Below, piece after piece: positions 1-64,000 of a DNA stretch of 64,000 bases (positions are counted from its first letter, which is position 1; every line of letters begins with the position of its first letter). The notes below the pieces were generated by a model. That model was not told the origin of the DNA, did not search any database, and saw only the letters and a list, made by a program, of their open reading frames with translations. This stretch comes from Dendrobates tinctorius (taxonomy: Eukaryota): assembly GCF_039654945.1 (NCBI RefSeq), contig NW_027361960.1, forward strand, positions 12,276,001-12,340,000, in the 5' to 3' direction. Both the position numbers and the translations under genes were made by a program.

Positions 1-1071
1 AACAACTTTTGGGCTCCAATTTCTCCTGTTACCCTTGGGAAAATAAAAATTGGGGGCAAAAATATCATTTTTCTGAAAAAAATAAGATTTTTTATTTTTA
101 CGGCACTACATTATAAACTTCTGTGTAGCACTTGGAGGTTCAGCATGCTCACCACACATCTAGATAAGTTCCTTAGGGGGTCTACTTTCCAAAATGGTGT
201 CACTTGTGTGTTTCCACTGTTTAGGCACATCAGGGGTTCTCCAAATGCAACATGGCGTCCGATCTCATTTCCAGACAATTTTGCATTGAAAAGTCAAACG
301 ACGCTCATTCCCTTTCCGAGCTCTGCCATGCGCCCATACAGTGGTTTACCTGCATATATGGGGTATCAGCGTACTCAGAACAAATTGTAAAATAATTTTT
401 GGGGTTCAATTTCTTCTGTTTCCCTTCGTAAAATAAAACAAATTGGATCTGAAATAAATTTTTTGTGAATAAAAGTTAAATGTTCATTTTTTTTAAACAT
501 TCCAAAAATTCTTGTGAAGCACCTGAAGGGTTAATAAACTTATTGAATGTAGTTTTGAGCACCTTAAGGGGTGCAGTTTTTAGAATGGTATCACTTTTGG
601 GTATTTTCTATCATATAGACCCCTCAAAGTGTCTTCAAATGTGATGTGGTCCCTAAAAAAAATGGTGTTGTAAAAATAATGAATCGCTGGTCAACTTTTA
701 ACCTTATAACTTCCTAACTAAAAAAATTGTTTCCAAAATTATACTGATGCAAAGTAGACATGTGAGAAATGTTATTTATTAAATATTTTGTGTGACGTAT
801 TTCTTTGTTTTAAGAGCATTAAAATTCAAAGTTGGAAAATTGCGAAATTTTCAAAATTTTCGCCAAATTTTTTTTTTCACAAATAAACGCAAGTCATATC
901 AAAGAAATTTTACCACTGTCATGAAGTATAATATGTCACGATAAAACATTGTCAGAATCACCAGGAACCATGGAAGCGTTCCAGAGTTATTACCTCATAA
1001 AAGGACAGTGGTCAGAGTTGTAAAAATTGGCCTGGACATTAACATGCAAACTACCCTTGGGCGTAAAGGGG
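1..1071 (-). mobile_element. End of a TTAA-flanked non-autonomous DNA transposon (piggyBac/Kolobok-like), cut by the window start
   Basis: Ends ...gtaaagggg|TTAA (1072-1075). It is the reverse complement of the left end of the TTAA-flanked copy at 5849-8634. Confidence 0.8.
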
Positions 1072-1349
1072 TTAAAAGATGAAACCTGAGCTGTGATTGG
1101 TTGCTATGAACAACAGTTTTCCTTGTAACCAATCACTAAGTATATTTCATTTCACCAGAGTGTTTTAAAAGATGAAAGCTAAGCTGTGATTGGTTGCTAT
1201 GAGCAACAGATTTTGTTTAGACAGTTGTGGTAACTGAGGCCTATTATTCTTATAATTTCTATGGTGTTATCATCCTTCTGTAAAGCTGGTCACAATTTAT
1301 TACCATGCAGACACAGACCACCCTCTGACACAGACTGCAGGGGGAGCCC

Positions 1350-2010
1350 AGTATCACACAAGATAGGATTAGATACACGGCTCAGTAGACAGTATCAAAC
1401 AGGATAGTATAAGGGTATGTGCACACATAGTTTTTTGTCTCTGCGGATTTTATAGAGAAAACCGCAGGAAATCCGCAGGACAAAGTCCTGCGGTTTATCT
1501 GCGGTTTTGCCCTGCGGTTTTACACCTCATAATGGATGAGGTGTAAAACTGCAGCGTTTCTGCACCAAACAATTGACATGCTGCGTTTTGAAAACCGCAG
1601 CAAAACCGCGCAGAAAAAAACGCAGCATGTGCACAGCTTTTTTTTATTTCCATAGGAAATAAAGGTACTGTACAACGCAGCAGAATCTGCTGCGTTTCTG
1701 CAGAGCCAAAACCGCTGCGGAAACGCAGCAGAAACCGCAGAGTGTGCACATAGCCTTAGATACACGGCTCAGCAGACAGTATCACACAGGATAGGATTAG
1801 ATACACAGCTCAGCTGTCAGTATTACAAGGATAGGATTAGATACACAGGTCAGCAAACAGTATCACACAGGATAGGATTAAATACACGGCTCAGCAGACA
1901 GTATCACACACAATAGGATTAGATATACGGCTCAGCAGACTGTATCACACAGGAGGGGATTAGATACATGGCTCAGCAGACAGTATCACACACGATAGGA
2001 TTAGATACAC
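1350..2010. repeat. About 41-bp minisatellite (ggataggattagatacacggctcagcagacagtatcacaca), interrupted by a MITE
   Basis: Tandem units visible directly, e.g. gatacac at 1759 and 1800. Confidence 0.9.
1413..1755. mobile_element. PIF/Harbinger-type (Tourist-like) MITE
   Basis: TIRs gggtatgtgcacac / gtgtgcacatagcc with TWA flanks (taa 1410-1412, tta 1756-1758), inserted at the TTA of a minisatellite unit. Confidence 0.8.
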
Positions 2011-3036
2011 AACGAAAGGAAAAACCAAAAATGTTTATCAAAAGGCTCTTGAATGAGTTGAAAATAAAATACTATCAAGGGTAATCATTTAGTTAATTTT
2101 TGTTGCAAATCTGTAGTGTTGAATATATGATGTGAAATGTTTTTCTGTGAAATATAATCAATATAATTTGTTTTAATTAACCACAGTTAGTTACTATGCC
2201 CAGGCAACGCCGGGCTCTTCAGCTAGTCCCCAATATTTCTCTTAAGGGACTTACCTGCACCTAAGACTATATGCACACAATGATCTCCTCCTTCTCACCT
2301 GGTGTCACTACTCTACAAGCTGCTGCTGAGAATGGGAGGGGTTAAACCATTTACATCTGCTTGAGAAGCTGAGCTACAACATACAGTTTAGTAAAATAAT
2401 TAACCCCATTCCTTCCCAACATTGGACCTACCGGTATGTCGTATTTTGCAGTGTGTTTCAGCAAATGAACTTGCTGGTACGTCTTGGTGATTATGTGTGC
2501 ATATGAACTGTACCCACACAATCACCATCAGGTGCTCCGCTTATATAGCTGAGTCCCTGCTGTAATAGCCAGACCAAGTGAAATCTCTGTCCCTGGTTAT
2601 TTAACACTCTAAATGCCGTGATCAATAGCACTTGCAGCATGTAGATGGTTGAGAGAGGGAAGAGGCATTGGAATATTTTTTTTTTAAAAAACAAAATACA
2701 AAATAAAGAACAAAAAAAGTTGTAAAAAATATTTTATCAACAAATACACATTCATGTAAAAAAATGAACAAAAAATTACACATTCCGTATATACTCGTGT
2801 ATAAGATTTTCAGCACTTTTTTTTGCTGAAAATGCCCCCCTTGGGTTTATACATGAGTCAGACATCAATACTCACTCTCCGTCTCTGGATCTCCATCCCA
2901 GCATCTCCATTTTCTGGTGCCGGCAGCTTCTTCCTGTGCAGAGCGGTCACGCAGTACCGCTCATTAAGGTAATGAATATGCACGTGTCTCCACTCTCATA
3001 GGCGTGGAGCGCATATTCATTACCTTAATGAGCGGT

Positions 3037-4472
3037 AATAATAATAAATAATAATCTTAATTTATATAGCGCCAACATATTCTGCAGCGCTTTACAATTT
3101 AGCAGTTTCAATACACAAGTCACAAGCAGCAACGTTAGCAATACAATAATTAAAGCAAAATAAGATGACCCTGCTTGTGAGAGCTTACAATCTACAATGA
3201 GGTGGGAGAGATACAAAGTACAGGTGTGTATTTACAATGGCGCATTTACAATGATGGTCCAGCTATCTTGAGGGAGTGAGGGATAGACGGAGTGAATGGG
3301 CTACACACGCACACTTACACATAAAATTACATTGATTAGTGAACGTGATAGGCCGCTTTGAACAAATGTGTTTTGAGGGAGCGCCTAAAACTATGCAAAT
3401 TGAGGATAGTCCTAATTTCTTAGGATAGAGAATTCCATAGGATTGGCGCAGCTTGGGAGAAGTCTTGAAGTTGGGAGTGGGAGGTACGGATTAGTGCAGA
3501 GGTTAGTCGAAAGTCTTTTGCAGAGCGCAGCGGTCGGTTAGCCCTATAGACAAAAATAAGGGAGGAGATGTAGGGGGTGGTGCACTGTGGAGAGCTTTGT
3601 GGGTGAGAACAAATACTTTGAATAGGATCCTATAATGAATGGGCAGCCAATGTAAGGACTGGTGAAGAGCGGACTTGTCCGAGTACCGATTAGCCAGATG
3701 GAGGACCCTGGCTGCTTCATTAAGTATGGACTGGAGAGGGGATAGTCGAGTACCGGTGAGGTCAATTAATAGAGCGTTGCAGTAGTCCAGGCGTAAGTGG
3801 ATCAATGCGACATTGAGGGTTTTTGTTGTTTCCATGGTGAGAAAAGGGGCGATTCTAGAGATGTTCTTTAGGTGTAAGCGGAAAGAGTGGGCAAGAGATT
3901 GTGTATAGGATGTGAAGGAGAGATTGGTGTCAAACATAACACCCAGACAGCACGCCTGCTGCTGGGGTGTTATTATGGTGCCACCCATGGAGAGGGAAAT
4001 GTCAGATTTAGGGAGGTTAGTAGACGGCGAGAGCAAAAGAAGTTCAGTTTTTGAATTTCAGATAGAGAGCGGACATGATGTTGGAGACTGCGGACAGACA
4101 GTACAGTACAGTACAGCGGGGGTAAGATTGGGGGATGACATGTATAGTTGTGTGTCATTAGCATAAAGATGGTACTGAAAGCCAAATCTGCTGATGGTCT
4201 GTCCAATTGGGACCGTGTAGAGAGAGAAGAGAAGGGGGCCAAGGACTGAGCCCTGCGGTACCCCAACAGTGATAGGAAGAGGAGATGAAGTGGAGCCAGC
4301 AAACAAAACACTGAAGGAGAGGTCAGAACGATAGGAAGAGAACCAGGAGGGAGCAGGGTCTTTAATGCCTAGTGACTGGAGCCTAGAGTAGGAGACGGTG
4401 GTCAACAGTGTTGAAAGCTGCAGAAAGGTCAAGGAGAATGAACAGAGAGTGATCACCATTATATTTTGCTGT
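3037..4472 (-). mobile_element. 5'-truncated degenerate L2-clade LINE (RT C-terminal part and 3' tail)
   Basis: Motifs [38 protein letters not shown] (YADD), RLDYCNALL and LHWLP across frameshifted ORFs. 3' end gcgctatataaat followed by a (TTA)n-like tail at 3037-3075. Confidence 0.9.
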
Positions 4473-4518
4473 ACCACGTGACCGCTCTGCACAAGAAGAA
4501 GCTGCCAGCCCCGGGACA

Positions 4519-5298
4519 ATGGAGAATCAGGGAAGTGCAGAGACCGCGCTAAGAGGGGGTAAGTAATTATCTGAGGGGATTTTGGCGAATTTCTGTAAGT
4601 CCCTTAAAGACACTATCGCTGATGGATTCGATTCACAAAAGAGTCTGATTCGGGACGTATGTGATAAGTTTACTAGTAGATTTGAAATTAATGAAAGCAG
4701 GATATCGCAAGTCAAAGACAGGACGGAGACTCTTGAGCGACAGAATCTGTCCTTGAAGGAGGAAATCTGCATTATAAAATCTAAGCTGACGGACTTGGAG
4801 GACAGAAGCTGTCGCAATAATCTTAAATTTAGGGGGATTCCGGAGTCTGTTGCCCAGGGGGATCTCTCAGAATATGTTAAGTCCCTCTTCAAGAAAGCTA
4901 TCCCCTCACTCTCTGACATCCAGTTAACAATAGACCGGATACATAGGCTACCTCGGCCGAGGGGCATCCCTCAGGATAAGCCGAGGGATACTATCTTGCG
5001 GCTATTGTTCTTCGAAACTAAAGAAAAACTCTTAAAACTGGTTAGGGATAGAGGGACACTCCCAGCCCCCTTTGAGCATATCAAGGTTTTTGCAGACTTT
5101 TCCCGCAATACAATGGAAGCAAGAAAAAGCTTCAGAGAGGTTACAATTAATCTACGAGACCTGGATATCGCTTATAGATGGGGTTTCCCCACAAGGCTCA
5201 TAGTGTGGTACAAGGGGAAAAACATTTCCTTGTTGAACGTTGAAGAAGGTAAAGACTTTCTTGCTCATGTTCAAAAGAAGCTGAAAGACAAAGGATGA
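4519..5298 (+). pseudogene. L1 ORF1p (coiled coil + RRM + CTD, Transposase_22-like)
   Basis: LEDRSCRNNLKFRGIPE, IDRIHRL, PRDTIL and YRWGFP motifs. An in-frame ATG at 4519 is followed by a premature TAA at 4564. Confidence 0.88.
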
Positions 5299-5848
5299 AC
5301 TAGGTAGATAAATTCCATCTTAAGAATTATAACTAAGTTAATTTTACTGTTTAAATGGAACTAAAATCGTATTGGCCCCACGGCTTTTTTCGCCACTTCG
5401 ATTTTACCCCAGCTCTAGGTTGGAAACCAGGACTGGTTTCTACCAGGAGTTCTTCATCTTCTTTGTTTATTTTTGTTGTTTGCATAAGTTTTTCTTATAC
5501 TTTAAGTTTAGATAGAATAATTTAAATGGACATAAATATTTTGTCCTATAATGTTAGGAGATTGAACAGTCCTTTAAAAAGACACACCACCTGGAGAGAA
5601 ATTAAATTTTATAAAGTGGACATAATATGTCTCCAAGAAACAAAATTCGCTAGAAATAACCACCCTCCCTTCCAACATAAAAAATTCCCCATTGCGTTCG
5701 AAGCATTTGGAACCAATAGGAAAGCAGGGGTAATGATCATTATTAAAGAAAATGTAGATTTCCAATTGATTGTAGAAGAGGCAGATCTTAAAGGCAGGTA
5801 TCATATCTTGGTTTGCAAACTGAACAAGCATATTTTTACGATAGTTAA

Positions 5849-8634
5849 CCCCTTCACTACCAAGGGTGGTTTGCACGTTAACTACCGGGCCAATTTTTAC
5901 AATTCTGACCACTGTCCCTTTATGAGGTCATAACTCTGAAACGCTTCCGTGGATCCTGGTGATTCTGACACTGTTTTCTCATGACATATTGTACTTCATG
6001 TTAGTGGTAAAATTTCATTCATATAACTTGCGTTTATTTATGAGAAAAACGGAAATTTGGCGAAAATTTTGAAAATTCCGCAATTTTCCAACTTTGAATT
6101 TTTATTCCCTTAAATCACAGAGATATGGCACACAAAAAAGTTAATAAGTAACATTTGCCACATGTTTACTTTACATCAGCACAATTTTGGAACCAAAATT
6201 TTTATTTGTTAGTAAGATATAAGGGTTAAAAGTTGACCAGCGATCTCTCATTTTTGCAACACCATTTTATTTTTACGGACCACATCACATTTGAAGCCAC
6301 TTTGAGGGGTCTATATGATAGAAAATACCCAAAAGTGACACCATTCTAAAAACTGCACCCCTTAAGGTGCTTAAAACCACATTCAAGGAGTTTATTAACC
6401 CTTCAGGTGCGTCACAGGAATTTTTTGAATATTTAAAAAAAATTAACATTTAACTTACTTCAGGTTCAATTTTTTTTATTTTACCAAGTGTAACAGGAGA
6501 AATTGGACTGCAAAAATTATTATGCAATTTGTCCTGAACACGCTGATACCTGATATGTGGGGGGGAACCACTGTTTCGGCGCATGGCAGAGCTCGGAAGG
6601 GAGGGAGCGCCGTTTGACTTTTTCAATGCAAAATTGGCTGGAATTCTGATCGGACGCCATGTCGCGTTTGGAGAGCCCCTGATGTACCTAAACAGTGGAA
6701 ACCCCCCACAAGTGACCCCATTTTGGAAACTAGACCCCCCAAGGAACTTATCTAGATGTGTGGTGAGAACTTTGAACCCCCAAGTGCTTCACAGAAGTTT
6801 ATAACGCCCAGGCGTGAAAATAACAAAAACATTTTTTTCCACAAAAATGATATTTTTGCCCCAAAAGTTGTTTTGCAAATTGTCCTGAGTAGGCTGATAC
6901 CCCATATGAGGGGGTAAAACACTGTTTGGGTGCATGGCAGAGCTTGGAAGGGAAGGTGCACCATTTGACTTTTTCAACGCAGAATTGGCTGGAATTGAGA
7001 TCAGATGCCATGTTGCGTTTGGAGAGCACCTGATGTGCGCAAATAGTGGANNNNNNNNNNNNNNNNNNNNNNNNNNNNNNNNNNNNNNNNNNNNNNNNNN
7101 NNNNNNNNNNNNNNNNNNNNNNNNNNNNNNNNNNNNNNNNNNNNNNNNNNNNNNNNNNNNNNNNNNNNNNNNNNNNNNNNNNNNNNNNNNNNNNNNNNAT
7201 AAATACATTTTTTTAATTTTATTATTTTTCCCTAACTAAGGGGGTGATAACGGGGGGTTTGATTTACTATTTATGGCGGTTTTTATGTTTGACAGCTGTC
7301 GCACGCTAAAAGACGCTTTTTATTGTAAAAATAGTTTTTGCATCACCACATATTGAGAGCTATAATTTTTCCATATTTTGACCCACCGAGTCATGTGAGG
7401 TCTTATTTTTTGCGGGACAAGTTGATGCTTTTATTCATATCATGTTTGGGCATGTGACATTTTTTGATCGCTTTTTATTTCATTTTTTGGGACGCATAAT
7501 TTACAAAAACCAGCGTTTCATGAATTTCTTTTGGGTGGTGCGTTTACGCCGTTCCGGGTGCGGTAAAATTTATAAGGCGGTTTTATTCTTCGGGTCAGTA
7601 CGGTTACAGCGATACCTCATTTAGGTCTTTTTTTATGTTTTGGCGCTTTTATGCAATGAAAACAATTTTATATAAAAAATAATTATTTTTGCATCACTTT
7701 ATTCTGCGAGCTATAACTTTTTTATTTTTTCGCTGATGATGCTGTATGATGACTCGTTTTTTGCGGGACAAGATGACGTTTTCAGCGGTACCATGGATAT
7801 TTATATGCGTCTTTTTGATCGCGCGTTATTGCACTTTTTGTTCGGCGGTATGATAATAAATCATTATTTTTTGCTTCGTTTTTTATTTTTATTTTTTAAG
7901 GGGTTCGCTTAAGGGGTTAACTATTGGGACAGTTTTATAGGGCGGGTCGTTACGGACGCGGCGATACCAAGTATGTGTACTTTTATTGTTTTTTTTTTTA
8001 TTATTTCCAAAAAATGAATTTATTGGGGAATATTTTTTTTTTATTATTTTTTTTATTTGGCGATTTTTTTTTAATTATTTTTACACTTTTTTTTATTTTT
8101 TTTTACTTTATTACAATGTCCCAGGTGGGACTTCACTGTCCTGTGACAGATCACTGATCTGTCACATCACAGACCACTGTGACAGATCAGCGATCTGTCT
8201 CAGGCACTGCACAGGCTTCCTCATGCTTGCGCTTTGCAGGCACTGTGGAAGCCAGCTTCCTGCAGGCCCCCGGAGGTCCCCGTCGCCATATTGGATCCGG
8301 GGGCCTGGAGGAAAGGAGTCCCCCGCAGCAGCGCTGCACATTGCGCTGCCGTGGGGGGCTCAGGGAAGCAAGGAGGGAGCCCCCTCCCTGCCGATGCTTC
8401 CCTTTAACCCCCGGTACACCGCGATCGTGTTTGATCGCGGTGTGCAAGGGGTTAACGTGTCGGGGGCGGTCCGTGACCGCCCCTGACACATTGTGCCGGG
8501 TGTCAGCTATGATAATTAGCTGACACTCGGCCGCGATCAGCGGCGCTCACCACGTGGGCGCCGCTGATCGCGATGACGTAATATTCCATCCATGGTCACA
8601 TGGACGGAATATTACGTCATTTGTAGGTAAGGGG
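5849..8634 (+). mobile_element. TTAA-targeting non-autonomous DNA transposon (piggyBac/Kolobok-like) inside the L1 endonuclease
   Basis: TTAA TSD at 5845-5848 and 8635-8638. Short TIRs ccccttcactac / gtaggtaagggg. About 350-bp internal tandem repeat near the N gap; no transposase ORF seen. Confidence 0.9.
7051..7198. other. Assembly gap (run of N)
   Basis: N run inside the internal tandem repeat of the TTAA element. Confidence 0.99.
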
Positions 8635-11302
8635 TTAATGTCTATGCTCCCCACATAAGACAATTTTATGTTTTTCAATAAACTGATTCGTAAAATTGAG
8701 AAAATTAAACAGGGTGAACTCTTATTAATAGGTGACTTTAACATGGTACCAGACAAATGTTTGGATTCACCCTCATCTGCTCGCTTGTCTTCATCCTCAT
8801 TGGATGACTGGTTAGTACTCAACGATGTTTTCAGATGCCTGAATTCATCTTCTAGAGAGTTCACACATTATTCCAGCACGCATAACTCATCTTCCAGAAT
8901 AGACCTGTTCCTTACGAACATCTTTTCCTTGTCAAAATTTCGGAAGATTTCAATTTTCAACAAATCTTTCTCAGATCACGCCCCATTACTAGCCCAGTTC
9001 AGGATAGGCCCTCCAACAACTAATACGTTTTTGTGGAAGGCTAACTCATCGCTTCTTAAAAATCCCAAATATAAAGACATTATAGAAGATTCTATCTACC
9101 ATTATTTTAATGAAAACTCAAAGGAGGATACTGACCCATTCATTCTATGGCAGGCTCATAAAGCCGTCGTTAGAGGCAAGCTTATACAATTGTTGACTAA
9201 ACACAAAAAAGAATTTAGAAAACAAATAATTGAGATACAGAAGAATATTAAGTTGAAGGAGGAACTCCAATCTAAATCACGTTTCCCGTCCTATATTCTT
9301 CATAAAGAAATTTTAAAGCTCCGGCAAGAGCTCAGTAACCAACTGATGTCAGAATACGACTCAGCCCTCAAGGCCTCTAAATTTACTTCCTATCTTTCCA
9401 AAAACAAACCCTCAAAATACATGATGGCCAAGTTAAAATTAGATCGTGTTAAAAAAAATATTTCCAAGATCCAATCGTCATCGGGAGTAATTAAAACACA
9501 TCCCCAAGACATAGCGAATACCTTTTCTGAGTATTTCGAATCTCTATATAATTTACATGAGGATCCCTCAACTCCCACCCCCAGTTTAAATTCCATAGAA
9601 TCCTTTATAAAGGGTCTAAAACTACCAAAAATTGATAAGCTAGATTTGGAACTCCTCCATAGGCCTATTGGAACTGAAGAAATTGCAAATACAATTAAGA
9701 ATCTCAAACCCTCAAAGGCCCCTGGGCCAGACGGTTTTGTAAATGAGTATTTTCAGCTTTTTTCCAGACTTTTATCTCCACAACTTCAGGTACTATTTAA
9801 GCATGTCACAGCTATAGGTAGTTTCCCAAAAAGCATGCTAGAAGCTACAATCATTATGATTGCCAAAGGAAAGGAGGGATTGGATAGGGTTTAAAATTTC
9901 AGACCGATATCACTGATAAATGGGGACATAAAAATTTTCGCTAAAATCCTGGCAGACCGCCTTAAAAATATTATTCCGAAGTTGATCAAAAATGACCAAG
10001 TAGGATTTATTGATGGCAAACAGGCCCCTGATGGGACGCGAAGAATTTTAAATATTTTAAATTTAATCAATTCCTCAAATACTCCTTCTATGCTCATATC
10101 CCTTGATGCCGAAAAGGCTTTCGATAGACTAAATTGGCTATTTCTTAAAAACACCCTCTCTTGTTTTGGCTTTGATAATAAATTTATTAGTAATATTTTT
10201 TCCCTTTACCATGAACCTAGTGCCAGAATCTATGTCAATAACCATCTATCCAAGCCTTTTATTATCAGTAACGGGACTAGGCAGGGGTGTCCCTTGTCAC
10301 CTCTACTATTTGCATTTGCAATCGAGCCTCTCGCGGAAGCCATTAGATCATCCCCATCGATATCAGGAATTGATACTAGAAGGTCCTCCCATAAGATTAG
10401 TCTGTTTGCAGATGACCTTTTCATATCGGTCACAAACCCAGTCGAATCTACTAATGTATTATTATCACTTCTAGAAAAGTTTAATAAAATGTCTTTCTTT
10501 AAGATTAATTCTCTTAAATCCAAAATTATGCCGTTTAACATGGCCCGGGAGGATGTAGAATGGGTCCTGCAAAGAACCAATTTCAAATTAGAAGAAAAAA
10601 GTTTACCTTATTTAGGAATTTCCATTACTTCCAGCTTACGCTCTATAGTGCCAGTAAATATTAAAACTCTCAAGGCTAACATCTCCAAAGATTTCTCATG
10701 TTTTAACTCTTTGGAACTTACACTTCTGGGCAGGATACTGACAGTTAAATCTATTATTTTGCCAAAAATATTGTATATTTTCCGAGCCATTCCGTTAAAA
10801 TTCCCTTTAAAGCTGATAGATAAGATACAAAACCTGATTAACCTATTCATTTGGGAAAACAAGAGACCACGAATAGCCAGGAACACTCTTTTTCGTCAAA
10901 AAATCCATGGGGGCTTGGCTGTCCCAAACATTTGGGCATACCAACAAGCGTATCTAGTTAAACATAGTCACCAATGGTTTACACAAAAGGATCATCCAGC
11001 ATGGATGGATCTGGAATTGGCGCAAATTAACTATAGTTCATTACGAGATACTTTTTTTAAATATATTCTCTCGTCTGTGAAAAAGCATAGACATCCTATT
11101 TATGATGCTATTTTTGAAGCGTGGAGTAAGTTTGCCAAACTTAAGAAAAATGATAATAGAGTTTCTGTTCTTAACAACCTGCCTCTCAAAACGATCACAG
11201 TCATATATGATTGCCCAATACCAAATGCCTGGCCCAATCATAATATAAAGAAAATTGGAGATCTCTATGATGGCATATGTATCAAGTCTTTCTCTTCTCT
11301 TA

Positions 11303-11698
11303 AGGGCCTGTCACACTAAGCGATATCGCTAGCAATATCGCTATAACTTGTGACGTTATAGCGATATTGCTAGCACTATCGCTGTGTCTGATACTTACCT
11401 ACGACCGGCTCCCCCGCTGGTTATCGCTGATCGCGCGAGAACGTCCTGGACCGTTTCTCATCGTCTACTTCCTGCGGCGCTTCCTGCTGTGACGACGAGC
11501 GACGCGTGGAGCCGGGCGGGAGGACGCAGGATCGCCTGGTGTGACAAGTAAGTTGCGATCCCCGTCTCCAGCGATGTCGCTGGTGAGATCTGCCTGTGTG
11601 GCAGCTCACTAGCGACCACTTAGCGATATACCAGCGATCCTGACCGCGTCATATCGCTGGTCGGGATCGCTGGTACATCGCTAAGTGTGACAGTACCT
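11303..11698. mobile_element. Harbinger-type MITE inside L1 ORF2
   Basis: TIRs agggcctgtcacactaagcgat / atcgctaagtgtgacagtacct. TTA TSD at 11300-11302 and 11699-11701. Excision restores the ORF2 frame. Confidence 0.9.
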
Positions 11699-12957
11699 TT
11701 AAGGACAGCTTTCATTTGCCCTCAGGTGAATTCATGTCTTATTTGCTGATTAGAGATAACCTTCAAAAGTTAATAAGCAGTAGAAAGTTAAATTTAGACG
11801 TGATTCTCTCATTAGTGGGCAACCCTGCTCTTGAAAGTAGATGGACTCTTAGGCGTATTTATCATTGTTTCAATAGAGATACAGTGTTTTCAATGACCAA
11901 TTATATGAAAAAATGGGAGTAAGATCTTAGATCACCCATTTCTGAGGAGCAGTGGAAATATGCCTTTAGGATTTCCAACAGATATACAATTTCTATGGGA
12001 CTACACGAGACTCATATGAAGGTAGCGCTCCGGTGGTACTACACACCTACGAGACTCATATAAGTGTGGATACTTCTCCATTGTGTTGGAGAGGCTGCCA
12101 TTGCAATGGAAATTTATTTCATATTTATTGGAGCTGCCCCAAGTTACATACACTCAGGTAAAGATGCATGTCAACTCACTGTCCAAAACCTTTATCGATG
12201 TCACCCCCTGTATGGCGCTTTTATCCCTAAACCTAGAGGGTATTAGTCCGACAGTCAAATTCGTGATGACGCACATATTCCTTATGGTAAAGAATTTTAT
12301 AGCGCAGTGGTGGAAGAAGCAGGATGCTCCTATTTTCTTGGATATAGTTAACACACTACGCACCCATAGTATAATGGAGGAAAAAATAGCTATCAACGCT
12401 GGTTCATTGAATCACTATCATTTGAAGTGGGAGGTGTGGAATAACAAATATAAAAGATTTGTTATGTCCTATTTTAAAGTCATGTAGGAATTGTTATCTC
12501 CTTCCTTGATGTCATGTATGAATTGTTGTGTCCTATTTTGAAGTCATGAGGGAATTGTTATGTCTTCCATTTTGTGTTTGAAGTCTGGTATATGATGGTA
12601 ATAATTCTTGTTTGTAATTGTATGATTTTACTATTTGTAAAATGGAGATCTCTATCTTTTGATTCCTTTCCCACTCCCCTTCCCTTCCTTTTTAAATTGT
12701 TAAATTTTAATAAAAAATTATTTGAAAAGAGGGGGTGAGTATGACGGGGGTGCCGATCCATGCATACAAGTCGGAGGTCGGGGGAGCCATGCATTCACGG
12801 GGGAGCCAAGCATACACGGGGTAGTACGGGGAAGCCATGCATACACGAGGGAGTTTGGGGGAGCCATGCATAGACAGGGAGTACGGGGAGCCATGAATAC
12901 ACGGGGGAGTACAGGGGAGACATGCATACACAGGGAAGTAGAGGGGAGCGATGCATA

Positions 12958-13976
12958 TGTAAGGGTCGGCCAGGACAATAGTCGTGGCCAGGGACACTAA
13001 AGCATCAGTGTCCAGGCCTTCCCTCACAGAAAAGTACAATCCACTGTTCGACGTACCTGTGTCTCCAGGTCCGGGTCCCCCCTGCGCACTTCTCAAGAAG
13101 CGATAACCCCTTTCCGAGGCGACTCCCAGTGACCGAGACACAGTCCATAGTAAGTTGAACAGTTTCTTTACTGACAACTTCACACAATATATCCACAGTT
13201 GGCACATCATTGATAACACATCCGTCATTATTTACTTCCTCAGCTTTCCCTACTTTGCTGACACTTCAATACGGCACGTACCCGGACTGGACCGTCTTAG
13301 AATACTTCCCAGCTTCTTCCTGGCCTAACCTTGCCATATGATAATTTCTTCTACCTGGATCACCCCAGAATTGAAATCAACTGCCACCAGGTTTAGTTGC
13401 CTCTGGAAAAGCATCCGACCCGTCTGTACTGCTCTCTGTGAAGCTACAGCATCCTTCTGTTCCTCACTGTCCGACTCCAGCCCTAAGAGCGTCTGCCCAG
13501 GCTATGAGTTTCCACATCTTCTCTACTGTTCTGGTTCACTGTACTGATGTCCAATAGCCGTGGATAACTTTCGTTACTTAATGTTGCGTGGCTGCCGAGT
13601 CGTCCTGGGTCTATAGCCCATGTGGACACATCAGGCAACCTGGCCCCATCTGAACTAACTTCCTTCTAACCTAGCCTTAATTCCCGACAGCCCCTCCTAC
13701 ACTTAACCCTATCCTACTAAGAGCTCTATATACTAAAGTGCTCCCTCTAGTGTCCAAAGGGTGCACTGCACTTTCGCTATCTAAAACATAGCATTATACA
13801 ATGGAACACAACATATTTACAGGAAATGGTAACACATATAACAGTGTGGCAATACCATTGATTCTGGGTGGTAATACATGACAACATGTAGTAGTACCAC
13901 CGGATTACAATAAATAAAACATTAAGAACACTAAAGGAGGCAGAGGAAGGAAATAGTATTATTCCACCCCTTTACA
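12958..13976. mobile_element. Solo LTR (Gypsy-like)
   Basis: Termini TGTAAGGG...CCCTTTACA. 4-bp TSD cata/tata (1 mismatch) inside a minisatellite unit. Shares motifs (tagtcgtggc, gtgctccc.ctagtg) with the LTR at 55513-56361. Confidence 0.8.
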
Positions 13977-14394
13977 TATACAAGGAGGAGGAAGAGGGAG
14001 CCATGTATATACGGAGGATGACGAGGGAGCCATGCATACAACAGGGGGAGCTACACATAGTAGCACAAAGCGCAATGTGACTAGACAGACTACCAAGATC
14101 AAATCTTCTGCAGGCAAATCTTCATATTCCCGGAGGGGCTGCAGGTATTAAATTTATGCTCACACGTTATCACTGACACTCAGTTGGGGATTTTGGCCAA
14201 GGGCCTGTCTTTTCTCCCACTAATTCATTTAATTATTTTACAGCCGTGAAGGACCTGCACTTATTCTCCTGAAAATTACTTTTGAAGAAACTTCACAGCA
14301 AAAACGTGTCGCAGGAACCCATGAGTGAGATTGAAAGAGAAGCACTTCATAATTTGGAGGATCTCCTTGCCGAACAGGCTGGTTTACAACCAAG

Positions 14395-16398
14395 TTGGTT
14401 TCCACCTTCTATCCTGCCCAGATCCACGAGGTTCCCCCCTTGTCTCTGAGTCCGGCTATTGAAATCTTCACAAAAATTGTATCTGAGGATTTCAAGAAAT
14501 TGTCTACTAGACAGCGATATGACAATTTGACTCATAAAGAACACCAAGCCCTTGCACAATTGCAATCTCTTCCTGATGTGGTTTTTAAACCAGCAGACAA
14601 GGGGGGACATCGTGATCTGGCCCCAAGTTAAATATTACCGGGAGGCCTTCTGTCAATTGAGGGACCTCAATACATATATCAAACTGTCTTCAAATCATGT
14701 GACCTCCTTCTCTCTCGATCTCCAGTGTATTCTTATTGGGGTGTTGGATAATAATGTCATCACTAAAAAAGTTTTTGATGGCCTTATGACCAAATGCCCC
14801 CAATTCCCCACCTTCTATCTATTGCCTAAAGTCCACAAGGATGCCCTTGACCCCACAGGGCGTCCAATAGTATTGTGCATTGGGGGCATATGTGACCCCA
14901 TTTGTCAATTTATTGACTTTTACCTTAACTTTTTGGTGGAAATGTTACCATCTTATGTTCGTGACACTACTGATGCCCTTGTGGACAATGATACCTTACT
15001 CGTGACTGCTTACGTGGAGAGTCCCTACACCTGCATAAACCACTCACAGGGTCTTGATGCGGTTTGCCTCTTCCTGGGGGCTTCTGATCTGGACAGACCC
15101 TTATGTGAGCTCATCCTTGAGCTGCTGTACATTGTCCTTACCCACAATTTCTTTGTATTTAAAGATCATTTTTATTTACAGAAATGTTCCCGGGATAGAT
15201 TCATTTTTGGCAATGGGGGCGCTCCGGCAGCTTCCCATGTGCTGTGCTGGTACACATATATTGAGGACATCTTGTTTTTGTGGGATGGGATGGTGCAGCA
15301 GCTCAAGGATTTTATGATGGTCTTGAATCAGAATTCATTTAACATCCACCTTACTTATAGTTTTGACTCCAGAAAAATCAATTTCTTGGATGTCGCTCTG
15401 AAGGTCGACAATGTGGGTTGTATCCAGATGGACGTCTATAGAAAACCTACATCAGTTAATGCTCTGATTCATGCATTGTCTGCTCACAATCCTTCCACCA
15501 TCAGGGCCATCACGGTCAGACAATTCCTACGGATGAGGCAAATATACTCATCAGATGCTAAATTTGAGGCACAAGCCTCTGATCTAAAATCACAATTCAT
15601 TGCCCGTGGATATTCTCGTAGGTGTATTAAAAATAGTTATGATAGACCCAGGAAGACCCCACGCAGTAGTCTCTTGAATTCTAGGAAAGGCTGTGTATGA
15701 ACGGGTAGGGATGGGCTGATAAGGTTTATTTCTACCTACAACCATGAATGAGAGAATATGAGGCAGGTCCTGATTAAGCATTGGGCTATTTTGGGCGCTG
15801 AACCCTCCCTGGGAACTCTTTTAGGAAATTTTCCATCTATGACCCCTAGAAGGTCAAAAAACCTAAGTGATATCTTGGTTAGCAGTCATTACATCCCGAC
15901 CCCTGCAATTCCTTTGGTTCTAGTGGCCCGATTTTGGAATCTATACTGAGGGGCCATTGCCTCGCCTGCACAAATATCCTGCTCTGTACCACTTTTCATT
16001 CATCGGATGGTAGTAAACAATTTGACATTAGACATCGGATATCTTGTAGCAGTGTGAATGTTATTTGTTTTGCCACATGTGGTTGTTCTAAAATTTATAT
16101 CGGCCTTACCGATAGGGAGTTGAGAGTGCGCGTACGTGAACATGTGCGGGATATTTATGCGGCCAAGTCAATGACCGACCCCTCCCTTCTAAAAACTATC
16201 CCATGTCACTTTGGACAATACTTTATCTGTGAGGCCAAGACCCTCATTGTCGGAGGGATTGATATGATACATATGGGTATTTGGCATGCATGATCACAAA
16301 AAAACTCTGGCACAGGTTGAAGCCAAGTGGATTACAATTTTGGATACCTTGACCCGTAGAAGTCTGAATGAAACATTGAGCTTTTCTTCCTTCTTATA
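14395..16398 (+). pseudogene. Penelope RT + GIY-YIG endonuclease, frameshifted
   Basis: ORF pieces 14395-14631, 14552-15700, 15758-15949 and 15934-16293 carry the successive motifs. Confidence 0.88.
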
Positions 16399-17379
16399 AT
16401 ATCGACCGTACAGCATGATCCATAAAACCATTTGTTTCTTGCTAGTCCACAATGACAACACCCTTTTTTGTCCGGGTGTTTCTGTTCTTTGTCTATTTGT
16501 ATATATTTTTAATCACTATTTTTATTTGTTCTTATTTTTTCATCCATGTAGTGTGACGCCAAAATCTTTTGTGCCTTCATTGATCTTCATTACATCTGGC
16601 CTAAGGGTCTAATTCTCAGCATATCTACAATCAACCTGTTCATCAAGGAATTCTTCCTAAACTAGTTGCCTTAATTATGTTTTTTGATTGTTTGTTATGC
16701 TTATATTAATGATACTGCCCCTTTAAATGTACCCTTTTCAACATCTCTACTTGAGGTCCAGTGGCTGAATGCATGCGTGCTGTTGTTTTCGGTGCCCAGC
16801 GTACAGCTGGGCGTCCTTCCGTGCGCGATTGGGGATTTCTTCTCCTTCTCCCTGCGCATGCACATTAATGCTGGACGCCTTTGCTGTATCTGCCGGGACC
16901 TGGAGGAAGCAGCGCGCATGAGCCTAATGAACCGCTGTGATTGGTCCATTACGGACTATGTGACATTGTCACATGGTTTAAGAAGGTCCTGTTTGCACTA
17001 CTGTGGTACTCCCCTTGAGAAAGTGGTATGTCAGGCTGGTTTCACACTAGCGTTTTATCGCGCAGCGCATTGTGCGCTATTGGGCACATGCGCAATGTTC
17101 CCCTATCTCTAACATGGCAGGCGCAGTGTTTATCAATTGCACGTGCTTATCAGCGTTTGCGTGCTCTGCGCATTTTCCAGGTGTGCGTCCATACGCGCCA
17201 TACGCTACATGTTGCATTTTTTGTTCCGCCCAATATCGCAAAAAAATCGTGCTCACACGTGTGCGCACGGTATGCGCAAAAAAATAGCATTAGTCTATGG
17301 GGTTGCAGGCGTGCGCTTGGATGTGTGCACGTCAGCACTTTTTGCGTGCACGCGTTTTGAGTAAACAATGTCTAGACAC

Positions 17380-20300
17380 TAGAGTTGAGCGATACCGTCC
17401 GATACTTCAAAGTATCGTATCGGATGGTATCGGCCGATCTTTAAAAAAAGTATCGGTATCGCCGATTCCGATACCGGAAGTCCCATTCAAGTCTATGGGA
17501 CTTCCGGTATCGGAATAAGAAAAACCCTTTCCTGCCCTTGTACAGCCTCTCTGGGGTCTGTACGGGCCTTTCGGGGGGCTGTGCCGGCCTGCCAGGGGGT
17601 CTGTGCAGGCTCCGGTGGTCTGTGCCGGCCTGCCGGTGGTCTGTGCAGGCTCCGGGGGGCTGTGCCGGCCTGCCGGGGGGCTGTGCCGGCCTGCCGGGGG
17701 GCTGTGCAGGCTCCGGGGGGCTGTGCCGGCCTGCCGGGGGGCTGTGCCGGCCTGCCGGTGGTCTGTGCAGGCTTCGGGGGTCTGTGCAGGCATCGTCCGA
17801 TGGGACTACAAGTCCCATCGGGCGATGCCTGCTACCATGACAGTGATTGACACATTAGCCAATGATGGGACAGTAGTAGTCCCATCATCCGGCTAATGTG
17901 TTAAATGTAAAAAAAAAAAAAAAAAAAAAATTACATGCTACATACATACAACATGCATACTACATACATGCTACATTCATACTACATACTACATACATGC
18001 TACATTCATACTACATAAATACTACATGCAACATACATACTACATATATACTACATGCATGCTACATACATACTGCATGCTACATACATACCACATATAT
18101 ACTACATACATACTACATGCATGCTACATGCATGCTACATGCTACATACATAACACATATATACTACATGCATGCTACATACATACTACATGCTACATAC
18201 TACATATATACTACATGCATGCTACATACTACATGCTACATACATACTACATATATACTACATGCATGCTACATACATACTGCATGCTACATGCATGCTA
18301 CATACATACCACATACATACTACATACATGCTACATATATACTACATGCATGCTACATACATACTACATATATACTACATGCATGCTACATACATACTAC
18401 ATGCTACATGCATGCTACATACATACTACATACATACTACATGCTACATACATACCACATATATACTACATACATACAATACATTCATACAATACATACA
18501 TAGACATACAGTACATATAACATAGAGTAACATACTTACCAATACTTGTCACATTGTTCCCCGAAGCCATTGTCTTTTCCGGAATAAATATTAACATAAC
18601 AAACCACAAAAATACTCACCCACGATCCGAAGCAGTCCACGAGTGTGTCCCACGACGATCTTGGGTAGAGAACTGCAGCATCAGATGATGCTGCCGTTCT
18701 CTACGGGCTGCAGGAATCCAATGACGGAAGGTAGGTATCCTTCCGCACTGTATTCCTCCGCCACTTAAAAAAAAAAAAAGTCCCTAGTCTCACTTTATGC
18801 CATTGCTGTGTGGGAAATTCCCACGCAGCAATGGCATAAAGTGAGACTAGGGACTTTTTTTTTTTTAAGTGGCGGAGGAATACAGTGCGGAAGGATACCT
18901 ACCTTCCGTCATTGGATTCCTGCAGCCCGTAGAGAACGGCAGCATCATCTGATGCTGCAGTTCTCTACCCAAGATCGTCGTGGGACACACTCGTGGACTG
19001 CTTCGGATCATGGGTGAGTATTTTTGTGGTTTGTTATGTTAATATTTATTCCGGAAAAGACAATGGCTTCGGGGAACAATGTGACAAGTATTGGTAAGTA
19101 TGTTACTCTATGTTATATGTACTGTATGTCTATGTATGTATTGTATGAATGTATTGTATGTATGTAGTATATATGTGGTATGTATGTAGCATGTAGTATG
19201 TATGTAGTATGTATGTAGCATGCATGTAGCATGTAGTATGTATGTAGCATGCATGTAGTATATATGTAGTATGTATGTAGCATGCATGTAGTATATATGT
19301 AGCATGTATGTAGTATGTATGTGGTATGTATGTAGCATGTAGTATGTATGTAGCATGCATGTAGTATATATGTAGTATGTATGTAGCATGTAGTATGTAT
19401 GTAGTATGTATGTAGTATGTATGTGGTATGTATGTAGCATGTAGTATGTATGTAGCATGCATGTAGTATATATGTAGTATGTAGTATGTATGTAGTATGT
19501 ATGTGGTATGTATGTAGCATGTAGTATGTATGTAGCATGCATGTAGCATGCATGTAGTATGTATGTAGCATGCATGTAGTATGTATGTAGCATGCATGTA
19601 GTATGTATGTAGTATGTATGTAGTATGTATGTAGCATGCAGTATGTATGTAGCATGTATGTAGTATGTATGTAGTATATATGTAGTATGTATGTAGCATG
19701 TAGTATGTATGTAGCATGCATGTAGTATGTATGTAGCATGTAGTATGTATGTAGCATGCATGTAGTATGTATGTAGCATGTATGTAGTATGTATGTAGTA
19801 TATATGTAGTATGTATATAGCATGTAGTATGTATGTAGCATGCATGTAGTATGTATGTAGTTTTTTTTTTTTTTTAACATTTAACACATTAGCCGGATGA
19901 TGGGACTACTACTGTCCCATCATTGGCTAATGTGTCAATCACTGTCATGGTAGCAGGCATCGCCCGATGGGACTTGTAGTCCCATCGGACGATGCTTGCA
20001 CAGACCCCCGGACATCAGCACAGCCCCCCGGCAGGCCGGCACAGCCCCCCGGCAGGCCGGTACAGACCCCCACAGGGTGCACAGACCACCGGCAGGCCGG
20101 CACAGCCCCCCGGCAGGCCGGTACAGACCCCCACAGGGTGCACAGCCCCCCGGCAGGCCGGCACAGCCCCCCGGCAGGCCGGTACAGACCCCCACAGGGT
20201 GCACAGACCACCGGCAGGCCGGCACAGCCCCCCGGCAGGCCGGTACAGACCCCGGGCAGTCCACACAGCCCCCCGGCAGGCCGGCACAGCCCCCCGGCAG

Positions 20301-20515
20301 GCCGGCAGAGACCCCCGGAAGGCCCGAAATGACGGCGCATCATGATGCGCACACACCGCGCATCATGATGACGTCAGTCTGTCAATCAACTTTGAACTTC
20401 CGATTCCGATGCCGAATTCCGATATTGAAAAAATATCGGAAGTCGGTATCGGAATTCCGATACAGCAAGTATCGGCCGATACCCGATACTTGCGGTATCG
20501 GAATGCTCAACACTA
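17380..20515. mobile_element. Non-autonomous hAT-type element with a giant internal palindrome
   Basis: Perfect 8-bp TSD ctagacac (17372-17379, 20516-20523). TIRs tagagttgagc / gctcaacacta. Confidence 0.9.
17560..20320. repeat. Long inverted repeat centred on 18817; each arm has a GC-rich minisatellite, a (CATA/CTA)n microsatellite and a near-perfect ~300-bp core
   Basis: Centre gtgggaa-a-ttcccac. 18500-18816 is essentially the reverse complement of 18818-19135. Confidence 0.95.
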
Positions 20516-20790
20516 CTAGACACTTGTTTAAACCTCCCCCTAAGCAAGCAACATTGGGAGGAGTGTAGATAAAAGAAGGTGTCTTCAGAGCCATACCACT
20601 AAAGACTTGAAGATAAGAGCAGCTACAGACAGCAAAAGAGGAGCAGCTACAGACAGCCTTAAATAGAAGACCAGACAAGAGCCTTGGATTCAAGCTTCAG
20701 CAGCCAAAATATGAGCATTCTTCAACATAATGTCTGTGTGTCCTGTACAATTTATTATGTACTAATGTTTTTTTTTGTTTAAATTTCAGC

Positions 20791-21343
20791 ATGTCTTCTT
20801 CTGAATCGGCCTATTCGCCATCCCAGGAAGAACTGACCCAAGCTGATCGTGAGGTGAGGATCTTGCTGCCTTTGGGTAAGTATAGCTGCTGCATCTAAAA
20901 ATGTGTAATAATTTTTTTTCTTTGCAGACATCGGACACGGCAAGTGAAGGCGAAGAGCAGGAGCAGCCTAGCCAAGCCGCGGCGAGGAGACGTAATGTAA
21001 GTATATAGTCTTTCAATGTCCCTTTGTTGTTGTTTTTTTTTCTGTCTTTATTTTCATTTTCTATCTTGCTTCTTCTCTGTTTCTTTTTCTATCTTTTTCA
21101 TTCTCCCAAATTTCCAAGATTATAATTTTTTTGGTTTGTTCTAGGTTCCACAATGGGATGAAGAAGACGTGTACATCGACAACGAGCGCCTGATCCGCCT
21201 TGTTGAGGAGCGTATCCCATTGTGGGACAGCCATGACCAGCAGTACAAAGACACAGTGGTGACCCGGCAGCTCTGGAATGAGGTGGCCGCAGCGATGATG
21301 GATGGCTGGGACAGCGCCTCTCCCACTTCAAAAAAGGCGTTCA
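20791..21343 (+). pseudogene. Harbinger MADF/Myb-SANT-like DNA-binding gene, first three exons only (20791-20853, 20928-20996, 21145-21343)
   Basis: GT-AG introns. IDNERLIRLVEERIPLWD..YKD..TRQLWNEVA is a MADF helix pattern. Downstream exons present in copy 2 are absent here. Confidence 0.8.
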
Positions 21344-21349
21344 GTAAGT

Positions 21350-21725
21350 ATAAAGCTGCTCTGTGATGCTGCATTGACTCTTGGTCCTGATGGTACAGGT
21401 GTGTTTGTAGCAAGATATATTCTTGCATCAAACACACCAGTGCCCTCTGGATCAACAGGGATTGCTTTGTGTATTGGACTGCTGTATTGATTCTGTTTTA
21501 ACTCTTGCTCTTGAAGGTACAGGTGTGTTTGTTGCAAGATATATTCTTGCATCAAACACACCAGTGCCCTCTGGATCAACAGTGATTGCTTTGTGTATTG
21601 GACTGCTGTATTGAATCTGGTTTTATTCTTGCTCCTGATGGTACAGGTGTGTTTGTTGCATGATATATTCTTGCAGGAAACACATCTGTACCATCAGGAT
21701 CAACAGTGACCGCTTTGTGTCTAGA
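21350..21725. repeat. About 120-bp tandem repeat in the MADF intron
   Basis: ggtacaggtgtgtttg..caagatatattcttgca occurs three times. A homologous array lies at 44560-44860. Confidence 0.85.
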
Positions 21726-22550
21726 ATTATTTTGTGATGCCGCATTGACTGTTTGGAAAGGTCACTCAGGTTTGTGTGCTGATAATGATGTTGGCATCAC
21801 TATTTTTGAGACAAGGCAAGGGGATTGTAGATATACCTTGTAATTAACCACATACTCTATTAAGTGTGTGTTGAATAAACTGATGACATGATGGTGAAAA
21901 TAAATGTTATATTTACTTCACCAATATCCTAGCCTTGTATCATAACTATCACACCTGGGCAGGTGAATACACATGAGTTTTAACCTGCAGCGTTGCTTCA
22001 GTCTCCATATATTTGAAGCAAACTGTAGCGATGCTGCAGTTTAAGTCATATGTGTATTCTCCTGCCCATGTGTGATAACTTTGTGAAGTCAGTATGCGTT
22101 AGTTTGTGCGTCCTCACCAGCATGACACCAGGCCTGGGTATTGTAGATGTTATATAAACTTTATTATGTCTCCAGTGTGCGTTCAAACTCAAGCCACAGT
22201 GGTGATCCTACAAATAATATTTATAGTCACATGTGTAGGTGTCATAAAAAGTGAAGGATGCCAGTGCATCCACAAATCACTATTTGTAAAATCGGCCCAT
22301 GTGACACAAATATTAGTTGTGCTAATTGAACACACACTGTAGAGATGATAAAGGTCATACAACTTGTGTGTGTATGTATAGTCACCTGGTCAGGAGTACT
22401 AGTAAATTCATGATGCACAAAACACAGCATCATAAATTCACTGGTAAACCAGGCCAGTTGATAATAGTATTGGGAGTATAAAAAGACATAATGCACTCAG
22501 TACAGGTATCAAAACAGTGTTTTTATTAACATACCAACAAGAAAATTGTT

Positions 22551-24027
22551 TTACACCATTTGCTCTTGCCATTCCACCCGTCCTACATCTGAGTTGACTT
22601 AGGCCGCAAATTGGTCCCTCATTTGGCCAACTTCAACCGATGACCTGAGAGGGTGCTGAGTAAATTCAGGCAATGGATTAGGAGCAACATCATTAAGATC
22701 TAAGTTTGGGTGCTCTCTAGCCATGACAAAATTATGTAGAACCACACAGGCCTTCACCACCTCATCCACTGTTTCCAGTTTCAGATTAATGGCTGTGCCG
22801 AGAATGCGCCATCTGGATACAAGTATACCAAAGGCACACTCAACAGTTCTTCTGGCCCTGGTCAGCCTGTAATTATATATTCTTTTGGTGTGGTCCAAGT
22901 CCCAGCTGGAGTAGGGCTTGAGCAGGTTTTGGCACATCTGGAATGCCTCATCCCCAACCATTACAAAGGGCTATGGGGGACCTTCGGTGTTGGGAAGAGG
23001 CTGCGGCTTGGGGAAATTGAACTGGTTGCCATACAATCTCCGGCCCATGTCTGAGTTCTTAAAGGCCTGGGAGTCATTCTCATGGCCAAATGCACCAATG
23101 TCCACTGCAAAAAACATACAGTCTGCATCCGCAATGGCCATGAGTACAGTAGAAAAGTACTTTTTATAGTTGTAGTACTCAGATCCAGTTCTTTTTGGCT
23201 TGATAATCCGGATGTGTGTCCCATCAACCGCTCCCAAACAGTTGGGGAAATTGCAGACTGTCCAGAAATTTTCAGCGATTTCCAACCACTTTTCTGCGGT
23301 GGGCAGGGGCATGAATTCTGGACAGAGAACATTCCACAAAGCCCGGCTGGTGTCCGCTACAATTCCAGACAACGTGGATATTCCAATACGGTACTGGAAG
23401 TGGAGTCAAGAGAGGGTCTCTCCAGTAGCCAGGAATCTGGGAAACCAAGAAAAAACAAAAATTATTATTTATGTATATGGATTTTTAAAACACCAAAAAT
23501 AAAATAAAATAAAAAAAATTCATAAAAATACATCTGCAGCCTTTTGTTCACTACATGCCATAAAAAAAATACCCGCAGCCTTTTGTTAACTACATGGCAG
23601 AACTATAATTCTGCCAGATTTGGAATAGTGCATGTCACAACAAAGAAAAATGCAGGCATTGGTTTTACAATACTACGTACCATAATGTAACCAGGAGCTG
23701 TTCCTCAGGAGTAATCGCATGCCGGAGCTGCGTGTCCTGTCTCCGGATGGCTTCTTGGACACAACCAAGCAAATCGTTAAAGCTTTCTTGGGACATCCGG
23801 GTATAGTCAGTAAATTTCTCCGGGTTTGCCTGTAGCTCACTGTAGAGGGTGTGGTACGCTCCACGGCTGTCCCGGAGTTCAATAATGGCATGTATCGACA
23901 AACGCCGCCGCTGCCGTCTTCGCTGTCTCTCTCTCTCCCTTTGTTGATGGCAAGCAACTGCATAAGCCTGAGCCATCCTGATGTCCAGATCCAAGTAAAA
24001 GTAAAAACTCTTCCAGCGCAGATCCAT
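22551..24027 (-). pseudogene. Harbinger DDE transposase (HARBI1/DDE_Tnp_4 family), two exons, disrupted
   Basis: FPNCLGAVDGTHI, YYNYKKYFS, GDEAF, RARRTVECAFG. Stops near 23407 and 22599 and a frameshift near 22975. Confidence 0.92.
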
Positions 24028-26065
24028 GTTTCACAAAGGAAAATGCAAGCAAATGAGAAGAATTCAGCTGTAAACAGGGTCTATATAAAGAATTCCCATA
24101 ACACACGCCCACTGATGTCCCATAGGTGGAGTCTGTTTCAAGAATTTTTCAAGGATTTTTCTCCTGTGAAATGTGACACCCAGACTACCATTGCGCATAA
24201 AAAACGCAAACGCATGGAAAACCGCTTACAAATGCTGCGATTTTTTTGTCGTAATATGCACAATAATGGCACAAAAAAATGCAGCGTTTGCACGCATTTT
24301 TGACATGCATTTCATGTGCGCTCGATACGCTGTGCAAAAAGGCGCAAGTGTGAAACTAGCCTCAGACACGCTAAACGTGTGTCGGGGTTCATTCACCTGG
24401 TCTGGGGTCCCTTCCTCCTTTTATTTGGTAAGCTTTACCTCCCTCAATGTGATCATTTCTGATCTTTACCTTTCTTATGGTGTAATCTGTCTTGGGGTAC
24501 GTACCTTTGCCCACCTATTTAATCATTGCACTTGCACATTATGTATTTATGGGATTGATATATGGTGGTAATAGGAGGAATGCATGACCCTGGAATTTCT
24601 GCTGTTATCCTGCTGTTGCATCATGTCACATTTGGTACTTTGATGTGTTTTTAATGTATTTTTCAATAAATTTGATTTTTTACTCCATTCACCTGAGTGC
24701 TCCTTTTTCTCTTTCCATGCATGTTATTCTTGGAGCTGGAGTGTTCTTCTCCTTAGGGTTGGCCACTACTTAGTACAACCACTTGGCATCTAGTATGTAT
24801 TGTTTACATAGCAGGACAGGACAGGCGGAGCCACACAGAGCAGGACAGGGATGAGGGGACAATACATATCCGGCTTATACTCGAGTCAATAAGCTTACCC
24901 AGTTTTCCATGGCAAAATTAGGTGCCTCGGCTTATACTCGGGTTGGCGTATACTCGAGTATATATGGTATTTGGTAACACTGTGTCCAGAACAACCCGAT
25001 CTATAAAACGATCACACTATTTAACTCCTTCAGTGAACACTGTAGAAAAAATAAACAAGTGGGAAAAACTACGATTTTTCACCATTCTGCCAAATAAAAA
25101 GTGGAATGCACAATCAATAAACTGGTGTGTAAATAAAAAAAATATCCTTGAAAGCATGATCTTGTCCTGCAAACATCAAACACTCTCTCAGCTATGTCAG
25201 AAGAAAAATAAAAAAGCTATAGTTCTGAAAATCTGGTGATGCAAAAACAATTTTGTTTCTATAAAATTGTCTTTATTGTCTAAAAGTGGCAAAATATAAA
25301 AACTCGGAGAATAAAGTTGTCTTATCCTTTTTGCCAATGAATGGCATAAAAAAACATTCCTGAATTGACATTTTTTTTATTCTGCCTCTCAAAATTCAGG
25401 ATAGAAAGTGATCAAAAAATGTTATATACATTATAAATGGTGTAAATAAAAACTTCAACTTATCCAGAAAAAAACAAGACCTCAGATAATTTTGTTGGCA
25501 GAAAAATAGAAAAAAGTATCACTTAAAATATGGTGATGCACAAACTTTTTTTTGTAAAATGAAGCATTTTTTGTTGACTGATAGTAGCAAAGCTGAGGAA
25601 AACCCTGTATAAACCTAGTATCGCTGTAAATTGTTATGACCCAAAGAATGAAGCTGTCTTTTATACCGCCCAGTGAACGGCATCAAAGATCGCAGGAAGG
25701 CTCCGTTCACATTCGTCCTTTTCTCTATGCTGAGATGGTTTCCATCTAAATCGCTGAAATGCGTGACTCAGACAAAATCATCAAAGGAACATTCCCTATA
25801 ATAGAGGCAGATTGTGTCACTTTGGTCTCTGGCCTATTTTCTGACAGTGTCCATCTTTTTAGGCCTGCACAAAAGCACAGTCAACCAGTTTCGTGCAGCA
25901 CTGAAATGATGGACACCTCTGACATTTATTATGTGTTTTAAACACATTTTTTGGCACACTCGAGAAGAAGCAGAATAGGGGTCTAGTCTAAATTAAGATA
26001 CTCTGCACCAACATTGCCCCAAATTTATGCCATAGCAATATCTGGTGTTAACTAATATTAGATAG

Positions 26066-27075
26066 TTGAATCCCTTCATCCCAACGCCTGTTCTCACCTT
26101 CCTGACCAGGTCAAATATTACAATTCTGACCACTGTCAATTTATGAGGCAATAACTCTGGAACGCTTCAACATATCCTACCGATTCTGAGAATGTTTTCT
26201 TGTAACATACTGCACTTCATGATAGTGAAAACAAACCCAGCTGCATAATCAAAATGCTAGAGAAAAGAACACCAGTGGCGATCTAACCTATAAACCAACA
26301 CCAACTCCAGAAATACATGGGAGATCAGGAGAAAAAAAGGAGTACCCGGTGATATAAAGCATATATATTTTATTAAATAACAATCGATGATGAAAAACAT
26401 ACAATACAAAATAGGTAACACACGTTTCAAAGATGTCCAGACAATATGGAGGTACCCCCTCATCATGTGCATGAGAATAATCATGTGCATAGATCCATAC
26501 TTTTCAAAGAAGCACCCACGGATAGTCAAGCCCACAATAGAATGTATAAGTATATAGAAGTAACAGGTTTAACTATTGAAGGAAAGGCTTAACAAAATTA
26601 ACAGGCAAGTAAGAGGGGGGCCCCAGCTGAATGTCACCCCGACGCGTGTTTCGCTGGCATACAAACCTGCTAATTCTGGTAAGCCTCTCCCTCATTAGGT
26701 AAACCTGTTACTTCTATATACTTATATATTCTATTGTGGGCTTGGCTATCCGTGGGTGCTTCTTTGAAAAGTATGGATCTATGCACATGAATTTTCTCTT
26801 GCACCTGTTGAGGGGGTACCTCCATTTTGTCTGGACGTCTCTGGAAACCTGTGTCACCTATCTTGTATTCTATGTTTTTTATTGATTGTTATTTAATAAA
26901 ATTGATATGCTTTCTATCACCGGTACTCCGTTTTTCTCCTGATGTCCCATTTCATGATAGTGGTAAAATTTGATCGATATGATTTGCATTAATTTGTGAA
27001 AATATCGGACATTTGTTGAAAATGTGAAAAGTTTAGCAATTTTCAAACATTTAATTTTTATGCCCTTAAATCAGA
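26066..27075 (+). mobile_element. Diverged left-end fragment of the TTAA family
   Basis: tacaattctgaccactgtc...ataactctgg matches 5898-5945. The match resumes after the insertion at 26963. Confidence 0.7.
26228..26950. mobile_element. Inverted pair of Penelope-like pLTR fragments flanked by a 12-bp direct repeat
   Basis: About 26315-26620 is the imperfect reverse complement of about 26685-26950. The spacer holds a partial hammerhead-like motif. ttcatgatagtg occurs at 26216-26227 and 26951-26962. Confidence 0.65.
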
Positions 27076-27487
27076 TTCAGGGAAGAAAGAAGCTGATCCA
27101 GCTTCTGATCCACAGGTCAAAGAGACGTAGTTTAAAATCATGATGTCTATAATTCCAGAAGAGTTAAAAATCATTAGAAAAATGAAAAAATACAAACTAT
27201 GGGAAACAGAATCTTCTATGATGGAGGAGTAGTAGGGGGGACACAAAAAATGAACCTACAGACGCGTTTCGAACCTAACTAAGTGGGTTCTTAGACCTGG
27301 TAAAACGCCCTCGAATTGTGCTGCAGAGTGTCACATAGAGCTGACACCTGCATTTGATCACGGCAGCACTCACCGTAAGCCTGCATGATCATGGTGCCAT
27401 ATATATATATATATATATATGATGGTTTGTGGGAACACCACTCTTGCAGCACCATAAACATATGGCGCATGTCGAGAAGGAGTTAAA

Positions 27488-27883
27488 GGGAATCCATGAA
27501 ATAGGTTAACACTATTCACTTGCAGATATAGGGTTAATCTCCCAGTAAATAGTGTTAGAAAAGCTTACTGAAAGAGCTACTCATTGGAGAAAATGGACTA
27601 TAGTCCGACTCCCGGGAATGGCCATCTTTTAATTATACAGGCGTACTTGCATGACTACAGTAATCGCAACAGCTGTAAGCATACCCCAACCCTTTGACTG
27701 ATAGCAGGCTCTGGAGTGCATCAGCACTCTGAGGGGTGACCGTAGCCACACTGGTACTCCTGTATGTCTTGACTAAGAACCAGCGGCATTAGTAAGGTGG
27801 CCGGGCACCTTTTTTACTCTCTTTACCTGCAGATTAACTCTACATTTGCAGGTAAATAGCGTTATCGGAGGTGGCAGGTTCAG
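27488..27883. mobile_element. Degenerate T2-type (TTAA) MITE
   Basis: TTAA-aggg start and ...ggttcagt-TTAA end, with subterminal inverted tgcagatatagggttaatct / agattaactctacatttgca. Confidence 0.55.
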
Positions 27884-28469
27884 TTTAATGGTGCGCTAAA
27901 CATATAAATCAGCCCAAGTCACTCTGATAAATATAGATAATTTTAATACTGTCCTGTCTAATCTAAGTCTGCAATGTCTAGAACTTAGACAGCTTTAGGA
28001 AATCAGCCCCACAATGTACCAGAATTCTGTCATGCTTTGCTTAGTAAAATTTCCTATTGTTCATATTTCCTGTGCAAAAATAAACAGAGACTTCATGGAT
28101 AAATTGTGGACAATTTCTTTAAAATATTTAGATGTTTCTCTTAAATTAATCTATTGTCTACAAACAAAGCATGTTACTTATCACAACTGTGTAATATAAG
28201 TTTTGCTTTGCCACACCTTTGCCACATCTTTCAAAATCCTGATGTAAGCTTTCAAGGTCAATTATGTATTAGGGTCAGGGTGTAACATTGTAAAAGCTAA
28301 TGAATATTAGTAACCAATTCAAACTGAGAAGTTGCTTGACATGTAAAGAACCTGGTGAAACTGACTTAAAGTGTGCTCATTTCTCTTTATTATACTGTGC
28401 TAGTCCGTACCGGGTTACTATGATAACCTGACAGGGAACACTGGTGTCATTATCTAAAGACTCTTAACG

Positions 28470-28722
28470 CAGATCTCACTAGCGACATCGCTGTGGACGG
28501 GGGTCGCTACTTACCTGTCAGACGTGGCGATCCTGCGTCTTCCCGCCCGGCTCCAAATGATCCAGGAGCTTCTCGCGCGATCAGCGATAATCAGCGGGGG
28601 AGCCGGTCGGAGGTAAGTATCACATGCAGCGATATCGCTAGCAATATCGCTGCAACGTCACAAAATCGGTGACTTTACAGCGATATTGCTAGCGATATCG
28701 CAGTGTGTAACGGGGGATTTAG
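28470..28722 (-). mobile_element. Partial copy of the Harbinger MITE at 11303-11698
   Basis: cgcgcgatcagcgataatcagcgggggagccggtcg is the reverse complement of 11403-11437. Confidence 0.75.
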
Positions 28723-30279
28723 GGTAGCTTCACAGAGGATGAATGGAATCAAGGACTTGAACATCTTGAGTCTCAGGAGCAGTCTGACAGATGGAGTGGA
28801 ACCCAGCAGGGATGGAGGCAAGTTGAAAACAGAGCAAGTACAGTTAATGGAGCAAACCAAACATGGGACACCATAGATTCAATCCTAAAACACAGGTGGT
28901 CCTAATGGGCTTTAAATAGGATTAGCGAGATGACGCCACTGAGCCATCCCTGGTGTTAGGAGTGGCGGAAGGCACTAAATAAAAACTATGAATAAAGTGC
29001 CTTCGCCGCTCGGGGGATGGAAAACCGCAGCAAGTAGATGCAGAGCACTATGGCGGTAATGTGCACAGGGTTTAACTGCACCCAATGTGCACTGAAGCAA
29101 GCTCTGTTACTCTCACAGAGCTGCAGGCAAAAAGCATACACAAAACGCTGAGTCTGTTCAGGGTCACAGAGTCTCAGTGATGCAGACACGGTATTCAGGG
29201 TCACAGGAGTAGCCTTCGACAACAGGACTACTCCGTCTAGACCTACCGTTAAATAAGGTGCGTGGTGTCGCAACAGCGGACGCAGAGATAAGCTGCAACT
29301 GCAGCGCGGCAAGAACTGAGCCGCTGGTAAGGCGCTGCAAAAACGCTGGTACAATGCAGACGCTAAACTGCTGAGCAAGATGGAACTAGGCGCGCTGGCG
29401 CTACTACTGGCAGGAACCAATCACTAACCCAAACGTATTATCAGAGGGAAGGGGTTTCTTAATAAGTCATTCACCAGTCCAAGCATCCATCATCAAACAT
29501 ACAGCAGCACATGGTCGGACTGGCCCACGGGAGAACCGGAGGATTCTCCGGTGGGCCCAAGCATAGGCAGCTGCTGGCATACTGGCTAGCAGTTGTCTAG
29601 GGCCCCCACTGCTCCAAGGGGCCCCCAGCCAGTGGGCAGCTTCTATGGGGGCCCCCCCTGGTGCCAGCGGAGCAGAAGGGGGTCCAGGAATCAGAAGCCG
29701 ACTTCTGCTGTCCCCGCTACTAAAGAAAAATTAATATTCACTGCTCTGTGGGAGGAGCCCAGAGCAGGACTCCTCCCAGCGTGACGTCACCAGCACTACT
29801 CCCAGCTCCATGCTCACTGCTCAGAGAGCAGTGCGGGCAGGCATCACATGTTCGGCTGCTGCAGACGGGAGCACTATTTGTAAGTAGTAAGTGCTCTTGT
29901 GTCCTGATGACTTTTTATGTTACTGCTCTTCCCTGCGATGAGCAAGCACAGAGAGTGGAGCTGCTCTTGGCAAGGCTAACACTGATTGGCTGCAGCACAG
30001 CTAATCAGTGTTAGCTTAAGTTTGTGTCCTCTTCTCCCCAGCTGTACAGCACAGCTCAGGTAATGAGCTGCTGTCATCAATAACGCCCCTCCCCCACAGT
30101 GTAAGCAGCAGCGGGAGATAGAGGACTCCCTACTACAGCTGCAATGGTTGAAGGAGGGCCCCCTGCCAGCCTAAATGTAAGTGTAAATGGGGGGCCTTTA
30201 GTCTGGGGGGTGAGAGGGGGAGGGGATAAGTTACTTAGGGATAATTCAGGGCCCCATTACCTCATCTCTCCTTTCACTC

Positions 30280-31405
30280 CTGACTGACTGCACCCCTCAC
30301 TCTATATCACCCCTGACTGCACTCCCTCACCCCGGAATCACCCCTGACTGAACCCCCTCCCCCGGAATCACCACTGACTGTACCCCCTTGCCCCGGAATC
30401 ACCCGACTGCACCCCCTCCCCCGGAATCACCCGTGACTGCACCCCCTCACCCGGAATCACCCCTGAATTACCCTGACTGTACCCCCTTGCCCCGGAATCA
30501 CCCATGACTGCACCCCCTCCCCCGGAATCACCCGTGACTGCACCCCCTCACCCGGAATCACCCATGAATCACCCTGACTGTACCCTCGCCCCGGAATCAC
30601 CCGACTGCACCCCCTCGCCCCGGAATCACCCTGACTGCGCCACCTCCCCCTGTATCACCCTGACTGCGCCACCTCCCCCTGTATCACCCTGACTGCGCCA
30701 CCTCCCCCTGTATCACCCTGACTGCGCCACCTCCCCCTGTATCACCCTGACTGCGCCACCTCCCGCTGTATAACCCTGACTGCGCCAACTCCCCCTGTAT
30801 CAACCTGACTGCGCCACCTCCCCTTGTATCATCCTGACTGTGCCACCTCCCCCTGTATAACTTTGACTGCGTCACCTCCCCCTGTATCACCCTGACTGCG
30901 CCACCTCCCCCAGTATCTCACTGACTGCGCCACCTCCCTCTGTATCACCCTGATTGAGCCCCTCTGCCCCTTTATCACCCTTACTGCACCACCTCCCTCT
31001 GTATCACCCTGACTGCGCCACCTCTCCCTTTATCACCCTGATTGAGCCTCTCTCCCCCTTTATCACCCTGACTGCGCTACCTCCCCCTGTATCACCCTGA
31101 CTGCACCACCTCCCTCTGTATCACCCTGATTGAGCCCCTCTGCCCCTTTACCACCCTTACTGCACCACCTCCTTCTGTATCACCCTGACTGCGCCACCTC
31201 TCCCTTTATCACCCTGATTGAGCCTCTCTCCCCCTTTATCACCCTGACTGCGCTACCTCCCCCTGTATCACCCTGACTGCACCACCTCACTCTGTATCAC
31301 AAAGACTGAGCCCCTCTCTCACTGCATTACCCCTGACTGACTGCACCACCTCACACCTGTATCACCCTGACTGAGCCCCTCTGCCCCTTTATCACCCCTG
31401 ACTAA
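30280..31405. repeat. About 29-30-bp C-rich minisatellite (ccctgactgcgccacctccccctgtatca)
   Basis: Tandem units visible directly, with sub-variant blocks. Confidence 0.95.
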
Positions 31406-31748
31406 AACTTTTCTTTCCCTACTACTAACAAAATGAGGCTCTTCATAAAACATTATGGTCTTATAGGTGGCAGAGAGATTTCTGTAAAAAGTGTATGGGG
31501 GGATGTGAGGGAAAACTCTTGATATTACTCCAATGTCAGATATAAGTGATTTAGGACCCCTCACCACTAGAAGAGGGGGCATTCACATAATGTATTTGCT
31601 GCAGAAATCAAACAGCAAATTAACAGCAAAAACATCCACACAGACATTGTGCAGATATTGCTGCATTTACTACTATGTAATGTCGCACTTTTACCACTGA
31701 CATGATTCTTTGTCTTGCAAAGGATGAAATTGGTGGTGAATTTGTTAA

Positions 31749-32375
31749 AGGGAATCTGTCACCCAATTTTAGCGCTATAAGCTGTGGCCACCACCATCAG
31801 GGGCTTATCTACAGCATTCTGTAATGTACTCTGTAATGCTGTAGATAAGCCCCTGATGTAACCTGAAAGATAAGAATAACACGTTAGATTATACTCACCG
31901 GGGGCGGTGGGTGTCGCGGTCCGGCGCCTCACATCTTCATACGATCATGTCCTCCTTCTTGCTTCTCCCTTGGCTCCTGCGCAGGTGTACTATATCTGCC
32001 CTGATGAGGGCAGAGTAAAGTACTGCAGTGCGCAGGCGCCGGGAAAGGTCAGAGTGGTCCGGCGCCTGCGCACTGCAGTACTCTGCTCTGCCCTCAACAG
32101 GGCAGATAAAGTATGTGTACACAGGAACCGAGGGAGAAGCAAAGAGGAGGACATCATCGTATGAAGAAGGGAGACGCCGGACCGGACCGGACTGCGACAC
32201 CCATCGGACCGGACCGAACGCCGGGGTGAGTATAATCTAACTCTTTTTTCTTATCTTTCATGTTACATAGGGGGCTTATCAACAGCATTACAGAATTCAT
32301 TACAGAATGCTGTAGATAAGCCCCTGATGGCGGTGCCGGCAGCTGATAGGGCTAAAATAGGGTGACAGATCCCCT
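31749..32375. mobile_element. Palindromic T2-type MITE
   Basis: TTAA TSD at 31745-31748 and 32376-32379. TIRs agggaatctgtcacc / ggtgacagatcccct. Inverted symmetry over almost the whole length. Confidence 0.9.
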
Positions 32376-34679
32376 TTAAAACTGCATCGGTCAATTCCAA
32401 CCGAGGATTTTCTCAGCGTATAGATGAGATGTCATAAAATCCCCTCCACTACACTGGTGCTATAACACATTGGCCTAGTGGTTAATAAACACCAGGGAAC
32501 ATTTATCATTGAGTTTGAACCAAAATGTGGGCGCCAACCCCTGATATATCATTAAGATGTGTACTACCTTATGTTATACCCTGATATTAGTGTGTTATAT
32601 TGCACAGTTGGTGGCCTTGTATTTATTTCTATGTAGCTACATAGTAGGCCCCAAGAATTATTTTCTCTGGTGGGCCCAAGGTGTTCCAGTCCGACGCTGC
32701 AGCAGCAAGTATGAAAAATACTAGCGCATGGCAGAACAGCCATGCGCGCTTTTTATACCAAACGGGACCTTCCGGAAATCTCCAAGGCTCCAAGAGGAGC
32801 CAATAGGATTCGACACAGGACCTGAGCACCTGACTCCCGAACTCCAGTGGAAGTTCGTCCCATGAGCATGCTCAGTTAAGGGAACAATGGACTTAGCCTC
32901 TGGAGAGAGTTGCCGCAAGGCACTCTCCTCTGCAGCAGATGAAGCGCAGGAGACTGCAGAATGTAAGGGTCTAGATTTCAACATAGGAGAGGTAGAAATC
33001 TGACTCCTAACACCTGATAATCTGCAAAACCCACTGTGGAGCACATCAAATGGCAGCGGACCAAGGTGAAGGAAGCAGAGCCCGGGATATCTGGGACATT
33101 TCTGTAACACTGAGCATTGAGGTAATATAGCACTCTACTGAAACATATTCGTCTGAGGTTAAGCTACACTTCTCGCTTGGTTTGGCCTTGGCCAGGTGTC
33201 TAATTATTGGTTCAGTTGCTCTATCATGCAATCAGTTTTTTTATAACCAAATTCAGTTCTGCTACTCATCTCTGCTACTTCTGGTGTTGTACAAACCTTC
33301 AGCTCTGTTGCAGCAAGTTATCTGATAGTGAACTCATCTTGGCTATCCTGGTGCTTATGCAACTTCTAGGCTACTGTTCCAGTGCAGTCCGCACATTTGA
33401 CTCTGCTGCATATGGTTCTTCCTGCTTTGCATATCCACCTGCTGCCTGTCCTATCTAGCTTTATTGGTCCTTGCTGTTCCATGTACTGTCTGGCAAGACC
33501 ATCTCTGTTGTATCTTCGCCTCTTGTTCATGCTGCTCACTATGACTTATGGGTTAGAGAATCCACCTCACTAGTTGAGCCCCTAAGTAGCTGTAGACATG
33601 GCATTTTCTATACACTGGCACAGCATTGAGTTTTCCCAGACAAAGCCGCTGAAGGGAAACTACATCAGGGTTTCAGAACCCTGTACAGTAGTAGTTGAAA
33701 ATGGGACATGTGAAGTGAAATATTGTTTTGACATTGCTGTGCATTTTGTTCATTTTATGGGTCGCTTTTTCAGACATATTCTGGGTGAAGTCCAAATATT
33801 GGCAGCTATCGGGATCCATAATTGGCAGGAACCCCATAGGGTTAAAGAAGGAGCCCTCTCACTCTGTTAACAATCTAGTTGCCACTTTTGTGATCGACAG
33901 CGGCATTTAGGAGGTTAAACAGCCGTGATCGTAATTTACGGTACTTAATCCCCAGTGACATAAAAAATGGTGCGGAGGATTAAGGTCCCTTACTAACCTA
34001 AAAAGGCATATCGGTGGTTGTAAAGGGTTTAAAAGTATATGCTCTATAATATGTTGTATGCTTTTGTTGTCTTATTTTCCATACTTTTTGCAGCACACAA
34101 AATACGTTCTCCTACATTTGGTGAACATGCACTTATCTATTAGAAAACTAATTGGTACTGCAGGTAAAATTGTATTGTCGTTTCTTATTTTTATTAGTAT
34201 CTTTTTTGAGAATTTTGAGTTTGATTCTTTAAGACCTGCATGGTACCCTCCAGTCATAGTGAGGTAGGTGCATCTTGCAGGTGCCATGCCCGTCTACCAC
34301 AGATGTAATCCAATACATTTCTGGAAGAAATTACACCACTTCATGAACTAGAAGACTTATGAATCCCCCCAGAGCACGCACTCTTCTCTGCTGGGATTGG
34401 CCGATTTCTGAGCCACGGACAGGAAGTATGTATAAATAAGGCCGGCGTCACACTACCGTAGAATACGGGAGATTGCTATGCGATAAAACATCGCATAGCA
34501 CTCGGCTCAGTGTTAATCTATGGGGTAGCTCACATCACCATTCATTTTCTTGGGCACATTCAGCGTGCGTGTAAAATCGCGGCATTCTGCGATTGTCATC
34601 GAGACTCTCCAATGCAAGCCTATGAGTGCGAGAGAAAAAAAAATCGCACAGCACTCGGTCCATGCGAGTTGTTGTCTCT

Positions 34680-35630
34680 CCTTTTTTCCTATATATTCGC
34701 AGTTATATTTGTGTGGCATCAATTCAAACTGCGCCTGCGCCGTCTCCTGACACTTAGGTTTCGGTTTCGATTTAATCCCGGCGCATGCGCTTCGGTCATT
34801 TCCGGACGCCGGCTCCATGAACGCCGAACCAGCCTACCATGCGTAAGTAATTTACTTTAATTTTATGGCATATAAAAAGGACGCCGCCTGTGACTAGGGT
34901 GCACCTCCATTTCCCCCAAAGAAGCCACGCCAGAGGTGGCGATACGCGTGGGGTGTTACCCCCCCCTCTAATTATCAGTCCTTGCGGGTATTTGGCCTCA
35001 CTTTCAGACCTTTCTATGATTTACCCTCATGGGTTTTTGTAATCTTTAGGTATTCTGTGCATTTGAATATCTCTTATTCAGAGACATTTAGCCTTTTTTT
35101 CAGGTTCCAGTGATTTTTTGTGCATTCATTTTGCATATGGTCTTGTATATTTGGGGGCCTCCTTGTCTTCTTGGAGGCATCACATTTATATGGTTCATCT
35201 AGCTAGCCTATTTTGGGAACTGCAAACCATGCACTGGGTTTATACCTTTTTGTGCAAATCATCATCTTAACAACAAGGGTCTTTGCATCCATGGTTATTT
35301 GTGTTCTTCTGCATTTAGGGTCATTTATTCTATCCCCATGTTATACAAATTGTTTGCATTTTGTGTATTTATGCTATATTATCATATCTAGCATATGGTT
35401 CATATAGGTCTTTTTTTTTCATGTATGCATTTATATTTCCATGTATTATTATTGTGTAGGTCTTTACCCAGCACATTGGAGGGGGTATATATCAGGTTCT
35501 CACCTCAGAACCTGTGTTTTTGGAGTGTCCTTCATGGCCTATTTATTATTTTTGATAATATTATGCTGCATTATATTTCTTTGATTTTGGGGTTGATCGC
35601 GTCCACTTTACACACTTCTTTTCATTTCTA
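34680..35630 (+). mobile_element. Penelope-like pLTR fragment
   Basis: gcgcatgcgc motif, TATAAAA at 34871, hammerhead-like motif 34913-34953 and T-rich tail; same layout as the other pLTRs in the window. Confidence 0.5.
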
Positions 35631-35778
35631 TGATCTGTCCGATTTTTACACATCAATCGCATTTGAAAAGTCGGCAATTCATGTGCCACATAAAGTAAAA
35701 TTACAGAGTGACAGGTTAGAATAGAATAGATAGAATAGGCATATACACATAGAATACAGAGATGTAAAGATGTCAGTG

Positions 35779-35815
<37 letters not shown>

Positions 35816-37038
35816 CTAGCTGAAGAGCCCAGTGCTGCGCGGGCATAGTAACTAACTACAGTTAGGTATAAGAAATTATGATTATAACTATATATATATA
35901 AAGCTGAGTGTAGAGCCCCGCCCATTTCGCATAGCCACATTCACATCATCCCATCAGCCAGAACTACGGGACTACTACCCATAATATCCCACATCATCCC
36001 ATCAGCCATAGCCACCGGACAACTACCACTAATATCCCACATCATTCCGTCAGCCAGAGTCACCGGACTACTACCACTAATATCCCACATCATCCCGTCA
36101 GCCTGGAGTCAGAACCAGAGCGCTGAGTGGTACGGTCCTAACTTCCATACTGGGGATCCCTTTAAGAGAGGCCTGATGTCAGAACCAGAGTGCTGAGTGG
36201 AATGGCCCTGACTTCCATACCAATGATCCCTTTAATAGAAGCCTGGGGTGAGAATCAGAGCACTGAGAGATTTACCCTAACTTCCATACCAGAGATCCCT
36301 TTAAGAGAGGCCTGGGGTCAGTACCAAAGCGCAGAGTGGATTTTCCCTCACTTCCGTACCGAGGATCCCTTTAAGAAGGGACTTGGATCAGAACCAGAGC
36401 GCTGAGTGGTTTTGCCCTAACTTCCATACAGGAGATCCCTTTAAGAGAGCCTGGGGTCAGTACCAGAGCATTTGAAGGCAATTGCCCTGACTTCCATACC
36501 AGGGATCCCTTTAAGAGAGCCCTGGGGTCAGTACCAAAGCGCAGAGTGGATTTGCCCTAAATTCCATACCAATGATCCCTTTAAGAGACCCTGGGGTGAG
36601 AGCCACAGAGCTGAGAGGAACTGACCTAACTTCCATACCGGGGATCCCTTTAAGAGAGGCCTGGGGTCAAAACTAAAGCGCTGGATGGATTTGGTCTGAC
36701 TTCCATTCCAATGATCACTTTAAGAGGGAAGATGTGCCTACGGGATGGAGGATGTGTGATGGGGATATGTGCTGGGAGGGGGGGGGATTTATTTCTGTCA
36801 TGTGCTCTCTGCTCCTTTCAGGGGGGCAGACAATGTCTGGGAGCTTATGTCCCCAAAGATGCTAGATTTCTCCCACCATGTCAGTGTCTGCTGAGATGTT
36901 GTCAAGTGGGAAAACTGTTGGTCATAGCAACCAATCATAGCTCAGCTTCTTTTGAACAGTTCTGGTGGAATGAATGATGCTTCGTGATTTGTTGGTGATA
37001 CACACACACACACACACACATTCATTTTTATATATAGA
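35816..37038 (-). mobile_element. Non-autonomous Helitron with internal tandem arrays
   Basis: On the minus strand: A|TCTATATATAAAAATGAATG 5' end (37038) and GC hairpin + CTAG|T 3' end (35816). No TSD; sits in a (TA)n tract. Confidence 0.7.
36100..36730. repeat. About 69-70-bp tandem repeat, about 9 copies; preceded by a ~45-bp array at 35940-36100
   Basis: cttccatacc...gatccctttaagagaggcctggggtcag recurs at 36142, 36212, 36281, 36351 and onward. Confidence 0.93.
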
Positions 37039-37554
37039 TATATATATATATATATATATACAGTATATATATTACATACAATAGATAGAAGAAAAGTCGG
37101 CAATTCGGCAATTCAGCAGCCGCGTAGTGTAATATCACAGCAGGAGCCGACAGGAAAGAAGAGATGGATTACACATAGTAAATAACACATAGAGTGCGTA
37201 CCGGGGGGGGCAGCCGGGGCAGTTGCCCCGGGCACAGGCAGCAGGGGGGCGCAGTCGGGCCGCCTAATGCAGCGGTCCGCAGTGTCTCCCCCGACGGCTG
37301 CGTTCTGCCGCTCCCCATCCTGTCAAGCTGACAGCCAGCGCAGAGAAGGAGGCCGCACCGGCTCCCAGGCAGCAATTGTACTGGCGTCTATACAGACACC
37401 AGTACAATTGAAGCTCTGACCTCCGGGTCAGAGCTACGTCAGTTGCGTGATCATGTCATGTGATCACGCTGCTGAAGTCACTCCCCGGCGCCCAGAGCAA
37501 ACGCTGGTGGTAAGTGTGCTCCTCTGTGGAGCTGAAGAACCACCAAAGATAGGA

Positions 37555-38485
37555 GATGGGGGGGTGTTAATAAGTGGGGAAGGGTTAATGAGTGGAAATG
37601 GGTTTAATGTGTGGGGGGTTAATGAGTGGAGATGGGGTTTAATGTGTGGGGGGTTAATGAGTGGAGATGGGGTTTAATGTGTGGGGGGTTAATGAGTGGA
37701 GATAAGGGTTAATGTGGGGGGGTTAATGTGTGGGGGTTAATGAGTTGAGATGGGGATTAATGTGGGGATGGGGGTTAATGAGTGGGGGGTTAATGTGTGG
37801 GGGTTAATGTGGGGATGGGGGTTAATGAGTGGAGATGGGGGTTAATGTATGGGGGTTAATGAGTGGAGATGGGGGTTAATGTGTGGGGGTTAATGAGTGG
37901 AGATGGGGTTAATGTGGGGATGGGGGTTAATGAGTGGGGTGAAGGTTAATGTGGGGATGGGGGTTAATGTGTTGGAATGGGGGTTAATGAGTGGGGGGGT
38001 TAATGAGTGGGGATGGGGGTTAATGAGTGGGGATGGGTGTTAATGTGTGGGGGGTTAATGTGTGGGGATGGGAATTAATGTGTTGGGATGGGGGTTAATG
38101 AATGGAGATGGGGGTTAATGAGTTGGGATGGGGGTTAATGAGTGGAGTGGTTAATGAGCGGGGATGGGGGTTAATGTATGGGGGGATTTGGAATGGGGGT
38201 ACATAATGTGTGGGGGATTTGAATTGGGGGTACATAATGTGTGGGGGGATTTGGGAGTAGGGACGAGGGGTTATTGAGTGGGGATGGGGGATACTTAATG
38301 TGTAGGGGGATTTGGAGTGGGGATGGGGGGTTATTTAATGTGTGTGAGGGATTTGGAGTGAGGATGGGGGATTTAATGTGCGTGGGGGAATTTGGAGTCG
38401 GGATGGGGGGTGCTTAATGTGTGTGGGGGATTGGGGATGGGGGGATTTGGAGTGGGGATGGTATTTAATGTGTGTGGGGAGATTT
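37555..38485. repeat. G-rich minisatellite (ggggttaatgagtggagat-type) inside a probable non-autonomous hAT-like element starting near 37192
   Basis: Tandem G-run units visible directly. The right end and TSD of the host element were not found. Confidence 0.85.
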
Positions 38486-40808
38486 GAGGGCACAAAATGA
38501 AGAGTATGTATGAGGGCATGTATGAGGAAACAGTATGGGGGATGGGTGCAGACAGTAAGGGGTGCGAACGGGTGAATGTATGTGGACACAGTATGGGGAG
38601 TGAGGGTGATGGCATGTGTGCAGACACAGTATGGGGAGTCAGGGGTATGTGTGAGCAGACAGTATAGAGAGTGAGGGGGTAAATATATGAGGAGACAGTA
38701 TGGTGAACAGAGGGATGATAGAGGAGACAGTATGAGGAAGGAGGGGAATAGTGTGAGGTGACAGTATAATGCAGATATTTTTTATTTAGGAGCATTATAA
38801 TGACACTTCTATCTTTAAGGGCATCATGTGGAGATTTGCTGCAGAAGACCGGAGAAGATGGAAGTCTGCAGAGACGGCTGTGGATGAGAAAACTCACCAT
38901 GGGGTCTGGACAAGAAGAAGAAAAGGAGAACGACTTCAGGGACGACATCATCTATAAGGTATCTGGATGTAAATGTTATTTGTGATACTGACTAATTCTC
39001 GTGTTTTTATTTGTTAGGAACATTAAAGGGGTTGTCCAGGCTTGTGCTGAGTCTGCAGTCATTCTATGTGACTGCAGACTTCTGAATTCTCACAGTGCTC
39101 ACTGAACGCTGTTAGAATTCTATCATGCCGGTAATTTACATACATACGGTCACATGCTGACTAGACATGTGTGGCCTCACTCAATAAAAATGAACTGAGC
39201 GAGGCCGGGCATGTCTAGTCGGAATGTGGCCAGAAGTATACAAATCACATACTTGTGCTGACATGACTGTACATCGGCAAGGGAGAATCCTAAAAGTGTG
39301 CAGTGCATTCATTTTGAGAATTCAGAAGCCTGCAATGTCAGGATTCAGCTCTGCAGGTTCCAGTAGTCATCACATGGACACTTCACTCATATGCGATTTT
39401 CATAGTTATGGTCTTGTGACAACGAGCTTCTCATCCTGCTTTCTTCAGTTTTTACTGAACATTGAGAGCATTAATTAATAAAATATTCCCTGTCTGAAGG
39501 CACCGCAAGCGTGAGAAAGTTCTCCTGCTCGCGGTGCCGTCAGGTCCTGCGAGTTCACAGCCAATGAGCACACTTCCCCTTTCTGACGTCAATGCGAACG
39601 CCATGGGAAAATGAGAGCACACTCGATGGTCGCGTCACTAGACAGGGCACAGCCTCGCTCAATACAAGTGTATGGAGCAAGGCCATGCCCACTAGACAGC
39701 TTCTGTCCGAAAGTATGTATAACAGTTATTTTGACATGCCAAAGTTAAAGATGTCAATTTTCCTTTAAACCCTTTAAACTTTATTAACCACAGATATAGG
39801 TTGCAGAGTAGACACTGTGGCTTTTGGCACAGTACTCCCACTGGCAGGGTTTAAGAGACATGTGAGCAGGTTGTGGGATGCAGTGACAGACCAGAGACAG
39901 ATCAAGGGTCAACGTATTAACTTTAACAGTGATACTTTATACTCCACATAGGGAGTTAAGCAGTTATGCAGGGATATTACAGTTATGAAGGTAACACAGG
40001 GCAATATGGAGGGTGGTAGAACACTTGTGACAAGGCTGAAGCAAGTTCTTAAAGTATAACTTATCCGATCATATGACTTACAGGTGGCGGATACAATGAT
40101 ACGGAGCGGTAGCGCAGACAACGGTCAGCAAAGCCTTGATCCGGTGAGGTCCTGATGTAAGCATGGATCCGGTGAAGTCCTGATGTAAGCAAGGATCCGA
40201 TGAAGTCTTGACAGCAATAAATAGTGTCACAGACCCCCCGCTGACACCGGTATGTCACGGACGGAGAGATGTGACGCACTGCCGACACACGGCTATCACA
40301 GGCACAGGGGGGGCTTATCTTAGTTATCCCACCGCTGGCACCATGTGATAAAAACAGCAAGCTAGTCTAACAATTTATCGCAGGAGGGTTATTTTGGATG
40401 CGAACAATCTTCCACGAACTGCGGGGATTTATGTATATCCCACTCTTTCAGTTCCACTTGGGAACTCGCAGCTTTCCGGCGCCCCCCTAAGGCTACTTTC
40501 ACACTTGCTTTTCTTTGCAGAGCGTTTTTTGCCCAAAAAAACGCATGGAAAAAACGCATACAAACGCTGAGTTTTTTTCAAGCATTTTTATGCTCATGCT
40601 GGAAAAAAACGCAGCGTTTTTATGCGTTTGTATGCGTTTTTAGTGCGTTTGCGTTTTTTTCCATATTGTTTGTCCTCACCCAAAAAAAAAACAAATAACA
40701 ATCTGGCAACACACACGACCAATGGGACGTCAGTGGCGGTGTGGTATGTTAATATATGGACCCTGTCTACAGTATTCTTCACATTTGCTTGATTGTTCTC
40801 GTGTCAAC

Positions 40809-42202
40809 ATGGATCTGCGCTGGAAGAGTTTTCACTTCAACTTGGATTTGGACATCGTGATGGCTCAGGCTTATGCAGTTGCTTGCCATGAACAAAGGAA
40901 GAGAGAGAGGCAGCGAAGACGGCAGCGTATGTGGATACATCCGATTGTTGAACTCCGGGAGAGCCGTGGGGCATACCACACCCTCTACAGTGAGCTACAG
41001 GCAAACTCGGAGAAATTTACAGATTATATCCGGATGTCCCAAGAAAGCTTCAGGGATTTGCTTGCTCGTGTCCAAGAATCCATCCGGAGACAGGACAAAC
41101 AGCCCCGTCGTGCGATTCCTCCTGAGGAACGGCTACTGGTGACATTACGGTACGTAATATTTAAAAACCAAGGGGTGGGGTCTGATGGGTTTTTTTTTAC
41201 ATGTACTATACAAAACGTTGGCTAATTATTTTTCGTCAATGTACTAATATTTTTTTTTATAGTTTTACAAAACCATATACAGAAATATTAATTTTACTTC
41301 TTTCTCTGTTTCGCAGATTCCTGGCGACTGGAGAGACCCTATCTTCAATACACTTCCAGTACCGTATTGGAATCTCTACCTTGCCTGGAATTGTTGCGGA
41401 CACCTGCCGGGCTCTCTGGAATGTTCTTTGTCCAGAATTTATGCCCCTGCCCACCGCTGAAAAGTGGATGGAAATTGCTGACAAATTCTGGACAGTCTGC
41501 AATTTCCCCAACTGTTTGGGAGCTGTTGATGGTAAACACATACGGATCATCAAACCCAAAAGAACTGGATCTGAGTACTATAATTACAAAAAGTACTTTT
41601 CAATAGTACTCATGGCCATTGCGGATGCCGGATGTATGTTTGCAGCAATGGACATTGGAGCATTTGGCCGTGGTAATGACTCACAGGCTCTTAAAAACTC
41701 AGACATGGGCCGGAGGTTGTATGGCAACCAATTTAATTTCCCTATGCCACGGCCTCTTCCTCACACCGAAGCTCCGCCACTGCCCTTTGTAATGGTTGGG
41801 GATGAGGCTTTTCAAATGTGCGCAAACTTACTGAAACACTACTCCAGCCGGGACTTGGACCACACCAAAAAAATATTTAATTACAGGCTGACCAGGGCCA
41901 GAAGAACTGTCGAGTGTGCTTTTGGGATTGTTGTCTCCAGATGGCGAATTCTCGGCACAGCCATTAATCTTAAACTTGAAACAGTCGATGAGGTGGTGAT
42001 GGCGTGTGTGGTTCTACATAATTTTGTGATGGCTAAAGAGCACCCGACCTTTGAACTCGATGATGCTGCTCCTAACCCATTGCCTGAATTCACTCAGCAC
42101 CCTGTCAGGTCATCCGTTGAAGTTGGCCAAATGAGGGACCAATTTGCGGCCTACTTTATCTCTGATGTAGGACAGGTGCACTGGCAAGATGAAATGGTGT
42201 AA
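40809..42202 (+). CDS. Harbinger DDE transposase, intact spliced ORF (exons 40809-41149 and 41317-42202; 408 aa)
   Basis: A GTACGT...TTCGCAG intron joins LLVTLR to FLATG in frame (341+886=1227 nt). AVDGKHI, GDEAF and VECAFG supply the D, D, E residues. Confidence 0.88.
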
Positions 42203-43205
42203 TAATGTTTTCGTTTGTGTATGTTAATAAAAAACCTGATTTGATACCAGTACCGAGTGCACTGTTTTTTACACTCCAATAAAATAAAAAACTTCCCATG
42301 TATACCTGTGAATTCATGATGTTCTCAAACCTGTGCAGGTAAATACACATATGAGTTAAAATGCAGCATCGCTAGTCTGCGTTAAATATATTGGTACGTA
42401 AGCAAAGCTGCAGGATAAATATGATATGTGTATTATCCAGGCCATGATTGATAAATAGTTATGATTATGACATTTGAGCGACTTTGGTAGGATCGGGTTT
42501 CATGAAACCAAATTTGTTTGAAATGAAACTTGTCCAACTAGTGGAAAACAAGTTGGAGATTCGTTCAAAACCAAACCACAATGCAAAGAAACTCGCCTTT
42601 TTTTTGCCCGAGTTTCACCAGTTTGTGTTTCAGGAAACCAGATCCTAGTCGGTAAAATGCTGGTTATTATACTAGGCCTTTTTTTATTTAACATATTAAC
42701 ATATGATGTGTATTTTACCCATCAGTGGATTCAACACACAAGAGTATGTTGTTAATTACAAGGTATATCAATAATCCCCCTTGCCTAGAATCACAATAAG
42801 TGAAATGAGGATGGTAAAAACAGCCAATCCTCCAAACACTTTTTATGACACCTTGCAAAGTTTAAGCCACATTGTGTGTACGGCGCAGTGTGTGTGAGTG
42901 GCGCCAAAAACATTAATCAACCTTTGTTATGGTGAACCAGAAATTTTAAATTTATTTTTAACCAGAAAAATTAAAAAAAACTTTATTTTTTTCTGCGTTT
43001 GGGGGCAGATGGTTGCAAGTTGGGGGTGTGCAGGGAAGATGCAGAACTTACAGTTGAAGAAGGTGTTCTAGGGGAAGGGGCAACAAAACTTGTGGGGGAA
43101 GGGAGTCCAGTTATGGGAATTGAACTAGAATCACTTGGAGGAGAGGAAAGAGGTTCAGGGACATTGGTCCTAAGTGCTTGTTTCCGTAAACTTGTCTGCC
43201 TGGAC

Positions 43206-45411
43206 CTACTTGGCCCAATGCCCGCCTTGATTGATGGCACCTTGAACTTGGGGCAAATTTTGAATGTGGGTCCCCCGTCTGCAGCTGTGGCTGCTGCTGC
43301 TGCTGTGGCTGCTGCTGCTGCGGTGGCTGCTGCTGCTGTGGCTGCTGCTGATGCTGTGGCTGCTGCTGATGCTCTGTGGTGGCGGTGGAAGTGCTCTTCC
43401 CTGCAGGAGGACTGGTGGCGCAGTGATGATCCAGGTTTGCGAAGTGGTGGTGGCAGGTCTACTACATGTTGTTGTAGCGGCAGGGCTGTTCCACGTTTGC
43501 GGAATGGTGGCTGTGCTCCAAGCATGCATGGGGGTGGCGGTGGTGCTCCAGACAGAAGCAGCGCTTGCCATGGTGGTGTTGGTGAAGTGACCAGCTGCAC
43601 TCAGACTTGTGGTGGTGTAACGGTGGGTGTCCTGGCTTTGAATAGAGGTGTCCGTGCAGTGGTATGCAGCACAAGTCGGTGGTGAGGTGAAGCGAGTCAA
43701 TGGTGGCACAGGTGGAAATGACACCACTGACTGCTGCCTGTACCGATTATGCTGCATAGCCTGCAAGAAAGCATTGTTGCAAGCCTGCAGCACATTCAGC
43801 TGTTGCTCAGGACTAAGGTGTTCCGCCATGCCCTTTTCAATCTTACTAAAAAAATGGTGCGCTGGTCTGTTGAGGTCGCCTCCAGACGGTCAAGGCGCTG
43901 TTCGACAGAATGGAAGCGGTGTTCCATGAGTGAAAAACCGCTTTCCACTCTGTCGGACAGCGACTTGAGGCTGGCATTAAAGGCCTCGCTCAAGTGCATA
44001 AACTCGGGCAAGACATTCCTGTCCAAGGCCCTCTGCCGCTGGCGGGTAGTGCCCGCATAACCAGTGGCAGAGACCTGGGACAGGGGAACACCTGATGGAC
44101 CAGCTTCCTGGTCACCAGCTGTCTGTGTGGCTGACCTGCAAGGTGCTTCCTGGCTGTTGGATGGCTGGGACGGGTCAGAGGACGTCCGATGAAGGACCGC
44201 TCCAGAGCCAGGTTGCAGGGTGCTGCTCCAGGTGCTGTGGAAGAAAGGAAAATCATTACTATCATGCCTTTACAAGAAGCATCAGCTGTGGATTAGAAAA
44301 ACACAGATTAATAAAAATAAAAAACAAAAAATTATAATACTTACGATCTAGTGGCAGGGACAGGTCTTAGGAACTGCAACGCGTGATAGTATCGGTATCT
44401 TGTTCATGTCCTTGACGCAGATCCACTGCGAACCTGGCCCTCAGCACGAACATCACTGTTGAAGCGGTCCTTGATCGAGCGCCAACGTGATCTTACTTTG
44501 TCCACTGTTGGAAAAACAAACCAACAACATGTAACAATTGTGTTTGATGCACGACATATGCTATCACTAAACCCAAAGGTGCCATCAAGGACAATAGTCA
44601 CTGCGGCACAATACAGCAATACAATACCCAAAGCAGTCACTGTAGAGCCAGATGACACTGTTGGGTTTCCTGCTAGAATATATCTAGCATGAAATCTAAC
44701 AGTGCCATCAAGGTCAATAGTCACTGCGGCACAATACAGCAATACAATACCCAAAGCAGTCACTGTAGAGCCAGATGACACTGTTGGGTTTCCTGCTAGA
44801 ATATATCTAGCACGAAACCCAACAGTGCCATCAAGGACAATAGTCACTGCGGCATAACAGAGCAGGGAAATACTTACTAAATGCCTTTTTGGAGGATGCA
44901 GTGGCGCTGTCCCAGCCATCCATCATTGCTGCGGCCACCTCATTCCATAGCCGCCGGGTCACCACATTGTCCTTGTACAGCCGGTCACGGCTGTCCCACA
45001 ACGGGGCACGCTCCTGGACCAGGCTGATAAGCTGCTCATTATCCAGGTATACGTCTTCATCCCGTTGTGGAACCTAGACAAAACACATTCATTAGAATAT
45101 TCAAATTTTGAGTGAATAAAAAGTTACAAAAAAAATCCAGAAAAGATGAAATATAGAAGATAAAAAATAAAGAACATTACAAATCATTTGATACTTACAT
45201 TCCGTATCACCACCGGGACTGGGCTTGGCTGCTCATGCTGTTCGCCCTCAGTAGTCATGTCCGCAGAAGAAGACGATGTCTGAAAAAAAAAAAAATGTTA
45301 GAGATTTGGAGAAGCAGCAGATATACTTACCAAACGCATGAAAATAATCACCTCACGGTCTGCTTGCACCAGTTCCTGCCGGGATGGGGAATATTCTGAT
45401 TCCGAAGACAT
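43206..45411 (-). pseudogene. Harbinger MADF (Myb/SANT-like) partner gene, five exons, disrupted
   Basis: Exons 45411-45352, 45279-45199, 45073-44878, 44504 to about 44346, and about 44236 onward. LISLVQERAPLWD...RWRSIKDRF. TGA at 44404-44406 and a later frame change near 43870. BESS-like LSPEQQLNVLQAC segment. Confidence 0.8.
43280..43375. repeat. Imperfect (GCT)n microsatellite in the last MADF exon
   Basis: gctgctgctgtg repeats, reading SSSHS on the minus strand. Confidence 0.9.
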
Positions 45412-46450
45412 ACTGCATGTAAAAATAATAAAACGCATTAGTTCATATACAATTTAAAAGGACAGGCATACATTATTAGATGTAATAATACTCACATTCT
45501 TGACGCTGAAGCTGGGATTGAAGATGGGTTCGTTTTTAGCTGAATTTCTGCTCTCCAGTCTGTCACTATAGTTGTGGTACAGTGTTGGCAGACACCTCCT
45601 TTATATAGACATGTTTTTTTGGGGGGTTGGGAATTTTATAACTTGTCTAACCAGTGGACACCAAAAAAACGCATGCGCAAAAAAACGCATACATGCGCAT
45701 GCCAATGCGCACGTATGCGCATCCATAGGCCATAATGGTCATTTTTTGCGCATGCAGTTTTTTAAAGCGGTTGGGCGGACCAAAAAATGCAACATGTAGC
45801 GTCTGTAAAATAAAAATGCACACCCAAAAAGAACACAGGGCACGAAAAACGCATACGTGCGCATGCTAATGCGCACGTATGCGCGCCCATGTTAAATATA
45901 GGGGAAAAACGCCTGCGCAGGTATGCGTTTTTTTGCAGCGCAAAAAAACGCAAATGTGAAACCAGCCTTACCCTCAGGTCAGTCAGGGAACTACACCTGG
46001 GATAATGGGTCGCCGGCCGGCTGCTTCAATGAGGTCTGGCCACCCGGCACGCTGCAGTGAGGGAATTATAAAACACTCTGGCCACAGCCACACAATTAGC
46101 TTATAAAACCCCTTCTGTCACTCTCAGCAGTGCCCAGGGCCCAGACCACACATTGCCGCCACCAGCTCCAGATTTCTCTGCTTAAGTTATAATCTTAATA
46201 GAGGGGTTCGAAGCCAACCCAATTCAGTAGCGTATTTATCTTAAAGGCACGTGAACGTTCGTTCTTAGAGCATGAAGGCACACTAATAAATTTTATTATT
46301 TATTCCCCAAAAGGGGGGCAGTGATTACATAGATAAAAGACGTTACAAAGTTGAGACAGTAGGTATGTACAATGCAAATATAAAATAAAAGGGATTAACA
46401 TAGCGATTCAACACATAGTTGCTTAATGGTCTTTAGGCTAGCCATGTGGG

Positions 46451-47496
46451 TGTCATGATCCAGGTAGGAGCTGACAGAGTAAATGCACAAAGTAACCTTT
46501 TTTTCCCTTGGCTGTGTGCCAAGGGTGGTTTGCCCCCAGTGGCCATTCGGGTCATTGCACTTTGGTTACCTTAGTTTGTGCACGTAATTAGGTATCAGGT
46601 GTGGCAGCTCTATAAGAGAGTATCAGGTGTGTTAATTACTGTTGGTGATAAAGTATTCATTTGCAAGCAAGCCTGGGTGAAGGATGGAGCTGAAGGAGAG
46701 TCACGAGCAGCTCAGTGAGATCCCTGGAGTGTCAGCTATGGTGTCTGCAAGGAGTGCTGGCATGGCGTGGTGGAGACGCAGTTATGGTGTCAGCAAGGAA
46801 TTTGTGCATGGATTGGTGGAGTGGCAGCTATGGTGTAGAGCTGCACTCAAAATGCTGGACTTGATTGCTGAGAGCTGGACTCAAGCATGCTGGACTTTTT
46901 GGCAGAAAAGCTGGACTCATTTGCGGGACTCTGTTTCTGGACAGCTGCACGCAGGTGTGGACTCTGTTTGCTCCAAGGCTGCACTATGATGCCGAGAAGG
47001 TCCGTTTCTGGACAGCGCACCCAGATGTCAGACACGGTGGAGGAAAAGATGCACGCAGGTGGTGGGCTCTGTTGCTGGGAGCGTAAGCAACAGAGCAAAG
47101 CTAAGTGGTGTTCCCCTGTTTCGTCACTTTTCCTTATGTGTGTTTAGTGCAGTGGTGGGATTAGTTTCCGCACCGACCAATTCCCTAGTGAGGGTTTAGG
47201 TGCAGGGCGAGTCAGGGTTTTGAGGTTCCTGATCGTCGCCCGGTGCGGAACCAGCCTAGGGAACGTTAGGAGTGTAGAGACACTGACTCAGGGGAGTGCA
47301 GGAGGTCTCCACTTCCCCGTTTCCCTATCACAGGGCCACAATTGTTATTGTTACCCAGGTTTTCCCTATTCCAATTGTCTTATTGTATTAGTTACTGGCC
47401 TGCGGGCCACGTCACATAAGAAAATTACACGTGCCGCATCCTGTTGTATCAGTTACCGGCCTGCTGGCCGTGTCACTCAGGACGGGGCACGTGACA
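46451..47496. mobile_element. Solo LTR
   Basis: Termini TGTCATG...CGTGACA. Perfect 5-bp TSD gtggg at 46446-46450 and 47497-47501. Confidence 0.85.
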
Positions 47497-48759
47497 GTGG
47501 GGAGGCGGGGCCACACATCGCCCTGCAACTGGGGTCCTTTCAGCATGAAAACCTCCAGCTCGACTGACTGATTTTTGGAAGGAAATACCATGTAGCTTTG
47601 GGTTTGTGACATCATAAAAGGGGCCGTCTGGGGGCCGTCCTCCACCCTGCTCTAAGTTACAATTCTGACTACAAAACTTATAATGACTATATCTCGATAG
47701 AGGGTACTCGTATAAACATGCACATGGTATCATTTTTTTAGCCTGTCGCAGGCAATAATGAAAAAACAAACATGCAGTAGTTATGTCACACCGTTTAGGA
47801 GGAACCCAGTTCTCGATTTCTGGGGGTGCTAGAACCGTGCAAATTATGGGTCAGGATGTTGGGTCGATGCATTTTGCAGAAATGTAAGTTTCATTTTTCT
47901 GTCGCGAACGAGGGGTTTGCTAGGGCTTCTTTTAATATTTCCCATAACTGAATTAGCCTCATGGCCAGGACAAAGACATTCTTTCCAGTCAGCTTAATTA
48001 ACATTCCTTAGCTGTGGAGAATGTTTACACAGGAAGTCTCTGGTGTAGGGTTACAAACAGGCACAGAGGAGATACACACAGCTGCCAAGGGGGGAAGGAG
48101 GGGTCACTTCTGCAGCGTGTGACAAGCAGAAATCTTATCTGTAGTGTAACAATGGGAGATTCTGGAATGTTCCAGGGAAGTCATATCTTACTTATTATTA
48201 CAATTAGTCTCTGTTACCCTACGCAGGGTTCTGAGGTTGTGGTCGCAGGCAATGTGCGGGCCACAACACAGTATGAGCCCAATGTGGCTTGGTAGTTATG
48301 GACCGGGAAGTCAGGGCACAGTGCACAGTCATGTACCCGTTGTCTCTTAAGCGGTTCAAGTGCAGCACAAGCAGGCCCAGAGTGTTTGGCACCCTGGTTT
48401 GCGAGAGCCAGTGGCACACTACACGTCTCTGTACCCACCTCTGCGGGTGGCCGCGGGGATTCTCAGGTGCGGGCCTGCGCTGCTACGGTGCTCTAGGAAT
48501 GGAGCACTCACTTCTCTCTGCCGTGTGCTGTCTGTTCCCGCCAAGTCTGATGACTTTTGTGCGCGCTCTGTTCTCCCCGAGTTAGCCACGCCCCCGCTGC
48601 TAAGTGAAAAGGTTGGTCCGATCCCTTAAGCTTTCCCCCAGGCAACAGAGGAGACAACCCCGACAGTTCCAGACCCGGTGCAAGAAAGGTACAATCAGCC
48701 GGGTCATTCTGCTTACACTCCCCCTCTCTTTTGCTCGCCGTTCCACAGGGCGAGAGTTC

Positions 48760-50830
48760 TTATAGCACCCGTTGACATTCTTCCATTTCACGGATGATTC
48801 TTTGCCGTGACGGTAATGTACTAGTGCGGCGTGTCAATCTCGGAGAAGACAATCTCTCGCTTCCACCTAAAAGCGTAGTAGCGCAGATCTTGGGCATGCC
48901 TGAAGAGCTGATACCACCGAAGGCTGTCCAGTTGACAGTGAAGCAGGGAGACCCTTGGTCAATGGCCGTAAACGTGTCTTCTGAACCAGAACCCCAACAC
49001 CTACAGTAAGGGTGCCGAATTCTAGAACAGATGCGGGCTGAAATAACGGAGCTTTCACCGCAACAGGTGCAACAGGTGGAAGCTCTGCTTGGCCGATACC
49101 AGGATATTTTTTCCCTCCATGATGATGATTTTGGGTGTACCATGGCAAACACTCATGAAATCCTGACTGGGAATGCTGCACCTATCCGAGAACGCTACCA
49201 TCAGATCCCACAACAAATGTATCAAGAAGTGAGGGGAATGTTAACACAGATGTTACAGAGTGGAGTGATTAGAGAATGCCAAAGCCCATTGGCAGCCCCC
49301 ATTGTACTTGTGCGGAAAAAGGACAGGACTCTACGGTTCTGCATAGATTATCAGAAATTGAATGTCTGTATGGTGTGAGATTCATATCCCTTACCAAGAA
49401 TTGATGAATCATTATCTGCTTTGGGAAATGTGAAATACTTCTCGTCGTTGAATTTGACCAGCGGTTATTGGCAAGTCCCCATGTGCGAGAAAGATCGAGC
49501 AAAGACAGCCTTCATACATACTACCTACAGTGTTGCTGGAATTTAACCGCATACCGTTTGGCCTGGCTAATGCCTCTGGGACCTTCCAACGACTGATGGA
49601 GAGATGTCTGGGAGATTTAAACTTCGAAGACACCCTCATCTATCTGGATGACATCATTGTTTACGCAGCCATTTTTGATGAACATCTGCAGAAACTGGAA
49701 CAAGTATTGAGACGTCTACAGAGACATGGCCTCAAGGTGAGTCCTCAGAAGTGTCAACTTTGTCACACCCAAATTGAATACTTGGGACATGTTGAGTCCA
49801 CGGAAGGGATGAGACCATCACGGGAAAAAAAATCACAGCATTACAGGATTGGCCTACTCCGAAGACTGTAAAGGATGTTCGGACTTTCTTGGGACTCACA
49901 GGATACTAACGATGATTTGTGAAGAATTTTACTCACATCTTCAATCGCCTACTGGAATTGCTGAAAGGAATACCGTCGGGTGCAAAGAACAGGACCATTT
50001 TGTGGGGAGACTGTCAGGAGGAAGCGTTTTGAGCTTTGAAGATGGCGTTAACTGAGGCACCAGTATTACTATGCGCAGATTTCTCCAAACCGTTTATTCT
50101 CCACACCAATGAAAGTCTACATGGGCTAGGATCTGTGCTGTGCCAGATACAGGGTGGAAAAGAGCGAGTGATCACCTCCGCAAGCCGTTCCCTCCACAAC
50201 TCTGAACGAAACCCGGACAACTAGTTTTTTTAAACTAGAAGTGCTGGCATTGGTGTGGGTCATGACTCAGAAGTCATCAAGCTCCTCAAGCTCGTGACGA
50301 CGACACTCCGGCCCGCACCACTCCTCCTCAGGTACAGGGAACCCAGTGGGCCAGTACTCGTAGGCAACTCCCCACAGCCTTCCTGGTTGGTTCTTCTCCT
50401 CTGTCTGTTGCCACTTCCTTTCAATGCGGCCAATGCCGCCGCAACAATGGGTACAGGAGTGTGCCATCGCTGCCGCTGCCGTATCTTGCAATGGCACCGC
50501 GCAGCTACATACAGGGTTTTCTTCTGGGCCCCACCAATTCCAGGGTGGAGCTGCTTCCGGCTGCTCCACCCATTCAGCATTGGACTCCGCCCTTTCTGCA
50601 GGAATCTGCCGCAAGGGGCGAAGTTTTCTTTTCTTCCATCGTGCCCACCATGGGCGGACACCGCTCACCCGAGTATGCATCTCAGGCCCGGTCCACTGTC
50701 TCTGCCAGACGGAATTTCGTGCTATTTTCAGGTCAGGACACCCACGAGGGGTGGGGTTGAAGTTGTTCTCAATCTCTGCGCCATTTTCTGCCACCTTTGT
50801 CACATTCAGGGCATCTGTCACATAGGACAT
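48760..50830 (-). pseudogene. Orphan 198-aa ORF in the gag position after the PBS, split by an antisense pol insert (50830-50270 + 48795-48760)
   Basis: ATG lies about 45 bp after the PBS. Removing the insert joins ...ELEELDDF to IREMEECQRVL* in frame. No gag motif recognised. Confidence 0.5.
48798..50269 (+). pseudogene. Ty3/Gypsy pol fragment (linker, RT, partial RNase H), degenerate
   Basis: PIVLVRKKDRTLRFCIDY, YPLPRIDE, IPFGLANASGTFQRLME, YLDDII, IEYLGHV, ALTEAPVL..ADFSKPFILHTNES, LEVLALVW. Several stops and frameshifts. Confidence 0.93.
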
Positions 50831-50876
50831 GTTTCTTTGTCACATTAAAGGCATTTTCACACTGCAAGGTTTCCGG

Positions 50877-50895
50877 ATCCTGCCGAACTATGCCA
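50877..50895 (-). promoter_or_regulatory. Primer-binding site complementary to the tRNA-Ser 3' end
   Basis: Minus strand TGGCATAGTTCGGCAGGAT versus the tRNA-Ser complement TGGCGTAGTCGGCAGGAT (1 substitution, 1 insertion), 2 bp from the LTR end at 50898. Confidence 0.8.
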
Positions 50896-51182
50896 AGTGT
50901 AAGGCCGGGGTCACACTAACTGACGCAAAATACGGTCCGTAGTTTACATGCGTAATACGGATGAATGACTCCTAAATAGTGCTAAGTATGTCATCCGTAA
51001 GCAAGGTGTGGTCGCGTATTTTGCACATGTCTGCATCCGTATGTAATCCGTATGGCATCCGTATGCAATCCGTATGGCGAGATTTTCTCGCCACCTTACA
51101 AAATGGACATATAATGGAGCCCTATGACAGGGCTTCTAACAGAAACAAAATAATAGATATAGACACATAGAATGCATATATA

Positions 51183-52788
51183 CAGTGGGGCAAAAAAGTA
51201 TTTAGTCAGTCAGCAATAGTGCAAGTTCCACCACTTAAAAAGATGAGAGGCGTCTGTAATTTACATCATAGGTAGACCTCAACTATGGGAGACAAACTGA
51301 GAAAAAAAAATCCAGAAAATCACATTGTCTGTTTTTGTTTCAATTTATTTGCATATTATGGTGGAAAATAAGTATTTGGTCAGAAACAAGCAATCAAGAT
51401 TTCTGGCTCTCACAGACCTGTAACTTCTTCTTTAAGAGTCTCCTCTTTCCTCCACTCATTACCTGTAGTAATGGCACCTGTTTAAACTTGTTATCAGTAT
51501 AAAAAGACACCTGTGCACACCCTCAAATAGTCTGACTCCAAACTCCACTATGGTGAAGACCAAAGAGCTGTCAAAGGACACCAGAAACAAAATTGTAGCC
51601 CTGCACCAGGCTGGGAAGACTGAATCTGCAATAGCCAACCAGCTTGAAGTGAAGAAATCAACTGTGGGAGCAATAATTAGAAAATGGAAGACATACAAGA
51701 CCACTGATAATCTTCCTCGATCTGGTGCTCCACGCAAAATCCCACCCCGTGGGGTCAGAATGATCACAAGAACGGTGAGCAAAAATCCTAGAACCACGCG
51801 GGGGGACCTAGTGAATGAACTGCAGAGAGCTGGGACCAATGTAACAAGGCCTACCATAAGTAACACACTACGCCACCATGGACTCAGATCCTGCAGTGCC
51901 AGACGTGTCCCACTGCTTAAGCCTGTACATGTCCGGGCCCGTCTGAAGCTTGCTAGAGAGCATTTGGATGATCCAGAGGAGTTTTGGGAGAATGTCCTAT
52001 GGTCTGATGAAACCAAACTGGAACTATTTGGTAGAAACACAACTTGTCGTGTTTGGAGGAAAAAGAATACTGAGTTGCATCCATCAAACACCATACCTAC
52101 TGTAAAGCATGGTGGTGGAAACATCATGCTTTGGGGCTGTTTCTCTGCAAAGGGGCCAGGACGACTGATCCGGGTACATGAAAGAATGAATGGGGCCATG
52201 TATCGTGAGATTTTGAGTGCAAACCTCCTTCCATCAGCAAGGGCATTGAAGATGAAACGTGGCTGGGTCTTTCAACATGACAATGATCCAAAGCACACCG
52301 CCAGGGCAACGAAGAAGTGGCTTCGTAAGAAGCATTTCAAGGTCCTGGAGTGGCCTAGCCAGTCTCCAGATCTCAACCCTATAGAAAACCTTTGGAGGGA
52401 GTTGAAAGTCCGTGTTGCCAAGCGAAAAGCCAAAAACATCACTGCTCTAGAGGAGATCTGCATGGAGGAATGGGCCAACATACCAACAACAGTGTGTGGC
52501 AACCTTGTGAAGACTTACAGAAAACGTTTGACCTCTGTCATTGCCAACAAAGGATATATCACAAAGTATTGAGATGAAATTTTGTTTCTGACCAAATACT
52601 TATTTTCCACCATAATATGCAAATAAAATGAAAAAAAAACAGACAATGTGATTTTCTGGATTTTTTTTTCTCAGTTTGTCTCCCATAGTTGAGGTCTACC
52701 TATGATGTAAATTACAGACGCCTCTCATCTTTTTAAGTGGTGGAACTTGCACTATTGCTGACTGACTAAATACTTTTTTACCCCACTG
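51183..52788 (+). mobile_element. Full-length Tc1 transposon with about 210-bp TIRs
   Basis: TA|cagtggggcaaaaaagtattt ... aaatacttttttaccccactg|TA; long, near-identical TIRs. Confidence 0.95.
51550..52572 (+). CDS. Tc1 DD34E transposase, intact 340 aa
   Basis: Paired-like [47 protein letters not shown], ending KGYITKY; no stops. Confidence 0.96.
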
Positions 52789-52800
52789 TATATATATATA

Positions 52801-54445
52801 CAGTCATATGTAAAAGTTTGGGCACCCCTATTAATGTTAACCTTTTTTCTTTTTAACAATTTTGTTTTTTGCAACAGCTATTTCAGTTTCATATATCTAA
52901 TAACTGATGGACTCAGTTATATTTCTGGATTCAAATGAGGTTTATTGTACTAACAGAAAATGTGCAATCTGCATTTAAACAAAATTTGACCGGTGCAAAA
53001 GTATGGGCACCCTTATCATTTTCTTGATTTGAACACTCCTAACTACTTTTTACTGACTTCCTGAAGCACTAAATTGGTTTTGTAACCTCATTGAGCTTTG
53101 AACTTCATAGCCAGGTGTATCAAATCATGAGAAAAGGTATTTAAGGTGGCCACTTGCAAGTAGTTCTCCTATTTGATTCTCCTATGAAGAGTGGCATCAT
53201 GGGCTCCTCAAAACAACTCTCAAATGATATGAAAACAAAGATTATTCAACATAGCTTTTCAGGGGAAGGATACAAAAAGTTGTCTCAGAGATTTAACCTG
53301 TCAGTTTCCACTGTGCGGAACATAGGAAATGGAAGAACACAGGTACAGTTCTTGTTAAGCCCAGAAGTGGCAGGCCAAGAAAAATATCAGAAAGGCAGAG
53401 AAGAAGAATGGTGAGAACAGTCAAGGACAATCCACAGACCACCTCCAAAGACCTGCAGCATCATCTTGCTGCAGATGGTGTCACTGTGCATCGGTCAACA
53501 ATACAGCGCACTTTGCACAAGGAGAAGCTGTATGGGATAGTGATGCGAAAGAAGCCGTTTCTGCAAGCACGCCACAAACAGAGTCGCCTGAGGTATGCAA
53601 AAGCACATTTGGACAAGCCAGTTACATTTTGGAAGAAGGTCCTGTGGACTGATGAAACAAAGATTGAGTTGTTTGGTCATACAAAAAGGCGTTATGCATG
53701 AAGGCTAAAAAACACAGCATTCCAAGAAAAACACTTGCTACCCACAGTAAAATTTGGTGGAGGTTCCATCATGCTTTGGGGCTGTGTGGCCAATGCCGGC
53801 ACCGGGAATCTTGTTAAAGTTGAGGGTCGCATGGATTCAACTCAGTATCAGCAGATTCTTGACAATAATGTGCAAGAATCAGTGACGAAGTTGAATTTAC
53901 GCAGGGGATGGATATTTCAGCAAGACAATGATCCAAAACACCGCTCCAAATCTACACAGGCATTCATGCAGAGGAACAATTACAATGTTCTGGAATGGCC
54001 ATCCCAGTCCCCAGACCTGAATATCATTGAACATCTGTGGGATGAGTTGAAGCGGGCTGTCCATGCTCGGCGACCATCAAACTTAACTGAACTGGAATTG
54101 TTTTGTAAGCAGGAATGGTCACACATACGTTCATCCAGGATCCAGGAACTCATTAATAGCTACAGGAAGCAACTAGAGGCTGTTATTTTTGCAAAAGGAG
54201 GATCTACAAAATATTAATGTCACTTTTATGTTGAGGTGCCCATACTTTTGCACCGGTCAAATTTTGTTAAAATGCAGATTGCACATTTTCTGTTAGTACA
54301 ATAAACCTAATTTGAATCCAGAAATATAACTGAGTCCATCAGTTATTAGATATATGAAACTGAAATAGCTGTTGCAAAAACCAAAATTGTTATAAAAAAA
54401 AAAGGTTAACATTAATAGGGGTGCCCAAACTTTTACATATGACTG
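52801..54445 (+). mobile_element. Second Tc1 family, full length
   Basis: TA|cagtcatatgtaaaagtttggg ... cccaaacttttacatatgactg|TA; about 210-bp TIRs. Confidence 0.95.
53199..54217 (+). pseudogene. Tc1 transposase pseudogene
   Basis: WTDETK, FQQDNDPKH, SPDLNIIEHLW. 4-bp deletion near 53325 (relative to 60001-60016) and TGA at 53699-53701. Confidence 0.93.
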
Positions 54446-55114
54446 TATATACACACAAGTCATTGAGATAAACATATATATATATTTATATTTCACGGAG
54501 TTCTTCATAGCAGAATAGCCGCTTATTAAATTGCTGGCTTCTATCAAATCATTCCCCAACCCGACATGAAATGACACATGGTTTACATTCAGTAAAGCAT
54601 TTCATTTCATGTTTTTTTATATGTCCTTGACTAATAAATAGATGAGGGTTTGTGTGCAAAATTTGGGAGTTGTAGTTGTTATTTTAAGGGGTTAATTCGT
54701 TGTTAAAAAAATGCGTGGACTTCCCATTGCCCTGTAGCGGTGCCTAATGGGTTAATCTTACAAAGGGTTAATGTCACCTTACAATCGAATGGTGACATTA
54801 ACCCTTTGTTAGATTAACCCACTCGCCACCACTATAGGGCAATGGGAAGCCCACGCATTTTTTAACAACGAATTAACCCCTTAAAATAACAACTACAACT
54901 CCCAAATTTTGCACACAAACCCTCATCTAATTATTAGTCAGGGACATATAAAAATGCATGAAATGAAATGCTTTACTGAATGTAAATCATGTGTCATTTC
55001 ATGTCGGGTTGGGGAATGATTTGATAGAAGCCGGCAATTTAATTAGCGGCTATTCTGCTATGAAGAAATCTGTGAAATATAAATACATATATGTTTGTCA
55101 CAATGACATGTATG

Positions 55115-55153
<39 letters not shown>

Positions 55154-56891
55154 TATATGTGTATATATCTATTCTTTCGTTTCTTTATTAAACCTGTCAG
55201 TGTGAGTTTACTGTATAGCGCACTGAATTGCCGGCTTTTCTAAAAGACACCGGGTGCGTATTTCTCGCAAGTCACATGCGTGGTTCGTGTGTAATCCGTA
55301 TTTTTTGCGCACCCATAGACTTGCATTGGCGTATTACGGGCGTAGTACGCTGACAATCGCAGCATGCTGCGATTGGCACGGACCGTAGAATACGGACGAG
55401 AAATATACGGCTGTTGGGAGCTACCCCATAGAGAATCATTTGTCCGTGTGTAATGCGTGCTTTTAACGCCTCTCACTCGTCCGTATTCCTCTCTAGTGTG
55501 ACCCCGGCCTAACGGGGACAAGGGCTGTAGTCGTGGCTAACGGTGGCTGCACTGTTGCACCCTGACCCATCGTTACATAAACACATTGTCCCTTCTGTGG
55601 TGCACTTGGTGGTCCACTTACTTGCACATCAGGGTCCACCTCGGCTGGTGCTTCTTTCCTTTAAGTACTTCGTAATGACAGGCAGAGTCCAAATCCAGTT
55701 TCAACAAGACAAGTTTACTCAGCTCATCCAGTTTAGTCACAGGAATAGCACAAGGTTCTTCACAAAGTGTCATAATTCCGTTCCCTGTACTGTTCCTCAC
55801 TTCTCCAGGAATATCGCAGAGTCGAACCGTCGCCTTCGGTACCGCAGCTTTCTGACTGGTCAGCTTAACCCACTTCAGGAGTTCCCTGTCCGTTTTGCCC
55901 TGGACATTTAGGGTTGTTTCCACGAAATTAGCCGCTACCATATTGATGCTGCCCTGTATTCCTCCACCACTGTGTAACTGTCGACCCATCGGTCCTGGAC
56001 AGCTGGGATCCCCAGCTTAAACGTTATGGGACACAACTGTCCTGTCCTGGCTCCCAGCCCCAAATAACTAACTCCAAGAAGCTCCTTAACTTACTCCTAG
56101 TTGGCCCCTCCTAACTAACTAAATCCTATTGGCCTAATCTACTTCTATTACCTATTGTGCTCCCCCTAGTGGGCTAAATCTATATCCTATGCTTTCCCTA
56201 AATCTATACAAGAATACATATATATACATATATATGGCTTGACACAATATAATGACATACACTATAAGACATATGAGGTATATCAATTGTACAGAGACAT
56301 AGGGACATGTGCAAGGCGAGCAAGGCATAAACTAGCCACCTGTACCCCCTTTCACCGTTACCTTGATATTTTTGTGCAGGTTATATACTTTGATATTAGG
56401 CAGTGGCTCTCTACTATGATGGCTAATTTCGCTATATATTGGACTGCTTAATACAGCATGTATTTGGTCTCACCTGCCTTCTGCACTGCATGGCTGCATG
56501 TTTGCCCAGTTTTTTAACCTTGTCAATCCATACCTGTTCATGTGACCAATAAAGTTATTTGCATTTATACATTTGGACTATGTGATTGTATGTTTGGTTC
56601 CTCTCCCCCCTGTTATGGTATTGTAACAATCAGTCCGCATTTGGTCCTATTCATGTGTCAGGGGTGGCCCAGTATATGTGTGTATATATTTAATAACTAC
56701 ATGTGACTATTTTCACTATTTTGGCCTTTATTTCCCTTGACATATCAATACATGTCATTTATCTATATTGCTATTAGAAGAACCCATGGCTCCTGTGTTT
56801 TGCACAAGGTTAGAGGAGGAGGCTGGGATTTCATAAAGTTGGGAAATTTGCATCACCTGGCCTTTCCTTTCCATGATAGAGAACAAGCCAT

Positions 56892-57385
56892 TGTTAGGGC
56901 CTGCGGAACGCACTTAATAATATAAAACAGGTGCTAGATGTGTTCGCAGCCCAGGGTCCACCGTGCAGAGGTGGTAAACTGCTGCTAGTAATGGAGGACG
57001 TGATATGGCGGTAAACTAAAGGAACACACGGTGTTAACTTCACCCTGTGTGTACTGAGGCGGACTCTGTTACCTCACAGAGCCACACGGCCGCCAAACAT
57101 AAATGCCATGGCCTGTTAGCAAGGCAGTGTGAACACTAGTGTATAGTCACAGGACTCTACCCCTGAGACACTGGGTCAGAGTCCCTCTAGACACACTAGT
57201 GTCGGCACCGGAACTGCAGTGCCAGGAGGAAACAATTAAATAGAAAAGCGCACTGTGTGCGCACAGCACCGCTCTGGCGAACGCCACTAACCACCCGGAC
57301 TAGGGAGGAAAGCGCTAAACTTGCCCACGGCGCCGCACAGACTATGACTGTAAGTTTCTGGGGTACGATAGTGCCCTGCAGTGGG
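56892..57385. mobile_element. Truncated LTR-like fragment related to the solo LTR at 28954
   Basis: tgttagggcctgcggaacgcact resembles tgttaggagtggcggaaggcact; gtgcagag and ctctgttacctcacagag motifs shared. Confidence 0.55.
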
Positions 57386-57394
57386 CGACACCAT

Positions 57395-58447
57395 CGGTGT
57401 CATGTGGGGTCTTTTTTTTGCAGGACGAGTTAATGTTTTTATTGGTACCATTTTCGGGCACGTGACATTTTTTGATCACTATTTATTCCGATTTTTGGGA
57501 TGCAGAATGAACAAAAAACAGCATTTCAAGAATTTCTTTTGGGGGGTGCGTTTACACCGTTCCGCGTGCGGTAAAATTGATAAAGCGGTTTTATTCTTCG
57601 GGTCAGTATGGTTACAGCGATACCTCATTTATGTCGTTTTTTATGTTTTGGCGCTTTTATGCAATGAAAACAATTTTACATAAAAAATAATTATTTTTGC
57701 ATCGCTTTTTTCTGCGAGCTATAACTTTTTATTTTTTTGCTGATGATGCTGTGTGGCAGCTCGTTTTTTGCGAGACAAGATGACGTTTTCAGCGGTACCA
57801 TGGTTATTAATATTCTTCTTTTTGATCGCGCATTATTGCACTTTTTGTTCGGCGGTATCATAATAAAGCATTATTTTTTGCTTTGTTTTTTATTTTTTAA
57901 GGGGTTTGCTAAAGGGGTTAACTAATGGGATAGTTTTATAGGGCGGGTCGTTACAGACGTGGCGATACTAAATATGTGTACTTTTATTGTTTTTTGAATG
58001 AATTTATTAGGGAATATTTTTTATTTTAATTTATTTAGCGATTTTTTCTAAATTATTTTTACACTTTTTTTTTTTAACTTTATTATACTGTCCCAGGGGG
58101 GACATCACTGTCATGTGTGAGATCGTTGATCTGACACATCACAGATCGCTGTGACAGATCAGCGATCTCACGCAGGCAGTGCAGAAGGCTTCCTCATTCT
58201 TGCGCTTTGCAGGCAGTGAGGAAGCCGGCTCCCTGCAGGACCCCGAAGGTCCCTGCCACCATATTGGGTCCGGGGACCTGCAGGGAAGGAGGCCCCCACA
58301 GCAGCGCTGCACGTCTCGCTGCTACAGGGGTCTCAGGGAAGCACGGAGGGAGCCCCCTCCCTGCCGATGCTTCCCTAAACCCCTGGTACACTGCGATCGT
58401 GCTTGATCGCAGTGTGACAGGGGTTAACGTGACCGCCCCTGACACAT
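57395..58447 (+). mobile_element. Internal/right fragment of the TTAA family
   Basis: Collinear with about 7388-8490. Confidence 0.85.
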
Positions 58448-58891
58448 GGTTCATCTACTATGAAACCCATGATGTCAACATGGAAACATCAAGAAGCATC
58501 TCATAATTTAATATAAAATATATAATTTTATTTGAACAATTTAATTACAATATACACAGAAAGGGATGCATTTAAAAAGAGGGACCTAATAAGCTGTGCC
58601 AAAACTAATATTCGGACAGTAAACCCATATGAAAAGCACACACCATCAAATATCATGAAATCTGTATAAAAGGACAAGGTTTAAACCATAATTATTTTTA
58701 CAAAATATGCATTATCAGTTTTTGGTCCAACCAATTTCCCCTAGTAACCACATGTGCCTACATAATGACAGGAACAAACCTCCAATAAATACAGGCTGTA
58801 AATAACATGCCCCAAAAAATGTGAAATAGGGGGAAACAATTTACCTGACACCAAGGGTGCTGCCCGCCGCACAGACAATGGAGTCCCTCTG

Positions 58892-58926
58892 CCCCGACGC
58901 ACGTTTTGCTTCGCTTCTTCGGGAGG
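58892..58926 (-). ncRNA. Degenerate minimal hammerhead-like motif in a pLTR (second copy 63936-63970, +)
   Basis: cctc-CCGAAGA-a-gc gaa gc-AAAA-cgtgcg-TC-gggg: type I topology with a variant core. Confidence 0.5.
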
Positions 58927-59481
58927 TGTGTCAGCGCAGGGGGCCAGCAAGGTTAAATACCATCTGTGACCAATCCATAGGAAAGATCTACCAGCGTCAT
59001 AGGTCTCATCGGCGCATGCGCTAACCAATCTCGCTCCCATATCAAAGTATTTCCAGGTGTTCCAGTCACATGTATAAACACATGCTGGAACGTCCACTCA
59101 GGCTCTCCATGCGTGCATCATCATGAAAAAAACAGAGACCCGTGAACTGGTGAGCTCATGGTCTGCGCATGCGTACTAACCAGACACTGGGAAATTACCA
59201 TTAAGGGACGGAAGGGCCGAAACAATGGACATTATGTGATCCCCAAAAGCAAAGTGCATAATAGTGCAATATATCAAATGCACAGTAAGTAAATAAAGTG
59301 CATGAAGGGAACGCGACATAAGTATTATAGGTAGTAATACGTGCTGTGTAAAATATTTATACGTTATATGATAAAAAATATATATATTATATAATAAAAA
59401 ACTTTTTACACCATATGAAAATCAAATTAATAGGTGACAAAAAATTCCAAAAATATATAATTGTATCAAAAATACTATATA

Positions 59482-61095
59482 CAGTCATATGTAAAAGTTT
59501 GGGCACCCCTATTAATGTTAACCTTTTTTCTTTATAACAATTTTGGTTTTTGCAACAGGTATTTCAGTTTCATATATCTAATAACTGATGGACTCAGTTA
59601 TATTTCTGGATTCAAATGAGGTTTATTGTACTAACAGAAAATGTGCAATCTGCATTTAAACAAAATTTGACGGGTGCAAAAGTATGGGCACCCTTATCAT
59701 TTTCTTGATTTGAACACTCCTAACTACTTTTTACTGACTTCCTGAAGCACTAAATTGGTTTTGTAACCTCATTGAGCTTTGAACTTCATAGCCAGGTGTA
59801 TCAAATCATGAGAAAAGGTATTTAAAGTGGCCACTTGCAAGCAGTTCTCCTATTTGATTCTCCTATGAAGAGTGGCATCATGGGCTCCTCAAAACAACTC
59901 TCAAATGAACTGAAAACAAAGATTATTCAACATAGCTTTTCAGGGGAAGGATACAAAAAGTTGTCTCAGAGATTTAACCAGTCAGTTTCCACTGTGAGGA
60001 ACATAGTAAGGAAATGGAAGAACACAGGTACAGTTCTTGTTAAGCCCAGAAGTGGCAGGCCAAGAAAAATATCAGAAAGGCAGAGAAGAAGAATGGTGAG
60101 AACAGTCAAGGACAATCCACAGACCACCTCCAAAGACCTGCAGCATCATCTTGCTGCAGATGGTGTCACTGTGCATCGGTCAACAATACAGCGCATGCAT
60201 AACGCCTTTTTGTATGACCAAACAACTCAATCTTTGTTTCATCAGTTCACAGGACCTTCTTCCAAAATGTAACTGGCTTGTCCAAATGTGCTTTTGCATA
60301 CCTCAGGCGACTGTTTGTGGCGTGCTTGCAGAAACGGCTTCTTTCGCATCACTCTCCTATACAGCGTCTCCTTGTGCAAAGTGCGCTGTATTGTTGACCG
60401 ATGCACAGTGACACCATCTGCAGCAAGATGATGCTGCAGGTCTTTGGAGGTGGTCTGTGGATTGTCCTTAACTGTTCTCACCATTCTTCTTCTCTGCCTT
60501 TCTGATATTTTTCTTGGCCTGCCACTTCTGGGCTTAACAAGAACTGTACCTGTGTTCTTCCATTTCCTTACTATGTTCCTCACAGTGGAAACTGACAGGT
60601 TAAATCTCTGAGACAACTTTTTGTATCCTTCCCCTGAAAAGCTATGTTGAATAATCTTTGTTTTCAGATCATTTGGGAGTTGTTTTGAGGAGCCCATGAT
60701 GCCACTCTTCATAGGAGAATCAAATAGGAGAACTGCTTGCAAGTGGCCACCTTAAATATCTTTTCTCATGATTTGATACACCTGGCTATGAAGTTCAAAG
60801 CTCAATGAGGTTACAAAACCAATTTAGTGCTTCAGGAAGTCAGCAAAAAGTAGTTAGGAGTGTTCAAATCAAGAAAATGATAAGGGTGCCCATACTTTTG
60901 CACCCGTCAAATTTTGTTTAAATGCAGATTGCACATTTTCTGTTAGTACAATAAACCTCATTTGAATCCAGAAATATAACTGAGTCCATCAGTTATTAGA
61001 TATATGAAACTGAAATACCTGTTGCAAAAACCAAAATTGTTATAAAGAAAAAAGGTTAACATTAATAGGGGTGCCCAAACTTTTACATATGACTG
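59482..61095. mobile_element. Fold-back Tc1 derivative made of two left halves in inverted orientation
   Basis: 59482 to about 60195 is the 5' part of the 52801 family on +; about 60195-61095 is its 5' part on -. TA TSD confirmed by the empty site at about 63375-63395. Confidence 0.92.
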
Positions 61096-61578
61096 TATTA
61101 AACAGTATATCAAAAAGTATACCATACATGACAATGAAATAGTGCAAAAAAGTAGCGCCAATTCAGTGCAAATTACTATGATATAAAAGACAATACATCC
61201 ATTTGTAAAATAAAAAATGGCCAGTCCATATTGCGATCATCATTTCAATACTTCATGTAGACTGTGTCCAAGGCCCTTTTCTTCCACCCATACATGGCAA
61301 AAATCTAGCAAAGACGCTTCCACAACCACCGTCACACTATTCAGGAATTAACCATGAAGATCCATACTGAAATAGAAAATTAATGCAATATACAAATTAA
61401 AAACAAATTCCAGGAATAAGAAAATTAGGGTAAAGAATAAGAAACAAAAATAAGAAACCCCCCCAACCCTAATACTAAAATAATTCTTCCCATTTATTGC
61501 TAGATGAAATTGAAAAATTAATAAAAAATGAAAAATGAAAAACAACGAAAAGAAGAGAAAGAGACAATCCTATGTATA

Positions 61579-63207
61579 TTAATCCAAAATTACTCCAAAA
61601 AAGCTCTCATTGAGGCCAAATGGTGCCACCGTGCCTAACCTATAGATCCATTGGCACTCCTTTTTAGCCAACCTCTTTCCCAAATCCCCATCCCGGAAGC
61701 CCATGTGGATCGTATCAATCCCTTTGAACCTTAAGAGTTTGGGATTGCATTGATGAAATTTCTTAAAGTGTCTTGGAACTGTTTTCAACAAGGAATCGTC
61801 CAAGACACCCCTGGCTTTCTCTATGTCTAAACAGTGCTCTCTCACCCTGATCTTAAGTTCTCTACTTGTTAACCCAATGTATATTTTGTCGCAAGGACAT
61901 ACCACATAGTAACTGACACCTTTGCTTGCACATGTTATATGGGTTCTGATGTCATAAGTTCTGGTGGCTTCCTGATTTTTAAATGTCTTACTTTTTGTCA
62001 TGTTGTTACAACCTTTACACATGCCACATGGGTAGAAACCACACTTCTCTCTACTCCGTAGGTCCTCATCACATTTTTTGGGATTATAGTGGCTATGCAC
62101 CAAAATGTCACGTAAATTTGCCAATGTTTTTTCATGACATCTCTTATTTCCTGCCATCTATTATTATACCTGGTGATAAATGTAACCTAGTTACCATCCT
62201 GAGTTTGAATATGTGGTTGTCCTTGTTGATATAGCAAATTATTCCTTGATATTTGTTTGACTCTCTGATATCCTTTAGAAATGGTTCATTTACCATACCC
62301 TCTTTCTCTTAAACGATCAGTAAGCTGTGGAGCTTCCTGTTCAATTTGTTGTTCCTCAGAGCAAATCCTCTTAATCCTCATAAATTGTCCTATTGGGATT
62401 CCTTGAATAGTACTTTGGGGATGTGCTGAGGTCGCATATAAATAGGAATTGGTTGCCGTGGATTTCCGGAATACCGATGTTGATAAATGACCAGTAGGAG
62501 AGGCTGTAATGAAAATATCAAAAAAATCAATACTTCTCCCAAACTTGTAAGATAATCTGATATTAAGATTATTGTTATTTAAGTCAGCCATTAGTTGTTC
62601 CAGGCCATTAATTGGACCTTCCCATATGAACAGAATGTCATCGATAAATCGAATCCATTTATGGATGTGTTCTGTACCTGCCACTGTCTCATCTTGAAAA
62701 ATGGCCCATTCCCATGCTCCCAAGAAAAAGGTTTGCGTACGAGGGGGCACAAGAAGCCCCCATCGCAGTCCCCTGTAGCTGCCAAAAAAATTTTTTGTTG
62801 ATGGTGAAAATATTGTGCGTAAGCACAAATTCCAACAATTACAAAATTAACTCAATCATTTCTTTATCCAAGCTACTGTGTCTCAAATATCTGGAGACCA
62901 CTCTCAGGCCATCTTCATGCCTAATGGATGAATATAAAGCCTCCACGTCTGCGGTCACCAGGACCATATCGGTGTTAAGCTGTATTTGGTCCAGATGCCC
63001 CAAAGCTGCCGTGGTGTCTTTACTGTACGAGGGCAATTCAGTGACAATGGGTTTCAAATAGAACTCAATGATATTACAAACTGTTTCACACAACCCCTCT
63101 TTTGCAGAAACAATTGTCCTCCCAGGTGGATCTAGGGCATCTTTGTGCACTTTGGGTAGTAAATAAAATGTAGCCAAACGGGGATGTGCGGATTTACTGT
63201 ATGTAGA
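61579..63207 (-). pseudogene. Penelope RT + Cys-rich linker + GIY-YIG endonuclease, frameshifted
   Basis: FYLLPKVHKD, ADVEALYSSI, RFIDDILFIW, VFRKST, CGMCKGC, YYVVCPCDKIYIGLTSRELKIRVREH, PFGLNE. Confidence 0.92.
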
Positions 63208-64000
63208 CTTGGACACAGTCTACATGAAGTATTGAAATGATGATCGCAATATAGACAGGCCATTTTTTATTTTATAAATGGATGTATTGTCTTTTATATC
63301 ACAGTAATTTGCACTGAATTTGCACTACTTTTTTGCACTATTTCATTATCATGTATGGTATACTTTTTGATATACTGTTTAATATATAGTATTTTTGATA
63401 CAATTATATATTTTTGGAATTTTTTGTCACCTATTAATTTGATTTTCATATGGTGTAAAAAGTTTTTTGTTATATAATATATATTTTTTATCATATAATG
63501 TATAAATATTTTACACAGCACATATTACTACCTAAAATACTTATGTCGCGTTCCCTTCATGCACTTTATTTACTTACTGTGCATTTGATATTTGCACTAT
63601 TATGCACTTTGCTTTTGGGGATCACATAATGTCCATTGTTTCGGCCCTTCCGTCCCTTAATGGTAATTTCCCAGCGTCTGGTTAGCACGCATGCGCAGAC
63701 CATGAGCTCACCAGTTCACGGGTCTCTGGTCTTTTGCATGATGACACACGCATGGAGAGCCTGAGTGGGTGTTCCAGCGTGTGTTTATACATGTGACCGA
63801 AACACCCGGAACTACTTTGATATGGGAGCGAGATTGGTTAGTGCATGCGCCGATGAGACCTATGACGCTGGTAGATCTTTCCTACGGATTGGTCACAGAT
63901 GGTATTTAACCTTGCCGGCCCCCTGCCCTGACATGCCTCCCGAAGAAGCAAAGCAAAATGCGAGTCGGGGCAGAGGGACTACATTGTCTGTGCGGCGGGC

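What the first reader, a model, noticed from the sequence alone, without database searches (positions are those of the whole stretch)
59482..61097. Fold-back Tc1 with two left ends that transposed as a unit
Seen: two 5' halves (promoter and DNA-binding-domain coding region) are joined at ...cagcgCAtgcataac... with only short microhomology, giving ~700-bp inverted arms. The empty site in the sister pLTR (aatactataTAttaaacag) shows a clean TA duplication. Inference: convergent transcription gives hairpin RNA against the transposase 5' region and/or DNA-binding-only peptides, a possible trans-repressor analogous to maize Mu killer. It also shows how long-TIR MITEs can arise.
Basis: partly seen in the sequence, partly recalled or inferred. 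Interest (0 to 1): 0.7.

Follow-up and report, generated by a model that had tools for sequence, protein, structure and literature searches.

The report
Fold-back Tc1 transposon, two left halves
A defective "jumping gene" in a poison-frog-like genome is built from two mirror-image copies of its own front half and was inserted cleanly into another mobile element; the structure is real and probably one copy of a multi-copy family, but it is a known kind of repair accident and its proposed self-silencing role is untested.

Summary
The element spans 59482-61095 (1614 bp) and has TA on both sides. Arm 1 (59482-60195) is positions 1-714 of a Sleeping-Beauty-like IR/DR Tc1. The rest (60196-61095) is the reverse complement of positions 1-900. 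This gives 714-bp inverted arms with 7 mismatches, a 186-nt loop and a junction with 2-nt (CA) microhomology. A near-full-length copy of the same family at 52801-54445 serves as reference.

The host is a Penelope-like element. Its other pLTR, which is inverted, carries the uninterrupted site with a single TA (63375-63393).

[quoted passage not shown] There is no catalytic domain.

My reading is a non-autonomous derivative made once by aberrant break or gap repair (template switch or fold-back priming). It was then mobilised in trans through its two left ends.

An independent sample of the same species holds two short contigs across the same junction. Earlier notes of this scan report the same 714-bp-arm, 1614-1616-nt element on at least five other pieces of this genome; I could not check those directly.

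No hairpin RNA, small RNA or repressor peptide is shown. It is a new member of a known kind (mosquito Goblin MITE, maize Mu killer).

The parts
59480..59481 (.). Left TA target-site duplication
   Evidence: Read directly. The empty paralogous site has a single TA.
59482..60195 (+). Arm 1: element positions 1-714 (left IR/DR end, 5' leader, start of the transposase gene)
   Evidence: 98% identical to 52795-53510 of the near-full-length copy. Differs from arm 2 at 7 of 714 positions.
59482..59692 (+). Left IR/DR terminal inverted repeat (~211 bp) with an outer and an inner transposase-binding-type direct repeat (59490-59512, 59675-59697)
   Evidence: Direct repeats D2/D3. The four-way TIR alignment shows left and right ends of the family alike up to position ~211.
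59880..60272 (+). ORF 1, 130 aa: native transposase residues 1-105 (PAI subdomain, GRPR, part of RED), then 25 junction-derived residues and a stop
   Evidence: Pfam HTH_SB 3.7e-15 and HTH_Tnp_Tc3_2 1.1e-08, covering only positions 1-38 of 72.
60194..60197 (.). Head-to-head junction (60195|60196) with 2-nt CA microhomology
   Evidence: Ordinary family contigs diverge before 60194.
60196..60381 (-). Single-copy loop: element positions 715-900, present only in the inverted arm; carries a 2-bp deletion relative to the family
   Evidence: In one search table 4, X15 contigs have 2 extra letters behind 60310.
60382..61095 (-). Arm 2: reverse complement of element positions 1-714
60242..60697 (-). 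ORF 2, 151 aa from the ATG: PAI and RED DNA-binding subdomains, then a frameshifted tail
   Evidence: Pfam HTH_Tnp_Tc3_2 3.5e-17 and HTH_SB 1e-15. PDB matches to the Sleeping Beauty RED (5unk) and PAI (2m8e) subdomains.
61096..61097 (.). Right TA target-site duplication
63375..63393 (-). Paralogous empty site in the sister pLTR
Evidence: Uninterrupted alignment across 63383/63382.
58862..61272 (+). The pLTR copy of the Penelope-like host element that carries the insertion (58862-59481 and 61098-61272)
   Evidence: 95-96% identical to 64000-63208 on the minus strand.
61579..63216 (-). Body of the host element: RT-like ORFs and a GIY-YIG endonuclease ORF
   Evidence: ORFs. The best relatives are named GIY-YIG domain-containing proteins of Ranitomeya imitator. 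Pfam gave no hit.
52801..54445 (+). Near-full-length but degenerate copy of the same Tc1 family, used as reference
   Evidence: DDE_3 3.2e-14. Catalytic part matches SB100X (5cr4) at 1.5e-53.

Best explanation
This is a non-autonomous fold-back derivative of a Sleeping-Beauty-like IR/DR Tc1 family.

Origin (inferred): one aberrant repair event produced it. Either repair synthesis after excision switched from one terminal repeat to the other on the template, or a nascent or resected 3' end folded back on itself and primed. The two products, positions 1-714 and 1-900, were joined at a 2-nt microhomology.

Result (shown): two complete left ends face each other, each next to a TA. The unit has everything the family's transposase needs in cis and nothing in trans.

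Mobilisation (inferred): it was mobilised as a unit by transposase from autonomous relatives. This copy integrated at a TA in one pLTR of a Penelope-like element after that element's two pLTRs had begun to diverge. The 7 arm differences accumulated since the arms were identical.

RNA (computed for the sequence only): any transcript across it would fold into a ~710-bp hairpin. Silencing or repressor activity is a possibility, not a finding.
For: - Structure: arms, loop and junction are as described.
- Common origin of the arms: both share the same differences from the neighbouring family copy (positions 53, 65, 78, 191, 361, 429, 516 and a 4-bp indel). At 78, 191 and 361 the arm 2 letters, which arm 1 shares, also differ from the family majority in four sequencing runs (table 3). 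The 3 and 4 private changes per arm are derived.
- Family identity: TA duplication, CAGT ends, 211-bp IR/DR ends, HTH_SB and HTH_Tnp_Tc3_2 in the arms, DDE_3 in the reference copy. PDB matches to Sleeping Beauty.
- Precise insertion: clean relative to the paralogous empty site.
- Same junction elsewhere: run X15 (same species label, other sample and study) has two overlapping contigs of 50 and 45 nt across 60195|60196. Each has one mismatch. Their depth is about 15, against 430-456 for the neighbouring family words and 7.6 for a flank-like contig.
- Second sample at this locus: in X5 a 335-nt contig runs from the right flank through the TA 11 nt into the element.
- Published model for the same architecture: the Goblin MITE from Ozma has both sides derived from one end, at unequal lengths, with inverted microhomology (PMC3814204). 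SDSA gap repair is described for Tc1 and P elements (PMC3878927).
- Two left ends can work: a Sleeping Beauty donor with identical left IRs is used as a substrate in PMC5224488.
- Leads only: six earlier notes of this scan describe fold-back Tc1 copies on other pieces of this genome. Five are 1614-1616 nt and two of those state 714-bp arms.
Against:
- The junction-spanning contigs of X15 have only 23-27 letters on each side, under the tool's 31-letter rule. X15's library type is a guess.
- For X1, X5 and X6 the listed pieces do not show whether the junction is bridged.
- A protein word search for the junction-specific ORF tail found nothing.
- The same structure with the same TA could in principle have formed in place during repair of an ordinary copy at this site.
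- Left- and right-end letters do not differ consistently, so no switch point inside the terminal repeat can be seen.
Confidence: 0.8

Rival explanations
1. Local rearrangement in place. An ordinary full-length Tc1 inserted at this TA. Later its 3' part was replaced by an inverted copy of its 5' part, during gap repair after an excision attempt or by replication template switching. The fold-back itself never moved.
For: The outer 211 bp of left and right ends are almost the same in this family, so an ordinary right end could not be told from an inverted left end. Only one copy is in the window. Gap repair restores elements at the same site with the same TA (PMC3878927).
Against: Junction-spanning contigs exist in two variants in another sample. 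Each has one mismatch to this locus, and their depth is about twice that of a flank-like contig. Earlier scan notes report same-length elements, two with the same 714-bp arm length, on at least five other pieces of the genome (unchecked by me).
Confidence: 0.1
2. Functional trans-repressor in the manner of Mu killer. Transcripts starting in either arm, or read-through transcripts, fold into a ~710-bp hairpin. This is processed into small RNAs against the 5' part of the transposase mRNA. In addition or instead, the two ORFs give DNA-binding-only peptides that occupy the family's ends or poison transposase assembly.
For: - Either strand folds with 709-710 arm-to-arm pairs, about -1365 kcal/mol.
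- Both arms keep an ATG, a TATA-like motif about 55 nt upstream and open DNA-binding-domain frames.
- Sleeping Beauty IRs have moderate regulatory activity, and RNAi limits its transposition (PMC3878927).
- Dominant-negative complementation is described for mariner (same review).
- Frog embryos make TE-derived small RNAs (PMC3875865).
Against: - No RNA or small-RNA evidence at all: only contigs were served, and the one possible RNA run is a guess.
- The private arm changes are few and include amino-acid changes, so there is no sign of constraint.
- ORF 1 is cut inside the RED subdomain.
- The family is at very high copy number in all runs laid, so it was not stopped early.
- In vertebrate somatic cells long dsRNA is mostly not diced into siRNAs (general knowledge).
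Confidence: 0.08
3. Assembly artefact: a chimeric or fold-back long read created a false palindrome.
For: Palindromic chimeras are a known artefact of long-read libraries (general knowledge). The listed contigs of X1, the likely source sample, do not show the junction either way.
Against: - The structure ends exactly at transposon termini with a TA duplication.
- The arms are unequal and differ at 7 sites.
- The same junction is present in contigs of another sample.
Confidence: 0.02

Closest known systems
Goblin MITE derived from the Tc1/mariner element Ozma in Aedes aegypti (Yang et al. 2013, PMC3814204)
   Same: Both sides of the junction come from the same end of the autonomous element, with different lengths and in inverted orientation. 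The join is at microhomology. It is explained by template switching between the terminal repeats during gap repair followed by end joining, and the product is then mobilised as a non-autonomous element.
   Different: Goblin is miniature (54-bp TIRs), uses the right end and has 6-nt microhomology plus one inserted base. Here the arms are 714 and 900 bp, come from the left end, and keep the leader and an open DNA-binding-domain frame. The microhomology is 2 nt and the element is as long as a full-length copy.
Mu killer of maize (PMC3440606)
   Same: [quoted passage not shown] It can give a long hairpin RNA.
   Different: Mu killer is a single, immobile locus of a Mutator element. It is transcribed from a flanking gene and is shown genetically to silence MuDR through siRNAs. 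Here the unit has intact transposon ends and a TA duplication, is probably multi-copy, and no RNA or silencing has been shown.
Sleeping Beauty / IR-DR Tc1 elements of vertebrates (PMC5224488)
   Same: TA target, ~211-230-bp terminal repeats with two binding-site repeats each, paired-like PAI and RED DNA-binding domain, DDE catalytic domain (in the reference copy). There are direct sequence matches to Sleeping Beauty domain structures.
   Different: The fold-back lacks the catalytic domain and the right end. It is a derivative, not an autonomous element.
KP-type and dominant-negative truncated transposases (P element KP; mariner dominant-negative complementation, reviewed in PMC3878927)
   Same: Truncated frames that keep the DNA-binding part and lose catalysis.
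   Different: Those are shown to be expressed and to repress. Here only open frames are seen, one of them cut inside the RED subdomain.
Foldback (FB) elements of Drosophila
   Same: Very long inverted arms.
   Different: FB arms are built of tandem subrepeats and are unrelated to Tc1 (from general knowledge, not tested). Here the arms are unique transposon sequence, and the only direct repeats found inside them are the two 23-nt binding-site repeats.

Membership tests
Tc1/mariner, IR/DR (Sleeping-Beauty-like) group | TA target-site duplication | tested here: met
   TA at 59480-81 and 61096-97, and a single TA at the empty site 63375-63393.
Tc1/mariner, IR/DR (Sleeping-Beauty-like) group | Long terminal inverted repeats (~200-230 bp) with two direct-repeat binding sites per end | tested here: met
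   211-bp ends. Repeats at 59490-59512 and 59675-59697, mirrored in the other arm.
Tc1/mariner, IR/DR (Sleeping-Beauty-like) group | Transposase with a paired-like HTH domain and a DDE catalytic domain | tested here: not met
   The fold-back has HTH_SB and HTH_Tnp_Tc3_2 twice but no DDE domain. The family copy at 52801-54445 has DDE_3 and matches SB100X at 1.5e-53. The fold-back is therefore a non-autonomous derivative of the family.
Template-switch / abortive-gap-repair derivative (Goblin type) | Both subterminal regions derive from the same end of the parent, in inverted orientation and with unequal lengths | tested here: met
   Positions 1-714 and 1-900 of the left end.
Template-switch / abortive-gap-repair derivative (Goblin type) | Junction at short microhomology without long homology | tested here: met
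   2-nt CA. Ordinary copies diverge before 60194.
Template-switch / abortive-gap-repair derivative (Goblin type) | Several copies with the same junction at different loci, each with its own target duplication | tested here: inconclusive
   Two variant junction contigs in run X15 and earlier scan notes of same-sized copies elsewhere. No second locus could be read.
Mu-killer-like hairpin silencer | Inverted duplication of the transposase 5' region including the terminal repeat | tested here: met
Mu-killer-like hairpin silencer | A transcript that spans both arms | tested here: inconclusive
   X15 holds junction contigs, but its RNA label is only a guess and contigs cannot show transcripts.
Mu-killer-like hairpin silencer | Small RNAs from the stem and heritable silencing of the autonomous element | not testable with these tools
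   No small-RNA run or raw reads were offered.
Truncated-transposase repressor (KP-like) | Expressed protein that keeps DNA binding and inhibits transposition | not testable with these tools
   Only open frames of 130 and 151 aa with HTH domains are seen.
Penelope-like element (host of the insertion) | GIY-YIG endonuclease downstream of a reverse transcriptase, flanked by pLTRs that may be direct or inverted | tested here: inconclusive
   The 192-aa ORF's best relatives are named GIY-YIG domain-containing proteins. Inverted flanking repeats are 95-96% identical. Pfam gave no hit for any of the three ORFs, so the reverse transcriptase is not confirmed.

The most novel reading that the evidence does not exclude
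The fold-back is an amplified, mobile counterpart of Mu killer. It would be a non-autonomous family that spreads using the parent's transposase. Wherever it is transcribed, for example in introns and 3' UTRs as earlier notes suggest, it would deliver a ~710-bp perfect hairpin against the transposase 5' region. That would feed germline small-RNA pathways and shut down its own parent family in a vertebrate.
Probability: 0.1. Interest if true: 0.75.

Novelty: new member of a known kind. Interest (0 to 1): 0.33.

Why it matters
It is a clean, datable vertebrate example of how one repair accident turns an autonomous Tc1 into a long-armed non-autonomous element that can still move. It supports the template-switch model for long-TIR derivatives. 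If its copies are transcribed, each would give a very long perfect dsRNA hairpin against the transposase 5' region. That would make the frog a natural system for asking whether vertebrates use such hairpins to start transposon silencing. As it stands it is an ordinary product of transposon decay, and the same scan has already reported it several times on other DNA of this genome.

Tried and rejected
- Protein word search with the junction-specific tail of ORF 1 (residues 88-130), hoping to find other fold-back loci in public assemblies: no hit.
- Exact 22-nt junction word in JGI metagenome contigs: no match. Frog DNA is not expected there, so this says little.
- Earlier findings by sequence: blank.
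- Reads: only Logan contigs were served, with no raw or small-RNA reads. The listing keeps few pieces, so junction bridging in X1, X5 and X6 cannot be judged, and depth is not a copy number.
- Left- versus right-end diagnostic letters, to find a switch point inside the terminal repeat: the five left/right differences in the one reference copy are inconsistent, and both arms are identical over 1-211.
- Pfam on the three host ORFs: no hit. Host identity rests on named homologues and on the inverted flanking repeats.
- I did not use the exhaustive protein search or structure prediction, because the domains were already clear.
- I built no consensus of the family and repaired no frame.

Full report
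**What is there**

The stretch 59479-61098 contains a 717-nt inverted repeat that is 99% complementary, with 186 nt between the arms. The window also holds a 1645-bp copy of the same element at 52801-54445, which has two proper ends. That copy has a 4-bp deletion and a stop codon, so it is degenerate but nearly full length.

Aligned to that copy, the left arm (59482-60195) is element positions 1-714. Everything from 60196 to 61095 is the reverse complement of positions 1-900. The element is therefore two left halves joined head to head. It has 714-bp arms and a 186-nt single-copy loop (60196-60381), 1614 bp in all.

At the join the two parents share only CA. Contigs of ordinary family copies in four sequencing runs part from this sequence exactly before 60194, which agrees (loose ends).

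**Family**

- The ends begin with CAGT next to TA.
- They are alike for 211 bp on the left and right of the reference copy.
- They carry two 23-nt direct repeats each, the IR/DR layout.
- The arms encode HTH_SB and HTH_Tnp_Tc3_2 domains, and the reference copy encodes DDE_3.
- The DNA-binding frames match the solved PAI and RED subdomains of Sleeping Beauty.
- The catalytic part of the reference copy matches SB100X at E 1.5e-53.

The fold-back has no catalytic domain. Its plus-strand frame (59880-60272, 130 aa) has 105 native residues, then 25 residues read from the antisense of the loop. Its minus-strand frame (60697-60242, 151 aa) runs through the whole RED subdomain and ends after a 2-bp deletion.

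**The insertion site**

The left flank 58862-59481 and the right flank 61098-61272 continue into each other without interruption in 64000-63208 on the minus strand, at 95-96% identity.

Between the two repeat copies, on the minus strand, lie RT-like frames and a 192-aa frame. The best relatives of the 192-aa frame are GIY-YIG domain-containing proteins of the poison frog Ranitomeya imitator, at 57-58% identity. Pfam found nothing in these frames.

A GIY-YIG frame flanked by inverted repeats fits a Penelope-like element with inverted pLTRs. The insertion is younger than the roughly 5% divergence between the two pLTRs.

**History of the arms**

Both arms share the same differences from the neighbouring family copy: positions 53, 65, 78, 191, 361, 429, 516 and a 4-bp indel. 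At 78, 191 and 361 the arm 2 letters, which arm 1 shares, also differ from the family majority in all four runs (table 3). The arms are therefore copies of one source.

Arm 1 has 3 private changes and arm 2 has 4. Where the runs covered them, the private letters are the minority state, so they arose after the arms were identical. About 1% arm-to-arm divergence means the fold-back is young but not brand new.

**How it arose (inferred)**

The architecture is one end present twice, at unequal lengths, joined at tiny inverted microhomology. This is what two processes predict:
- template switching between the terminal repeats during synthesis-dependent repair of an excision gap;
- a 3' end folding back on its own strand and priming.

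The same architecture and model are published for the mosquito MITE Goblin, derived from the Tc1/mariner element Ozma (PMC3814204). SDSA gap repair is documented for Tc1 and P elements (PMC3878927). The terminal repeats gave no consistent left-versus-right letters, so I could not locate a switch point.

**Did it move as a unit?**

The TA duplication and the empty site show that something with Tc1 ends inserted here. They do not show that it was already a fold-back.

Two lines bear on this. First, run X15 carries the same species label but comes from another sample and study. It holds two overlapping contigs of 50 and 45 nt across 60195|60196.
- Each has one mismatch to this locus.
- Their depth is about 15. 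The adjacent family words stand at 430-456 and a flank-like contig at 7.6.
- Two variants, neither identical to this copy, suggest other copies.
- However, each has only 23-27 letters on either side, below the tool's 31-letter rule. The run's library type is a guess, and contig depth is not a copy number.

Second, earlier notes of this same scan describe fold-back Tc1 elements of 1614-1616 nt, two of them stating 714-bp arms, on at least five other pieces of this genome. One shorter derivative is also noted. These are unchecked AI notes that I could not read at sequence level. They moved my reading from a one-off towards a multi-copy non-autonomous family. I treat that as likely (about 0.75), not shown.

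In X5, another sample, a 335-nt contig runs from the right flank through the TA and 11 nt into the element. This hints that this particular insertion is shared between individuals. In organism B (run X6) the family is abundant at 95-99% identity, but this flank is absent at that threshold.

A Sleeping Beauty donor with two identical left IRs is used as a working substrate in PMC5224488. Two left ends are therefore not an obstacle in principle.

**Function**

A transcript of either strand would fold with 709-710 arm-to-arm pairs at about -1365 kcal/mol. Both arms keep an ATG and a TATA-like motif about 55 nt upstream. That is the entire positive evidence.

No raw reads, small-RNA runs or confirmed RNA runs were available. 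Precedents exist:
- Mu killer (PMC3440606);
- regulatory activity of Sleeping Beauty IRs and RNAi limiting its transposition (PMC3878927);
- dominant-negative complementation in mariner (PMC3878927);
- TE-derived small RNAs in Xenopus embryos (PMC3875865).

None of these tests this locus. The few arm differences include amino-acid changes and show no constraint. I put a selected or effective repressor role at about 0.1.

**Verdict**

'Transposed as a unit' is likely. The silencing and repressor ideas are untested.

It is a new member of a known kind of transposon derivative, and the scan has already found the same element elsewhere in this genome. 

Noticed in passing
window 51176-52795: A second, different IR/DR Tc1-type element. 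Its ends (51176-51389 and 52582-52795) are 214 nt long and 98.6% alike in inverted orientation. It abuts the near-full-length copy at 52801 across a (TA)n tract, and its interior shows weak similarity to the other family's transposase region.
   Followed up: partly
window 61272-64000 (minus strand): Penelope-like host element with inverted pLTRs (95-96% identical), RT-like frames without any Pfam hit, and a GIY-YIG frame. Its closest named relatives are from Ranitomeya imitator at only 57-58% identity. The window ends inside the sister pLTR.
   Followed up: partly
window 54476-55092: 235-nt inverted arms, 96% complementary and 147 nt apart, directly to the right of the full-length Tc1 copy. 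It looks like a MITE or another small fold-back.
   Followed up: no
window 17840-20380: Large minisatellite field with 11/18-nt and 21-nt units. It contains a 578-nt palindrome (18201-18778 and 18855-19432, 95% complementary).
   Followed up: no
window 7390-8459 and 57399-58431: A direct repeat of about 1 kb at 85.6% identity, 50 kb apart. The second copy lies just upstream of the pLTR that carries the fold-back.
   Followed up: no
window 22483-23503 and 41250-42270: 1021-nt inverted repeat at 86% complementarity, 17.7 kb apart. One arm lies inside the Harbinger region noted by another first-stage finding.
   Followed up: no
window 59482-61095 versus 52801-54445: The fold-back (1614 bp) is almost exactly as long as a full-length element (1645 bp). 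This may be coincidence or a size preference for mobilisation.
   Followed up: no
window 53699-53701: The stop codon TGA in the near-full-length copy is private to that copy. The family majority in all four runs laid reads TGG there (from the loose-end consensus before 60194).
   Followed up: partly
run X6 (organism B) laid on window 60046-61400: A different species holds thousands of contigs of this Tc1 family at 95-100% identity, yet nothing of the flanking pLTR at 95% or more. The family is either very young and shared by close relatives, or was transferred between species.
   Followed up: no
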